The notes below the pieces were generated by a model. That model worked only from the letters and a program-made list of their open reading frames with translations, did no database searches and was not told the DNA's origin. Shown in pieces: positions 1 to 37,393 of a stretch of DNA of 37,393 nt (position 1 is the first letter of the stretch; each line of letters begins with the position of its first letter). The stretch is from Myxococcota bacterium (GTDB taxonomy: Bacteria > Myxococcota_C > UBA6777). The DNA is taken from positions 1 through 37,393 of the forward strand of contig JAKLKB010000089.1 in NCBI GenBank assembly GCA_023150835.1, in the 5' to 3' direction. Both the position numbers and the translations under genes were made by a program.

Positions 1-225
1 TTCACGGACGGAACTCGTAGAAACTGTTTGCTTTGAAAAAAGCAGCCGTCAAAGCGAACAGTCCGGAGCAGAAACCTCGTTACGCAGGGAAAAAAGAGTC
101 GTGTTGTCAGCGAAACGAATCGATTGAGTTGGTCCAAGTGTCACAGGGGGCTGCCCCTACATTTTGCGATCACGCAACGGGCGGATCTCGTATAAGTCCT
201 ATACAAAAAGACAAGGCGATGGTGA

Positions 226-651
226 TCAACGCCCAGTCTCTCGCATGTAGGTGTCCAAGACCCGCTCTGCGACCGCTCCGAAGAGCGTGAGCATCGGCGC
301 GTCAGGAGCGTGCATCCGAAGGCGCAAGCGCTTGGTGAACCAGTAGGTATCGCAGATCGCTTCTTGGATCTCGCCCCAAGGGATCAAAAGAGGCGGATGG
401 TTGATCCGAAACAAGAAAAAGACGTGAAGAAATAGCCCTTGTTCTCCCCAACCGATCACCAAGACGCCGTTGTATCGGGAGAATCCGCCGATGATGCCGC
501 TTTGAAAAGAGCGGACGTGACCGTGAAAACTGCCGCGCAAAGCATAACGCCGCGCAAGCCGAGACCAGCCAAGCAAGGCGATCAGCCAAACGGTGAACAC
601 CCAAACCAAGGGAAACAGAAGGATGGGGACGAACAGCAAGAGATTTTCCAT
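226..651 (-). CDS. Hypothetical small membrane protein
   Basis: 141-aa ORF with ATG start, SD-like GAGGT upstream, an N-terminal hydrophobic helix and a small soluble domain (FRINHPPLLIPWGEI). Confidence 0.7.
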   Translation of the reverse strand: MENLLLFVPILLFPLVWVFTVWLIALLGWSRLARRYALRGSFHGHVRSFQSGIIGGFSRYNGVLVIGWGEQGLFLHVFFLFRINHPPLLIPWGEIQEAICDTYWFTKRLRLRMHAPDAPMLTLFGAVAERVLDTYMRETGR

Positions 652-774
652 CGCGAACCTCGCTTTATTTTGCGATAGGTGAGAGAGAAGCCCAGCGCGC
701 TTGTGACAACACGGTCATTCCGAGAAAAGTGAGCAAGCGCAACTGAGAAAGTAGCACGCAAAGAATAACTGTGC

Positions 775-804
775 TTGACACGAACGGAAAGTGCGTTGTA
801 CAGA
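775..804 (+). promoter_or_regulatory. Possible sigma70 promoter
   Basis: Perfect TTGACA at 775-780; the -10 candidate TACAGA (799-804, 18-bp spacer) is weak. Confidence 0.3.
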
Positions 805-809
805 AACTG

Positions 810-981
810 AATAGCGGCGCGTTGGGTGTTGTTGCATCCACCCCGCCATCAAACGCAGAGATGTGGAGAGGCGCAGCGAAACGCTGCTCACCAAGGAGGA
901 GGGAAAACCCTTGGTGAAAACAACGGGGAGCCTACGGAAAAGGGGTCTAACGAGCGATACGTTAGACCCCTTTTCCCTTTT
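810..981 (+). ncRNA. Candidate small RNA with three stem-loops
   Basis: Hairpins GCAGCG/CGCTGC (873-887), TCACCAAGG/CCTTGGTGA (888-917) and a 17-bp terminal stem; no convincing ORF. Confidence 0.3.
936..981. terminator. Intrinsic terminator, probably bidirectional
   Basis: Perfect 17-bp inverted repeat GGAAAAGGGGTCTAACG-N7-CGTTAGACCCCTTTTCC with a T-run available on both strands. Confidence 0.75.
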
Positions 982-1135
982 GGATCGAGTCGAAGCCGTT
1001 GCGTGATACGAAATCCGCAGAGAGCGTGATCGTAAAACGTAGGGGCAGACAGGTGTGGCTGCCCAAGGATAGGGCGTCTGGGCGCTATCCTTCGATCATA
1101 GATCACACGGATATCGTATTACGCGACGTGCGCGA

Positions 1136-2653
1136 TCAGGTGGTTGGAGAGGTGGAGTCCGATGAGGCGGAAGTTTCCGCACGAAAAGGATGGCGGATCA
1201 CCCATTCTTTGGAGGGGATCGAGGAGAGCGCGGTGCGCAACAAGCGTTGCAAGATCGGGCCTTTTGCACGCAGATAAAAAGCCATCGCTTCGGGTTCTGC
1301 ACCGACACAGCTTTTGATCTCCGTTGCGGTGCGGCCCATATCGATCCCACGACAGCCCAACGCAAAGGCGATCTCCACAAAGTCGTACAGCAGGTTTTGA
1401 TAGAGGCAGTGAGGGGCATTGGCTTCGTAATCCATCCCGACCCAGTTGGCCTCAAAGATCTCTCCGCAACGATACCCTGCCAAAAAGCCCACAGGACGGC
1501 CTTCAACTTCGTACAGTTGCACGATCAGATCCTCGCCAAGAGCGGCTTTAAGACGAAGCAGCATCGCAGCGTGTGGGCGCACCATACAAAATTCGGCACG
1601 GGAGAGGACTTGTTCAAAAAGGCCCTGTATCGCGGGTTGATTGTCACGCAAAGCGGCAAGAGAAAGTTCTCGCCGTTGGAGCGCGGCTCCTTTTTTGCGT
1701 GCAGCACGCAAGCGTTGACGGTACTTTGAGGCCATCGCCTCTTGGTAATCGGCAAAAGAACGCCAAGCAGGGTCAAAAGAAAAAGCCATCACGGGTTCAG
1801 CGCGGCCAGCGATCATGCCGAGATCTTCGAGGGTATGGGCGTCATGGCGCATGGCGGAGGGAAGGTCTTTGATCCCAGACCACAAGACAGGGCGTCCGTC
1901 GCGTGCGCATTCTTGGGCGATGGTTTCTTGTACTTGCGCGATCTCTCGCAACAAGCGTTCTGTACTCCAGCGCGAATCCGCGTGGAAACCAAAATCACCG
2001 CTGCTTAGGGCGTTTCCACAAAGCAACAACCGGACGATCGATGCGCCGTCGCTCTGGCGACGTTCTATGCCCACCATTCCGCCCAAAGAGCTTTGCAGCC
2101 AAGCTGGGATCTGCGAAGTCACCGCATCCATCGGGATCTCAAGCAACTGAAATGCAGCAACAGCACGCATCTCGCCCTCATCTTCCCACCACACATAACG
2201 CCATCCCACCAAACCATCGGGGGGATCTTGTTCGAGGGCTTGCAAAAAAGCCGTTCGCAAGGGCATCTTGCGCAAAGGAACCAGACGATCCCAAGCCTCT
2301 TTTGGCACTTCGTGGATACGCGAAACAAGATGCACACCCCGCTCACGAAGCACTACACGAGCATCGCGACGAAGGCGCGACAGCGGACAAAAACACGACC
2401 GTTGCTTGTCGGAAGAAGCCTCTTGAAAAGGCAGGGAAGTAAGCTGTTTTCGGCCAAAGGAGCGCCAAACACGCTGCATCCCACCCAACAGCGAAACCCC
2501 CAACAACAGATGCCCGCCCAAACAAAACCCCATCGACACAGAAGGACACCCCAGAACCGAAGAAAGCATCACCACCGCCACCCCCAACAAAGCGATGACC
2601 ACAAAGCGCAAAGATATCAGGGAAAACAAGCCTGTTTGCTGTGTACCTTGCAT
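1136..2653 (-). CDS. GNAT-fold (FemAB-like / acetyltransferase) protein with N-terminal hydrophobic segments
   Basis: C-terminal motifs 'FADYQEAMASKYRQRLR' and 'LYQNLLYDFVEIAFALGCRGIDMGRTATEIKSCVGAEP'. Start placed at the ATG of MQGTQQ (uncertain). Confidence 0.75.
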   Translation of the reverse strand: MQGTQQTGLFSLISLRFVVIALLGVAVVMLSSVLGCPSVSMGFCLGGHLLLGVSLLGGMQRVWRSFGRKQLTSLPFQEASSDKQRSCFCPLSRLRRDARVVLRERGVHLVSRIHEVPKEAWDRLVPLRKMPLRTAFLQALEQDPPDGLVGWRYVWWEDEGEMRAVAAFQLLEIPMDAVTSQIPAWLQSSLGGMVGIERRQSDGASIVRLLLCGNALSSGDFGFHADSRWSTERLLREIAQVQETIAQECARDGRPVLWSGIKDLPSAMRHDAHTLEDLGMIAGRAEPVMAFSFDPAWRSFADYQEAMASKYRQRLRAARKKGAALQRRELSLAALRDNQPAIQGLFEQVLSRAEFCMVRPHAAMLLRLKAALGEDLIVQLYEVEGRPVGFLAGYRCGEIFEANWVGMDYEANAPHCLYQNLLYDFVEIAFALGCRGIDMGRTATEIKSCVGAEPEAMAFYLRAKGPILQRLLRTALSSIPSKEWVIRHPFRAETSASSDSTSPTT

Positions 2654-2899
2654 CGCAGCGCGACTCCTTTTCGGATCACAAAAACCACCCACAAAAGCAA
2701 CGAAACAGGGAGAGGATGCGCATCCCCCAAACAAAACGCAAACACCGAACGCGGCCTCACTTACAAACGGAAGGTGGCGGCCAGAAATTCTTCAGCCAGA
2801 GAACAAGGCGCTCCGTTCGGGGATTGTAGAGAAACTCCTGCGACGTGTTGCGCTTGTTGCAGCAACAGAGGGTTTTTGGGTGATCGGCTTTTCCCCTCT

Positions 2900-3766
2900 C
2901 TAAGGCTCACCCCACCACGATATGCAAGGAAAAGCGCCTTCCAATCGGGGGGGAAAAAGGACGTAATTGTTTTCGCGAAACGTTTCGAGTTCTGGGTGCC
3001 AGCCCTTGTAAACCTCGATCCCCTTGGGCGTCAATTTGCCGAGACGCAAACCAAACGGTCGACTCCATTCAAATACATCCTTCAAAAAATGCCGTGCGTA
3101 GATCCATCGGTGGTTGTACTCGAACTGGATCAGATCGATCCTATCCCGTCGCAACATCTCTTGGCAGCCTTGCAAGACATCAAAGTCGTGGCCTTCGGTG
3201 TCGATTTTTAAAAGATGGATCCGCTCGATCGATTCTTTTTGGCAGTACCGATCGAGCGTTGTCGTCTGGATGGACACAACTTCATGATCGAGAAGATCCG
3301 AACGTTTGGCATTTTCTTCGTACAAGCTGTTGATTCCGACGTTTTCACCAAGGGAAAAAAACTCGCGGGTGCCTTCTTGAGAAGACAACGCCAGATGATT
3401 CGCTTTGACGGACTGCTGTACATCGCAAGCGGCGAGTTTTTTTTGCAAGCTGAGGTAGGTTCCAAGAAAAGGCTCAAAAGCGTGGATGAGCATAGGAATT
3501 CTTGCCTTCTTTGCACGTTCCGCAAAGGAACAAGACCACTCACCGACGTTGGCCCCCACATCAAAAACACACAGGGCGTCTTGCTTGTTGCGATGCAAAG
3601 AGAGGACGTATTCTTGTAAAGCATATTCTCCGTTGGAACGCGGATCGTTGTTCAGATCCAGACGGCCTTGATTTGAAAGGAAACGGCCAAGGCGAACAAG
3701 ATTTTTCCGACCGATCGAAGACCAAAGCGCCCGAGACAAGATTTCTTTGCCTAATTCACGAAACAT
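2900..3766 (-). CDS. FkbM family SAM-dependent methyltransferase
   Basis: Motifs VFDVGANVG, HAFEP, TTLDRY, LLKIDTEGHD, IQFEY. Confidence 0.92.
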   Translation of the reverse strand: MFRELGKEILSRALWSSIGRKNLVRLGRFLSNQGRLDLNNDPRSNGEYALQEYVLSLHRNKQDALCVFDVGANVGEWSCSFAERAKKARIPMLIHAFEPFLGTYLSLQKKLAACDVQQSVKANHLALSSQEGTREFFSLGENVGINSLYEENAKRSDLLDHEVVSIQTTTLDRYCQKESIERIHLLKIDTEGHDFDVLQGCQEMLRRDRIDLIQFEYNHRWIYARHFLKDVFEWSRPFGLRLGKLTPKGIEVYKGWHPELETFRENNYVLFPPRLEGAFPCISWWGEP

Positions 3767-3781
3767 TCAAGCTACCCTTTC

Positions 3782-3833
3782 AAAAAAGCCGAAGACCGCG
3801 TGCTCGATCAACAAAAAAGCACACGATCTCGGC
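3782..3833 (-). terminator. Possible terminator of the nuo operon
   Basis: Imperfect hairpin (GCCGA...GTGCT / AGCAC...TCGGC) followed by T6 on the minus strand, just after the nuoN stop. Confidence 0.35.
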
Positions 3834-3855
3834 AAAAGCTCGTTCGGGTCAAAAA

Positions 3856-5922
3856 TTAGCGAGGAGAAGGCGAAACAGGCAAAGGCCGAGAAGTTGGGAC
3901 AACCGCTCTGGTGGTGGGCGCGTTTGGCCGATTTGAGGGTAAAACAACAGGGAGCGCGGGCATCGAAGAAGGTAGCCTCTCCCGAGCCGTAGGAAGAGGG
4001 CGGGGTGCAGGCAGCGGGCGGAGAGCAGGCAGAGAAGCAGGTGCAACAGCCCGAACAACGGGGGGAACAAGAGGGCGTGGTTGAGGGCGCGCAGGAACAG
4101 AAGGCTCGATACGACGGACAGGTTCGGTACGACGCAGCGGTTCGGTACGACGCAGCGGTTCGGTACGACGGACAGGTTCGGTACGACGCAGCGGTTCGGT
4201 ACGACGGACAGGTTCGGTACGACGCAGCGGTTCGGTACGACGCAGCGGTTCGGTACGGGGCGTTGGAAGAGGGTGAGCGCGAGGAAGAGGTCGGGGTGGG
4301 GTCAAAGTAGAGGGCGATGAAGTGCGAAGAGGAGGGATGCGACGGGCGATTTGTTCGCGTTGGAGGCGAAGTGCAGCGACGCTTTTTTTTGCGATGGGAT
4401 CGAGGTTTCCGCGTTGGGTGAACGCTGCGATCGAGTCAGGGAAGATCCCGACGAGCAAGATCAACGCGGCAAGCGAGATGGAGAGGCGCTGTTCGTAGGG
4501 ATAGGGGGCAGGTTCGGCGTTGGTGGCAGCGTCTGGGGGAGAAGGGAGCATATACATGGTGTAGATCACACGAGTGTAGTAATACACCGAGACGAGCGAA
4601 GTGATCACACCAAGAACAGCAAGGACGATGGCTCCTGACTTGATGGCGGCAGAGAAGACAAACCATTTGCCCAAAAAGCCCGCAGTCGGGGGGATACCCG
4701 CCAAAGACAGCAAGAACAAAGACAACACAGCCGAAGAGACAGGGTAGCGCGAAGCAAGGCCAGCAAAATCATCGATGGATAGGGCGGATGAGTTGCGGTG
4801 TTCAAAGATCAGCAACACCGTAAAGGCCCCAAGCGTCGTGAGCATATAAACAAAGAGATAAAAACGCAGCGAAGACATCGCCAGCGTGAGTTCATCGCGG
4901 GCGACAAGAGCCATCAACATATATCCGGCATGTGCGATGCTTGAGTAGGCAAGAAGGCGCTTGAGATCGCGTTGCGCGATGGCAGCGAGATTCCCCCAAA
5001 TCATCGTAGCTGCCGAAAGGATCAACAACACCATTGCGAGCCAATTTTTGCCGCCGAGATCCAGCGACACGACAAATACACGCGCAAAGACCGCAAATGC
5101 GGCTGCTTTCACAGCGATCGCCATCATCATCGTGATCGGGGTAGGCGCGCCGTCGTAGGCATCGGGAGCCCACATATGGAAAGGAACAGCAGCGACCTTA
5201 AAGGCAAAGCCCGCCAACAAGAAGGTCGCACCGAGCATGAAATAACCCGAGGGTGCTCGCGCCGTTCCAAAGACGGTGTCCGCAGCCAGTTGTCCGATCA
5301 GATCGAAGTGCATCGTCCCTGTAGCGCCGTAGAGAAAAGCGATGCCAAACAAAAAGATCGCAGATCCCGTTGCGCCGATGAGAAAATACTTGATGGCAGC
5401 TTCGATCGAACGTTTTTCAGGCGCAAGAAACCCCACAAGAACGTAGGTGGTGAGCGACATGGTTTCGAGGGCAAGGTACATCATCAACAAGTCCCGCGCA
5501 GCGACCAGCGCCATCATGCCGACCGTTGCGAACAAGACCAACGCAAAGAACTCACCCACAGGGCGTTGGTGGATCGTCAGAAAGCGGATCGACAACAAAC
5601 AAGTCGCCGCAGCGATCACCAGAAACAACAGATGAAAAAAACGGGTAAAGGCATCGACTTCAACGTACGAGATCGCTTGTTTGGCAGCGTACGCAGGATC
5701 GACCTCTGGAAAGCGATGAAAGCCGATCGCCCAGAGCAAAAAAGCCGCGACACCCAAGCCCACAAAAGTGATGAAGATCTGGATATCTCGCTCCACACGG
5801 AACGAAACAAACAAGATCAACAGGATCGCGGTGACAATCAAAGCCAAAGCAGGAGCGAGCGCTCCAAAAGAAGCCAGCGTGATTTTCGGCGTAATGGCCG
5901 CCCAGATCGCGGTATCGAACAT
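3856..5922 (-). CDS. nuoN: NADH-quinone oxidoreductase subunit N with a long Pro/Arg-rich C-terminal extension
   Basis: Motifs EAAIKYF, FKVAAVPFHMWAPDAYDGAPTP, KRLLAYSSIAHAGY, SLAGIPPTAGFLGK; last gene of the operon. Confidence 0.95.
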   Translation of the reverse strand: MFDTAIWAAITPKITLASFGALAPALALIVTAILLILFVSFRVERDIQIFITFVGLGVAAFLLWAIGFHRFPEVDPAYAAKQAISYVEVDAFTRFFHLLFLVIAAATCLLSIRFLTIHQRPVGEFFALVLFATVGMMALVAARDLLMMYLALETMSLTTYVLVGFLAPEKRSIEAAIKYFLIGATGSAIFLFGIAFLYGATGTMHFDLIGQLAADTVFGTARAPSGYFMLGATFLLAGFAFKVAAVPFHMWAPDAYDGAPTPITMMMAIAVKAAAFAVFARVFVVSLDLGGKNWLAMVLLILSAATMIWGNLAAIAQRDLKRLLAYSSIAHAGYMLMALVARDELTLAMSSLRFYLFVYMLTTLGAFTVLLIFEHRNSSALSIDDFAGLASRYPVSSAVLSLFLLSLAGIPPTAGFLGKWFVFSAAIKSGAIVLAVLGVITSLVSVYYYTRVIYTMYMLPSPPDAATNAEPAPYPYEQRLSISLAALILLVGIFPDSIAAFTQRGNLDPIAKKSVAALRLQREQIARRIPPLRTSSPSTLTPPRPLPRAHPLPTPRTEPLRRTEPLRRTEPVRRTEPLRRTEPVRRTEPLRRTEPLRRTEPVRRIEPSVPARPQPRPLVPPVVRAVAPASLPALRPLPAPRPLPTARERLPSSMPALPVVLPSNRPNAPTTRAVVPTSRPLPVSPSPR
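4103..4257. repeat. 18-bp tandem repeat (8 full copies plus a partial one) in the nuoN tail
   Basis: Unit GGTTCGGTACGACG(CAGC/GACA), encoding (L/V)RRTEP on the minus strand. Confidence 0.95.
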
Positions 5923-5970
5923 ATCTAAGGCACTCCAAAGGCAAGGGGGGATGGAGCCGATCGGCGTTGC

Positions 5971-7638
5971 TTATCGGTCTGCCTTCGCGGTCTTTTGGGA
6001 TGGCATCGAAGCATCAAGAACGCGACGCACTCCGACAGCAGGGACAGGGGTCGCGATGCGTTTGGAACGAGGCGTAGCTTCGGCAACGACGGAACGAGGT
6101 GTCGCGCCCGCAACGACGCGATGTTGAACGCGCTGCATGTGTTGCAAGAAGGCTTGCACCGACGCATCGGTCTTTTGCATGACGGTGCGCGGCGCTACGC
6201 CGATCCAGATCATCAAGACCGTCACAGCGAGCATCACACCGATCTCTCGCTTATTCAGATCGGCGATCTCTTGGTTTTCGGGGCGTTCGATTGGGCCGAA
6301 CATCACGCGGCGAAACATCCAAAGCATATACACAGCGCCCAAGATGATCCCCACCCCCGCAACGATGGCGTAAGTTTTGGCGTAGATCTTGTTGACCGAA
6401 AAAGTCCCGATCAAGATCAAAAACTCACCGACAAACCCATTGAGTCCGGGCAGACCAATCGAAGAGAGCGTCGCGATCATAAAAAAGATCGTAAAGATCG
6501 GAACGACCGAGGCGATCCCGCCATAATCGGCGATCATACGGGTGTGACGGCGTTCGTACAACATACCCACGAGCAAAAACAAGGCTCCCGTACTCAGGCC
6601 GTGGTTGACCATCTGAAGCAGACTGCCCTGTAGTCCGGGAGTATTGAGCGAAAGCAAGCCCAACATCACAAAACCAAGGTGGCTCACCGAAGAGTAGGCC
6701 ACCAGTTTTTTGATATCGGGCTGAACCATCGCCACAAGCGCCCCATACAGGATGCCGATCACCGACAAGACCATCAGAGGCTGCGTAAACTGCATCAACG
6801 CTTGCGGAAACAACGGCATCGCAAAACGCAATAGCCCGTAAGTTCCCATCTTGAGCAAGACCCCCGCAAGGATCACCGAACCAGCGGTGGGTGCTTCAAC
6901 GTGCGCATCGGGTAGCCACGTATGGAACGGAAACAACGGGACTTTGATCAAAAAGGCCAAACCAAAACACAAAAACAACCAGAACTGTTCGGTTTGTGTA
7001 AAGGTCGCTGTTTCGTAAAGTTTGAGCAGATCGTAGGTTCCGTGTTGGATGCCGATATACAAGATCGCCACCAACATCAAAAGGCTCCCAAACATCGTAT
7101 AAAGCAGGAGTTTCACGGCTGCGTAGATCCGACGTTTGCCTCCCCAGATCCCGATCAAAAAATACATCGGGATCAACATCAGTTCCCAAAAGACGTAAAA
7201 CAAAAACAAGTCAAGCGCCAGAAAAGCCCCAAGCATGCCCGTTTGCAACACCAAGAGCGCAAAGCAAAATCCTTTGACGCGTTCTTGGATCGAGGACCAC
7301 GACGAAAGCAAGGTCAGGGGACCGAGAAAGGTCGTCAGCATGACAAGCAAAAGGCTCAAGCCATCGACCCCAAGGTAGTATTGGACTCCCAAAGAGGCGA
7401 TCCAGTCGACTTGGACGAGGAAAAGCATCCCGCTTTGTACGCTTGGGAGCTTGGCGGGGGGGATGTATCCAAACCACAAAAACAGCGAGAGAACGAAGTT
7501 GGCGCTCAAAAACAGCAGCGTGAGGACACGCAGCGCTTGCTTTTGTTCTTCACGCATCCACAACACGATCAAAGCCCCAAGCAGCGGCAAGAACGTGATC
7601 GTCGTCAGCAAAAGTCCCTTCATCGAAAGCATCTCCAC
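5971..7638 (-). CDS. nuoM: NADH-quinone oxidoreductase subunit M
   Basis: LGVDGLS, FYVFWELMLIPMYFLIGIWG, PFHTWLPDAHVEAPTAGSVILAGVLLKMG. Confidence 0.97.
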   Translation of the reverse strand: MEMLSMKGLLLTTITFLPLLGALIVLWMREEQKQALRVLTLLFLSANFVLSLFLWFGYIPPAKLPSVQSGMLFLVQVDWIASLGVQYYLGVDGLSLLLVMLTTFLGPLTLLSSWSSIQERVKGFCFALLVLQTGMLGAFLALDLFLFYVFWELMLIPMYFLIGIWGGKRRIYAAVKLLLYTMFGSLLMLVAILYIGIQHGTYDLLKLYETATFTQTEQFWLFLCFGLAFLIKVPLFPFHTWLPDAHVEAPTAGSVILAGVLLKMGTYGLLRFAMPLFPQALMQFTQPLMVLSVIGILYGALVAMVQPDIKKLVAYSSVSHLGFVMLGLLSLNTPGLQGSLLQMVNHGLSTGALFLLVGMLYERRHTRMIADYGGIASVVPIFTIFFMIATLSSIGLPGLNGFVGEFLILIGTFSVNKIYAKTYAIVAGVGIILGAVYMLWMFRRVMFGPIERPENQEIADLNKREIGVMLAVTVLMIWIGVAPRTVMQKTDASVQAFLQHMQRVQHRVVAGATPRSVVAEATPRSKRIATPVPAVGVRRVLDASMPSQKTAKADR

Positions 7639-7659
7639 ATCGAAGGTACGTTGGGGCGC

Positions 7660-9723
7660 TCAGAACGAGAGGCCAGCAAGCCGCAGCCACAACAACAACC
7701 CAACAAGGCCCATCGCCATACTGTACAGATAGACCTTGACATTTCCGCTTTGCAACCAGCCAAGGATCTGCGCAAACAGCCGCGTGATCGCCCCAAACAA
7801 CCGCACCATGCCATCGACCACCAGTTGATCAAAAGGCCAAAGCCCGCTGCGTGAGAGATTAACCAAGGGGCGGATCACCACAGCGTTGTAGATCTCATCG
7901 ACGTAGTATTTGTTCGACAAGAGGCGATAGATCGACGAAAAGAAGCCACCACTCGCTTCGGTTTGGGCCTCTTCTTCGCGGCTGAGGGTGTCTTCGGCAC
8001 GACGGCCACTGTAGAAAAACAAGGCCACCGCCACACCGAACAGCATCCCACCCAACGCAAAGCCCATTCCCGCCCATTCTGCGGCAGTTCCATGACCCAG
8101 CAAGGTGTGAGGATGATAGGACGGATTCAAAAAGACTTGGCTGTTTGGCGAAAGCGACCAAGCCTCGCGAAAGACAGGCTCCAACCAATGATGGAAGTGG
8201 TTGTGTCCACCCAAGACGTGCGGGATACCGATCCAGCCTCCCGCAACCGACAACGCCGCCAAGATCACCAAAGGCATCTCCATCACCCAAGGCGCTTTGT
8301 GCGGCTTTCCATGTGGCATGTGATGAAGCTCGTCTTCGGTTGCACGCAAGGAGCCAAAAAAGGTTAGCCATGTCAGGCGCATCATATAAAAGGCCGTCAG
8401 CACCGCAGCCAACGTCCCCATCACCCAGATCGCGGGATGTTGCGTTGCAAGCGCCATCCACAAGATCTCGTCTTTACTAAAAAAGCCCGCGAGTCCGGGG
8501 AATCCGATGATCGCCAAGGTTCCGATCAAAAAGGTGGCCCCTGTGACGGGCATATACTTAAACAAACCGCCCATCTTTCGGATGTCTTGTTCGTGGTGCA
8601 TACCATAGATCACGGCCCCCACGCCCAAAAACAACAGCGCCTTGAAAAAAGCGTGAGTCATCAGATGGAAAACACCCGCAGAAAAAGCCCCCACCCCAAC
8701 GCCCATAAACATAAATCCAAGCTGGCTGACTGTTGAATACGCCAACACTTTTTTGATATCGTTTTGAAAAAGCCCGATAGTCGCAGCAAAGAAGGCCGTC
8801 AAAGCCCCCACCCATGCGATCATCGTCAAGGCTGTAGGCGCTTGGATGTAAAGGAAGTTCAACCGAGCCACCATGTACACCCCTGCGGTCACCATCGTTG
8901 CAGCGTGGATCAGCGCAGAAACAGGCGTAGGGCCGGCCATCGCATCAGGCAACCACACATACAAGGGGATCTGCGCGCTCTTGCCCATCGCTCCGATAAA
9001 AAAGCAGATGCCAGCCCATTCGAGATACGATAAGCGCCACAAGACGGGGCGTTTCAGTTGTTCGATCAGACCCGCGTTTCGGAAAGACTCTTGCAGCCCG
9101 ACGTAATCGAACGTCGAAAAAGCTGCAAAGACCAAGAAGATCCCGACCAAAAACCCCAGATCACCGATGCGGTTGACCACAAAGGCTTTCATGCCCGCCT
9201 TGGCTTTTTCGGTGTCCGTAAACCAAAAACCGATCAACAAGTAGGAAGCCAAGCCCACGCCTTCCCATCCCACAAAAAGCACCAACAAGTTGTCGCCAAG
9301 CACCAGCAACAACATCGCAAACATAAAGAGATTGAGGTACGCAAAATAACGCGCAACATCCTCGTCTTCTTCCATGTAGCCGTTGGAATAGATGTGGATC
9401 AGCGAACCCACCCCCGTCACCACCAAGACCATCACCGCAGACAACGAATCAAGGTAAAAAGCGAACCGCACCTGCACATCGCCCGATTCGATCCACGTAT
9501 ACACCACCTCGTGTAGGGCAAAACCGATCTTGGCGGTCTTGGCGAGATAAAGCTGCCACACAAGACTTAAACTTACAGCAAATGAAAGCAACGGCATCAG
9601 CGAAGCGATCGCTCCGACCGTGACACGCGAAAAACGCCGCCCCGCCGCCAAAGACAAGCCATTGATCAAGAAACCCAAAAGCGGAAACAGCGGGATCAGA
9701 AACAACGGGATAGTTGGTTTCAT
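7660..9723 (-). CDS. nuoL: NADH-quinone oxidoreductase subunit L
   Basis: GWEGVGLASYLLIGFW, KAFVVNRIGD, GKSAQIPLYVWLPDAMAGPTPVSALIHAATMV. Start at MKPTIPL after GGAG. Confidence 0.97.
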   Translation of the reverse strand: MKPTIPLFLIPLFPLLGFLINGLSLAAGRRFSRVTVGAIASLMPLLSFAVSLSLVWQLYLAKTAKIGFALHEVVYTWIESGDVQVRFAFYLDSLSAVMVLVVTGVGSLIHIYSNGYMEEDEDVARYFAYLNLFMFAMLLLVLGDNLLVLFVGWEGVGLASYLLIGFWFTDTEKAKAGMKAFVVNRIGDLGFLVGIFLVFAAFSTFDYVGLQESFRNAGLIEQLKRPVLWRLSYLEWAGICFFIGAMGKSAQIPLYVWLPDAMAGPTPVSALIHAATMVTAGVYMVARLNFLYIQAPTALTMIAWVGALTAFFAATIGLFQNDIKKVLAYSTVSQLGFMFMGVGVGAFSAGVFHLMTHAFFKALLFLGVGAVIYGMHHEQDIRKMGGLFKYMPVTGATFLIGTLAIIGFPGLAGFFSKDEILWMALATQHPAIWVMGTLAAVLTAFYMMRLTWLTFFGSLRATEDELHHMPHGKPHKAPWVMEMPLVILAALSVAGGWIGIPHVLGGHNHFHHWLEPVFREAWSLSPNSQVFLNPSYHPHTLLGHGTAAEWAGMGFALGGMLFGVAVALFFYSGRRAEDTLSREEEAQTEASGGFFSSIYRLLSNKYYVDEIYNAVVIRPLVNLSRSGLWPFDQLVVDGMVRLFGAITRLFAQILGWLQSGNVKVYLYSMAMGLVGLLLWLRLAGLSF

Positions 9724-9745
9724 CGAAAAAGCTCTCCAGCACGCG

Positions 9746-10066
9746 TCAGCCTTGGAGTTCCCCAAGGGTGTCGACGTTGATATTCCCTTGGGAAGTGCGA
9801 GACAGCGCAACGATCAAGGCGATTCCTACAGCAGCTTCGACCGCAGCCACAGAGATAATCACCAAGACCGCTACATGGCCCGCCATCGCAGCAGGCATCG
9901 AATCGGCGTGCGCACGCGCAAACGTCACGAGGATGAGATTGGCCCCGTTGAGCATCAGCTCGACCGCCATCAAGAGGAACAAGGCATTGCGACGCAGCAA
10001 TACGCCGATCAATCCGATGGAAAACAAACCGAGACCAAGCAGCAAAAAGATATCAAGCGAATACAT
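9746..10066 (-). CDS. nuoK: NADH-quinone oxidoreductase subunit K
   Basis: RRNALFLLMAVELMLN, AAVEAAVGIAL; three hydrophobic helices. Confidence 0.96.
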   Translation of the reverse strand: MYSLDIFLLLGLGLFSIGLIGVLLRRNALFLLMAVELMLNGANLILVTFARAHADSMPAAMAGHVAVLVIISVAAVEAAVGIALIVALSRTSQGNINVDTLGELQG

Positions 10067-10142
10067 CGTTGTCTTCCTTCTCTAGGGCATTTTCCTGCTT
10101 GTCAAAGCCCCAAGAGGATAAATGTGGCAGACTGGATTTTGA

Positions 10143-10838
10143 CTAGGCAGAGTGAGAAGACGCCCCATGCGAAGACCCGACGACGGTCGTGCTGGTGTTT
10201 GGAGCGGCCTGTTGGCCACGCAACAACACCATGACGCCGAGGATCGCCATCAAGAGCAAGACGGAGATCAGTTCAAAGATCAGGGCATTGTGCGTAATAA
10301 AATAAGCGCCGACTGTGCGCACCGAACCAAAGTTCTCTTGCGCGGTGGGTTGGGTGCGTATCTCGGCAGACGCCAAAAACGGCGGAGGGACGGGCGATTT
10401 CGCCCATTGGAGAGCGGGGCGCAAGGCTTTCGGTGACGGTTGGCCGATCGGAGTGTTTGAAGGCGAAGCCATCGGTGCAGGACGCAACGGCTCACCAAGC
10501 AAACCACCGAGTCCGCCCGCCCCAAGCAACAGCACCAACAATCCGACACTCAAGGCGATCTGCCGACCTGCGGGCAAAAAGCCTTGAAAACCTCCGCGTC
10601 CAAAGCCCATCATCATCAACACAAAGACGATCAAGACCACCACCGCACCCGCATAAACAAGGATCTGGATCACCGCCAAAAAGTGCGCGTTCAAGATCGC
10701 ATACTCGACAGCCACCCCAAGCAGCGTAAGCAACAAGAAAAAAGCAGCGTAGATCGCGTTGCGCGACAACACCACCATCAAGGCAGAAGCCAGCGTCATC
10801 GCAGCGATCACTGTCGCAAAGAGATTTTGCATATCCAT
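10143..10838 (-). CDS. nuoJ: NADH-quinone oxidoreductase subunit J
   Basis: FLAVIQILVYAGAVVVL, FELISVLLL; Pro-rich insertion before the last helix. Confidence 0.95.
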   Translation of the reverse strand: MDMQNLFATVIAAMTLASALMVVLSRNAIYAAFFLLLTLLGVAVEYAILNAHFLAVIQILVYAGAVVVLIVFVLMMMGFGRGGFQGFLPAGRQIALSVGLLVLLLGAGGLGGLLGEPLRPAPMASPSNTPIGQPSPKALRPALQWAKSPVPPPFLASAEIRTQPTAQENFGSVRTVGAYFITHNALIFELISVLLLMAILGVMVLLRGQQAAPNTSTTVVGSSHGASSHSA

Positions 10839-10946
10839 CCAACCACTCCTTCGTACCGTTCAGCCAACGCGCCGATCTCGGATGATGCGATCGTGCTGAT
10901 CGGGTTCGGATTGCCAAACGCCCATCCATTCGGGGGATACGTGCGT

Positions 10947-11495
10947 TTAGATCAAACCTGCTTTGCGCTTGGCTTCCAACTCGCGGTCGCCCAGATAGGC
11001 CCCCGCACGCGGCTTCATTTCCAACAACCGATCGAGCGTAAAGAGAAAATCTTCTCGCCGCGTCCCCATCAGATCGCCCACTTCCGAATCCATGCGGATG
11101 GCGTCTTTTGGGCAGGCTTCCACACAAAAGCCACACATCACGCAACGCAACTCGTCGATCACAAAACTGATCGGGCGCTTTTCGATCGCATCGTCAGGCG
11201 ATGGTTCGGCGATGATCTCGATCGCAACAGCAGGGCAAGCCGTCGCGCACATATAGCACGCAACACACTTGGGCGTACCATCGGGACGTTTCACCAACCG
11301 ATGAAGCAAGCGCACCCGTTGAGGATAGGGGCGCGGCTCTTCGGGATATTCCCACGTCTGGATCGTGCGGCTGCGCGAAGCTGCTCCCCAAAGATTCCGC
11401 ACCAGATGGCCGAAAGTCACCAACAACCCTTTGGCGATCTCCCAAAAATACACCTTTTCGCGTAACGAATACGCTGGTCGTGGAACGACGATCAT
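10947..11495 (-). CDS. nuoI: NADH-quinone oxidoreductase subunit I
   Basis: Two 4Fe-4S motifs CVACYMCATACP and CVMCGFCVEACP. Start at MIVVPRP after GGGAG. Confidence 0.96.
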   Translation of the reverse strand: MIVVPRPAYSLREKVYFWEIAKGLLVTFGHLVRNLWGAASRSRTIQTWEYPEEPRPYPQRVRLLHRLVKRPDGTPKCVACYMCATACPAVAIEIIAEPSPDDAIEKRPISFVIDELRCVMCGFCVEACPKDAIRMDSEVGDLMGTRREDFLFTLDRLLEMKPRAGAYLGDRELEAKRKAGLI

Positions 11496-11508
11496 CAAAA
11501 ACTCCCTC

Positions 11509-12816
11509 TCAACGAAGCCAACCAAGCCACAGCCGCGCAAAAGCGAACGTCAAAAAGATATTCGCCACACCCAGCGGAAGCATATACTTCCACCCCAACT
11601 GCATCACTTGATCATAGCGGAAACGTGGGAGCGTCCAACGCACCCAGATAAAAAAGAAAGAAAAGAAAAAGGTCTTGGCACAAAAAGCCGTGATCTGAAG
11701 CAAGAGCACCACCACCACAGGAAACCACGGATACTTGGCGATATCCAAGCTTGGGATCACCCCCAAGCCCAACCACAACAGACCCACACCACCAAGCAAC
11801 GTCAGCGGCAAAAACACCTTAGGTTCGTGATCACGGCGATCTCCCCACGCAAAAAACGGACGGCGGATCGCGTCGATCAGCGAGACGCTGATCAACAAAA
11901 GCACGACACCACCCGAGATCATCATCCCCGAAAAGATCAACGCGCTGTTTTGCTTGATCATCGCAGTAGACAAGAACGGGACTTGCCAGCCACCAAAGAA
12001 CAGGGTCGAGATCACCGCCGCACCCACGACCATATTGACGTATTCACTCATAAAAAACAGAGCGAACTTGAAGCTTGAGTATTCGAGGTGAAACCCCGCG
12101 ACAAGCTCTGATTCGCCTTCGGGAAGGTCGAAGGGCATACGGTTGGTTTCAGCAAACATCGCCGTCAAGAACAACAAAAAGCCGATCGGCGATAGCACCA
12201 CGCCCCACGTCAGAGGGTTGGCTCCTTGTGCGCGCACCATCTCCGCAAGATCCGTAGTTCCATAAGCGATCAAGATCCCGATCACCGACAAACCAAGGGC
12301 GACTTCATAGCTGATCATCTGCGAAGAAGCACGCACTGCCCCAAGAAAAGAGAACTTGTTGCCTGAGGACCAGCCCGCAAGGATGATCCCGTAGACGCTG
12401 AGGCTAGAGATCGCAAAGATGTACAAGATCCCCGCGTTGAGGGGGGCGATCTGAAGATGAAGCGCCTTGCCCCAGATCGCGATCGGCTCGCCAAAAGGGA
12501 TCACCGCCATCGTCATGATCGCGATGGTCATCACCAAAAAAGGCGCAAAGCGAAAGAACGTCTTGTCGGCAGCTTTGGGTTCGAGATCCTCTTTAACCAA
12601 AAGCTTGATCACGTCCGCGACGTTGTGGATCATCCCAAAAAGGCGGATACCCAAGATGTTTGCGCGGTTTGGTCCTCGGCGATCTTGGATGTAGGCCGAG
12701 ACTTTGCGCTCCATAAAGATCATCGTGGGCAGCATCAAAGCGACCACAAAGCCAAACATAAACAAAAAAGGAACCAAAAATTGGATCAACGGCCAGAGCG
12801 CATCAAGATTCATCAC
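11509..12816 (-). CDS. nuoH: NADH-quinone oxidoreductase subunit H (long form)
   Basis: ERKVSAYIQDRRGPNR, AETNRMPFDLPEGESELVAG, RWTLPRFRYDQ; 435 aa. Confidence 0.97.
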   Translation of the reverse strand: MMNLDALWPLIQFLVPFLFMFGFVVALMLPTMIFMERKVSAYIQDRRGPNRANILGIRLFGMIHNVADVIKLLVKEDLEPKAADKTFFRFAPFLVMTIAIMTMAVIPFGEPIAIWGKALHLQIAPLNAGILYIFAISSLSVYGIILAGWSSGNKFSFLGAVRASSQMISYEVALGLSVIGILIAYGTTDLAEMVRAQGANPLTWGVVLSPIGFLLFLTAMFAETNRMPFDLPEGESELVAGFHLEYSSFKFALFFMSEYVNMVVGAAVISTLFFGGWQVPFLSTAMIKQNSALIFSGMMISGGVVLLLISVSLIDAIRRPFFAWGDRRDHEPKVFLPLTLLGGVGLLWLGLGVIPSLDIAKYPWFPVVVVLLLQITAFCAKTFFFSFFFIWVRWTLPRFRYDQVMQLGWKYMLPLGVANIFLTFAFARLWLGWLR

Positions 12817-14360
12817 GCCTCCTTGCTCTGATCAGCGGAGGGCGCACAAAGCCCGATCTCTCCGAGTCCGTCAAACGTCATCTTTGCAAACAGCGGATGT
12901 TCGGTCGCCATCGCCCGAAAGACCTCCGCTGCCGAAGCGTATCGCTTGCCTCCGAAGGCTTCGCTCCAGCGGCTCGCAAGCTGCCAAAGCGGGACAACGC
13001 CTTCAGGAGCCGAGACCACAGAGAGAAACCGCTGCACGCGCCCTTGAAAGTTGGTAAACGAACCCTCGTACTCTGCCCACATCGCCATCGGCAAGACCAC
13101 ATCTGCGGATCTTGCGGTTGGGCAGTCGTGGGTTCCAACATAGATCACTCCCGCAAGTTGCGGATACAACGAGCGTTCAGGCAAAGCGTCTTCTTGGATC
13201 ACCAACGCCAACGTCGCGGTCTTGAGCCGCACAGCGAATTCTTCGGTTCCCGAAAATGCCGAAACCCCGTTGCGATTGGGCGTGCGATCTGCACGCCGCA
13301 ACAGCGCGTCATCTTCCCAACCTACGGGGCTTTCGCGCAAGCTCGAAGCGACGGGCGCTTGCATCATCTTGAGCAACCTCGCCAACGCAAAAGCATCTTC
13401 GTTGCTGACCGATGCAGATCCTTGTGTGGCGGTGTGCTTGGCATGTTTCTCAAGCAACCGAAGCGCTTCAGAAAAAGCCACCGAAGGCGTGACCGCCACC
13501 CGCTTTCCATCTTTGCGCAACATCGGTGCATTCAGGCGATCTTCGTTTCGGATCGCTTTGTACAACAAGCGCCCATCATCGCACATCCACGACTGGTTGA
13601 CCGCGTTGTTGTTGCGCGGGCGCATACGCTGGGCCTCGCCGCGATAATGATCGACAACGATATTGCATCCACGCGCACAGCCCGGGCAGATCGATTGCTG
13701 GTGTTTGAGATACCACACGCGCACTTTGAAGCGAAAATCGTTTTGGGTGAGCGCTCCCACAGGGCAGATATCCGCAAGGTTCGTTGAATAGGGGTTGTTG
13801 ACTTCTTTGACCGCTTGGATCTCAGCATGATCGCCGCGCTGCATAATCCCCATCTCGTGGGTCTTGGTGATCTCGTCGGTAAAACGGACACAACGAGAAC
13901 AAAGGATACAGCGTTCCGCGTCCAAGGTGAGCGTGGGGCCGATCTTTTGGACCTTGGCTTTGTGGACTTTGGGCAGCGTGAACTTGGTGTTGTAGAGACC
14001 GTAATCTTGGTAATTGTTTTGAAGGCCGCATTCACCGGCCTGATCGCACACAGGACAATCCAACGGGTGATTGATCAGCGTGAACTCCAAGACTTCGCGG
14101 ACGGCCTCTTGGACTTTGGGAGAGTCTGTGCGGATCACTTGCCCCGGCTGGACGGGCGTCGAGCAAGAGGGTTGAAGTTTGCGTTGCCCTTCGACATCGA
14201 CAAGACACATCCGACAGACGGCAGGACGCGAAAGATGGGGATGATAACAATAGTGAGGGATCTCGACACCAGCTTGAGCGGCAGCCTCGATAATCAAAGT
14301 GCCTTTGGGGGCCACCACCTCTTTGCCGTTGATCGTGATCTTGACCGTTTCTTGTGCCAT
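12813..14360 (-). CDS. nuoG: NADH-quinone oxidoreductase subunit G (short form, 515 aa)
   Basis: CRMCLV, HPLDCPVCDQAGEC, CILCSRCVRF...CPVGAL, CPGCARGC. Start at MAQETVK just after the nuoF stop. Confidence 0.93.
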   Translation of the reverse strand: MAQETVKITINGKEVVAPKGTLIIEAAAQAGVEIPHYCYHPHLSRPAVCRMCLVDVEGQRKLQPSCSTPVQPGQVIRTDSPKVQEAVREVLEFTLINHPLDCPVCDQAGECGLQNNYQDYGLYNTKFTLPKVHKAKVQKIGPTLTLDAERCILCSRCVRFTDEITKTHEMGIMQRGDHAEIQAVKEVNNPYSTNLADICPVGALTQNDFRFKVRVWYLKHQQSICPGCARGCNIVVDHYRGEAQRMRPRNNNAVNQSWMCDDGRLLYKAIRNEDRLNAPMLRKDGKRVAVTPSVAFSEALRLLEKHAKHTATQGSASVSNEDAFALARLLKMMQAPVASSLRESPVGWEDDALLRRADRTPNRNGVSAFSGTEEFAVRLKTATLALVIQEDALPERSLYPQLAGVIYVGTHDCPTARSADVVLPMAMWAEYEGSFTNFQGRVQRFLSVVSAPEGVVPLWQLASRWSEAFGGKRYASAAEVFRAMATEHPLFAKMTFDGLGEIGLCAPSADQSKEA

Positions 14361-14365
14361 ACAGA

Positions 14366-15625
14366 TCACCTTGCTTGTTTGGGGGTCACGGCCTTTTGAA
14401 AGGCTTCGGGGAAAGTACGCAAAAAGCCTTCCATCGGCCATGCTGCGGCATCTGCAAGCGCACAGATCGTTCGTCCCTTCATGCCTGCGCTGATGTGCGA
14501 AAGCATCTGGAGATCTTGTGCAGCACCTTTTCCTGCATAAATCCGCTTCATCGTCTTGTACAACCAGCCCGTACCTTCGCGGCAGGGCGTACATTGCCCA
14601 CAGGACTCGTCTGCATAAAAGCGTGCGATCACCGTCATCGCCTCGATCACACTAAAGTCATCGGGAAGCACGATGATTCCTGCCGTACCAAGGGCGCTTC
14701 CGAGCTTGTCGAGCGACTCATAACTGATCTTGGCTTGTTCGCATTGGACGGGCGTCAACGGTGGTGTGGACGATCCACCCGGGATCACCGCCCCAAGCGT
14801 CTTGCCTTCGATCATCCCACCCGCCAACTCGTTGATGAATGTCATCAGCGGCATACCCATCTCGATCTCGTAGACACCGGGCCGTTTGACAGGCCCCGAG
14901 ATCCCCACAAGCTTCGTGCCCGTACTCTCGGGGGTTCCGAGCTTTGCGTACTCCGCGCCGCCATTCAATACGATCCACGGCATCACCGCAAGCGTTTCGA
15001 CGTTGTTGATCACCGTAGGACATTGGAAAAGCCCTTCGCTCGCAGGAAATGGGGGCTTGTTGCGCGGTTGGCCTTTTTTGCCCTCCAGCGACTCCAACAT
15101 CCCCGTCTCTTCGCCGCAAATGTAAGCTCCCGCACCGCGATGTAAGATCAACTCCAGATCAAACGCCGTCCCACAGATACCTTTTCCAAGATAACCGTGA
15201 TCGTAAGCTTCTTGGATAGCGCGTTCGAGCATCTTGGCTTCTTCGGTAAACTCGCCTCGGATGTAGATAAAGGCCGTATGCGATTGGACCGCCCACGCAC
15301 AGATGGCGATGCCTTCGATCAAACTGTGCGGATCTTTGTGGATGATCTCGCGATCCTTGAAAGTGCCGGGTTCGGATTCATCGGCGTTACAAACCACATA
15401 CTTGGGCTTGTCGGTCTTTTTGGGAATAAACGACCACTTCATCCCCGCAGGGAAGCCCGCACCACCGCGCCCACGCAACTTGGATTGCTTGGCCTCTTCG
15501 ATCACTGCGTCGGGTTCCATTCCCAAAGCCTTCTTGATTGCGGCATATCCGCCATTTTTGAGATAGCCGTCCAGCATCTTATGATTCGGGTCGTGCCAAT
15601 ACTTGGTAAGGAGCTTCTTTTCCAT
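14366..15625 (-). CDS. nuoF: NADH-quinone oxidoreductase subunit F
   Basis: LRGRGGAGFP, NADESEPGTFKDR, GAGAYICGEET, ESCGQCTPCREG. Confidence 0.98.
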   Translation of the reverse strand: MEKKLLTKYWHDPNHKMLDGYLKNGGYAAIKKALGMEPDAVIEEAKQSKLRGRGGAGFPAGMKWSFIPKKTDKPKYVVCNADESEPGTFKDREIIHKDPHSLIEGIAICAWAVQSHTAFIYIRGEFTEEAKMLERAIQEAYDHGYLGKGICGTAFDLELILHRGAGAYICGEETGMLESLEGKKGQPRNKPPFPASEGLFQCPTVINNVETLAVMPWIVLNGGAEYAKLGTPESTGTKLVGISGPVKRPGVYEIEMGMPLMTFINELAGGMIEGKTLGAVIPGGSSTPPLTPVQCEQAKISYESLDKLGSALGTAGIIVLPDDFSVIEAMTVIARFYADESCGQCTPCREGTGWLYKTMKRIYAGKGAAQDLQMLSHISAGMKGRTICALADAAAWPMEGFLRTFPEAFQKAVTPKQAR

Positions 15626-16104
15626 TACGGCAACTCTTCCAAGATCTTGTCGATCTTCTCGATGGTAAGGTTAAGATGGTACTTGTCGTTGATCTGCATC
15701 ATCGGCGCTTCACCACACGCGCCCAAACATTCGACTCGCGTCAACGTAAAGCGCCCATCTTCGGTCGTTTCGCCAAGATGCGCCTTGGACTGCACACCGA
15801 GCCGATGTTCGAGATGTTGGATCAACTTCTCCGCGCCCATCAGCGTACAAGAGAGGTTATGACAAGCCATGATGTGGTACTTTCCGATGGGTTCACGGTA
15901 AAACATCGTGTAAAACGTGACCACTTCGGACACCGCTGCACGGGGGATATCCAGTTCCTTTGCCACCAGTTCTTCGACTTCATCGGACAGATAGCCAAAG
16001 TCTTCTTGCACAAGGTGCAACACAGGCAACAAGGTGGCCTGCCGCCGAGGATATCGCTCCAACAAGGCTTTGATCTTCGTTTTCGTTTCAGGTTTGAGCT
16101 GCAT
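15625..16104 (-). CDS. nuoE: NADH-quinone oxidoreductase subunit E
   Basis: VVTFYTMF, CHNLSC, ECLGAC (2Fe-2S ligands). Confidence 0.97.
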   Translation of the reverse strand: MQLKPETKTKIKALLERYPRRQATLLPVLHLVQEDFGYLSDEVEELVAKELDIPRAAVSEVVTFYTMFYREPIGKYHIMACHNLSCTLMGAEKLIQHLEHRLGVQSKAHLGETTEDGRFTLTRVECLGACGEAPMMQINDKYHLNLTIEKIDKILEELP

Positions 16105-16108
16105 CGTG

Positions 16109-17809
16109 TTACCTCTCTAGCTCGCCAGCGATGATGTTGTAGGAGCTAAACACGATCACTGCATCGGCCAGCAACGACCCTTTCGCGATATCGGTGTAGG
16201 TCTGCATCACCGAAAAACAGGGCGGATGAACATGGCAACGATGCGGCTTTCCGCCGCCGTCGCTCACAAGATAAAAGCCCAGCTCGCCATTCGCCCCTTC
16301 GGTGTAAAGATAAGCTTCGCCCGCAGGGATGCGTTCGCCGCGATAGATGATATTAAAGTGCCGAATCATCGACTCCATCTTGGAGTAAGTGTCTTCGAGC
16401 GGTGGCAGGGTCATGTCTTGGACATCAGCCATCACGGGCTGCCCTTTGGTTTTTGCGAGGCCCTTGAGACCTTGCTCCAAGATCCGCAAACACTGTTTCA
16501 TCTCATACACCCGCACCATCAAGCGATCAAAGGTGTCGCCTGCCGATCCCACAACCACACTAAAGTCGACTTGATCATAAAAATTGTACGGATACTGCTT
16601 GCGTACATCGTAGTCGTACCCCGTCGCACGAGCGATCGGTCCCGAAAGGCCGAACGCGATCGCTTGTTCAGGAGTCATCCGACCGACGTTGACGGTGCGA
16701 TCCAAAAAGACGCGATTCTTGGTAATCAAGCGCTCTACGTCGCCCAAGTACTTTTCGACCACCCCTCGGATATTGCGTACGTCGTCCTCGAATCCCTCGT
16801 AGATATCGAGCGCATAACCACCGATGCGATCGCAAGTACTCGTCAAACGACTGCCCACAAAACGATCCAACACCCGATAACCCGCTTCGCGGATCTTGAA
16901 GAAGTACCAAAAGTTGGTCAGCGCCCCCATATCGACCAAAGCCGGCCCAAGCAGCGTGCAGTGATCCATAATTCGACCGATCTCGGCCATGATCATCCGC
17001 AACCACTTGGTTCGTTCGGGAACTTCGATACCTGCGAGCTTTTCCACCGCCATCGCGTATGTTTGTGTGTTGATCGGCGCGGAAACATAGTTCAACCGAT
17101 CTGCGTACGGCATCACCAAGCCCCATGTGTGGGCCTCGGCCTCTTTCTCCATGCAGCGGTGCAGATAGCCGATCTCGACTTGGCCGTCCACCAACATCTC
17201 GCCGTCTAGTTCGGCCACAAGCCGCATAATCCCGTGTGTCACAGGGTGCGAGGGTCCGATATTCACCACCAAGGTTTCGGTTCCGTCGTCTTTGGTGTGA
17301 GACTTGACACCGAACCATTCGATCGGAGCGGACTCATCGAGATGTTGGCGCTTTTCTTTCGGGTAGTCTTTGCGCAACGGGTGGCCTTCAAACTTCCAAT
17401 GCGTCAAGATCCGCTTGAGAAAAGGATGCCCCTCAAACTGGATGCCGAACATATCGTAGGTTTCGCGCTCATACCAATTGGCTGTCTTATAATGCTCCAC
17501 CAACGAAGGGATTTTGGGTTCAGCCGCCGAGACAGGCACACGCAAACGCAAGCGTTTCCAAGTGTCGGTGGACATCAGATGGTAGATCGCTTCCAAACGT
17601 TCGGGGCGTTCGGGGTAATCGTTACCACAGATGTCAACGAGCTTGTTCATCCGACCGAGACGGGGAGGGATCTTTTCTCGTAGAAACGTGACCATCGGGA
17701 TCAAACCTTCGGCGTCGATGATCGCGGTGTCATCGCCTCGATGGCTATGGGTTTCCCTGATGTATTGGGGAAATTGACGTTGCAACTCTTCAAGCACAGC
17801 CCGACTCAT
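16109..17809 (-). CDS. nuoCD: NADH-quinone oxidoreductase fused subunit C/D
   Basis: NuoC motifs [12 protein letters not shown] and GHPLRKDYP followed in frame by NuoD motifs [23 protein letters not shown]. Confidence 0.96.
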
Positions 17810-18447
17810 GCGCTCACCTCGCTATCCTCGGAAGAACCTTTGGCGGCAGACGCCCCTTCTCGCTCGCGCCGCTTGCGCTCGGCTTCTTGCTTGGCGACCA
17901 CAACAGGCAGCGACACTTTGGACTCGGCGGCTTGGATACCCAACAGCGTCCCCCCCGCTTCACCGCGATCTCGGCGAAAGCCTTCTTTTTGCACTTTGTC
18001 TTGCAGCTCGATTACTGCGTTCAAGATCGCCTCAGGACGGGGCGGACAACCCGGGACATACACATCCACAGGAATGATCCCATCGATACCTTGAAGGGTA
18101 TGATAATTCTGATAAAACCCACCCGACGAAGCACACACTCCCACCGCGATTACCCACTTGGGTTCGGGCATCTGATCGTAGATGCGCTTGAGGATCGGCG
18201 CTTGTTTGCACGTGATCGTCCCAAGCACCAACAACACATCGGCTTGACGGGGCGAAAACCGCACCAACTCCGCACCAAAACGCGCCAAGTCGTAATCCCC
18301 TGCTGTCACCGCCATAAACTCAATGGCACAACACGCTGTGCCAAAAGGATACGGCCACATCGAGTATTTTCGCCCCCAACTCACCAACTTCTCCAAAGAA
18401 GTCGCAAGAAAGTTGGTTTCTTTATTTTGGCTCCAAAGCGTATCCAT
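17806..18447 (-). CDS. nuoB: NADH-quinone oxidoreductase subunit B
   Basis: [38 protein letters not shown]. Confidence 0.97.
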
Positions 18448-18459
18448 CGACGCACTCCG

Positions 18460-18927
18460 CTACGGAATCATCCGTGAATTTTGTATCGATCTTGATCCGT
18501 CTGCCTTTGCTCTCGCGGCTCGATCTTCGGGGGGTCGTTGGAGGTTTGTGGGGGTCGTTTCGGTGCGCATACCCCATTCAAGGACGCGCTGCTTGACAAC
18601 ATACACCCACCCCACCAACAAGATCACCGTAAACAGCAGCCCTTCGACGAGCCAAAAGATCACGCCGATCCCCGCTTGATCTTGGACTGCCCAAGGGTAG
18701 AAAAACACCACTTCCAGATCAAACAGCAAAAACAGGATCACCACCAGATAAAACTTGATCGAAAACTTCCCAAGAAAGCTGCCCTCCACAGGCAAGCCAC
18801 ACTCAAAGTTGCTTTCCTTCACAGGTTCGGGCTTATGCGGCCCCACAAAGCGCGAAAGCAACAAAAAAGCCCCTGAAAAGATCGCCGCGATCACCCCCAA
18901 CAACAAGATATTTCCGTAAGCGTTCAT
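18460..18927 (-). CDS. nuoA: NADH-quinone oxidoreductase subunit A
   Basis: FECG, KFYLVVILFLLFDLEVVFFYPWA; GGAGG SD before the ATG of MNAYGN. Confidence 0.96.
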   Translation of the reverse strand: MNAYGNILLLGVIAAIFSGAFLLLSRFVGPHKPEPVKESNFECGLPVEGSFLGKFSIKFYLVVILFLLFDLEVVFFYPWAVQDQAGIGVIFWLVEGLLFTVILLVGWVYVVKQRVLEWGMRTETTPTNLQRPPEDRAARAKADGSRSIQNSRMIP

Positions 18928-19235
18928 CGAAGATCCTCCACACCGAAGCTCATGCCTGTTCTCGATTTGTGTCAAAGCGTGACGCCACTCCATGCGATCT
19001 GTCAAAGATTACGGGAAGGTGTTATACACCCCTCCTGCTTAGATGCAACGATCCACGCGCCTTATGGAAACATGAAACATCTTGTTGCACGAAAATTTTG
19101 CGACACACCCACAAACGGCTACACTCGGCCTTTGCGCGTGGTACAGGTTCAGGATGTTCTTGTACAGCCCCGCCCCCCCACAAAACCGTTCGGCACCTCT
19201 CCTACTCCACCGAACCCACAAAGGAATCACCTCGG

Positions 19236-20501
19236 ATGCCCTTGCGCACACCACCTATCCAACACGCCCACGCAAACCCACAACGCACCCCCAAAGCGCA
19301 ACCTCCCTCCATAGCGCAGCGTACCTCCCGCACATCGGCCCGACATCCCCTCCCGCTCGTTGCTGTCTTACGAAGCCCCATCCAGACCGTTGCATCGGCG
19401 TTATGCGTGTTGCTGCTTTTTTTGGGGGAACGCGCAGAGGCTCATCCTCCCAAGACGCTCACCGAAAAAGGCCCTTTTCATCCCTGCCAACAGCCACCCG
19501 ACGGGATGATCTGCATCTCGGGAGGCGCTTACATCCAAGGCAGCGATCGCAACGCCCATCACAACGACGCTCGGCTGCGAGCGGAGTCTCCGCGCCACCG
19601 CGTGATCCTCCAAACCTTTTACATCGACAAAACCGAAGTCACCAACCAAGACTACCTCAAGTGCATGAAAGCGGGATGGTGCCAACCGCCCTCCTATTGG
19701 GCCAATCCGCGAGGTACGATGTGGCCGCGTTTTCGCACGCCCACCCGCCCTTTTGTGCGCGCAACATGGGATATGGCTGCCGAATACTGCCGCTACGTTG
19801 GAAAGCGCCTATTGACCGAAGCCGAGTGGGAAGCCGCAGCACGCGGTCCCAAGGGCGAAACCTACCCTTGGGGAAACCAGCCACCAAGCTGCAAATGGGC
19901 CAACTACCGCGTCGAACCGTCTCATACTTCTTATCCCCCTTCTCGCAAGATGCGCTTTTGCCCTAGGCCCGATGCAAAAGACCAAACACCGCTTCCTATT
20001 GGACAAGATCAAACATGGCCTGTCGGTATCACTCCGCCTTTTCGCGGGATCTACGATATGGCGGGCAACGGCTACGAATGGGTTCAAGACTTCTATGACC
20101 CCGACGCTTACGCCTGTGCTTCCACCGATCCCGCCCAATGCACCCGCATCGCCCCCAAAGGCCCTTGCGATGGCAAAGGCAGCGTCTGTACCGTGATGCG
20201 CGATCACCTCTGGATCTGGCAAAAAGAACGCGGCCAACAAGGCCCACACGCCGCAACACCCCGTTGGAAGCGCATCAAACGAAAACTCCCCCGCAGCCGA
20301 CGCTTTGTATTTCGCAAACGCATCCTCAAAGGCGGATCTTGGTGGTGGTTTGCCGATCACCTGCGCGGCGCATGGCGACGACCTGATGGCCCCTACACAG
20401 GAAATCACCGCCTCAGCATCCGTTGTGGTAGCTCTACTCACGCCCCTCAGATCCTCCCTGCCCGCGATGTCCAACTCAAACACCAACGCCCCCGCCGCTA
20501 A
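19236..20501 (+). CDS. Exported FGE-sulfatase (SUMF1-like) domain protein
   Basis: FYIDKTEVTN, KRLLTEAEWEAAARG, YPWGN, YDMAGNGYEWVQD, KGGSW; hydrophobic stretch ending AEA resembles a signal peptide. Start uncertain (ATG after AAGGA chosen). Confidence 0.85.
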   Translation: MPLRTPPIQHAHANPQRTPKAQPPSIAQRTSRTSARHPLPLVAVLRSPIQTVASALCVLLLFLGERAEAHPPKTLTEKGPFHPCQQPPDGMICISGGAYIQGSDRNAHHNDARLRAESPRHRVILQTFYIDKTEVTNQDYLKCMKAGWCQPPSYWANPRGTMWPRFRTPTRPFVRATWDMAAEYCRYVGKRLLTEAEWEAAARGPKGETYPWGNQPPSCKWANYRVEPSHTSYPPSRKMRFCPRPDAKDQTPLPIGQDQTWPVGITPPFRGIYDMAGNGYEWVQDFYDPDAYACASTDPAQCTRIAPKGPCDGKGSVCTVMRDHLWIWQKERGQQGPHAATPRWKRIKRKLPRSRRFVFRKRILKGGSWWWFADHLRGAWRRPDGPYTGNHRLSIRCGSSTHAPQILPARDVQLKHQRPRR

Positions 20502-20510
20502 CTTCCACCG

Positions 20511-21299
20511 CTAATCCTCCAACCAATCGGCTTCTTCAAGCGACTTTCCCGCCAACAAGCGTCGAGGATTCGTCAACAACAAACGCTCGGCCTCTTGTTC
20601 CCCCACAAGCTTCACCAGCTTAATCAACATCTTGTGCAGATAATCCTTGTGTTCTGGAGCCTTATGAAGATCCGTCGCTGCGATGTGGAACCACCCCTCC
20701 TTCAACATCTGCACCGCCAAGCGTTGAACATACACCCCCGTCTCGCCCACAATCGACGGTAGATCCAACTGCATCCACCACCCCGCCCGAATCCATTCAC
20801 GCGCCATCTCTGGACGCGCCTGCAACGCTTCATACCGTTCTGGATGCGCAAGGATCGGCTTGATCCCCTTCATCTGCAACTGAAACGCCAACTCCTTCAT
20901 CACCCGCAACGTATCGCGAATCGAAAACTCGATCAAAAGATACGCACCTTCCCCACCCACCGGCACATAAGCACCTGTGTCGATCCATTCCATCAAACCG
21001 TCTTGATAATAGATCTCGCACCCCGGCAAGATCCGCAACGGCAAGCTGTGCGCGTCTGCCTGCTCTTGGGCTGCCTGCACCAAGGCCCGAATCACTGGCG
21101 CGGAACTCTCCGTAAACAGCGGATGATGTAAGTGAGACGACACGGACACCGTCGAATATCCCGCAGCCACAAAACTCCGCATCATCTCCAAACTCTCCGC
21201 CCAATCCCCCGCACCATCGTCTATCCCGGGCAATACGTGGTTATGGATATCGATCATCCCTGCCGGAAGTTTCACTTCGCGCGAAAACCAACTCATCAA
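20511..21299 (-). CDS. CpsB/CapC family PHP-fold tyrosine-protein phosphatase
   Basis: IDIHNHVLPGIDDGA, PGCEI, YLLIEF, PILAHPERY, ATDLH. Confidence 0.92.
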   Translation of the reverse strand: MMSWFSREVKLPAGMIDIHNHVLPGIDDGAGDWAESLEMMRSFVAAGYSTVSVSSHLHHPLFTESSAPVIRALVQAAQEQADAHSLPLRILPGCEIYYQDGLMEWIDTGAYVPVGGEGAYLLIEFSIRDTLRVMKELAFQLQMKGIKPILAHPERYEALQARPEMAREWIRAGWWMQLDLPSIVGETGVYVQRLAVQMLKEGWFHIAATDLHKAPEHKDYLHKMLIKLVKLVGEQEAERLLLTNPRRLLAGKSLEEADWLED

Positions 21300-21337
21300 T
21301 CTCCCATCCCTTCACTCAAAGACAACCAATGGTATAC

Positions 21338-21428
21338 TGCGCACATCGCCCGTCCATCGACATCTTCATCTCTTTTCAGCCGATGGATCGTTGCGCACAT
21401 CGCCGCTCAATCGGCATCTTCATCTCTT
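21338..21428. repeat. Imperfect 37-bp direct repeat duplicating a gene 3' end
   Basis: TGCGCACATCGCC...ATCG(A/G)CATCTTCATCTCTT at 21338 and 21392. Confidence 0.8.
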
Positions 21429-23287
21429 AGGTCTGCGATATCACGCCGTTGGATCTTCATCCGCTGTTTCAGCGCCTTCAACTCGCCCTCGATATCTGCC
21501 TCGCGAAACTTGGACTCCATCGCCTCCATGTCAAGAGCCTGCGCCTTTTCACCCCCTCGCCACAAAGCCCTCTCATCCGAAGATTCTTTCACCCCCACCT
21601 CCCCGCGCTGTACTTGCCCTCCACCGATACTCCCTTGCCTCGGCGCGTTTCTTCCCTCAGTCATTTCGCCACGAACTCCTAACCACGATCTTTCCCGACT
21701 ATCCGCAGGTTTCACACGCTCAAGAATCGATATCTTTTCTCGACGCAACCGACGCAATGCCTCTTCGATAGACTCTCTCTCCCGCAAGTATCGCTCTTTC
21801 TGCTCATTCGCTTCATCGTACAAACGCTGATCTCCCATCCCTTGCGCCCGTTCTACTCGATCTCCCCACCGCTCGACCTGCTCCCATAACTGATCAAAAC
21901 GCTCCACCAGCCGCTTTTCTCGTAAGATCAACGCCGCCAAAGCATCCCGCAACCTCTCCATCCCCCTTCCACTCGGATCTCCCGCTGCCTTCTCTTCTCC
22001 AACGATATCTTCGTACCACCTCTCTTCCCCGATATCTTCGTACCAACTCTCTTCCCCAACCCCTTGCGATCTCCCGTCTGTCAACAATCGCCTCGGATCG
22101 GTGATCGCCTCGACTCCCGCAGGCAACGACCGCCGCAGCGAAACAAGCTCCCCTGACAACAGCGCACGATCTCGCTCCTCGATCTTCTCCCGATTCACCG
22201 CCGTTTCCACCAACAACGATACCCAATCCTCACTTGTTCGCGCTGAAAACGCACCGCTTATCCTCCGCCGCATCTCTTCCAATCGACTTCCCTCCGATAC
22301 CTCCGCGATCTGCGCCGCAAGCGCCTGCTCCCGCACCCACAATCCCATTCCCTCCTCACAGAGATATCCACCGTTGTTCCGCTCTTCTCGATTGCTCGCC
22401 TCCCAAAACAACGTCGGTACACCCGCACCCAACGCCCCATACATCCGACACAACGAAGCTCCCATCACACACAGATCCACCGCCGACCACAACCTCTCCC
22501 AAGGCACTCCTCCACCCAACATCTTCGCCCGTAACCCCGCACGCTTCGCCGCTTCACGCAACCGACCCTGCGCCTCTGCTCCCTCTCCACCATACACCAA
22601 CCAACGAAACGACCGCACCAACGACATCTGAAAACACACACCCTCCCAGTCCGATGCACCCGAAAGATCCACCAAACCCCATGCCTCACATACCTCCAAA
22701 CCCAACGCCTCACACGCCTCTTCGCGCCCTATCTTCCGCCCTCCGCAACCCAACGGGACCCCCATCACCCGCACCTTCTCTCGCGCAATCCCACCCTCCA
22801 CCAGCCCATCCTCCACTCCCCCATGCACCACCACATAACGCCCCACACCCGGCTGCAACCACGACCGATGCAACACCAGATCCCCCAACGCCCCCACCAC
22901 CAACCCTCCCCAACGGCCCTCCCGCTTCAACGCCAACAACGGCAACAACACCATCGGATGAAACGCCACCACCACCTCCGAACGATCCACCTCCAAAAAA
23001 GCCTCCAACGCCGAAAAACCATACGCCCCTCGCAATAACGACCACGGCCCCTCTCCCGCCCACAACGCTCCCTTCTCATACAACGCCACTCCCCACCCCG
23101 GCAAACTATCCAACACCCGACCCATCCCCCGCTGAAACGCTTGCCCCCAAACCCCCGATACACTGCCCTCCAACTCCCGATACGCCACCTCCCAACCACC
23201 CATCCGCTCGCCCAACGCCTCTCCCCACGCTCGCGCCCAACGCTCCTCCTCTCCTCCACCACGCCAAAACCAAAAACCTACCCGCAT
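21407..23287 (-). CDS. Degenerate MGDG-synthase/UgtP-like (GT28) glycosyltransferase fused to a PspA/IM30-like C-terminal coiled coil
   Basis: N-part 'VVVAFHP...GDLVLHRSWLQPGVGRYVV...GIAREKVRVMGVPL...EERNN' follows the MGDG-synthase pattern. C-part 'VERWGDRVERAQGMGDQRLYDEANEQK...MESKFREADIEGELKALKQRM' follows the PspA pattern. GAGGAG SD before the ATG at 23287. Confidence 0.7.
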   Translation of the reverse strand: MRVGFWFWRGGGEEERWARAWGEALGERMGGWEVAYRELEGSVSGVWGQAFQRGMGRVLDSLPGWGVALYEKGALWAGEGPWSLLRGAYGFSALEAFLEVDRSEVVVAFHPMVLLPLLALKREGRWGGLVVGALGDLVLHRSWLQPGVGRYVVVHGGVEDGLVEGGIAREKVRVMGVPLGCGGRKIGREEACEALGLEVCEAWGLVDLSGASDWEGVCFQMSLVRSFRWLVYGGEGAEAQGRLREAAKRAGLRAKMLGGGVPWERLWSAVDLCVMGASLCRMYGALGAGVPTLFWEASNREERNNGGYLCEEGMGLWVREQALAAQIAEVSEGSRLEEMRRRISGAFSARTSEDWVSLLVETAVNREKIEERDRALLSGELVSLRRSLPAGVEAITDPRRLLTDGRSQGVGEESWYEDIGEERWYEDIVGEEKAAGDPSGRGMERLRDALAALILREKRLVERFDQLWEQVERWGDRVERAQGMGDQRLYDEANEQKERYLRERESIEEALRRLRREKISILERVKPADSRERSWLGVRGEMTEGRNAPRQGSIGGGQVQRGEVGVKESSDERALWRGGEKAQALDMEAMESKFREADIEGELKALKQRMKIQRRDIADLRDEDAD

Positions 23288-23556
23288 CGGCTCCTCCTCT
23301 CTTTTCCAACTCCACTCCCACCGCATCCTAGGCTCCTTACTCCACCTTTGCAAACCTCCACGCTCTGCCTACCATCGGAAAAATCATCAAAAAAGTCTTG
23401 CCATCTACAGCCTTATCGGTTATCTCTTTGACTTGGTTTTTGGCCCATCACTCTATCACTATCTTTTCGTGGGTAACGTCCTTCTTCCTCAACTCTATTT
23501 TTATCTCATCCCAAAGGACACCACCACCCACACCTTCCAAGAAAGGAGACCAAACC

Positions 23557-24081
23557 ATCAGTAAGGAAAAAGAAAAAGAACCCCGCATCAACGCTCGTAT
23601 CCGTGTCAAAGAAGTCCGCCTCATCGGCGCTGACGGCGAGCAGATCGGTATCGTCCCCACCTTGCGCGCTCTTCAAATGGCCGAAGAACAAGGTCTTGAC
23701 CTCGTCGAAGTCGCTGAAACGGCTACCCCCCCCGTTTGCAAGCTCATGGACTTCGGACAATTCAAGTACCAACAAAAGCAAAAAGCCAAAGAAGCCCGCA
23801 AAAACGCCACCCAAGTCCAAATCAAAGAAGTCCAATTGCGGCCCAAAACCGACGACCACGACCTCGACTTCAAAGTCAATCACATCTTCCGCTTTCTCGA
23901 AGAAGGCGACAAAGCCAAACTCACCGTCAAATTCCGTGGCCGCGAGATCGCCCACAAAGATCGCGCTCTCCTCCTCCTCGAAAAAGTCATCGCCGACATC
24001 GGCGACGAAGGTATCGTCGAGTCCCCACCCCGCATGGAAGGGCGCACCATGATCGCTATCATCGCGCCCAAAAAGAAATAA
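23557..24081 (+). CDS. infC: Translation initiation factor IF-3 (ATC start)
   Basis: RINARIRVKEVRLIG, LDLVEVA, PPVCKLMDFG, FRGRE. SD AGGAG at 23544-23548 precedes an in-frame ATC, with no in-frame ATG before the conserved core. Confidence 0.96.
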   Translation: MSKEKEKEPRINARIRVKEVRLIGADGEQIGIVPTLRALQMAEEQGLDLVEVAETATPPVCKLMDFGQFKYQQKQKAKEARKNATQVQIKEVQLRPKTDDHDLDFKVNHIFRFLEEGDKAKLTVKFRGREIAHKDRALLLLEKVIADIGDEGIVESPPRMEGRTMIAIIAPKKK

Positions 24082-24141
24082 ACGCCAACCCCAACGTGCA
24101 ACGCAAGCACAACCCCAAAAATCAAAATCCCAAAAAACTGC

Positions 24142-24170
24142 TTGCATACCGCAACAATGCGTGCTACATA
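24142..24170 (+). promoter_or_regulatory. Possible promoter upstream of rpmI
   Basis: TTGCAT-17 bp-TACATA with TG at the extended -10 position. Confidence 0.35.
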
Positions 24171-24374
24171 CCCTCCCCTCTTGGCTTGCCTTGGGAGGCA
24201 CGCTGCATCACGCATCCCCTCCCTGTACTCATGGAGGCCCTCGGCGGATATCGCTCTCATACATATCCTCCGCATTCAAACCTCCGTGTGATTCTTTTTG
24301 TCACCAACTCCGATTGCTTGGTCCATCCACCTCGCAATCCTTTACGCGCTGTCCCACACGCAGGAGCATTCGCG

Positions 24375-24578
24375 ATGCCCAAGATGAAAACCAACAGCGG
24401 CGCTAAAAAACGCTTCCGCTACACCGCAACCGGCAAGATCCGACGCGCCAAATCCAACCACCGGCACATCTTGACCAAAAAATCACCCAAACGCAAACGA
24501 CGCCTTCGCCAAAGCGATCTCATCGACTCCAGCGATGAGCGCCGTCTCAAGCGCTTGATGCCCTACGGACAAAAATAA
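24375..24578 (+). CDS. rpmI: 50S ribosomal protein L35
   Basis: MPKMKTNSGAKKRF...HRHILTKKSPKRKRRL; AGGAG SD. Confidence 0.97.
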   Translation: MPKMKTNSGAKKRFRYTATGKIRRAKSNHRHILTKKSPKRKRRLRQSDLIDSSDERRLKRLMPYGQK

Positions 24579-24888
24579 TCCAGTCCACATCGGGCCAGAA
24601 CCATCCACCCCAACGGACAGTTCTACTGTTTCTTTCGGGCTGTCCAATACAGCCCATCCCATCGAACGAATCCTCGTTCGATGTACCGAACGCTTCCCAA
24701 ACGGTTCGTGCGGTTTGTTCCACCAAACCACTGACCGCCGACTCAGACGAATCCCTCACTCTCTGTGATCGCGGCAGCTTGCACCAACCCCACCGATCGC
24801 GTTCTTCTTCCCATTACACAACACCAAGTTGCACGGAAGGGTCCATAAAGGCGGATACCGCTCCCTTCCTGCGCGAAGGAGGAAAAAG

Positions 24889-25242
24889 ATGAGGGTTAAA
24901 CGAGGTTTTAAGGCGCGACGTCGCCGCAATCGCAAACTCAAGCTCGTCTCTGGCTTTGTCTCGGGACGCCGACGCATCTATCGTCAGGCCATGGAAACCC
25001 TGCGACGTGCGCTCAATTATGCCTTCCGCGACCGTCGCCAAAATAAACGCGACTTCCGCAAACTTTGGATCGCTCGGATCTCCGCTGCGGCCAAAAACAA
25101 CAACATCTCCTATAGCAAGTTCATCCATGGTCTCAAACAAGCCAACTGCGTCCTCGATCGCAAGATCCTCGCAGATATCGCTGTGCGTGACCCCCAATCC
25201 TTCACCAGCTTGGTTGAACTCGCACGCAAACACCTTGGCTAA
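24889..25242 (+). CDS. rplT: 50S ribosomal protein L20
   Basis: MRVKRG, YAFRDRRQNKRDFRKLWIARISAA, LDRKILADIA; AAGGAGG SD. Confidence 0.97.
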   Translation: MRVKRGFKARRRRNRKLKLVSGFVSGRRRIYRQAMETLRRALNYAFRDRRQNKRDFRKLWIARISAAAKNNNISYSKFIHGLKQANCVLDRKILADIAVRDPQSFTSLVELARKHLG

Positions 25243-25306
25243 CACACCTTTTTGGCTGTGTCCCCCCCTCAACCTCTAACGTAAGCCAAAACGAAAAGAA
25301 CAAGCC

Positions 25307-25597
25307 ATGGAAAAAAAGACGATGACCAAAGCCGATCTCATCGAAGAAGTATACGAGACCGTCGGCTTCTCCAAAAAAGATTCTGCTGAACTTGTGGACC
25401 TCGTGTTCAACACCGTCAAAGAAACCCTTGAACACGGCGACAAACTCAAAGTCTCTGGCTTTGGCAACTTCATCGTGCGTGAGAAAAAATCCCGCATCGG
25501 TCGAAATCCCCAAACTGGCCAAGAGATCGAGATCTCCGCTCGCCGCGTCCTCACTTTCAAACCCAGCCAAGTCCTCAAAAACTCCCTCAACGGCTGA
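25307..25597 (+). CDS. ihfA: Integration host factor subunit alpha
   Basis: MTKADL, KVSGFGNF, GRNPQTG, ISARRVLTFKPSQVLK. Confidence 0.93.
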   Translation: MEKKTMTKADLIEEVYETVGFSKKDSAELVDLVFNTVKETLEHGDKLKVSGFGNFIVREKKSRIGRNPQTGQEIEISARRVLTFKPSQVLKNSLNG

Positions 25598-25787
25598 GCT
25601 TTCCCCTCTTTTTCCACACCCCGCCCACACAAACGCACCCTCTCCCCAAACAATTCTTGCTCCCCCCTCTGTTTTGCGCTATGGATACCGCAATTTCCCC
25701 GATCCACACGCGGCGCGATCCACAAGATCATCCCAAAGAACCCTTACGCGGCCACCGCAACCGCGCAACCTGAAGAAAGCGAGCCCC

Positions 25788-26798
25788 ATGGCTGAGCAAA
25801 CCACTTCCTCCCACAACACCGAGTCCCTTCAACCTACCCTCAACCCACACGCCAAACCGCGCAACCTCGCCGGATACATCGCCGTCAGTATACGTGGCGT
25901 CATCATGGGCATCGCCGATGTCATCCCCGGTGTATCGGGCGGTACGATGGCCCTGATCCTTGGCATCTACGAAGAACTCGTCTCCAGCATCCGTTCCTTC
26001 AACGCCACCGCGATCAAACTGCTCCTGCGCGGACGCTTCCTCGACTTCGCAAAACACGTCAATCTCTTCTTCTTGCTCTTTCTCGTCGGCGGCATCGCAG
26101 CCGCCATCCTCTCCCTCGCCAAACTCATCCCCGCCCTTCTCGACAAACACCCCGCCCCCGTCCACGGGCTTTTCTTTGGCTTGATCCTCGCCAGTATCTT
26201 TCTCGTCTGGCGTCAAATCAAAGAAGTCTCCATCGCCACTATCTCTTTGGCTATCCTCGGGGCCGTCGGAGCCTATTGGCTTGTGGGCTTGATCCCCTTC
26301 TCCACACCCGATTCCTATCCCTTCATCTTCTTCTGCGGATTCATCGCCATCATCGCCATGATCCTCCCCGGCATCAGCGGCTCCTTTGTCTTGCTCTTGC
26401 TCGGAAAATACGCCTTTATCTTGGCCGCGCTCCATCATGTCGCCAAATACCGCTCCTTCGATAGCAACCTCCTCGTCATCCTCGTCTTTATCGCTGGATG
26501 CGTCGTCGGCCTTCTCTCCTTCTCTCACGTCCTACAATGGCTCCTTGATCATTACCACGCCTTTACGATGGCCCTCCTCGCTGGCTTTATGGTCGGTTCC
26601 CTCCGACGTATCTGGCCTTACCAAGATTACGTTCGTAAAACTTTCGGCCAAAAAGAACTGATCGTCGAATATACCAACGTCCTCCCCAGATCTTGGGGCA
26701 GCGAACAGATCCTCGCCATCGTCCTCCTGTTTGTTGGTATCCTTATCATCTTCACCATGGATATGCTCGTTCAACAAAAAGACAAAACCGCTACATAA
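25788..26798 (+). CDS. DUF368 family membrane protein (undecaprenyl-phosphate translocase family)
   Basis: Duplicated signature ADVIPGVSGGTMALILGIYE / AMILPGISGSFVLLLLGKY, GFMVGSLRRIWP. Confidence 0.92.
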   Translation: MAEQTTSSHNTESLQPTLNPHAKPRNLAGYIAVSIRGVIMGIADVIPGVSGGTMALILGIYEELVSSIRSFNATAIKLLLRGRFLDFAKHVNLFFLLFLVGGIAAAILSLAKLIPALLDKHPAPVHGLFFGLILASIFLVWRQIKEVSIATISLAILGAVGAYWLVGLIPFSTPDSYPFIFFCGFIAIIAMILPGISGSFVLLLLGKYAFILAALHHVAKYRSFDSNLLVILVFIAGCVVGLLSFSHVLQWLLDHYHAFTMALLAGFMVGSLRRIWPYQDYVRKTFGQKELIVEYTNVLPRSWGSEQILAIVLLFVGILIIFTMDMLVQQKDKTAT

Positions 26799-26877
26799 CC
26801 CCATAACCCCGCACCCTCAGCTTTTTATCAAAAACCGCTACAGCTTCCACCAACCTTTGCCATCACGGAGCTTTCCC

Positions 26878-27393
26878 ATGTCCATCATCCTCGACAACAT
26901 CCGCGATATCCCTGACTTTCCCAAACCCGGGATCTTGTTCAAAGATATCACTCCACTACTCGCAAATCCCGATGCCTTCGGCCATGTCATCGAACTTCTC
27001 ACCGCACATTACAAAAACATGCAGATCAGCAAAGTCATCGGCGTCGAATCCCGTGGCTTTATCTTTGGCGCTCCTCTCGCCTACAGCCTCGGTGTCGGCT
27101 TTGTCCCTGTCCGCAAACCCGGCAAACTACCCCACAAAACCCTCAAAGAAAGCTACGAACTCGAATACGGCTTCGACACCATCGAGATCCACGCCGAAGA
27201 TATCCAACCCAACGAACGCGTCCTCGTCATCGACGACCTCCTCGCAACAGGCGGTACTGCCGCCGCTGTCGGACGCCTCCTCGAAAAACTTCAAGCCCAC
27301 GTCGTTAGCTTCGCCTTCCTGATCGAACTCTCTTTCCTCAATGGCCGCCAAAAACTCGCTGGACACGAGATCTTTAGCATCGTCCAATACTAA
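26878..27393 (+). CDS. apt: Adenine phosphoribosyltransferase
   Basis: IPDFPKPGILFKDITPLL, ESRGF, VRKPGKLP, VIDDLLATGGT. Confidence 0.97.
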   Translation: MSIILDNIRDIPDFPKPGILFKDITPLLANPDAFGHVIELLTAHYKNMQISKVIGVESRGFIFGAPLAYSLGVGFVPVRKPGKLPHKTLKESYELEYGFDTIEIHAEDIQPNERVLVIDDLLATGGTAAAVGRLLEKLQAHVVSFAFLIELSFLNGRQKLAGHEIFSIVQY

Positions 27394-27549
27394 TCCACAC
27401 CTGCTTTCCACTTCCGCTCCTCCCCGACCCTGCCTTCTCTCCACGTCACAACACAAACGCCCCTCTTGCCTTGCACAACGAATCATCCCAAGATACCGAT
27501 ACTTCCATCTCCACAGATGGCTGCCCCCTTACTGCAAAGGCCGACACCG

Positions 27550-29759
27550 ATGGACCTACACCGCAAACAACGATCCCTCCCAACACCTCGACCTTTTTTC
27601 ACACTCGCCGCGATCTGGCTTGCGCTCGCTGCCATGCTTGTTTTCCCCCATGCTTGCGTTGTCTCCAGTCCTTCCGTCGCCTGCCTCCCTTGCCCTTGCG
27701 CAAACGGCCTCACCCGCGCAAACGGCCTTTGTGTCCCCCCCGAACAACAAACCAACCCGCTCTCCTTTTGCTTTGCCGACGGCCAAACCTCGGACGGACT
27801 CCTCACAGAACCCCTCCATCAAGAAACCACACCCAAAGATGCCGCCACACCCGAAGAGATCACTCCCTCCGAAGATGCCGCCACACCCGAAGAGATCACT
27901 CTCTCCGAAGAGGCCACCACACCCGAAGAATCCACCCTGATCGAACCCAGCCCCGAAGAGGCCACCACCGAACCCAACCCAGAGATCTCCCCAGATACCC
28001 GTTGCACCGATGATACAGACTGCCCCACAGGCTCGATCTGCCTCACCGAAAAAGGCGAATGCGCCCCAAGCGAATGCACCCCAACTCGCCCATGCAACGG
28101 CTTTCTCGCCTGCATCAACGGACGCTGCCAAGCCTGCCAAGTCGACGATCAATGCAAACCTCGTGGCACAGGGTATTTCTGCCTCGATGGGATCTGCATC
28201 CGCAAAGCAGTCCTCACCAACAACGTCTATGCGTGGAGCGACGGAACCTACGCCTCCGATTGTATGCAGTATCGCTACCCCACCCTCGGCTTTGAACCCG
28301 CCTCACAAGACGGCGTCTACCGCATCCAACCTCCCGGTGAATCCCCCTTCCTCACCCACTGCATGATGCGCTACGCAGGTGGCGGATGGACCTTAACTTT
28401 ACGCATCGACGGCCAAAAACAAAACTTCTCCTACAGCGAACCCCTCTGGACCAACCGCAACTCCACCGCCAACATCGCCTCCCCCGACGCCCTCGCCAAA
28501 GAAGAAGTCAAACCACCCAGCTATTGGAGCCTCCCCTTCCAGCAAATCCTCCTCCACAACGCTTCCTCCCCCAAAAGCACCCCCTTGATCCTCAACGCTA
28601 CCGCCGCCTCAACCCTCGCTTNNNNNNNNNNNNNNNNNNNNNNNNNCCCAACAACACAGAACTCCCTACATCCCCCACTTCCACCCCCCCCCAACCTCCC
28701 CGCAGCGCTTGGCGCGCCTTCTTCCCCAAATCTTCCCTCCAAAAGTACTGCAACCAGATCTTCGTCAACTTCTCCGCCACCGACCTCAACGCCTCTTTCG
28801 TCAACCTCCGCCTCGGCTTTGTCACCGATGGCGACTCCACTTGCAAAACACCCAACGGCTTTATCGGCATCGGGGGCCGAAGCCGCTTGCTCCCCTCGAT
28901 CTCTGCCGGAAACCTCTGCACCAACTCCAGCTCTTGCGAAACCAACGACACCACCAAACCCGCCTTGATCGGCCTCTATATCCGCGATCTCCCTCCCATC
29001 AAATCCACCCTCAAGCGCGTCCTCGGTGTCCTTCAGCCCTCCACAGGCCCCATCCCACGCTCCTGCCTCGCTTATCGTATGCCCCCACACAACCACACCA
29101 ACAACGACAACTATTGGATACAGCCCGCCAACTCCCCACTCCCCATGATCACCTTCTGCGAAATGACCCGACACGGCGGCGGATGGACCGCACTCCTCAA
29201 AACCAACAACACCGCCCAATTCGCTTATGACTCCGCCCTCTGGACCAACACCGCCACCCTCAACGAAAGCCCCACCGTCAACCCCGTATTCACCGACGCC
29301 TACAAACTCAACACCTTCCACTCCTTTCCCATCGAAGAACTTCTCGTCAGCCTACACAACACCAACTCCTCTGCACTCTACGTCAACTACTTCTCCTTCC
29401 TGTTTTCGGCCTCTTCCATGCTCAACGCCATCCAAATCCCCCGCCGCTTCGACAACGAAGACCCCAGACCTTGGCGCGACCTCCTCCCCGATACCAACCT
29501 CCACTCAGGATGCACCCAGATCGGCACCACCCTCACACCCGCCGCCAACAACAACTACGCTCATCTCCGCCTCGGCTTAATCGCCGCCCCCGATCAACCT
29601 CTCCTTTGCACCATCGCCAGTTCCTACATCGGTCTCGGAGCCAAGCTCTCCGCTTGCAACGTCAACAACGCCCCATCCACCGGCCATGCCATCGGTTGCA
29701 TTACGACCGGTGCCGCACCCCAAATCACCCCCGCCACCGGCTACCTCTTCGCCCGATAA
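27550..29759 (+). CDS. Putative lipoprotein with acidic linker, Cys-rich repeats and two fibrinogen-like domains (spans the assembly gap)
   Basis: Hydrophobic leader ending PHAC; Cys-rich modules; 'DGVYRIQP...THCMMRYAGGGWTL' before the gap and 'YWIQP...TFCEMTRHGGGWTAL' after it. The frame changes only across the N run. Confidence 0.75.
27838..27930. repeat. 36-bp tandem repeat (about 2.5 copies) encoding an acidic linker
   Basis: DAATPEEITPSE-DAATPEEITLSE-EATTPEE. Confidence 0.85.
28622..28646. other. Assembly gap (25 N)
   Basis: Run of N in the sequence. Confidence 1.
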
Positions 29760-29818
29760 TCCGCCAACACCACTATACCAAATACCTCCCCACGATCACA
29801 TAACGGGCAGATTTCGTA

Positions 29819-31649
29819 TCATCGCTTCCCTTGATGCTTTTTCAACCATGCCTCGATCTTCTCTTGCCGCGCAAACCGCCCTCGCATCCGCATCACCAAA
29901 CGCTTCGCATCCTCCTCCCGACCCTGCGATACCCATAGTTCCGCCAGATCCAACACCAACCTTGATGACACCTTCGGCAACCACAAGCCTTTCCGCCAAT
30001 ACTTCTCCGCCTCCCCCAAACGCCCTCGCATCCGTTCGATATGCCCCAGTCCCCACAACGGCGTCACACTCTTGTCCCCTCCCACCATCCCCAACACCCG
30101 CAAAAACAACTCCTCTGCTCGCTTCAAATGCGACTCCCGTTCCGCCGATCCCTTCGGCAGATCCCATGCCCGATACAAACATACCAACCCCAAACTATTC
30201 CACCCCTGAGGCCGCAACGGGGCCACTTCCACCGCCACCCGCAACAACTTCTCCGCCTCCTCAAAACGCCCCCGCTGCACCGCGATCGCTCCCAAATTCG
30301 TCGTCGCACCGATATGACGCGGATCTTGCCGATACACATACAGCCACAACGCCACATCACTCTCCCACGCACCCACATAACGATGCGTCTCCATACCCCA
30401 CGCCAACAACGCCGGCAACACCGCCCATCCCAGCCACTTCACCTTCACCGCCATCCTCTCCAACAACATCGCACCACCCCACGCACACACCACCACAACC
30501 AACAACAAAAACCGATCCGCATGATGCTGATTCACCCGCAAGATCCCCACATACGGCAACAACACACACGCCAAACCCACCACAAACACCCACAACATCG
30601 GCATTTTCGCCCCACTCCGCCCCGCCCACAACATCCCTCCCAACACCAACACACCCAACCAAGGCCACGGATCCATCCACCAAGACTCATACAAAAAACG
30701 ACCCTCATAACTCGGCGAAAGATCCCACGGCAGCAACCACCTCACCACCGACCACAACGGCATCCCCAACGCATGAAACAACCTCCTCCACAACGGATCT
30801 CCCACCGCTCCTCCCACCTCCACGATCTGATTCCGCACACCCACCCACAACGTCCAACTCACCCAACATCCCGCCATCACCACCACCACCGCATAACCCT
30901 TCCACCACCGACGCCAAAGCTCTCGACCCCTCCACCACCACCAACCGCCCAACATCGGCACAACCACCACACCCGCACCCTTGCTCAACAATGCACCCAC
31001 ACTCCACACTCCCACCCACCACATCCACCCCCTCCCCTCACCCGAAACCTCCGATGCCTCGCCCTCTTCACCCAATACCCGCGATGACTTCCCCTTCTTC
31101 TCCTTACCCTCTTTTCCGCGCTCTCCCTTCTCTTTTCCGCGCTCTCCCTTCTCTTTTCCGCGCTCTCCCCTCCCTTCTCCCGCCCTCCGCCACACCTCCA
31201 ACGCTCGATCCGCTCCCCACAACGCCAACAACACACACAGCCCATACAACAAGTCTTTCCGACCACTCACCCACGCCACAGGCTCCACACACAACGGATG
31301 CAACCCCACCATCCCCACACCCACCCAAGCCCACCCTCGCCCCAACCCCATCCGACGCCCCAACAACCACACCCACAACAAACACATCACAAACAACCAC
31401 ACATTCGTCCCATGAAACGTCCTCGCTTGCATCCCACACCTCTCCCTTCCACGCTGCTCGCGGCGACAACAACTCACCCCATGCCCCTCCCTCCCCTTGC
31501 GCGATCTGCCAAAACACCCGACGCTCTAAGTATTTCTTGTCATCCCACTTCAACAGCGGATACCCCCACACCCGACCGTACAACCACAACACTCCCAACA
31601 CCACACAACAACCCCAACCCCACACACTCCATCTCTCTTTCCATCCCAT
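29819..31649 (-). pseudogene. TMTC-like GT-C membrane glycosyltransferase with C-terminal TPRs, frameshifted near 31433 (real lesion or assembly error)
   Basis: 5' frame has a TM helix plus 'KWDDKKY'; 3' frame has 'FHGTN', 'HPLCVEPVAWVSGRKDLL', 'ALLSKG', 'ADRFL' and TPRs. The frames switch at ...GTGTGGGATG... Confidence 0.75.
31109..31169. repeat. 21-bp tandem repeat (about 3 copies)
   Basis: CTCTTTTCCGCGCTCTCCCTT units, encoding GERGKEK on the minus strand. Confidence 0.9.
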
Positions 31650-31694
31650 CTCTCGCCTCGCTTCAATATCATCAAAAATGGCACAATCAGTTCA

Positions 31695-31720
31695 TTTTTT
31701 GTTTGTTTACAAATAAAAAA
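31695..31720. promoter_or_regulatory. AT-rich palindrome, candidate operator in a divergent promoter region
   Basis: TTTTTTGTTTGT-TT-ACAAATAAAAAA (11 of 12 pairs). Confidence 0.45.
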
Positions 31721-31850
31721 GAGACAATATTTTTGCTCCTAGAACACACAGCATCCTCTCTGTGTTCAAAACACATACTCTATCGCCCAATAGACGGGCA
31801 AGACCACCACTAACCCATCCCTGAATCGATGGGCTTAAAAGGAGCATCCC

Positions 31851-32297
31851 ATGAACGCACAAGCCGCAGCCCCCGCACTCACAAGCCAAGCTTCCGTATC
31901 CACCGAAAAAACCACCCTCGACAAGATCGTTCTCGCCGTACGCATCCTTACAGGCTTGATCTGGGTCGTCTTTGGACTCAATGGCTTCCTTCACTTTATA
32001 CCCATGCCACCGCTCCCCTCCAAAGCAGGGGCCTTTATGGGCGCTCTCGCCGCCACAGGCTACATGTTCCCCCTCATTAAAGGCACCGAGATCCTCGGCG
32101 GGCTGCTGCTCCTTTCAGGGCGCTTCACCCCGATCGGCTTGGTCCTGCTCGCTCCCGTCGCCGTCAATATCCTCGCCTTCCACCTCTTCCTTGCGCCTGC
32201 TGGCACGATCATGCCCCTTCTCTTGATCGCCGGCGGCCTCTTCCTCGCTTGGCAACACCGCGATATCTACGCCCCTGTCCTCGGACTCAAAAACTAA
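31851..32297 (+). CDS. DoxX family membrane protein
   Basis: RILTGLIWVVFGLNGFLHF, FMGALAATGY, LAPVAVNILAFH; AAGGAG SD. Confidence 0.9.
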   Translation: MNAQAAAPALTSQASVSTEKTTLDKIVLAVRILTGLIWVVFGLNGFLHFIPMPPLPSKAGAFMGALAATGYMFPLIKGTEILGGLLLLSGRFTPIGLVLLAPVAVNILAFHLFLAPAGTIMPLLLIAGGLFLAWQHRDIYAPVLGLKN

Positions 32298-32383
32298 ATC
32301 CCATCCAACGATCATCGCCGTACCCCCAACAACCCGTGTTCGCGAACCTTCAAGCGGCACAGTCGCTTGTGTGAAAAGCGCCT

Positions 32384-32527
32384 ATCCACACCGCCAACAC
32401 GGGGTCAAGGGGGCAAATCTGTCTCTGCCGCATTGCAAGTCAAGGCAAACTCGACGCCTCATCCACACCGCCAACACGGGGTCAAGGGGGCAAAGCTCCC
32501 TTGTGGGGTGTGGGGTGCCAACCCACA
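32384..32527. repeat. Two 34-bp direct repeats with REP-like GC hairpins
   Basis: ATCCACACCGCCAACACGGGGTCAAGGGGGCAAA at 32384-32417 and 32461-32494; the second copy extends into hairpins CAAGGGGGC/GCTCCCTTG and TGTGGG/CCCACA. Confidence 0.8.
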
Positions 32528-32651
32528 AACAACCTCCCACCGCGCAAGTCCGACAACAAGCGACACACCCGTTTTTTCCACAGCGAATCTCTGCGTGGTT
32601 TCCCAGCATCTTTATGATCACTTGAGATCAGATCACCATCGCTCACGTTTG

Positions 32652-32695
32652 CCCCCAAAGCCTCCTTCTACCCCACATGATCGAGGCTTTGGGGG
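32652..32695. repeat. Perfect 13-bp inverted repeat upstream of the FMN reductase gene
   Basis: CCCCCAAAGCCTC-N18-GAGGCTTTGGGGG. Confidence 0.7.
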
Positions 32696-32731
32696 TGAGA
32701 CCGCGTAGCGCCGCCCAAAGGAATCCCACCG

Positions 32732-33304
32732 ATGACCTCGACCCCTCTCCGACTACTCGGCATCTCTGGATCTCTCCGAAAGCATTCCCTCAACACCGCT
32801 CTCCTACAAGCCGCCCAAGAGCTTCTCCCCCCTGACGTTTCCCTCACCCTTCATCCCCTCAACGATATCCCCCTCTACAACGGCGACCTCGAATCCTCAC
32901 TCCCCGAAGCTGTCTCCGCCTTCAAACACGCCATCGCCCAATCTGACGGACTCCTGATCTCTACCCCCGAATACAACTACAGCATCCCGGGCGTCCTCAA
33001 AAACGCCATCGATTGGGCTTCTCGACCTGCCTACAAATCTCCCCTCGCTCACAAACCCGTCGGTATCCTCGGCGCAAGTCCCAGTCCCTACGGCACTGTT
33101 CGCGCACAAGACCACCTCCGACACGTCCTCGCTGCTGTCCATGCCTACGCTCTCCCCCATCACGGCCTCTTGCTTGGCGGCGCAAACCAAAAATTCGACG
33201 AACACCGCCACATCAACGACCCCTCCACCCGCGAACGCCTCCAAGTTTTTCTCGCTGATCTCGCCTCTTGGACTCGACGCTTCCGCACACCACACCACCC
33301 CTAA
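32732..33304 (+). CDS. NADPH-dependent FMN reductase (ChrR-like)
   Basis: GISGSLRKHSLN, IPLYNGDLE, TPEYNYSIPGVLKNAIDWASRP. Confidence 0.94.
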   Translation: MTSTPLRLLGISGSLRKHSLNTALLQAAQELLPPDVSLTLHPLNDIPLYNGDLESSLPEAVSAFKHAIAQSDGLLISTPEYNYSIPGVLKNAIDWASRPAYKSPLAHKPVGILGASPSPYGTVRAQDHLRHVLAAVHAYALPHHGLLLGGANQKFDEHRHINDPSTRERLQVFLADLASWTRRFRTPHHP

Positions 33305-33314
33305 CGCAACACAC

Positions 33315-33484
33315 CTTCCCTTCCCTTCGCTTCCCCTTCGCTTCCCCTTCGCTTCCCCTTCGCTTCCCCTTCGCTTCCCCTTCCGCTTCCCCTTCGCTTC
33401 CCCTTCGCTTCCCTTTCGCTTCCCCTTCGCTTCCCCTTCCCCTTCGCTTCCCCTTCCTTTTCCGTGTTTTCCGTGTTTTCCGTG
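33315..33484. repeat. Intergenic minisatellite: about 12 copies of CTTCCCCTTCG plus 3 copies of TTTTCCGTG
   Basis: Directly visible tandem units between convergent genes. Confidence 0.95.
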
Positions 33485-33513
33485 GACTCTTGGCCCCATC
33501 AAACCAGCCGATA

Positions 33514-34086
33514 CTACGGTCTTTTTTTGCAAGGGATCATTCGGCATTGCGTTTCGCAGACCGCGCCTTGCGCGATACAATGCGGCTTACATACCACGTT
33601 ATGCACGATGCAATGAGGCTTGCACACCGCTCCTTGTACGATGCAATGGCTTTTGCACACAGCGTTTTGGATCTCGCAGTGGGGTTTGCAGATCAGTTGA
33701 CCGGGGATGCAATGGAGTTGTTGACACTTTTTGATACAGCCTCGGCGGATCTTCTTCGAAAGTGCGATCGGACCAAGCGCAGCGATACAAGCCGCTACAC
33801 AACCCGGTTTCGAGACGGTTTTACAGATTTGGTTCCCCCGCTTACAGATCTTCCGACACACCCGCGTCCCGCCGCTGCACACTTTTTTGCACACCTGTTG
33901 GCCACCGCTGCACACTCGATTGCAAACGCGACTCCCTCCGCTACACACGTTTCGGCACACCTGCTGCCCTGCCCGACAAACCTTTCGGCATTCCTTACAC
34001 ATCTTCGGAAATGGACCCGCCTCTGCCACCCCACCCCAAAACAACCACGCACAAACCAACGCTCCTGCACTCCACCACTTTTTCAT
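33514..34086 (-). CDS. Secreted cysteine-rich protein with 11-residue (C-x3-C-x6) repeats
   Basis: AAGGAG SD, signal peptide MKKWW...AEA, 28 Cys in the predicted mature chain. Confidence 0.85.
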   Translation of the reverse strand: MKKWWSAGALVCAWLFWGGVAEAGPFPKMCKECRKVCRAGQQVCRNVCSGGSRVCNRVCSGGQQVCKKVCSGGTRVCRKICKRGNQICKTVSKPGCVAACIAALGPIALSKKIRRGCIKKCQQLHCIPGQLICKPHCEIQNAVCKSHCIVQGAVCKPHCIVHNVVCKPHCIAQGAVCETQCRMIPCKKRP

Positions 34087-34230
34087 CGCCCGCTCCTTCA
34101 AAAATGAAATAGATCGACCCGCTCGCCCGGAAGCGCTCCCGAACGACCGCAACCATGCTACGTTGCTCTCATGGATCGCTTGTCAGACGCCCCTTGCCGA
34201 TGGTTATTCACCTCCCGCCACAAAGCACCC

Positions 34231-34259
34231 TTGACACTTCCCCATTTTCCACCTAATCT
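34231..34259 (+). promoter_or_regulatory. Sigma70 promoter for the PLD-CBM20 gene
   Basis: TTGACA-17 bp-TAATCT, about 60 bp before the ATG. Confidence 0.65.
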
Positions 34260-34317
34260 CGCGCCGTTAGACGCCTTTCATCCACCCACGACCGCCTGAC
34301 CTTGTGCGAGGATCACC

Positions 34318-36072
34318 ATGCCCGATAGAATCAACCACCGCCCCAACCTCCCACCCATCACCCAGCCCTCCACAAGCCACACCTCTCCTACAAACAACAC
34401 CTCTCCTACAAACAACACCTCTCCCACAAGCCACACCTCTCCCACAAACAACACCACTCCCACAGGCGGCATCACCGCCGAGATGCAACGCACTCTCGGA
34501 CTTGCACAAGCCAACCACACCTCCCCTGTCCTCAAAACATGGTTTGCCCCGTACGAAGACACCCGTAAGCCCGAACTTGCCCTTCTTGACGAAGTGATCG
34601 CCGCCCGAAAAGCCGATCCCCGCACCTTTCAAGAAGGCCAAAACCCCTACAAGATCAACTACGCCGTCTACAACATCTCCAGCCAAGAGATCCTCGAAAA
34701 ACTCGCCGAAGCCAACCGCGCTGGCGTCGATGTCCAAGTCCTAATCGAAGAGGACCAACTCGACCCCAAAAAAACATGGAACGACGGCGATGACTACTTG
34801 ATCCGCAACGGCTTTGAATTCGCCCCCGATCACAAACAGCTCACCCCCGAAGAACGCCACACCGCCGACCTCATCGGCATCAAAAACTCCACCCTCATGC
34901 ACCTCAAAACCCGCATCTTCGAGTACCCCGACCCCCAAACAGGCGATCTCAAACAAACCGTCCTCACGGGCTCGATGAACCCGGGCGAAAGCGCCGTCCA
35001 CAACGACGAAAACCTCATGCAGATCAACGATCCCCGCGTCGCTCGCCGCTACATCGAGATGTACGAAGCCGTCCGCGACGGCAAAGAGATCAAAAACGAA
35101 TTTGACCCCCAATCCCCGATCAACGTGATGTTCACAGGCGCACCCGTCAAAGACGGCCAGTCCGTCACACGCCAGATCTTCAACATGATCGACCAAGAAA
35201 AAGAAGCCATCTTCCTCAGCGTCTTCACCCTGCGCAACCTCACCACCGACTCCGACCGCCAAAATCTCGTCGACAAACTCAAAGCCGCCCACGATCGCGG
35301 TGTCCCCGTCGTCGTGATCACCGACAAAAAACAATCCGACGGCGTCGACGCCCAAGGCAACCGCACTTTCAGCGACGACCAGACCGAAGACCTCCTCCAA
35401 AAAGCAGGCATCCCCACCTACGAAGCCCTCAACCCTTCGGGGCCTTTCAATGCCATGCACGCCAAAAGCGCCATCTTCGGCCTCACCGACATGAAGGTGA
35501 TCACCGACACAGGAAACTGGACCAAAGCCGCACTCAGTGGCCGAGGCTCCCGCTACGCCCAAAACGAAGAATCCTATCTCTTCGTCGACTCTGGCAAACT
35601 CGACAACAACCAAACAGGGATGCGCTACCTCGGAAATTTCTTGAATCTCTTGCGCGCTTATGCCCCCCAAAATCCCGACCAACCCGCAGCCGAAGAACTC
35701 ATCAACAAACTCTCCAGCCATCCCGCATGGCCCCGTGTCAACGTCGACTTCTCCGTCATGGCGCACACCTTCATGGGCCAAGATGTCTATATCACAGGCA
35801 ACCATCCCGCCGTCGGCAACTGGACCCAAGACGGTCCCGGCCTCAAACTCAATACCAGCCCGGGACGTTATCCTTTTTGGGAATCAGGCGGGGCCTTGGA
35901 ACTGCCCTTCGGTGCGCAGTTTGAGTACAAGATCGTCAAGCGCGAACCCAACGGCTCCCTCCAATGGGAAGCCGGACCCAACGCCTTCTTGATCGTCGAT
36001 CCCACCGATATCCGCTCCGGCCAAGGCCTCGGCAACACCCTTCTGCGTTCCGACGACTTCACACCCCCATGA
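34318..36072 (+). CDS. Phospholipase D superfamily protein with C-terminal CBM20 starch-binding domain
   Basis: Two HxK motifs (MHLKTRIFE...TGSMN; MHAKSAIFG...DTGNW). C-terminal 'GQDVYITGNHPAVGNW...YPFW...FEYKIVK...WEAGPN' matches CBM20. Confidence 0.85.
   Translation: MPDRINHRPNLPPITQPSTSHTSPTNNTSPTNNTSPTSHTSPTNNTTPTGGITAEMQRTLGLAQANHTSPVLKTWFAPYEDTRKPELALLDEVIAARKADPRTFQEGQNPYKINYAVYNISSQEILEKLAEANRAGVDVQVLIEEDQLDPKKTWNDGDDYLIRNGFEFAPDHKQLTPEERHTADLIGIKNSTLMHLKTRIFEYPDPQTGDLKQTVLTGSMNPGESAVHNDENLMQINDPRVARRYIEMYEAVRDGKEIKNEFDPQSPINVMFTGAPVKDGQSVTRQIFNMIDQEKEAIFLSVFTLRNLTTDSDRQNLVDKLKAAHDRGVPVVVITDKKQSDGVDAQGNRTFSDDQTEDLLQKAGIPTYEALNPSGPFNAMHAKSAIFGLTDMKVITDTGNWTKAALSGRGSRYAQNEESYLFVDSGKLDNNQTGMRYLGNFLNLLRAYAPQNPDQPAAEELINKLSSHPAWPRVNVDFSVMAHTFMGQDVYITGNHPAVGNWTQDGPGLKLNTSPGRYPFWESGGALELPFGAQFEYKIVKREPNGSLQWEAGPNAFLIVDPTDIRSGQGLGNTLLRSDDFTPP
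34372..34461. repeat. 18-bp tandem repeat (5 copies) encoding T(S/N)(H/N)T(S/T)P
   Basis: ACAAGCCACACCTCTCCT / ACAAACAACACCTCTCCT-type units. Confidence 0.9.
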
Positions 36073-36146
36073 TGCGACCTTCCAACCGTCCGCAATACCC
36101 TTCTGCGTTCCGACGACTTCACACCCCCATGATGCGACCTTCCAAC
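36032..36146. repeat. 60-bp-period duplication of a stop/start junction
   Basis: GCAA(C/T)ACCCTTCTGCGTTCCGACGACTTCACACCCCCATGATGCGACCTTCCAAC occurs twice. Confidence 0.92.
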
Positions 36147-37393
36147 ACGCCTTTTGTACCGAGACGACCGCTCAACACGCCCTTTTTATTCGGCTTCATC
36201 GCGCTGCTTTTGTTCTGTTGGGTGGCGCTTCTCGCCTGCGACACCCTCCCCGCCCAAGAATCCCTCACCGAATCCACCCACGAATCCGCCTCGGATGCCT
36301 CGACCGAATCCGCCTCCACCGAACTCTCTGTTGATCGTCCCTCCGAGGCTTCACCGACAGAAACCACACCTGATCCGTTTCCGCCCGAAGACACGCCCGA
36401 AACCATACAAGACTCCTCCAACGAAACCACCGAATCCTCCAACGAGATCGCCACCGAAACCACCGAAAAGATCATCCCTGAAACCACGCCCACAGAGGAG
36501 ACCGCCAACGATATGCCCGATCAACCCACCGGACCCCAACGCATCCAATGGGCCAGTCTCCAATGGCCCCCCGTCGTTACTGTCTACGCACAACAAACCA
36601 GCCGCCCGATCTACGGCCAATTTTACGCACAAGGCTACACCGACCAACAAAAAGGCCAACCTCTCCCTCGCGCTTCTGTCGAGATCGGATACGGTCCCTT
36701 GGACTCCGACCCCCGCAACCAACCCTCCACATGGCGATGGTCCACCCAAACCACCTTCCACAAAAGTACAGGACTCCAAGACAACAACCACGAATACAAG
36801 GCCACGCTCACCATCCCCCAAGCGGGCCACTACCACTACACCTTCCGCTATCGGCTTGAAGATGGCCCTTGGTTCTACGGAGATCGGGCTGATTACGGTC
36901 GCCTTGGCAGTCAAGACGGCTTCTCTCCTAAAGACATGGGCGTGATCGCTGTGGTCCAATCGGGCGCTCGCTTTCGCATGGCCTCTTTCAACCTGCACTG
37001 CCTCGTCGAACAGCCCGAAAAACGCCTCCAAGCCATCGCCGACGCCATCGCCACCGAGCAGATCGATTTCCTCTCGCTCCAAGAAGTCTGCCGCCCCCAA
37101 GCTTCCGCCATCCCCGACTCCGCCGCTCGCCTCGCCACTCTTCTCCAACAAAAAGGACTCCCCTACACCTCTTTCTTTTCACAAACCCACGTCGGCCAAC
37201 ACGATGGCGCTTCTTTTGACGAAGGCATCGGCTTTTTGAGCCGCTACCCCGTCATTGAAACCCAAGCTCTCCCCATCCCCCCCAACCACACTCCCCCCGC
37301 CGGCGCTTGTCCGCGCAAAGCCGCTTGGGGACGCCTCGCCACCCCTGTGGGGATCTTGTCGCTGCGCTCGACTCACCTTGCCTTTCGTTCTGC
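36069..37393 (+). CDS. Putative lipoprotein with acidic linker, amylopullulanase-associated-like beta domain and EEP (endonuclease/exonuclease/phosphatase) domain; 3'-partial
   Basis: Not in the ORF track because it runs off the window. Manual translation from ATG 36069 or 36129 gives lipobox LLAC, 'IQWASLQWPP...IYGQFY...EIGYGP...NNHEYKATL', then 'SFNLH...FLSLQEV...DEGIGFLSRYP...STHL'. Confidence 0.85.
   Translation, partial: MMRPSNRPQYPSAFRRLHTPMMRPSNTPFVPRRPLNTPFLFGFIALLLFCWVALLACDTLPAQESLTESTHESASDASTESASTELSVDRPSEASPTETTPDPFPPEDTPETIQDSSNETTESSNEIATETTEKIIPETTPTEETANDMPDQPTGPQRIQWASLQWPPVVTVYAQQTSRPIYGQFYAQGYTDQQKGQPLPRASVEIGYGPLDSDPRNQPSTWRWSTQTTFHKSTGLQDNNHEYKATLTIPQAGHYHYTFRYRLEDGPWFYGDRADYGRLGSQDGFSPKDMGVIAVVQSGARFRMASFNLHCLVEQPEKRLQAIADAIATEQIDFLSLQEVCRPQASAIPDSAARLATLLQQKGLPYTSFFSQTHVGQHDGASFDEGIGFLSRYPVIETQALPIPPNHTPPAGACPRKAAWGRLATPVGILSLRSTHLAFRS

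Follow-up and report, generated by a model that had tools for sequence, protein, structure and literature searches.

One gene on the minus strand of the window, by which we mean the whole 37,393-nucleotide stretch of DNA analysed here, encodes a protein that joins a GT28-type glycolipid-synthase domain, stripped of its catalytic and donor-site motifs, to a shortened PspA/Vipp1 region. The architecture occupies a single open reading frame (ORF) of 626 residues (positions 21407-23287), is shared with relatives, and is under purifying selection. The fusion family is apparently undescribed, and the GT domain of the window protein has most likely become a pseudoenzyme.

The gene and its start codon

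The ORF runs from an ATG at 23287 to a stop codon at 21407-21409 on the minus strand (Table 1). Gene callers use an upstream ATG at 23326, which yields a 639-aa version (P0002). The N-termini of relatives begin at the MR(V/M/I)(G/S)FW position, and ATG 23287 is therefore the better start. The composition of the gene is extreme, with a GC3 skew of +0.80 and with Gly, Glu and Arg making up 38% of residues. In three RNA libraries, drawn from two studies, small exact-match contigs map within the 3' half of the gene, a weak hint at transcription because DNA may contaminate such libraries.

Table 1. Positions in the window of the fusion gene, its parts and its downstream neighbour
Feature	Position	Strand	Basis and remarks
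Whole CDS	21407..23287	-	626 aa plus stop; GT28-like, most likely pseudo-, glycosyltransferase and truncated PspA/IM30-like region; architecture common to relatives
Shine-Dalgarno-like GAGGAGGAG	23291..23299	-	3 nt upstream of ATG 23287; from sequence; relatives begin at the same Met
GT-B (GT28, MGDG-synthase/UgtP-like) domain, residues 1-387	22127..23287	-	Pfam, AF2 model, Foldseek
N-terminal glycine loop GGGEE, residues 10-14	23246..23260	-	G-x-G-H in active GT28 enzymes; column comparison with P0009 (GSGH)
Degenerate nucleotide-sugar motif GASLCRMYG, residues 276-284	22436..22462	-	alignment to UgtP 9wde_A and family columns
Linker 1	21968..22126	-	pLDDT 37-48; second half acidic; short strand at residues 416-419
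Family-wide motif (F/Y)-E-x-I-G, here WYEDIG	22028..22045	-	inside linker 1
PspA-type helical hairpin (helices 441-484 and 487-525)	21713..21967	-	pLDDT 89-98; profile matches; equivalent to canonical PspA residues ~41-120
W-x2-R-x3-A-x3-G-D-x2-L-x3-A-x3-K, residues 474-497	21797..21868	-	motif position read from sequence
Linker 2, residues 526-577	21557..21712	-	pLDDT 38-44; low-complexity, disordered; occupies the place of PspA alpha3/alpha4
C-terminal helix, residues 578-624, acidic tail at end	21410..21556	-	pLDDT 77-96 (C-terminal model); hhalign to PspA H5 end
MESKF...KALKQRMK, residues 590-611	21455..21520	-	motif position read from sequence
Downstream neighbour, CpsB/CapC-type PHP tyrosine phosphatase	20511..21299	-	Pfam CpsB_CapC, E 2.5e-48

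The N-terminal domain retains the fold of glycolipid synthases

A preliminary description of this DNA had recognised an MGDG-synthase/UgtP pattern in the N-terminal part of the protein, and both domain models and structure prediction bear this out. Specifically, the window protein passes the Pfam cut-off for MGDG_synth (PF06925; E 7.5e-10, 39.6 bits against a cut-off of 25), a model matched by 24 of the 32 family members, and it matches an NCBIfam diglucosyl-DAG synthase model at E 2.6e-12, far under the equivalog cut-off. The AF2 model of residues 1-387 has a GT-B fold with two Rossmann-like domains and a pLDDT of ~90, except for residues 41-80, where the pLDDT is low. With this model as query, Foldseek places Arabidopsis MGD1 (4x1t/4wyi) first (E 3.5e-13, TM 0.72-0.73) and MurG next. 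The bacterial processive diacylglycerol glucosyltransferase UgtP/YpfP (9wde_A) is matched at E 1.8e-6 with the single sequence and at 2.7e-38 when the family profile is used. The fusion protein shares its GT-B fold and MGDG_synth N-domain with both of these enzymes.

The low-pLDDT segment is rich in tryptophan, with five Trp residues in the 44-residue stretch 42-85. In MGD1, a flexible N-domain loop serves membrane seating and the capture of diacylglycerol (DAG) (PMC7419546), and residues 41-80 of the fusion protein appear to correspond to it in position.

The catalytic and donor motifs are lost across the family

Unlike MGD1 and UgtP, the fusion protein lacks the motifs on which GT28 catalysis depends. 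In the N-terminal loop, Glu13 (GGG-E13-E14) occupies the position of the catalytic His, which in MGD1 is the base, His155 (PMC7419546). At the donor site, where UgtP and P0009 read KPGG(I/L)T(L/S)xE, the window protein reads GASL..R..G, none of Lys, Gly-rich loop, Thr and Glu being retained, and the second donor motif, P-G-Q-E..N, reads SNREERN. Furthermore, the Pfam search gave no match at E<=1 between Glyco_tran_28_C (PF04101) and the window protein, and only 3 of the 32 family members match this model. With its catalytic His replaced and its UDP-sugar-binding loop lost, the domain of residues 1-387 is therefore most likely a pseudoenzyme without activity.

The same motifs are missing throughout the family. 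G-x-G-H is kept by one of the 29 members that have the N-terminus and K-P-G-G by one of the 32, in both cases P0009, whereas in all 20 stand-alone relatives of ~360-400 aa that were retrieved, the loop is, by eye, of the G-x-G-H type and the donor motif of the (K/H)-(P/A)-G-(G/A) type. Since the loss is family-wide and GGGEEERW is conserved in a relative of 41% identity, the alignments indicate that the erosion noted in the preliminary description, real as far as the catalytic and donor motifs are concerned, is a state of the family and not random decay of the window gene. The residues that replace the donor motif differ clade by clade, as expected if the site has been released from constraint. 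P0009 has every canonical motif, so active fusion proteins probably exist within the family.

That the window protein is itself an active glycolipid synthase, with a non-canonical donor site and with a PspA-like tail that localises or regulates the enzyme, we consider improbable. Its fold is intact and confidently predicted, Glu13 could in principle serve as the base, GGGEEERW is conserved, a (Q)-E-E-R-N motif is partly left, a family member with every canonical motif exists, and no other MGDG_synth-type gene is found in its genome at E<=0.01. All of this would suit an active enzyme, but the complete replacement of the donor motif, the variation of the replacements between clades and the rarity of Glyco_tran_28_C matches argue against it.

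The C-terminal region is a shortened PspA

Profile comparisons indicate that the C-terminal region (~190 aa) is homologous to PspA/Vipp1 and is not a generic coiled coil, the alternative that the preliminary description had weighed. With Pfam PspA_IM30 (PF04012), the window protein scores only E 0.3 and 11.1 bits, below the cut-off of 33.9. No family member attains that cut-off, the highest score being 29.4 bits; 11 of the 32 members match at E<=0.01, and the PspA model TIGR02977 gives a best family E of 2.1e-7. A phmmer search of PDB sequences with the last 203 residues returns 13 matches at E<=10, nine of them Vipp1/PspA (best E 0.0045), and its top match, KIF13B (E 0.0022), is aligned chiefly to the low-complexity linker. 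The profile of the 32-member family finds nine Vipp1/PspA matches among PDB sequences (E 9e-8 to 4e-6), and a profile of the C-terminal parts only finds 14 matches at E<=1, of which 12 are Vipp1/PspA/IM30 (best E 2.8e-6); Vipp1 and PspA are the solved relatives found for this region.

Against a profile of nine canonical PspA proteins, hhalign gives 96.8% (E 2.8e-10, 72 columns) for the region, with the match on the hairpin, 96.3% (E 1.5e-9, 80 columns) for the hairpin alone, and 88.1% (E 3.1e-6) for the last helix alone (47 columns), which falls on canonical PspA columns 197-232. The hairpin and last-helix matches are collinear with PspA. The W...A...GD..L...A...K motif at the hairpin tip, shared with PspA, Vipp1 (IM30) and LiaH, lies in register with the canonical PspA consensus WExxAxxAVxxGDDxLAKEALxRK, the common positions being W, A at +7, G at +11, D at +12, L at +15, A at +19 and K at +23. 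The last helix carries the family motif E-x-(R/K)-F-R-x-(M/A)-(E/D)...L-x-x-L-K-x-R, which matches the C-terminal (H5-end) motif of PspA, F-x-x-(L/M)-E...L-x-x-L-K, with the pieces in the same order as in PspA. In the family alignment, L603 is at least 90% conserved and L606 is invariant. The four motifs named in the preliminary description (GGGEE, GASLCRMYG, W-x2-R...K and MESKF) are all located in the ORF.

Structure comparison is less discriminating than the profiles. For the hairpin, Foldseek gives no match at E<=1e-3, yet ranks 1-13 are all Vipp1/PspA, while VIA-align gives Z scores of 10-11.7, tied with Rad50, SMC and chemoreceptors. By itself, comparison of the predicted structure cannot tell the hairpin from unrelated coiled coils.

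As judged from the alignments, the PspA part consists of a shortened hairpin and the C-terminal helix only. The alignments begin at PspA residue ~41-45, upstream of which the fusion protein has a disordered linker and the 387-aa GT-B domain, and the amphipathic helix alpha0 and the first ~40 residues of PspA are absent. PspA columns ~125-196, which cover alpha3/alpha4, have no counterpart in the hhalign matches; the ~50-residue disordered linker 2 that replaces them varies in length and sequence among relatives. Helices alpha0, alpha3 and alpha4 are used by known PspA/Vipp1 polymers. The PspA/IM30 assignment of the preliminary description thus holds as homology by profile and does not extend to a whole PspA, and of the domain models that it had proposed for the window protein, MGDG_synth lies above its cut-off, PspA_IM30 lies below, and Glyco_tran_28_C is unmatched.

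Linker 1 contains the family-wide motif (F/Y)-E-x-I-G, of which E417 and G420 show conservation of 90% or more. In the window gene, WYEDIG is doubled by a 27-nt tandem repeat, a duplication absent from P0003.

The fusion is conserved and under purifying selection

The fusion is not peculiar to the window gene: it occurs in 31 further cluster representatives and is kept down to ~20% identity, contrary to the absence from all relatives that would have refuted the preliminary description. A second search yielded at least 128 fusion clusters in Bradymonadales, including records named for the cultured Bradymonas sediminis and for Lujinxingia. In a quick tree, a single branch (SH-aLRT 100) separates the GT domains of the 32 fusion proteins from the 20 stand-alone proteins, which lack the PspA-like tail, and the motif-keeping P0009/P0011 group is nearest to the stand-alone side. 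This topology suggests that the GT domains of the fusion proteins have one origin. Records annotate the family proteins as 'hypothetical' or 'diacylglycerol glucosyltransferase', and the architecture has been missed in annotation and surveys because the PspA part is sub-threshold in Pfam for every member tested.

Comparison with a same-genus ortholog gives dN/dS values of 0.30 for the whole gene, 0.29 for the GT domain, 0.18 for the hairpin and 0.59 for linker 2, and the last 36 codons have no nonsynonymous and three synonymous changes. The gene is under purifying selection, although the constraint is looser than in its neighbours (dN/dS 0.02-0.06 for the nuo genes and CpsB). Between genera, identity is 23-24% for the fusion protein, 46-47% for CpsB and 56-66% for IF3.

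These data also bear on the reading in which the C-terminus has no specific relation to PspA, whether as a generic coiled coil or because the gene is a relic in decay or an ORF joined in error. The single-sequence Pfam match, the tie with unrelated coiled coils in structure alignment and the extreme composition of the gene would allow such a reading. It is contradicted by selection (dN/dS <=0.30 in all structured parts), by the PDB profile matches, by the collinear hhalign matches (hairpin, E 1e-9 to 3e-10; last helix, 3e-6) with their shared register, and by the conservation of a single ORF in more than 100 clusters, and we regard it as extremely improbable.

Natural variants without the hairpin exist (P0010, P0015 and P0012, of which P0015 looks like the G004 ortholog), with F-E-x-I-G and the last helix alone left. 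It follows that not every member can depend on a hairpin for self-polymerisation.

Genomic context differs between clades

In the window, the CpsB gene lies directly downstream on the same strand, and the pair is syntenic in two genera of the phylum (G002, G003 and G004); a DUF368/undecaprenyl-phosphate translocase-like gene is likewise retained nearby. This neighbourhood would suit an accessory protein of envelope polysaccharide or tyrosine phosphorylation that works with the phosphatase on exopolysaccharide or capsule synthesis, with the coiled coil used for oligomerisation or docking only. We find this quite improbable: CpsB adjacency is seen only in the small phylum of the window genome and absent from the six Bradymonadales-type loci examined, and the linkage may be inherited gene order because the surrounding block (infC-rpmI-rplT, HU and nuo) is housekeeping.

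In Bradymonadales-type loci, an LPG_synthase_TM (MprF flippase-type) membrane protein is encoded directly downstream in all six that have downstream DNA, grpE (with hrcA, dnaK and dnaJ) lies within two genes in five of six, and five have a second, TM-anchored GrpE-like gene upstream and five a receiver-domain gene. The hrcA-grpE-dnaK-dnaJ set is a housekeeping operon, and its adjacency may therefore be incidental. No chaperone genes were found near the fusion gene at the window's own locus, and no universal partner is evident across clades.

The window's own genome (7.56 Mb) encodes one canonical PspA (E 1.4e-50); beyond it, PF04012 matches the fusion C-terminus (E 0.011) and nothing else at E<=1.

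Proposed mechanism

The reading that we favour, at roughly even confidence, is that of a cytoplasmic, peripheral inner-membrane protein in which a dead GT28 head tethers a minimal PspA/ESCRT-III-type unit. In module 1 (residues 1-387), the MGD1/UgtP-type fold and the flexible Trp-rich loop, whose counterpart active relatives use for membrane seating and diacylglycerol capture, would be retained with catalysis gone, and the head would stand in for alpha0 as membrane or lipid anchor. In module 2 (residues ~441-626), the shortened alpha1/alpha2 hairpin and the H5-like helix, with a disordered linker between them, would provide the conserved hairpin-H5 contact used in PspA/Vipp1 assembly. In Vipp1 filaments, the counterparts of these retained pieces make up what has been called the 'conserved hairpin-H5 interface' (PMC7619361). 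Partners in assembly could be other copies of the fusion protein or the canonical PspA of the genome, and the outcome may be a scaffold, tethered to the membrane, that serves to maintain the membrane or to protect against stress. The lipid sensing and the polymer supposed in the preliminary description are properties that the protein may have.

A bolder version, which strikes us as possible but rather unlikely, would make the family a new ESCRT-III-like branch: the dead synthase replaces alpha0 as a lipid-specific head, hairpin and H5 polymerise, membrane-tethered GrpE/DnaK remodels the polymer in a Vps4-like manner, and together with an MprF-type flippase-like partner this gives Myxococcota-like bacteria a self-contained module for repairing or remodelling membranes. 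In chloroplasts, an Hsp70 (cpHsc70-1), likened to Vps4, binds the C-terminal tail of VIPP1 and promotes oligomer disassembly (PMC12798727); the likeness to this disassembly factor consists in the adjacency of the chaperone genes in Bradymonadales-type loci and does not extend to the window's locus.

The fusion protein could instead be an adaptor and not a polymer, a reading that we hold possible though doubtful. The H5-like helix, with or without the hairpin, would dock onto the hairpin of canonical PspA and recruit, nucleate or cap PspA at GT-marked membrane sites, analogous to the membrane anchors of PspA-family proteins. The survival of F-E-x-I-G and the last helix in hairpin-less members, the two canonical PspA genes of G004, which carries a hairpin-less variant, and the standing of the last helix as the most conserved piece would fit this role. 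So would its match to the PspA C-terminal motif, which in Vipp1 filaments makes contact with adjacent hairpins (PMC7619361). Furthermore, the canonical PspA proteins of the phylum and several fusion relatives share acidic tails with a final aromatic residue, but the window protein lacks the terminal aromatic.

Relation to known fusions and wider meaning

Ravi et al. 2024 described rare PspA fusions, namely PspA_IM30-NlpC/P60, PspAA and tandem PspA (PMC11237479). As in those proteins, a PspA-type module here accompanies a domain with a presumed action on lipids of the membrane; unlike in those, the partner is an N-terminal GT28 domain, most likely a pseudoenzyme. The PspA part, being truncated, scores sub-threshold and would escape Pfam-based architecture surveys. 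The terms 'glyco', 'MGDG' and 'UgtP' do not occur in the main text of PMC11237479. No description of the architecture was found in the main texts of the literature searched, including PMC11237479, PMC9239133 and PMC7619361, in agreement with the preliminary description, whose author knew of no characterised protein of this kind. The family is known here from sequence and predicted structure. As leads only, protein-language-model features of residues 438-626 place the clusters of the short PspA-like TIGR04376/PF27865 (CHP04376) and of the 'hercynine metabolism protein' nearest (0.92 and 0.90), with PspA/IM30 clusters at 0.89-0.90. Proteins of those two clusters are stand-alone and 115-170 aa long, TIGR04376 is matched at E<=0.01 by six of the 32 family members (best 5.8e-4), and PspA models match the fusion family better.

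PspA, Vipp1 and ESCRT-III are conserved membrane-repair and remodelling polymers found in all domains of life. The fusion family offers a natural experiment on which parts of PspA suffice and on how such polymers are aimed at membranes: it keeps the hairpin and the H5-like helix, appears to trade alpha0 for a dead lipid-enzyme domain, and in some members then loses the hairpin. Homologues in culturable predatory Bradymonadales make the family open to testing. The fusion also physically unites two families, those of MGD1 and VIPP1, whose cooperation in thylakoid lipid traffic in chloroplasts was only speculated (PMC5809773). If the bolder version above is true, this 'Rosetta-stone' fusion would argue that GT28 glycolipid synthases and PspA/Vipp1 cooperate elsewhere.

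The fusion protein and its glycosyltransferase-like head

Window positions 21407–23287 (minus strand) translate as a single uninterrupted frame, 626 codons and a stop, encoding a GT28 head joined to a PspA-like tail. An alternative in-frame ATG at 23326 was chosen by a gene caller, which yields the 639-aa protein P0002; relatives start at the MR(V/M/I)(G/S)FW position. A long ORF rich in P and T at 22234–23331 on the other strand is an antisense shadow of the very G-rich coding strand. All four motifs quoted in a preliminary description of this gene were found at their positions. A scan of window 20400–23700 for promoters and terminators revealed no signal exceeding shuffles.

The N-terminal half follows the MGDG-synthase/UgtP pattern that had been read from the sequence. 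The Pfam MGDG_synth model matches it at E 7.5e-10, exceeding the model's cut-off, the NCBIfam diglucosyl-diacylglycerol synthase model at E 2.6e-12, far below its equivalog cut-off, and the solved B. subtilis-type UgtP (9wde_A) at E 1.8e-6; the Pfam search gave no match to Glyco_tran_28_C. In an AlphaFold2 model computed from the 32-row family alignment (mean pLDDT 78.4), residues 1–387 form a GT-B domain with pLDDT of about 90, save residues 41–80. Foldseek ranks Arabidopsis MGD1 first (4x1t, 4wyi; E 3.5e-13, target-normalised TM 0.72–0.73), followed at lower ranks by other GT-B enzymes, MurG among them.

The catalytic motifs are replaced. Specifically, the catalytic base of MGD1 is reported to be His155 of the G-x-G-H loop (PMC7419546), and the fusion protein has GGG-E-E at this position. 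The K-P-G-G-(I/L)-T-x-x-E motif of UgtP and of P0009, a family member with canonical motifs, reads G-A-S-L-C-R-M-Y-G, and the next motif, P-G-Q-E-x-x-N, reads S-N-R-E-E-R-N. Comparison with UgtP and P0009 thus upholds the earlier view that GGGEE and GASLCRMYG are eroded motifs.

Sequence profiles point to a truncated PspA domain in the tail

With the single fusion sequence, Pfam PspA_IM30 reaches only E 0.3. A six-frame scan of the 7.56-Mb genome with PF04012 at E<=1 returned only the canonical pspA (1.4e-50) and the fusion C-terminus (0.011). A phmmer search of PDB sequences with the last 203 residues gave 13 matches at E<=10, nine of them Vipp1/PspA (best E 0.0045); the best match, KIF13B (E 0.0022), aligns mostly over low-complexity linker.

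Profiles decide the matter. The full-length family profile (A2, 32 rows) matches nine distinct Vipp1/PspA sequences in the PDB (E 9.2e-8 to 4.3e-6, chain residues ~36–217). With a profile of the C-terminal parts alone, cut from nine loci (A5), 12 of 14 PDB matches at E<=1 are Vipp1/PspA/IM30 (best 2.8e-6), the remaining two being TMED9 at about 0.03. Nine canonical PspA proteins, taken from this phylum and from other genomes, were made into a further profile (A6); hhalign matches A5 to it over 72 columns with a probability of 96.8% and E 2.8e-10. The hairpin and the last 47 columns were furthermore cut from A2 and aligned separately to canonical PspA: the hairpin alone (30 rows) matches PspA columns 45–124 (96.3%, E 1.5e-9), and the last 47 columns (32 rows) match columns 197–232 (88.1%, E 3.1e-6). 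These PspA-specific matches bear directly on the alternative that the tail is a generic coiled coil only, and argue against it. Because the hairpin and last-helix matches are collinear with PspA, the fusion C-terminus is, as judged from these profiles, a PspA domain lacking alpha0 and the beginning of alpha1 (the first ~40 residues) as well as the segment from ~125 to ~196 (alpha3/alpha4). The PspA/IM30 assignment of the preliminary description therefore stands as homology but not as a whole PspA. A search of the same genome with the A2 profile at E<=0.01 did not retrieve the canonical PspA and returned two weak GT-B matches (C115, C47).

In the AlphaFold2 model, the tail comprises helices 441–484 and 487–525 (pLDDT 89–98), a disordered segment (526–577), and a helix at 578–624. 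Foldseek places Vipp1/PspA at ranks 1–13 for the C-terminal model, with E values of only 5.6e-3 to 6.5e-2 and no match at E<=1e-3. VIA-align against 48,161 chains gives Z scores of 10–11.7, at which Shrub, Snf7, Vipp1, CHMP, PspA, and Vps24 are level with Rad50, SMC, chemoreceptors, and designed bundles. The modelled fold by itself thus cannot tell the tail hairpin from unrelated coiled coils, and it is the sequence profiles, rather than the fold, that carry the case for homology. A three-copy complex prediction for residues 12–203 of a 203-aa C-terminal piece (A3), run without controls, scored 0.00 and speaks neither for nor against assembly.

A 27-nt tandem duplication (two copies, three mismatches; window 22001–22054, minus strand) doubles W-Y-E-D-I in linker 1, which precedes the hairpin; P0003, an 84% identical relative, has a single copy.

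The fusion is retained across a family

An HMMER scan of 1.84 billion representatives returned 320 proteins at E<=1e-3, of which 150 were listed. Members were picked from these 150 by length and by alignment reach into the tail, and the ~118 remaining listed matches were inspected in part. Among the matches listed, together with close relatives, at least 31 further proteins have the same architecture, so the fusion is retained in relatives. One of the members, P0012, was recognised only after the initial selection, and P0004, whose C-terminus is out of frame or truncated, was left out of the counts. P0141 was dropped as well: it is a 727-aa protein with two GT units in tandem and has no tail. 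Twenty further listed matches were fetched and read by eye, and all are stand-alone GT28 proteins of ~360–400 aa with canonical motifs. A protein homologue search with A2 gave the same five close relatives only, and a locus search with A1 gave one near-identical MAG contig.

Conserved in A2 are (F/Y)-E-x-I-G in linker 1, a hairpin with invariant-type W and R (30 of 32 members), and the last-helix motif (32 of 32). By Pfam, MGDG_synth is found in 24 of 32 members, PspA_IM30 in 11 of 32 at E<=0.01 (best 7.5e-7), and Glyco_tran_28_C in 3 of 32; none of the members tested reaches the PspA_IM30 cut-off. P0009 alone retains G-x-G-H, among the 29 members that have an N-terminus, and K-P-G-G, among all 32; P0011 retains the motifs in part. 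In a maximum-likelihood tree of the GT domain, one branch (SH-aLRT 100) splits the 32 fusion proteins from the 20 stand-alone proteins, and P0009, P0011, and P0012 adjoin the stand-alone side; the tree comes from a quick search drawn with midpoint rooting, many of its rows are compositionally deviant, and its outgroup is a hand-picked sample. The tree fits a single fusion event in an active enzyme, with catalysis lost afterwards.

The GTDB phylum of this bacterium has six species genomes in all, and four of them carry the fusion gene at E<=1e-20. At least 128 clusters at E<=1e-10 came from a search with a sub-alignment of seven members; their source names include Bradymonas sediminis, Lujinxingia vulgaris, L. 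litoralis, Persicimonas sp., Bradymonadaceae, and Myxococcota. The clusters are annotated as 'hypothetical protein' or 'diacylglycerol glucosyltransferase N-terminal domain-containing protein'; JGI labels other members 'processive 1,2-diacylglycerol beta-glucosyltransferase' and calls one C-terminal fragment of 136 aa 'phage shock protein A'. Most family members are metagenome-derived. Near-identical DNA (80–100% of sampled words) occurs in 14 public runs from six studies, three of which runs may be the window's source; the runs are activated sludge, sludge, wastewater, or aquatic metagenomes, one being without organism label.

Gene neighbourhoods

The fusion gene and infC-rpmI-rplT diverge. 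Downstream of the fusion gene, after 108 nt, comes a gene for a CpsB/CapC-type PHP phosphatase, past which lie a convergent FGE-sulfatase-domain gene and nuoA-G. The order infC, fusion gene, CpsB is retained in a second genus of the phylum (G003, G004). The genome has one canonical PspA, on a different contig from the fusion gene, and three LPG_synthase_TM genes, all on other contigs and none adjoining the fusion gene; no other MGDG_synth-type gene was found in it.

Eleven Bradymonadales-type metagenome loci were found, and eight were examined for context. A membrane protein of the LPG_synthase_TM (MprF flippase) type lies directly 3' of the fusion gene in all six loci with downstream DNA, grpE (with hrcA, dnaK, and dnaJ) lies at most two genes downstream in five of six, and a receiver-domain gene lies 5' in five. 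Five loci have a second small GrpE-family gene just upstream of the fusion gene (L014:6914–7474, L013:6380–6982, and equivalents in L016–L018). It is extra to the normal grpE of the downstream hrcA-grpE-dnaK-dnaJ cluster and encodes a protein of 186–246 aa that matches Pfam GrpE at E 1.3e-26, carries a hydrophobic helix at the N-terminus, and may be a membrane-tethered nucleotide-exchange factor.

Elsewhere in the window, the FGE-sulfatase (SUMF1-like) gene at 18969–20501 (plus strand) converges on CpsB; its true start is uncertain, because a GTG start would give the protein a Pro/Thr/Arg-rich N-terminal extension of ~175 residues. The gene at 34318–36072 (plus strand) has an unusual combination of two PLD-like (PLDc_2) stretches and a C-terminal starch-binding CBM_20.

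Selection, transcription, and composition

The fusion gene was compared with its ortholog in a same-genus genome (G002) over 491 aligned codons, with dS alike across the region (0.22–0.37). The gene is under purifying selection, yet fast-evolving. Between genera, identity is 23–24% for the fusion protein, 46–47% for CpsB, and 56–66% for IF3.

Start signal of the fusion gene and rates of change against the G002 ortholog
Feature	Location	Strand	dN/dS or changes	Basis
Ribosome-binding sequence GAGGAGGAG	3 nt upstream of ATG 23287	-		sequence reading
Whole fusion gene			0.30	
GT domain			0.29	
Hairpin			0.18	
Linker 2			0.59	
Last 36 codons of fusion gene			0 nonsynonymous, 3 synonymous	
nuo genes and CpsB			0.02–0.06	
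FGE-sulfatase gene			0.18	

Exact contigs of 151–217 nt from RNA libraries (three libraries, two studies) lie at 21552–22047 and 21209–21395, giving a weak hint that the fusion gene is transcribed. Within the gene they fall in the 3' half only, and the uncovered 5' half proves nothing.

GC skew in 5-kb steps is −0.39 to −0.45 at window 20–35 kb, and genome-wide the median absolute skew is 0.14 and the maximum 0.455. Third-position GC skew is +0.6 to +0.8 in the minus-strand genes (CpsB, fusion), −0.43 to −0.86 in plus-strand genes of the same stretch, and near 0 to +0.3 in the nuo genes (window 12.8–18.9 kb). The Gly/Glu/Arg/Trp-rich composition that the fusion protein has in this genus is probably a product of this strand bias. 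Two plus-strand ORFs of 457 and 676 aa (28386–29759 and 29686–31716) are of extreme composition without Pfam match, the longer having 0.6% Gly, 0.4% Glu, and a coding-strand GC skew of −0.61; they may be real genes or strand-bias products.

A proposed role at the membrane

The GT head keeps a flexible N-domain loop with five Trp within a 44-residue stretch (42–85), and the loop of MGD1 that would correspond to it in position is described as serving membrane association and DAG capture (PMC7419546). Vipp1 filaments are described as having a 'conserved hairpin-H5 interface' (PMC7619361), and the fusion tail has counterparts of both elements. On these two grounds we propose that a probably dead GT head would replace alpha0 as the membrane or lipid anchor, while the hairpin and the H5-like helix would mediate assembly, either with own copies or with canonical PspA.

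The main rival is that in some members the last helix works by itself, for instance by docking onto PspA. It is favoured, for at least some members, by the natural variants P0010, P0012, and P0015, which lack the hairpin and retain F-E-x-I-G and the last helix. One of the hairpin-less variants is the syntenic ortholog in G004 (L011:5348–6799), and G003, of the same genus, has the full form.

Canonical PspA proteins of this phylum (L001:1495–2259 in this genome, L029, L030) have a C-terminal extension with an acidic stretch and a final Trp (…RDEERW, …RDSDW, …RDENW). Several fusion-family members, such as P0006 and P0010, end alike (…KDEEW, …KDEEF), and the fusion protein of the window ends …DEDAD, without a terminal aromatic residue. 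Judging from these endings, the acidic tail and aromatic end may be a docking peptide common to PspA and fusion proteins.

The flippase-type and DnaK/GrpE neighbours in Bradymonadales are compatible with a membrane-stress role, and they recall the Hsp70-driven disassembly of VIPP1 described in PMC12798727; since the chaperone operon is a housekeeping one, its proximity supports such a role only weakly.

Literature searches for PspA with glycosyltransferase, MGDG synthase, or UgtP found no paper describing such a fusion. The main text of one PSP survey (PMC11237479) gives NlpC/P60, PspAA, and tandem PspA as PspA fusions and has no mention of glyco-, MGDG, or UgtP, and the main text of another (PMC9239133) does not mention a GT-PspA fusion; the supplementary tables of either might list it. 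Nor does 'glycosyl' occur in a review of bacterial ESCRT-III systems from 2025. Both domains come from known superfamilies. The idea that MGD1-MGDG platforms and IM30/VIPP1 may work together has been raised, as speculation, in a review of galactolipid synthases (PMC5809773), and a natural GT28-PspA fusion bears on it.

Follow-up and report, generated by a model that had tools for sequence, protein, structure and literature searches.

A secreted bacterial protein with 28 mirror-spaced cysteines, a probable disulfide-stapled hairpin rod

What might a bacterium build from a small, strongly basic secreted protein whose cysteines are spaced almost alike from either end? The question is raised by a short gene on the minus strand of the window, a 37,393-nucleotide stretch of DNA from a Myxococcota bacterium (contig JAKLKB010000089.1). 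An earlier note, made from the letters alone, proposed a long antiparallel helical hairpin with a ladder of disulfides and a membrane-active tip. Here we ask which parts of that proposal hold, how the cysteines are likely to be paired, what fold this would imply and what the protein might do. The gene, its parts and its two neighbours are as follows, with residues numbered along the precursor and P0001 and L011 being a distant homologue and a strain copy described below:

33514..34086, minus strand: precursor gene, 190 residues; mature chain of 167 residues with 28 Cys, about 18 kDa, net charge +28
34093..34097, minus strand: Shine-Dalgarno-like AGGAG, recognised by sequence and kept in L011
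34018..34086, minus strand: Sec-type signal peptide, residues 1-23, with a basic start, a hydrophobic core and an A-E-A cleavage motif (read by eye)
33811..33999, minus strand: outbound (N) arm, C30-S92, with a CX2C start, five 11-residue CX3C-X6 repeats and the single C88; net charge +15
33757..33810, minus strand: apolar half of the tip, K93-S110, with C96, C100 and an LGP turn; 16 of 18 residues identical to P0001
33724..33756, minus strand: basic half of the tip, K111-C121, with C117 and C121; 2 of 9 non-Cys residues identical to P0001
33700..33723, minus strand: neck, Q122-G129, with the single C126 and a Pro-Gly hinge; 6 of 8 residues identical to P0001, or 5 of 7 non-Cys
33529..33699, minus strand: return (C) arm, Q130-C186, with four full 11-residue CX3C-X6 repeats, a fifth CX3C and a CX4C end; net charge +6
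32732..33304, plus strand: NADPH-dependent FMN reductase, the convergent neighbour (PF03358, E 3e-40), found in one of five kin genomes; no sign of a functional link
34318..36072, plus strand: PLD-like protein with a CBM20 domain, the divergent neighbour (PF13091, PF00686); no sign of a functional link

The AGGAG lies 6 nt before the ATG. The precursor contains 29 cysteines, one of which (C12) falls within the signal peptide; read by eye, the signal peptide has no twin-arginine motif and C12 lies outside any lipobox, and the signal peptide of P0001 has the same length and is free of cysteine. The mature chain is 17% Cys, with 31 Lys and Arg against 3 Asp and Glu, six His, a pI of 9.6 and neither Tyr nor Trp, so that the description of a secreted, strongly basic chain stands.

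A strain comparison bears on whether the gene is real. A pattern scan of metagenomes confirmed one of 333 candidate stretches, L011, as a close strain copy (94% amino acid identity) with the same PLD neighbour. Between the two copies, 31 of 40 base changes fall at codon position 3, 27 of the 38 differing codons are synonymous, dN/dS is 0.10 and every cysteine is kept. On this comparison, 33514-34086 on the minus strand is a real gene under selection. A 279-codon open reading frame on the opposite strand (33268..34107, plus) can be set aside as a shadow ORF: a stop interrupts its frame in L011, and it has no Pfam match.

All or part of the locus is present in 20 sequencing runs from 7 studies, labelled mostly as activated sludge or wastewater. 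In an RNA-seq run (X3), contigs cover 33468-33801 and 33838-34087 with zero differences; both neighbour genes are covered as well, and the coverage may thus stem from DNA. Most of the gap between the gene and the PLD gene is uncovered in X3 and in X7, with coverage returning at 34286, whereas run X11, which is probably DNA, spans it; this is a weak hint of divergent transcription. No insertion or deletion is seen across the four runs compared. Run X15 leaves the gene uncovered, which proves nothing, and a scan for promoters and terminators finds nothing on the gene's strand.

The gaps between successive cysteines of the mature chain are 2,3,6,3,6,3,6,3,6,3,6,7,3,[16],3,4,6,3,6,3,6,3,6,3,6,3,4, exactly as first read. 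About the central 16-residue loop, with 14 cysteines on each side, 11 of the 13 gaps are mirrored. When the cysteines are paired in nested order, 11 pairs share a residue-number sum of 214, the two innermost pairs give 217 and the outermost gives 216. Shuffling the gaps yields p = 2e-5 for the mirror symmetry, a value that we discount because the null asks too little: two (3,6)n arrays will always come close to a palindrome, and 9 of 13 gaps match even when the arms are read in parallel. What is not trivial about the symmetry is that the two sides have equal cysteine counts, that they are in register and that they change in step in P0001.

P0001 comes from a phmmer search over 1.84 billion representatives, which gave 19 matches at E <= 0.001. 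Among the 17 that we inspected it is the only full-length distant homologue (168 residues, 49% identity, E 1e-27), with its own signal peptide; it forms a one-member cluster present on two contigs. A second match, P0017, is partial and is taken up below, and the other 15, inspected by eye, seem to be low-complexity matches or tandem repeats with no relation to the target. The mature chain of P0001 has 24 cysteines (12 + 12) with gaps of 2,3,6,3,6,3,6,3,6,7,3,[16],3,4,6,3,6,3,6,3,6,3,4. Each arm is thus one 11-residue repeat shorter than in the target while every irregular gap is kept, nine nested pairs have a constant sum of 190, and the net charge is +20 (arms +12 and +4). The prediction that the two arms change copy number in step is borne out in this single independent comparison, 12 + 12 cysteines against 14 + 14. 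The mature cysteine count is even in all three known sequences: 28 in the target, 28 in L011 and 24 in P0001.

The history of the arms can be read in part from their repeats. Tandem Repeats Finder reports one 33-bp array per arm, at 33857-33961 (N) and 33556-33648 (C). In the target, repeat units share 13-24 of 33 nucleotides within an arm and 7-17 of 33 between arms; the greater likeness within arms suggests that they were homogenised or expanded separately, yet they ended equal. The observation that the arms use different 11-residue repeats applies to the target and fails in P0001, where both arms share a CKxVC-like consensus and several pairs of N-arm and C-arm units are identical at 5-6 of 11 residues. 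This common consensus suggests that both arms may descend from one repeat.

Searches for known families agree with the initial impression that there is none to recognise. The target has no Pfam or NCBIfam match at E up to 1 and nothing meaningful in PHROGs, and P0001 gives two irrelevant weak Pfam rows only. A PDB sequence search with alignment A1 returns only two designed proteins (E 0.33 and 5.7), and one with the tip (residues 85-136) returns none at E up to 10. Neither the target nor P0001 has a usable match in the ESM Atlas, a blank that says nothing about absence or novelty. A word-index protein search with the whole protein and with residues 84-137 also comes back empty, but it missed P0001, which is present in the database, so its blanks set no bound on the family. 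Of the candidate stretches picked out by pattern scans, none is confirmed in GTDB genomes (two scans, with 45 and 107 candidates) or in viral contigs (51 candidates). The five kin genomes contain no full-length match; four of them are informative, and the closest, G001 (86% complete), is not: its contig begins within the PLD gene, and the genome lacks the FMN reductase as well. A tip-like tblastn match on contig C68 (E 1.7) was rejected, as it sits in an unrelated protein. By sequence, then, the target, its strain copy L011 and P0001 make up an orphan family of three.

A first decision concerns the chemistry of the cysteines. With 17% Cys, CX2C and CX3C motifs and six His, the protein could be imagined as a metal-thiolate storage or scavenging protein of the Csp or metallothionein kind, the alternative that the earlier note had kept in view. 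The Csp1/2/3 proteins are four-helix bundles in which about 13-20 thiolate cysteines line a tube, and some (Csp1/2) are periplasmic, according to the sections of PMC11672702 consulted; the target shares their cysteine-richness and motifs and differs from them, so described, in having no profile match, no conserved His and cysteines that are mirror-paired in even numbers. There is also no Pfam, NCBIfam or PDB match and there are almost no acidic residues, and where the target has His at repeat position d, P0001 has Val, Asp and Glu. The gene has no metal-handling neighbours. Its Sec-type signal would send the chain into a compartment with a VKOR/DsbA-type system: of the 20 Thioredoxin_4 matches in the host genome, two lie on an ORF that also matches VKOR. 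Taken with the signal peptide, this set makes disulfides much likelier than metal thiolates. The cysteines are very probably oxidised to disulfides, and metal binding is a most improbable reading.

The same host encodes several proteins that look like strings of DsbA domains: C128:49302-53261 (a frame of 1426 codons with seven Thioredoxin_4 matches), C40:8654-11389 (1084 codons, five matches), C83:12241-13290 (1218 codons, two matches) and C113:8976-10580 (the VKOR frame, two matches).

The second decision is between nested and local pairing. Local bonds could close five CX6C loops per arm, with two bonds at the tip and C30 and C33 joined to C181 and C186, giving a ring of small loops or a solenoid. 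Such a scheme uses all 28 cysteines and gives a reason why C88 and C126 stand single; Gly or Asn lies near the middle of the six-residue segments, as in turns, and any number of repeats would be tolerated. It needs an extra reason for arms that are equal and in constant-sum register in both homologues, and it leaves unexplained the irregular mirror of P0017, which has the target's repeat unit. We regard local pairing as improbable and nested connectivity, with the chain forming a hairpin rod, as the likely arrangement. A chain of separate four-Cys hairpinin cassettes is disfavoured because each arm has an odd number of CX3C units (five) and changes by one unit per arm.

Given a ladder, the arms could be helices or strands, and structure prediction does not speak with one voice. 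With the single sequence, AlphaFold2 (mean pLDDT 49.8) makes the N arm a helix, at 66-79 over mature residues 11-50; with a three-row alignment (mean pLDDT 39.9) it places strands in both arms, at the VCxxVC units and with values under 50. The C arm is unresolved in either run. Both runs form the tip from two helices at a pLDDT of only about 50-56, with the helix break placed differently, and the basic half of the tip (K111-C121) is helical in both (about 55). The AlphaFold check suggested at the outset thus yields two runs of low confidence that disagree on the arms. Folding the two arms as separate chains (score 0.15, mark 0.32) gives evidence neither way, and a Foldseek search with the low-confidence model returns no matches at E <= 0.001.

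The geometry of the rungs can be examined with rigid ideal backbones, coarsely optimised. In an ideal antiparallel helix pair 8-9 A apart, all 11 tested constant-sum rungs have Cb-Cb distances of 3-5 A, with an arm about 8.5 nm long. All 11 fit ideal two-strand beta geometry as well, with an arm of about 18.5 nm. A spacing control separates the two: the 4/7 spacing of the cysteines is the only one of 21 periodic two-step spacings that fits straight helices fully, while strands accept all 21. Heptad-like spacings (3/4, 7/7, 3/8 and 7/8) reach 50-75% in the straight-helix model, and supercoiling might rescue them, so that about 5 of 21 is a fairer count of helix-compatible spacings. Within this model, the 4/7 spacing belongs to the minority that suit helices.

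The side chains give a mixed answer. The core positions of a hendecad are a, d, e and h, and it is there that Cys, Val, Cys and a small residue sit in the target. The hydrophobic moment of the N arm peaks at 98 degrees in both the target and P0001, where a strand would give 160-180, and the CX2C-X3C start follows a pattern that is generally associated with helices. The C arm is unlike a plain helix: three of its four CX3C units contain Pro, Val/Ile/Thr make up 25% of it, and its moment peaks at 66 degrees. Chou-Fasman averages fail to separate helix from strand.

In an alternative, the nested ladder is kept and the arms form a twisted two-stranded beta-ribbon of about 18-19 nm, kinked at the six-residue steps with their Gly and Pro, with the tip alone helical; a ribbon of this kind would be compatible with any function. 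The 11 rungs that fit strand geometry, the strands that AlphaFold2 places when given the alignment and the composition of the arms (21-25% Val/Ile/Thr, 13% Gly/Pro) all favour it. So does the partial match P0017, a secreted Pro/Thr-rich protein of 403 residues with no Pfam or NCBIfam family, which contains a CRxVC-SGG-xxVC unit (47% over 59 columns) in an inserted, irregular ladder of 10 + 10 cysteines with 8 of 9 gaps mirrored. P0017 is the closest partial match to the N arm, and it has low helix propensity yet the same 4/7 steps, which counts against helical arms.

The host genome supplies further ladders for comparison. A rough filter lists 302 signal-like ORFs with at least 10 cysteines, some of them spurious. 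One, on contig C32 (2075-2581, minus), encodes a secreted, basic (+14), Tyr/Thr/Arg-rich protein of 109 residues with 14 cysteines in a perfect mirror, 3,5,5,5,5,5,[8],5,5,5,5,5,3, which by its sequence looks like a seven-rung beta-ribbon ladder. Another, on C220 (26139-26762, minus; 201 residues, secreted, +29), has cysteines at a period of 10 on both sides of a central turn and is probably a long beta-ribbon ladder. Two more secreted basic proteins, at C226:35032-35622 (minus) and C194:43007-43519 (plus), use CX10C and CX3C steps; the C226 protein (period 11) has 9 + 9 cysteines with near-constant nested sums of 197-200 for eight pairs and is likely, judging from this pattern, to be a helical ladder. 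A genome of the same family (G004) encodes L004 (1264-1872), a secreted protein of 203 residues with 66 Lys and Arg, 9 + 9 cysteines and six nested pairs that sum to 225; it has CX3C-X6 units like a target arm (hhalign 82%, E 1e-5), a Lys/Ala-rich, helix-like composition and a purely basic tip. The small, secreted, basic Cys-hairpin, as predicted from these sequences, is a design that recurs in this lineage.

That the host has clear ribbon-type mirror ladders (C32, C220) speaks for the ribbon, but these use even steps (4, 6 and 10) and are Tyr/Thr-rich, unlike the target. Among known peptides, theta-defensins, tachyplesin and protegrin are cationic beta-hairpin cystine ladders that fit 2-3 rungs into about 18 residues and have a tight turn and cysteines at even steps. 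The target resembles them in being cationic, in its predicted nested ladder and in a CX3C spacing of the tachyplesin type; it and P0001 differ in having 12-14 rungs, 4/7 steps and a 16-residue, probably helical tip. Since ideal strands accept all 21 spacings, a ribbon leaves the choice of 4/7 unexplained. We consider ribbon arms rather unlikely and, if there is a ladder, lean toward helical arms. The long antiparallel helical hairpin first proposed thus keeps the support of a spacing that fits a two-helix ladder, and is weakened by the conflict between the AlphaFold runs over the arms and by the fit of the beta-ribbon.

Conservation between the target and P0001 is distributed very unevenly. 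Of the 16 non-Cys residues in the apolar half of the tip, 14 are identical; the other two are Ala/Leu and Leu/Ile changes. In the arms only 20 of 73 are identical (N 12 of 40, C 8 of 33), and the contrast between apex and arms is significant (Fisher p = 1e-5). The arms retain their cysteines, the Val that precedes Cys and a net positive charge, and little else. The apolar apex is rich in Gly, Ala and Ser, is flanked by Lys93 and Lys111 and has a best 15-residue hydropathy of about 2.16-2.3. The centre of the nested pairing (residue 108-109) lies just past the LGP turn, which would leave an exposed apolar loop at the end of the rod. To judge by this pattern, the apex is the part that does the work and the arms serve as a spacer. 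The tip was described at first as hydrophobic and then cationic; the loop is as described and its hydrophobic half is conserved, whereas the cationic half is not, which counts against the explanation preferred below.

One use for such a tip would be as a specific protein-binding loop held on a spacer, for example a protease inhibitor, a channel or receptor ligand or a signal. The near-identity of the apex while the arms and the signal peptide diverge is what this would lead one to expect. Specific interfaces usually carry charged or aromatic residues, and the apex has neither; no partner gene co-occurs, and an inhibitor loop has no need of a 14-rung shaft. There is a precedent: in the alpha-hairpinins that inhibit trypsin, the two CX3C motifs flank the reactive site (PMC7191063). 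On balance, we find a binding loop quite unlikely.

The alpha-hairpinins are also the nearest structural comparison for the tip. In the part of PMC7191063 drawn on here, these secreted plant peptides (EcAMP1, VhTI, BWI-2c, Tk-AMP-X2, Luffin P1) have the motif C1X3C2-Xn-C3X3C4 with C1-C4 and C2-C3 paired and a loop connecting two antiparallel helices, and they are active, among other ways, as antimicrobials and protease inhibitors. The target has this motif as C96-X3-C100-X16-C117-X3-C121, and so does P0001. Against the plant peptides as described there, which have four cysteines and come from vicilin-linked or modular precursors, the target is bacterial, has 28 cysteines in one chain and a loop of 16 residues, and shows no sequence similarity to them. 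Its tip is thus predicted to work like an extended alpha-hairpinin, and the protein is not a member of that family. Another comparison is the nemertean neurotoxin B-IV, which the excerpted text of PMC6410017 describes as a disulfide-cross-linked helical hairpin of 55 residues with 8 cysteines. The target would share the secreted, cross-linked helical hairpin with it and differs in being three times longer, bacterial, built of tandem 11-mers and apolar at its apex, with no PDB or Pfam match and no hint of an ion-channel target. In the part of the open-access literature searched, we find no description of a bacterial hairpin with 12-14 rungs.

The surroundings of the gene can also be asked about function. 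Bacteriocin-type systems have adjacent immunity, export or processing genes; by Pfam, no immunity, export (transport) or processing gene adjoins this one, a point against an antibacterial role. Orthologues of the PLD gene in three kin of other genera have different upstream genes. The PLD-CBM20 protein itself (34318-36072) is Cys-poor and occurs in all three genera of the lineage. Its identity is 54-97% in four of the five kin genomes, and in the fifth there is just a paralogue at 34%.

Several features of the window lie outside the gene and are recorded here as such. Dispersed repeats at 32350-32415 and 32465-32530, between the DoxX-like and FMN reductase genes, have about 200 and about 480 blastn matches in the genome, and the second reaches a depth of 461 in run X3. 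The gap between the convergent genes is filled by an array at 33314-33491, in which 11.5 tandem copies of a pyrimidine-rich 11-bp unit precede a 9-bp triple repeat with dozens of occurrences across the genome; L011 does not share the array. Further away, 27466-29759 encodes a protein that looks secreted and combines Cys-rich segments with fibrinogen-C-like domains; it is split over two frames at 25 N (28622-28646), probably an assembly gap.

A stand-alone gene without an immunity neighbour is compatible with a structural or surface-active amphiphile. In that case the apices would associate with one another or gather at an interface with lipid or air, and the polycationic shafts would tie together the anionic exopolymer, DNA or lipopolysaccharide of a floc or cell coat. 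The Gly/Ala/Ser-rich, near-invariant apex resembles a packing surface, the host has several other small secreted basic Cys ladders with differing periods, and the runs containing the locus are mostly from sludge or wastewater by their labels. The gene is patchy, not being found in the four informative kin genomes, unlike a core coat protein, and the contigs give no sign of high expression. We judge an amphiphile of this kind unlikely.

Our preferred explanation, which we hold tentatively as a whole, is a hendecad-helix disulfide rod with an envelope-adsorbing shaft and a membrane-inserting apex. The chain would be exported through Sec as a free-standing protein, be oxidised after export and zip into a single antiparallel hairpin, with nested disulfides C100-C117, C96-C121, C88-C126, C81-C133 and so on to C30-C186 stapling the arms; the fold would in effect be a four-Cys helical hairpin extended to 14 rungs. 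The arms would be helices of 11-residue repeats, about 8-9 nm in length, with an inner face lined by Cys, Val, Cys and a small residue, and would serve as a stiff polycationic spacer whose sequence may drift freely while its halves stay matched in length. The basic shaft could adsorb to anionic cell envelopes, and the apolar apex could then insert into the bilayer, alone or after apex-to-apex oligomerisation, in an antibacterial or predation-supporting role. A membrane- or envelope-active (toxin) role is a possibility that we place somewhat short of probable, because plain lipid insertion needs hydrophobicity and not a near-exact apex sequence. That the in-step change of the arms comes from one homologue also weighs against the preferred explanation.

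More speculatively, and to our minds doubtful as it stands, the protein could represent an undescribed class of effectors: length-adjustable helical needles of 12 to 14 rungs whose polycationic shaft docks on the envelope of prey or a competitor and whose apex enters the membrane, as one member of a wider repertoire of Cys ladders in this lineage, helical with period 11 and ribbon-like with periods 6 and 10.

With three known sequences, rarity limits the reach of the finding. Disulfide-stapled hairpins are otherwise described as short plant or animal peptides with 2-4 bridges; a bacterial version of 12-14 rungs whose arms gain and lose repeats together would, if true, be a natural rigid ruler and would show how paired repeat arrays stay in register. 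The contrast between drifting arms and a near-invariant apex offers a direct handle on function. If the protein is membrane-active, it would be a new antibacterial protein scaffold from an uncultured sludge lineage; if it is structural, it would be a new kind of protein amphiphile.
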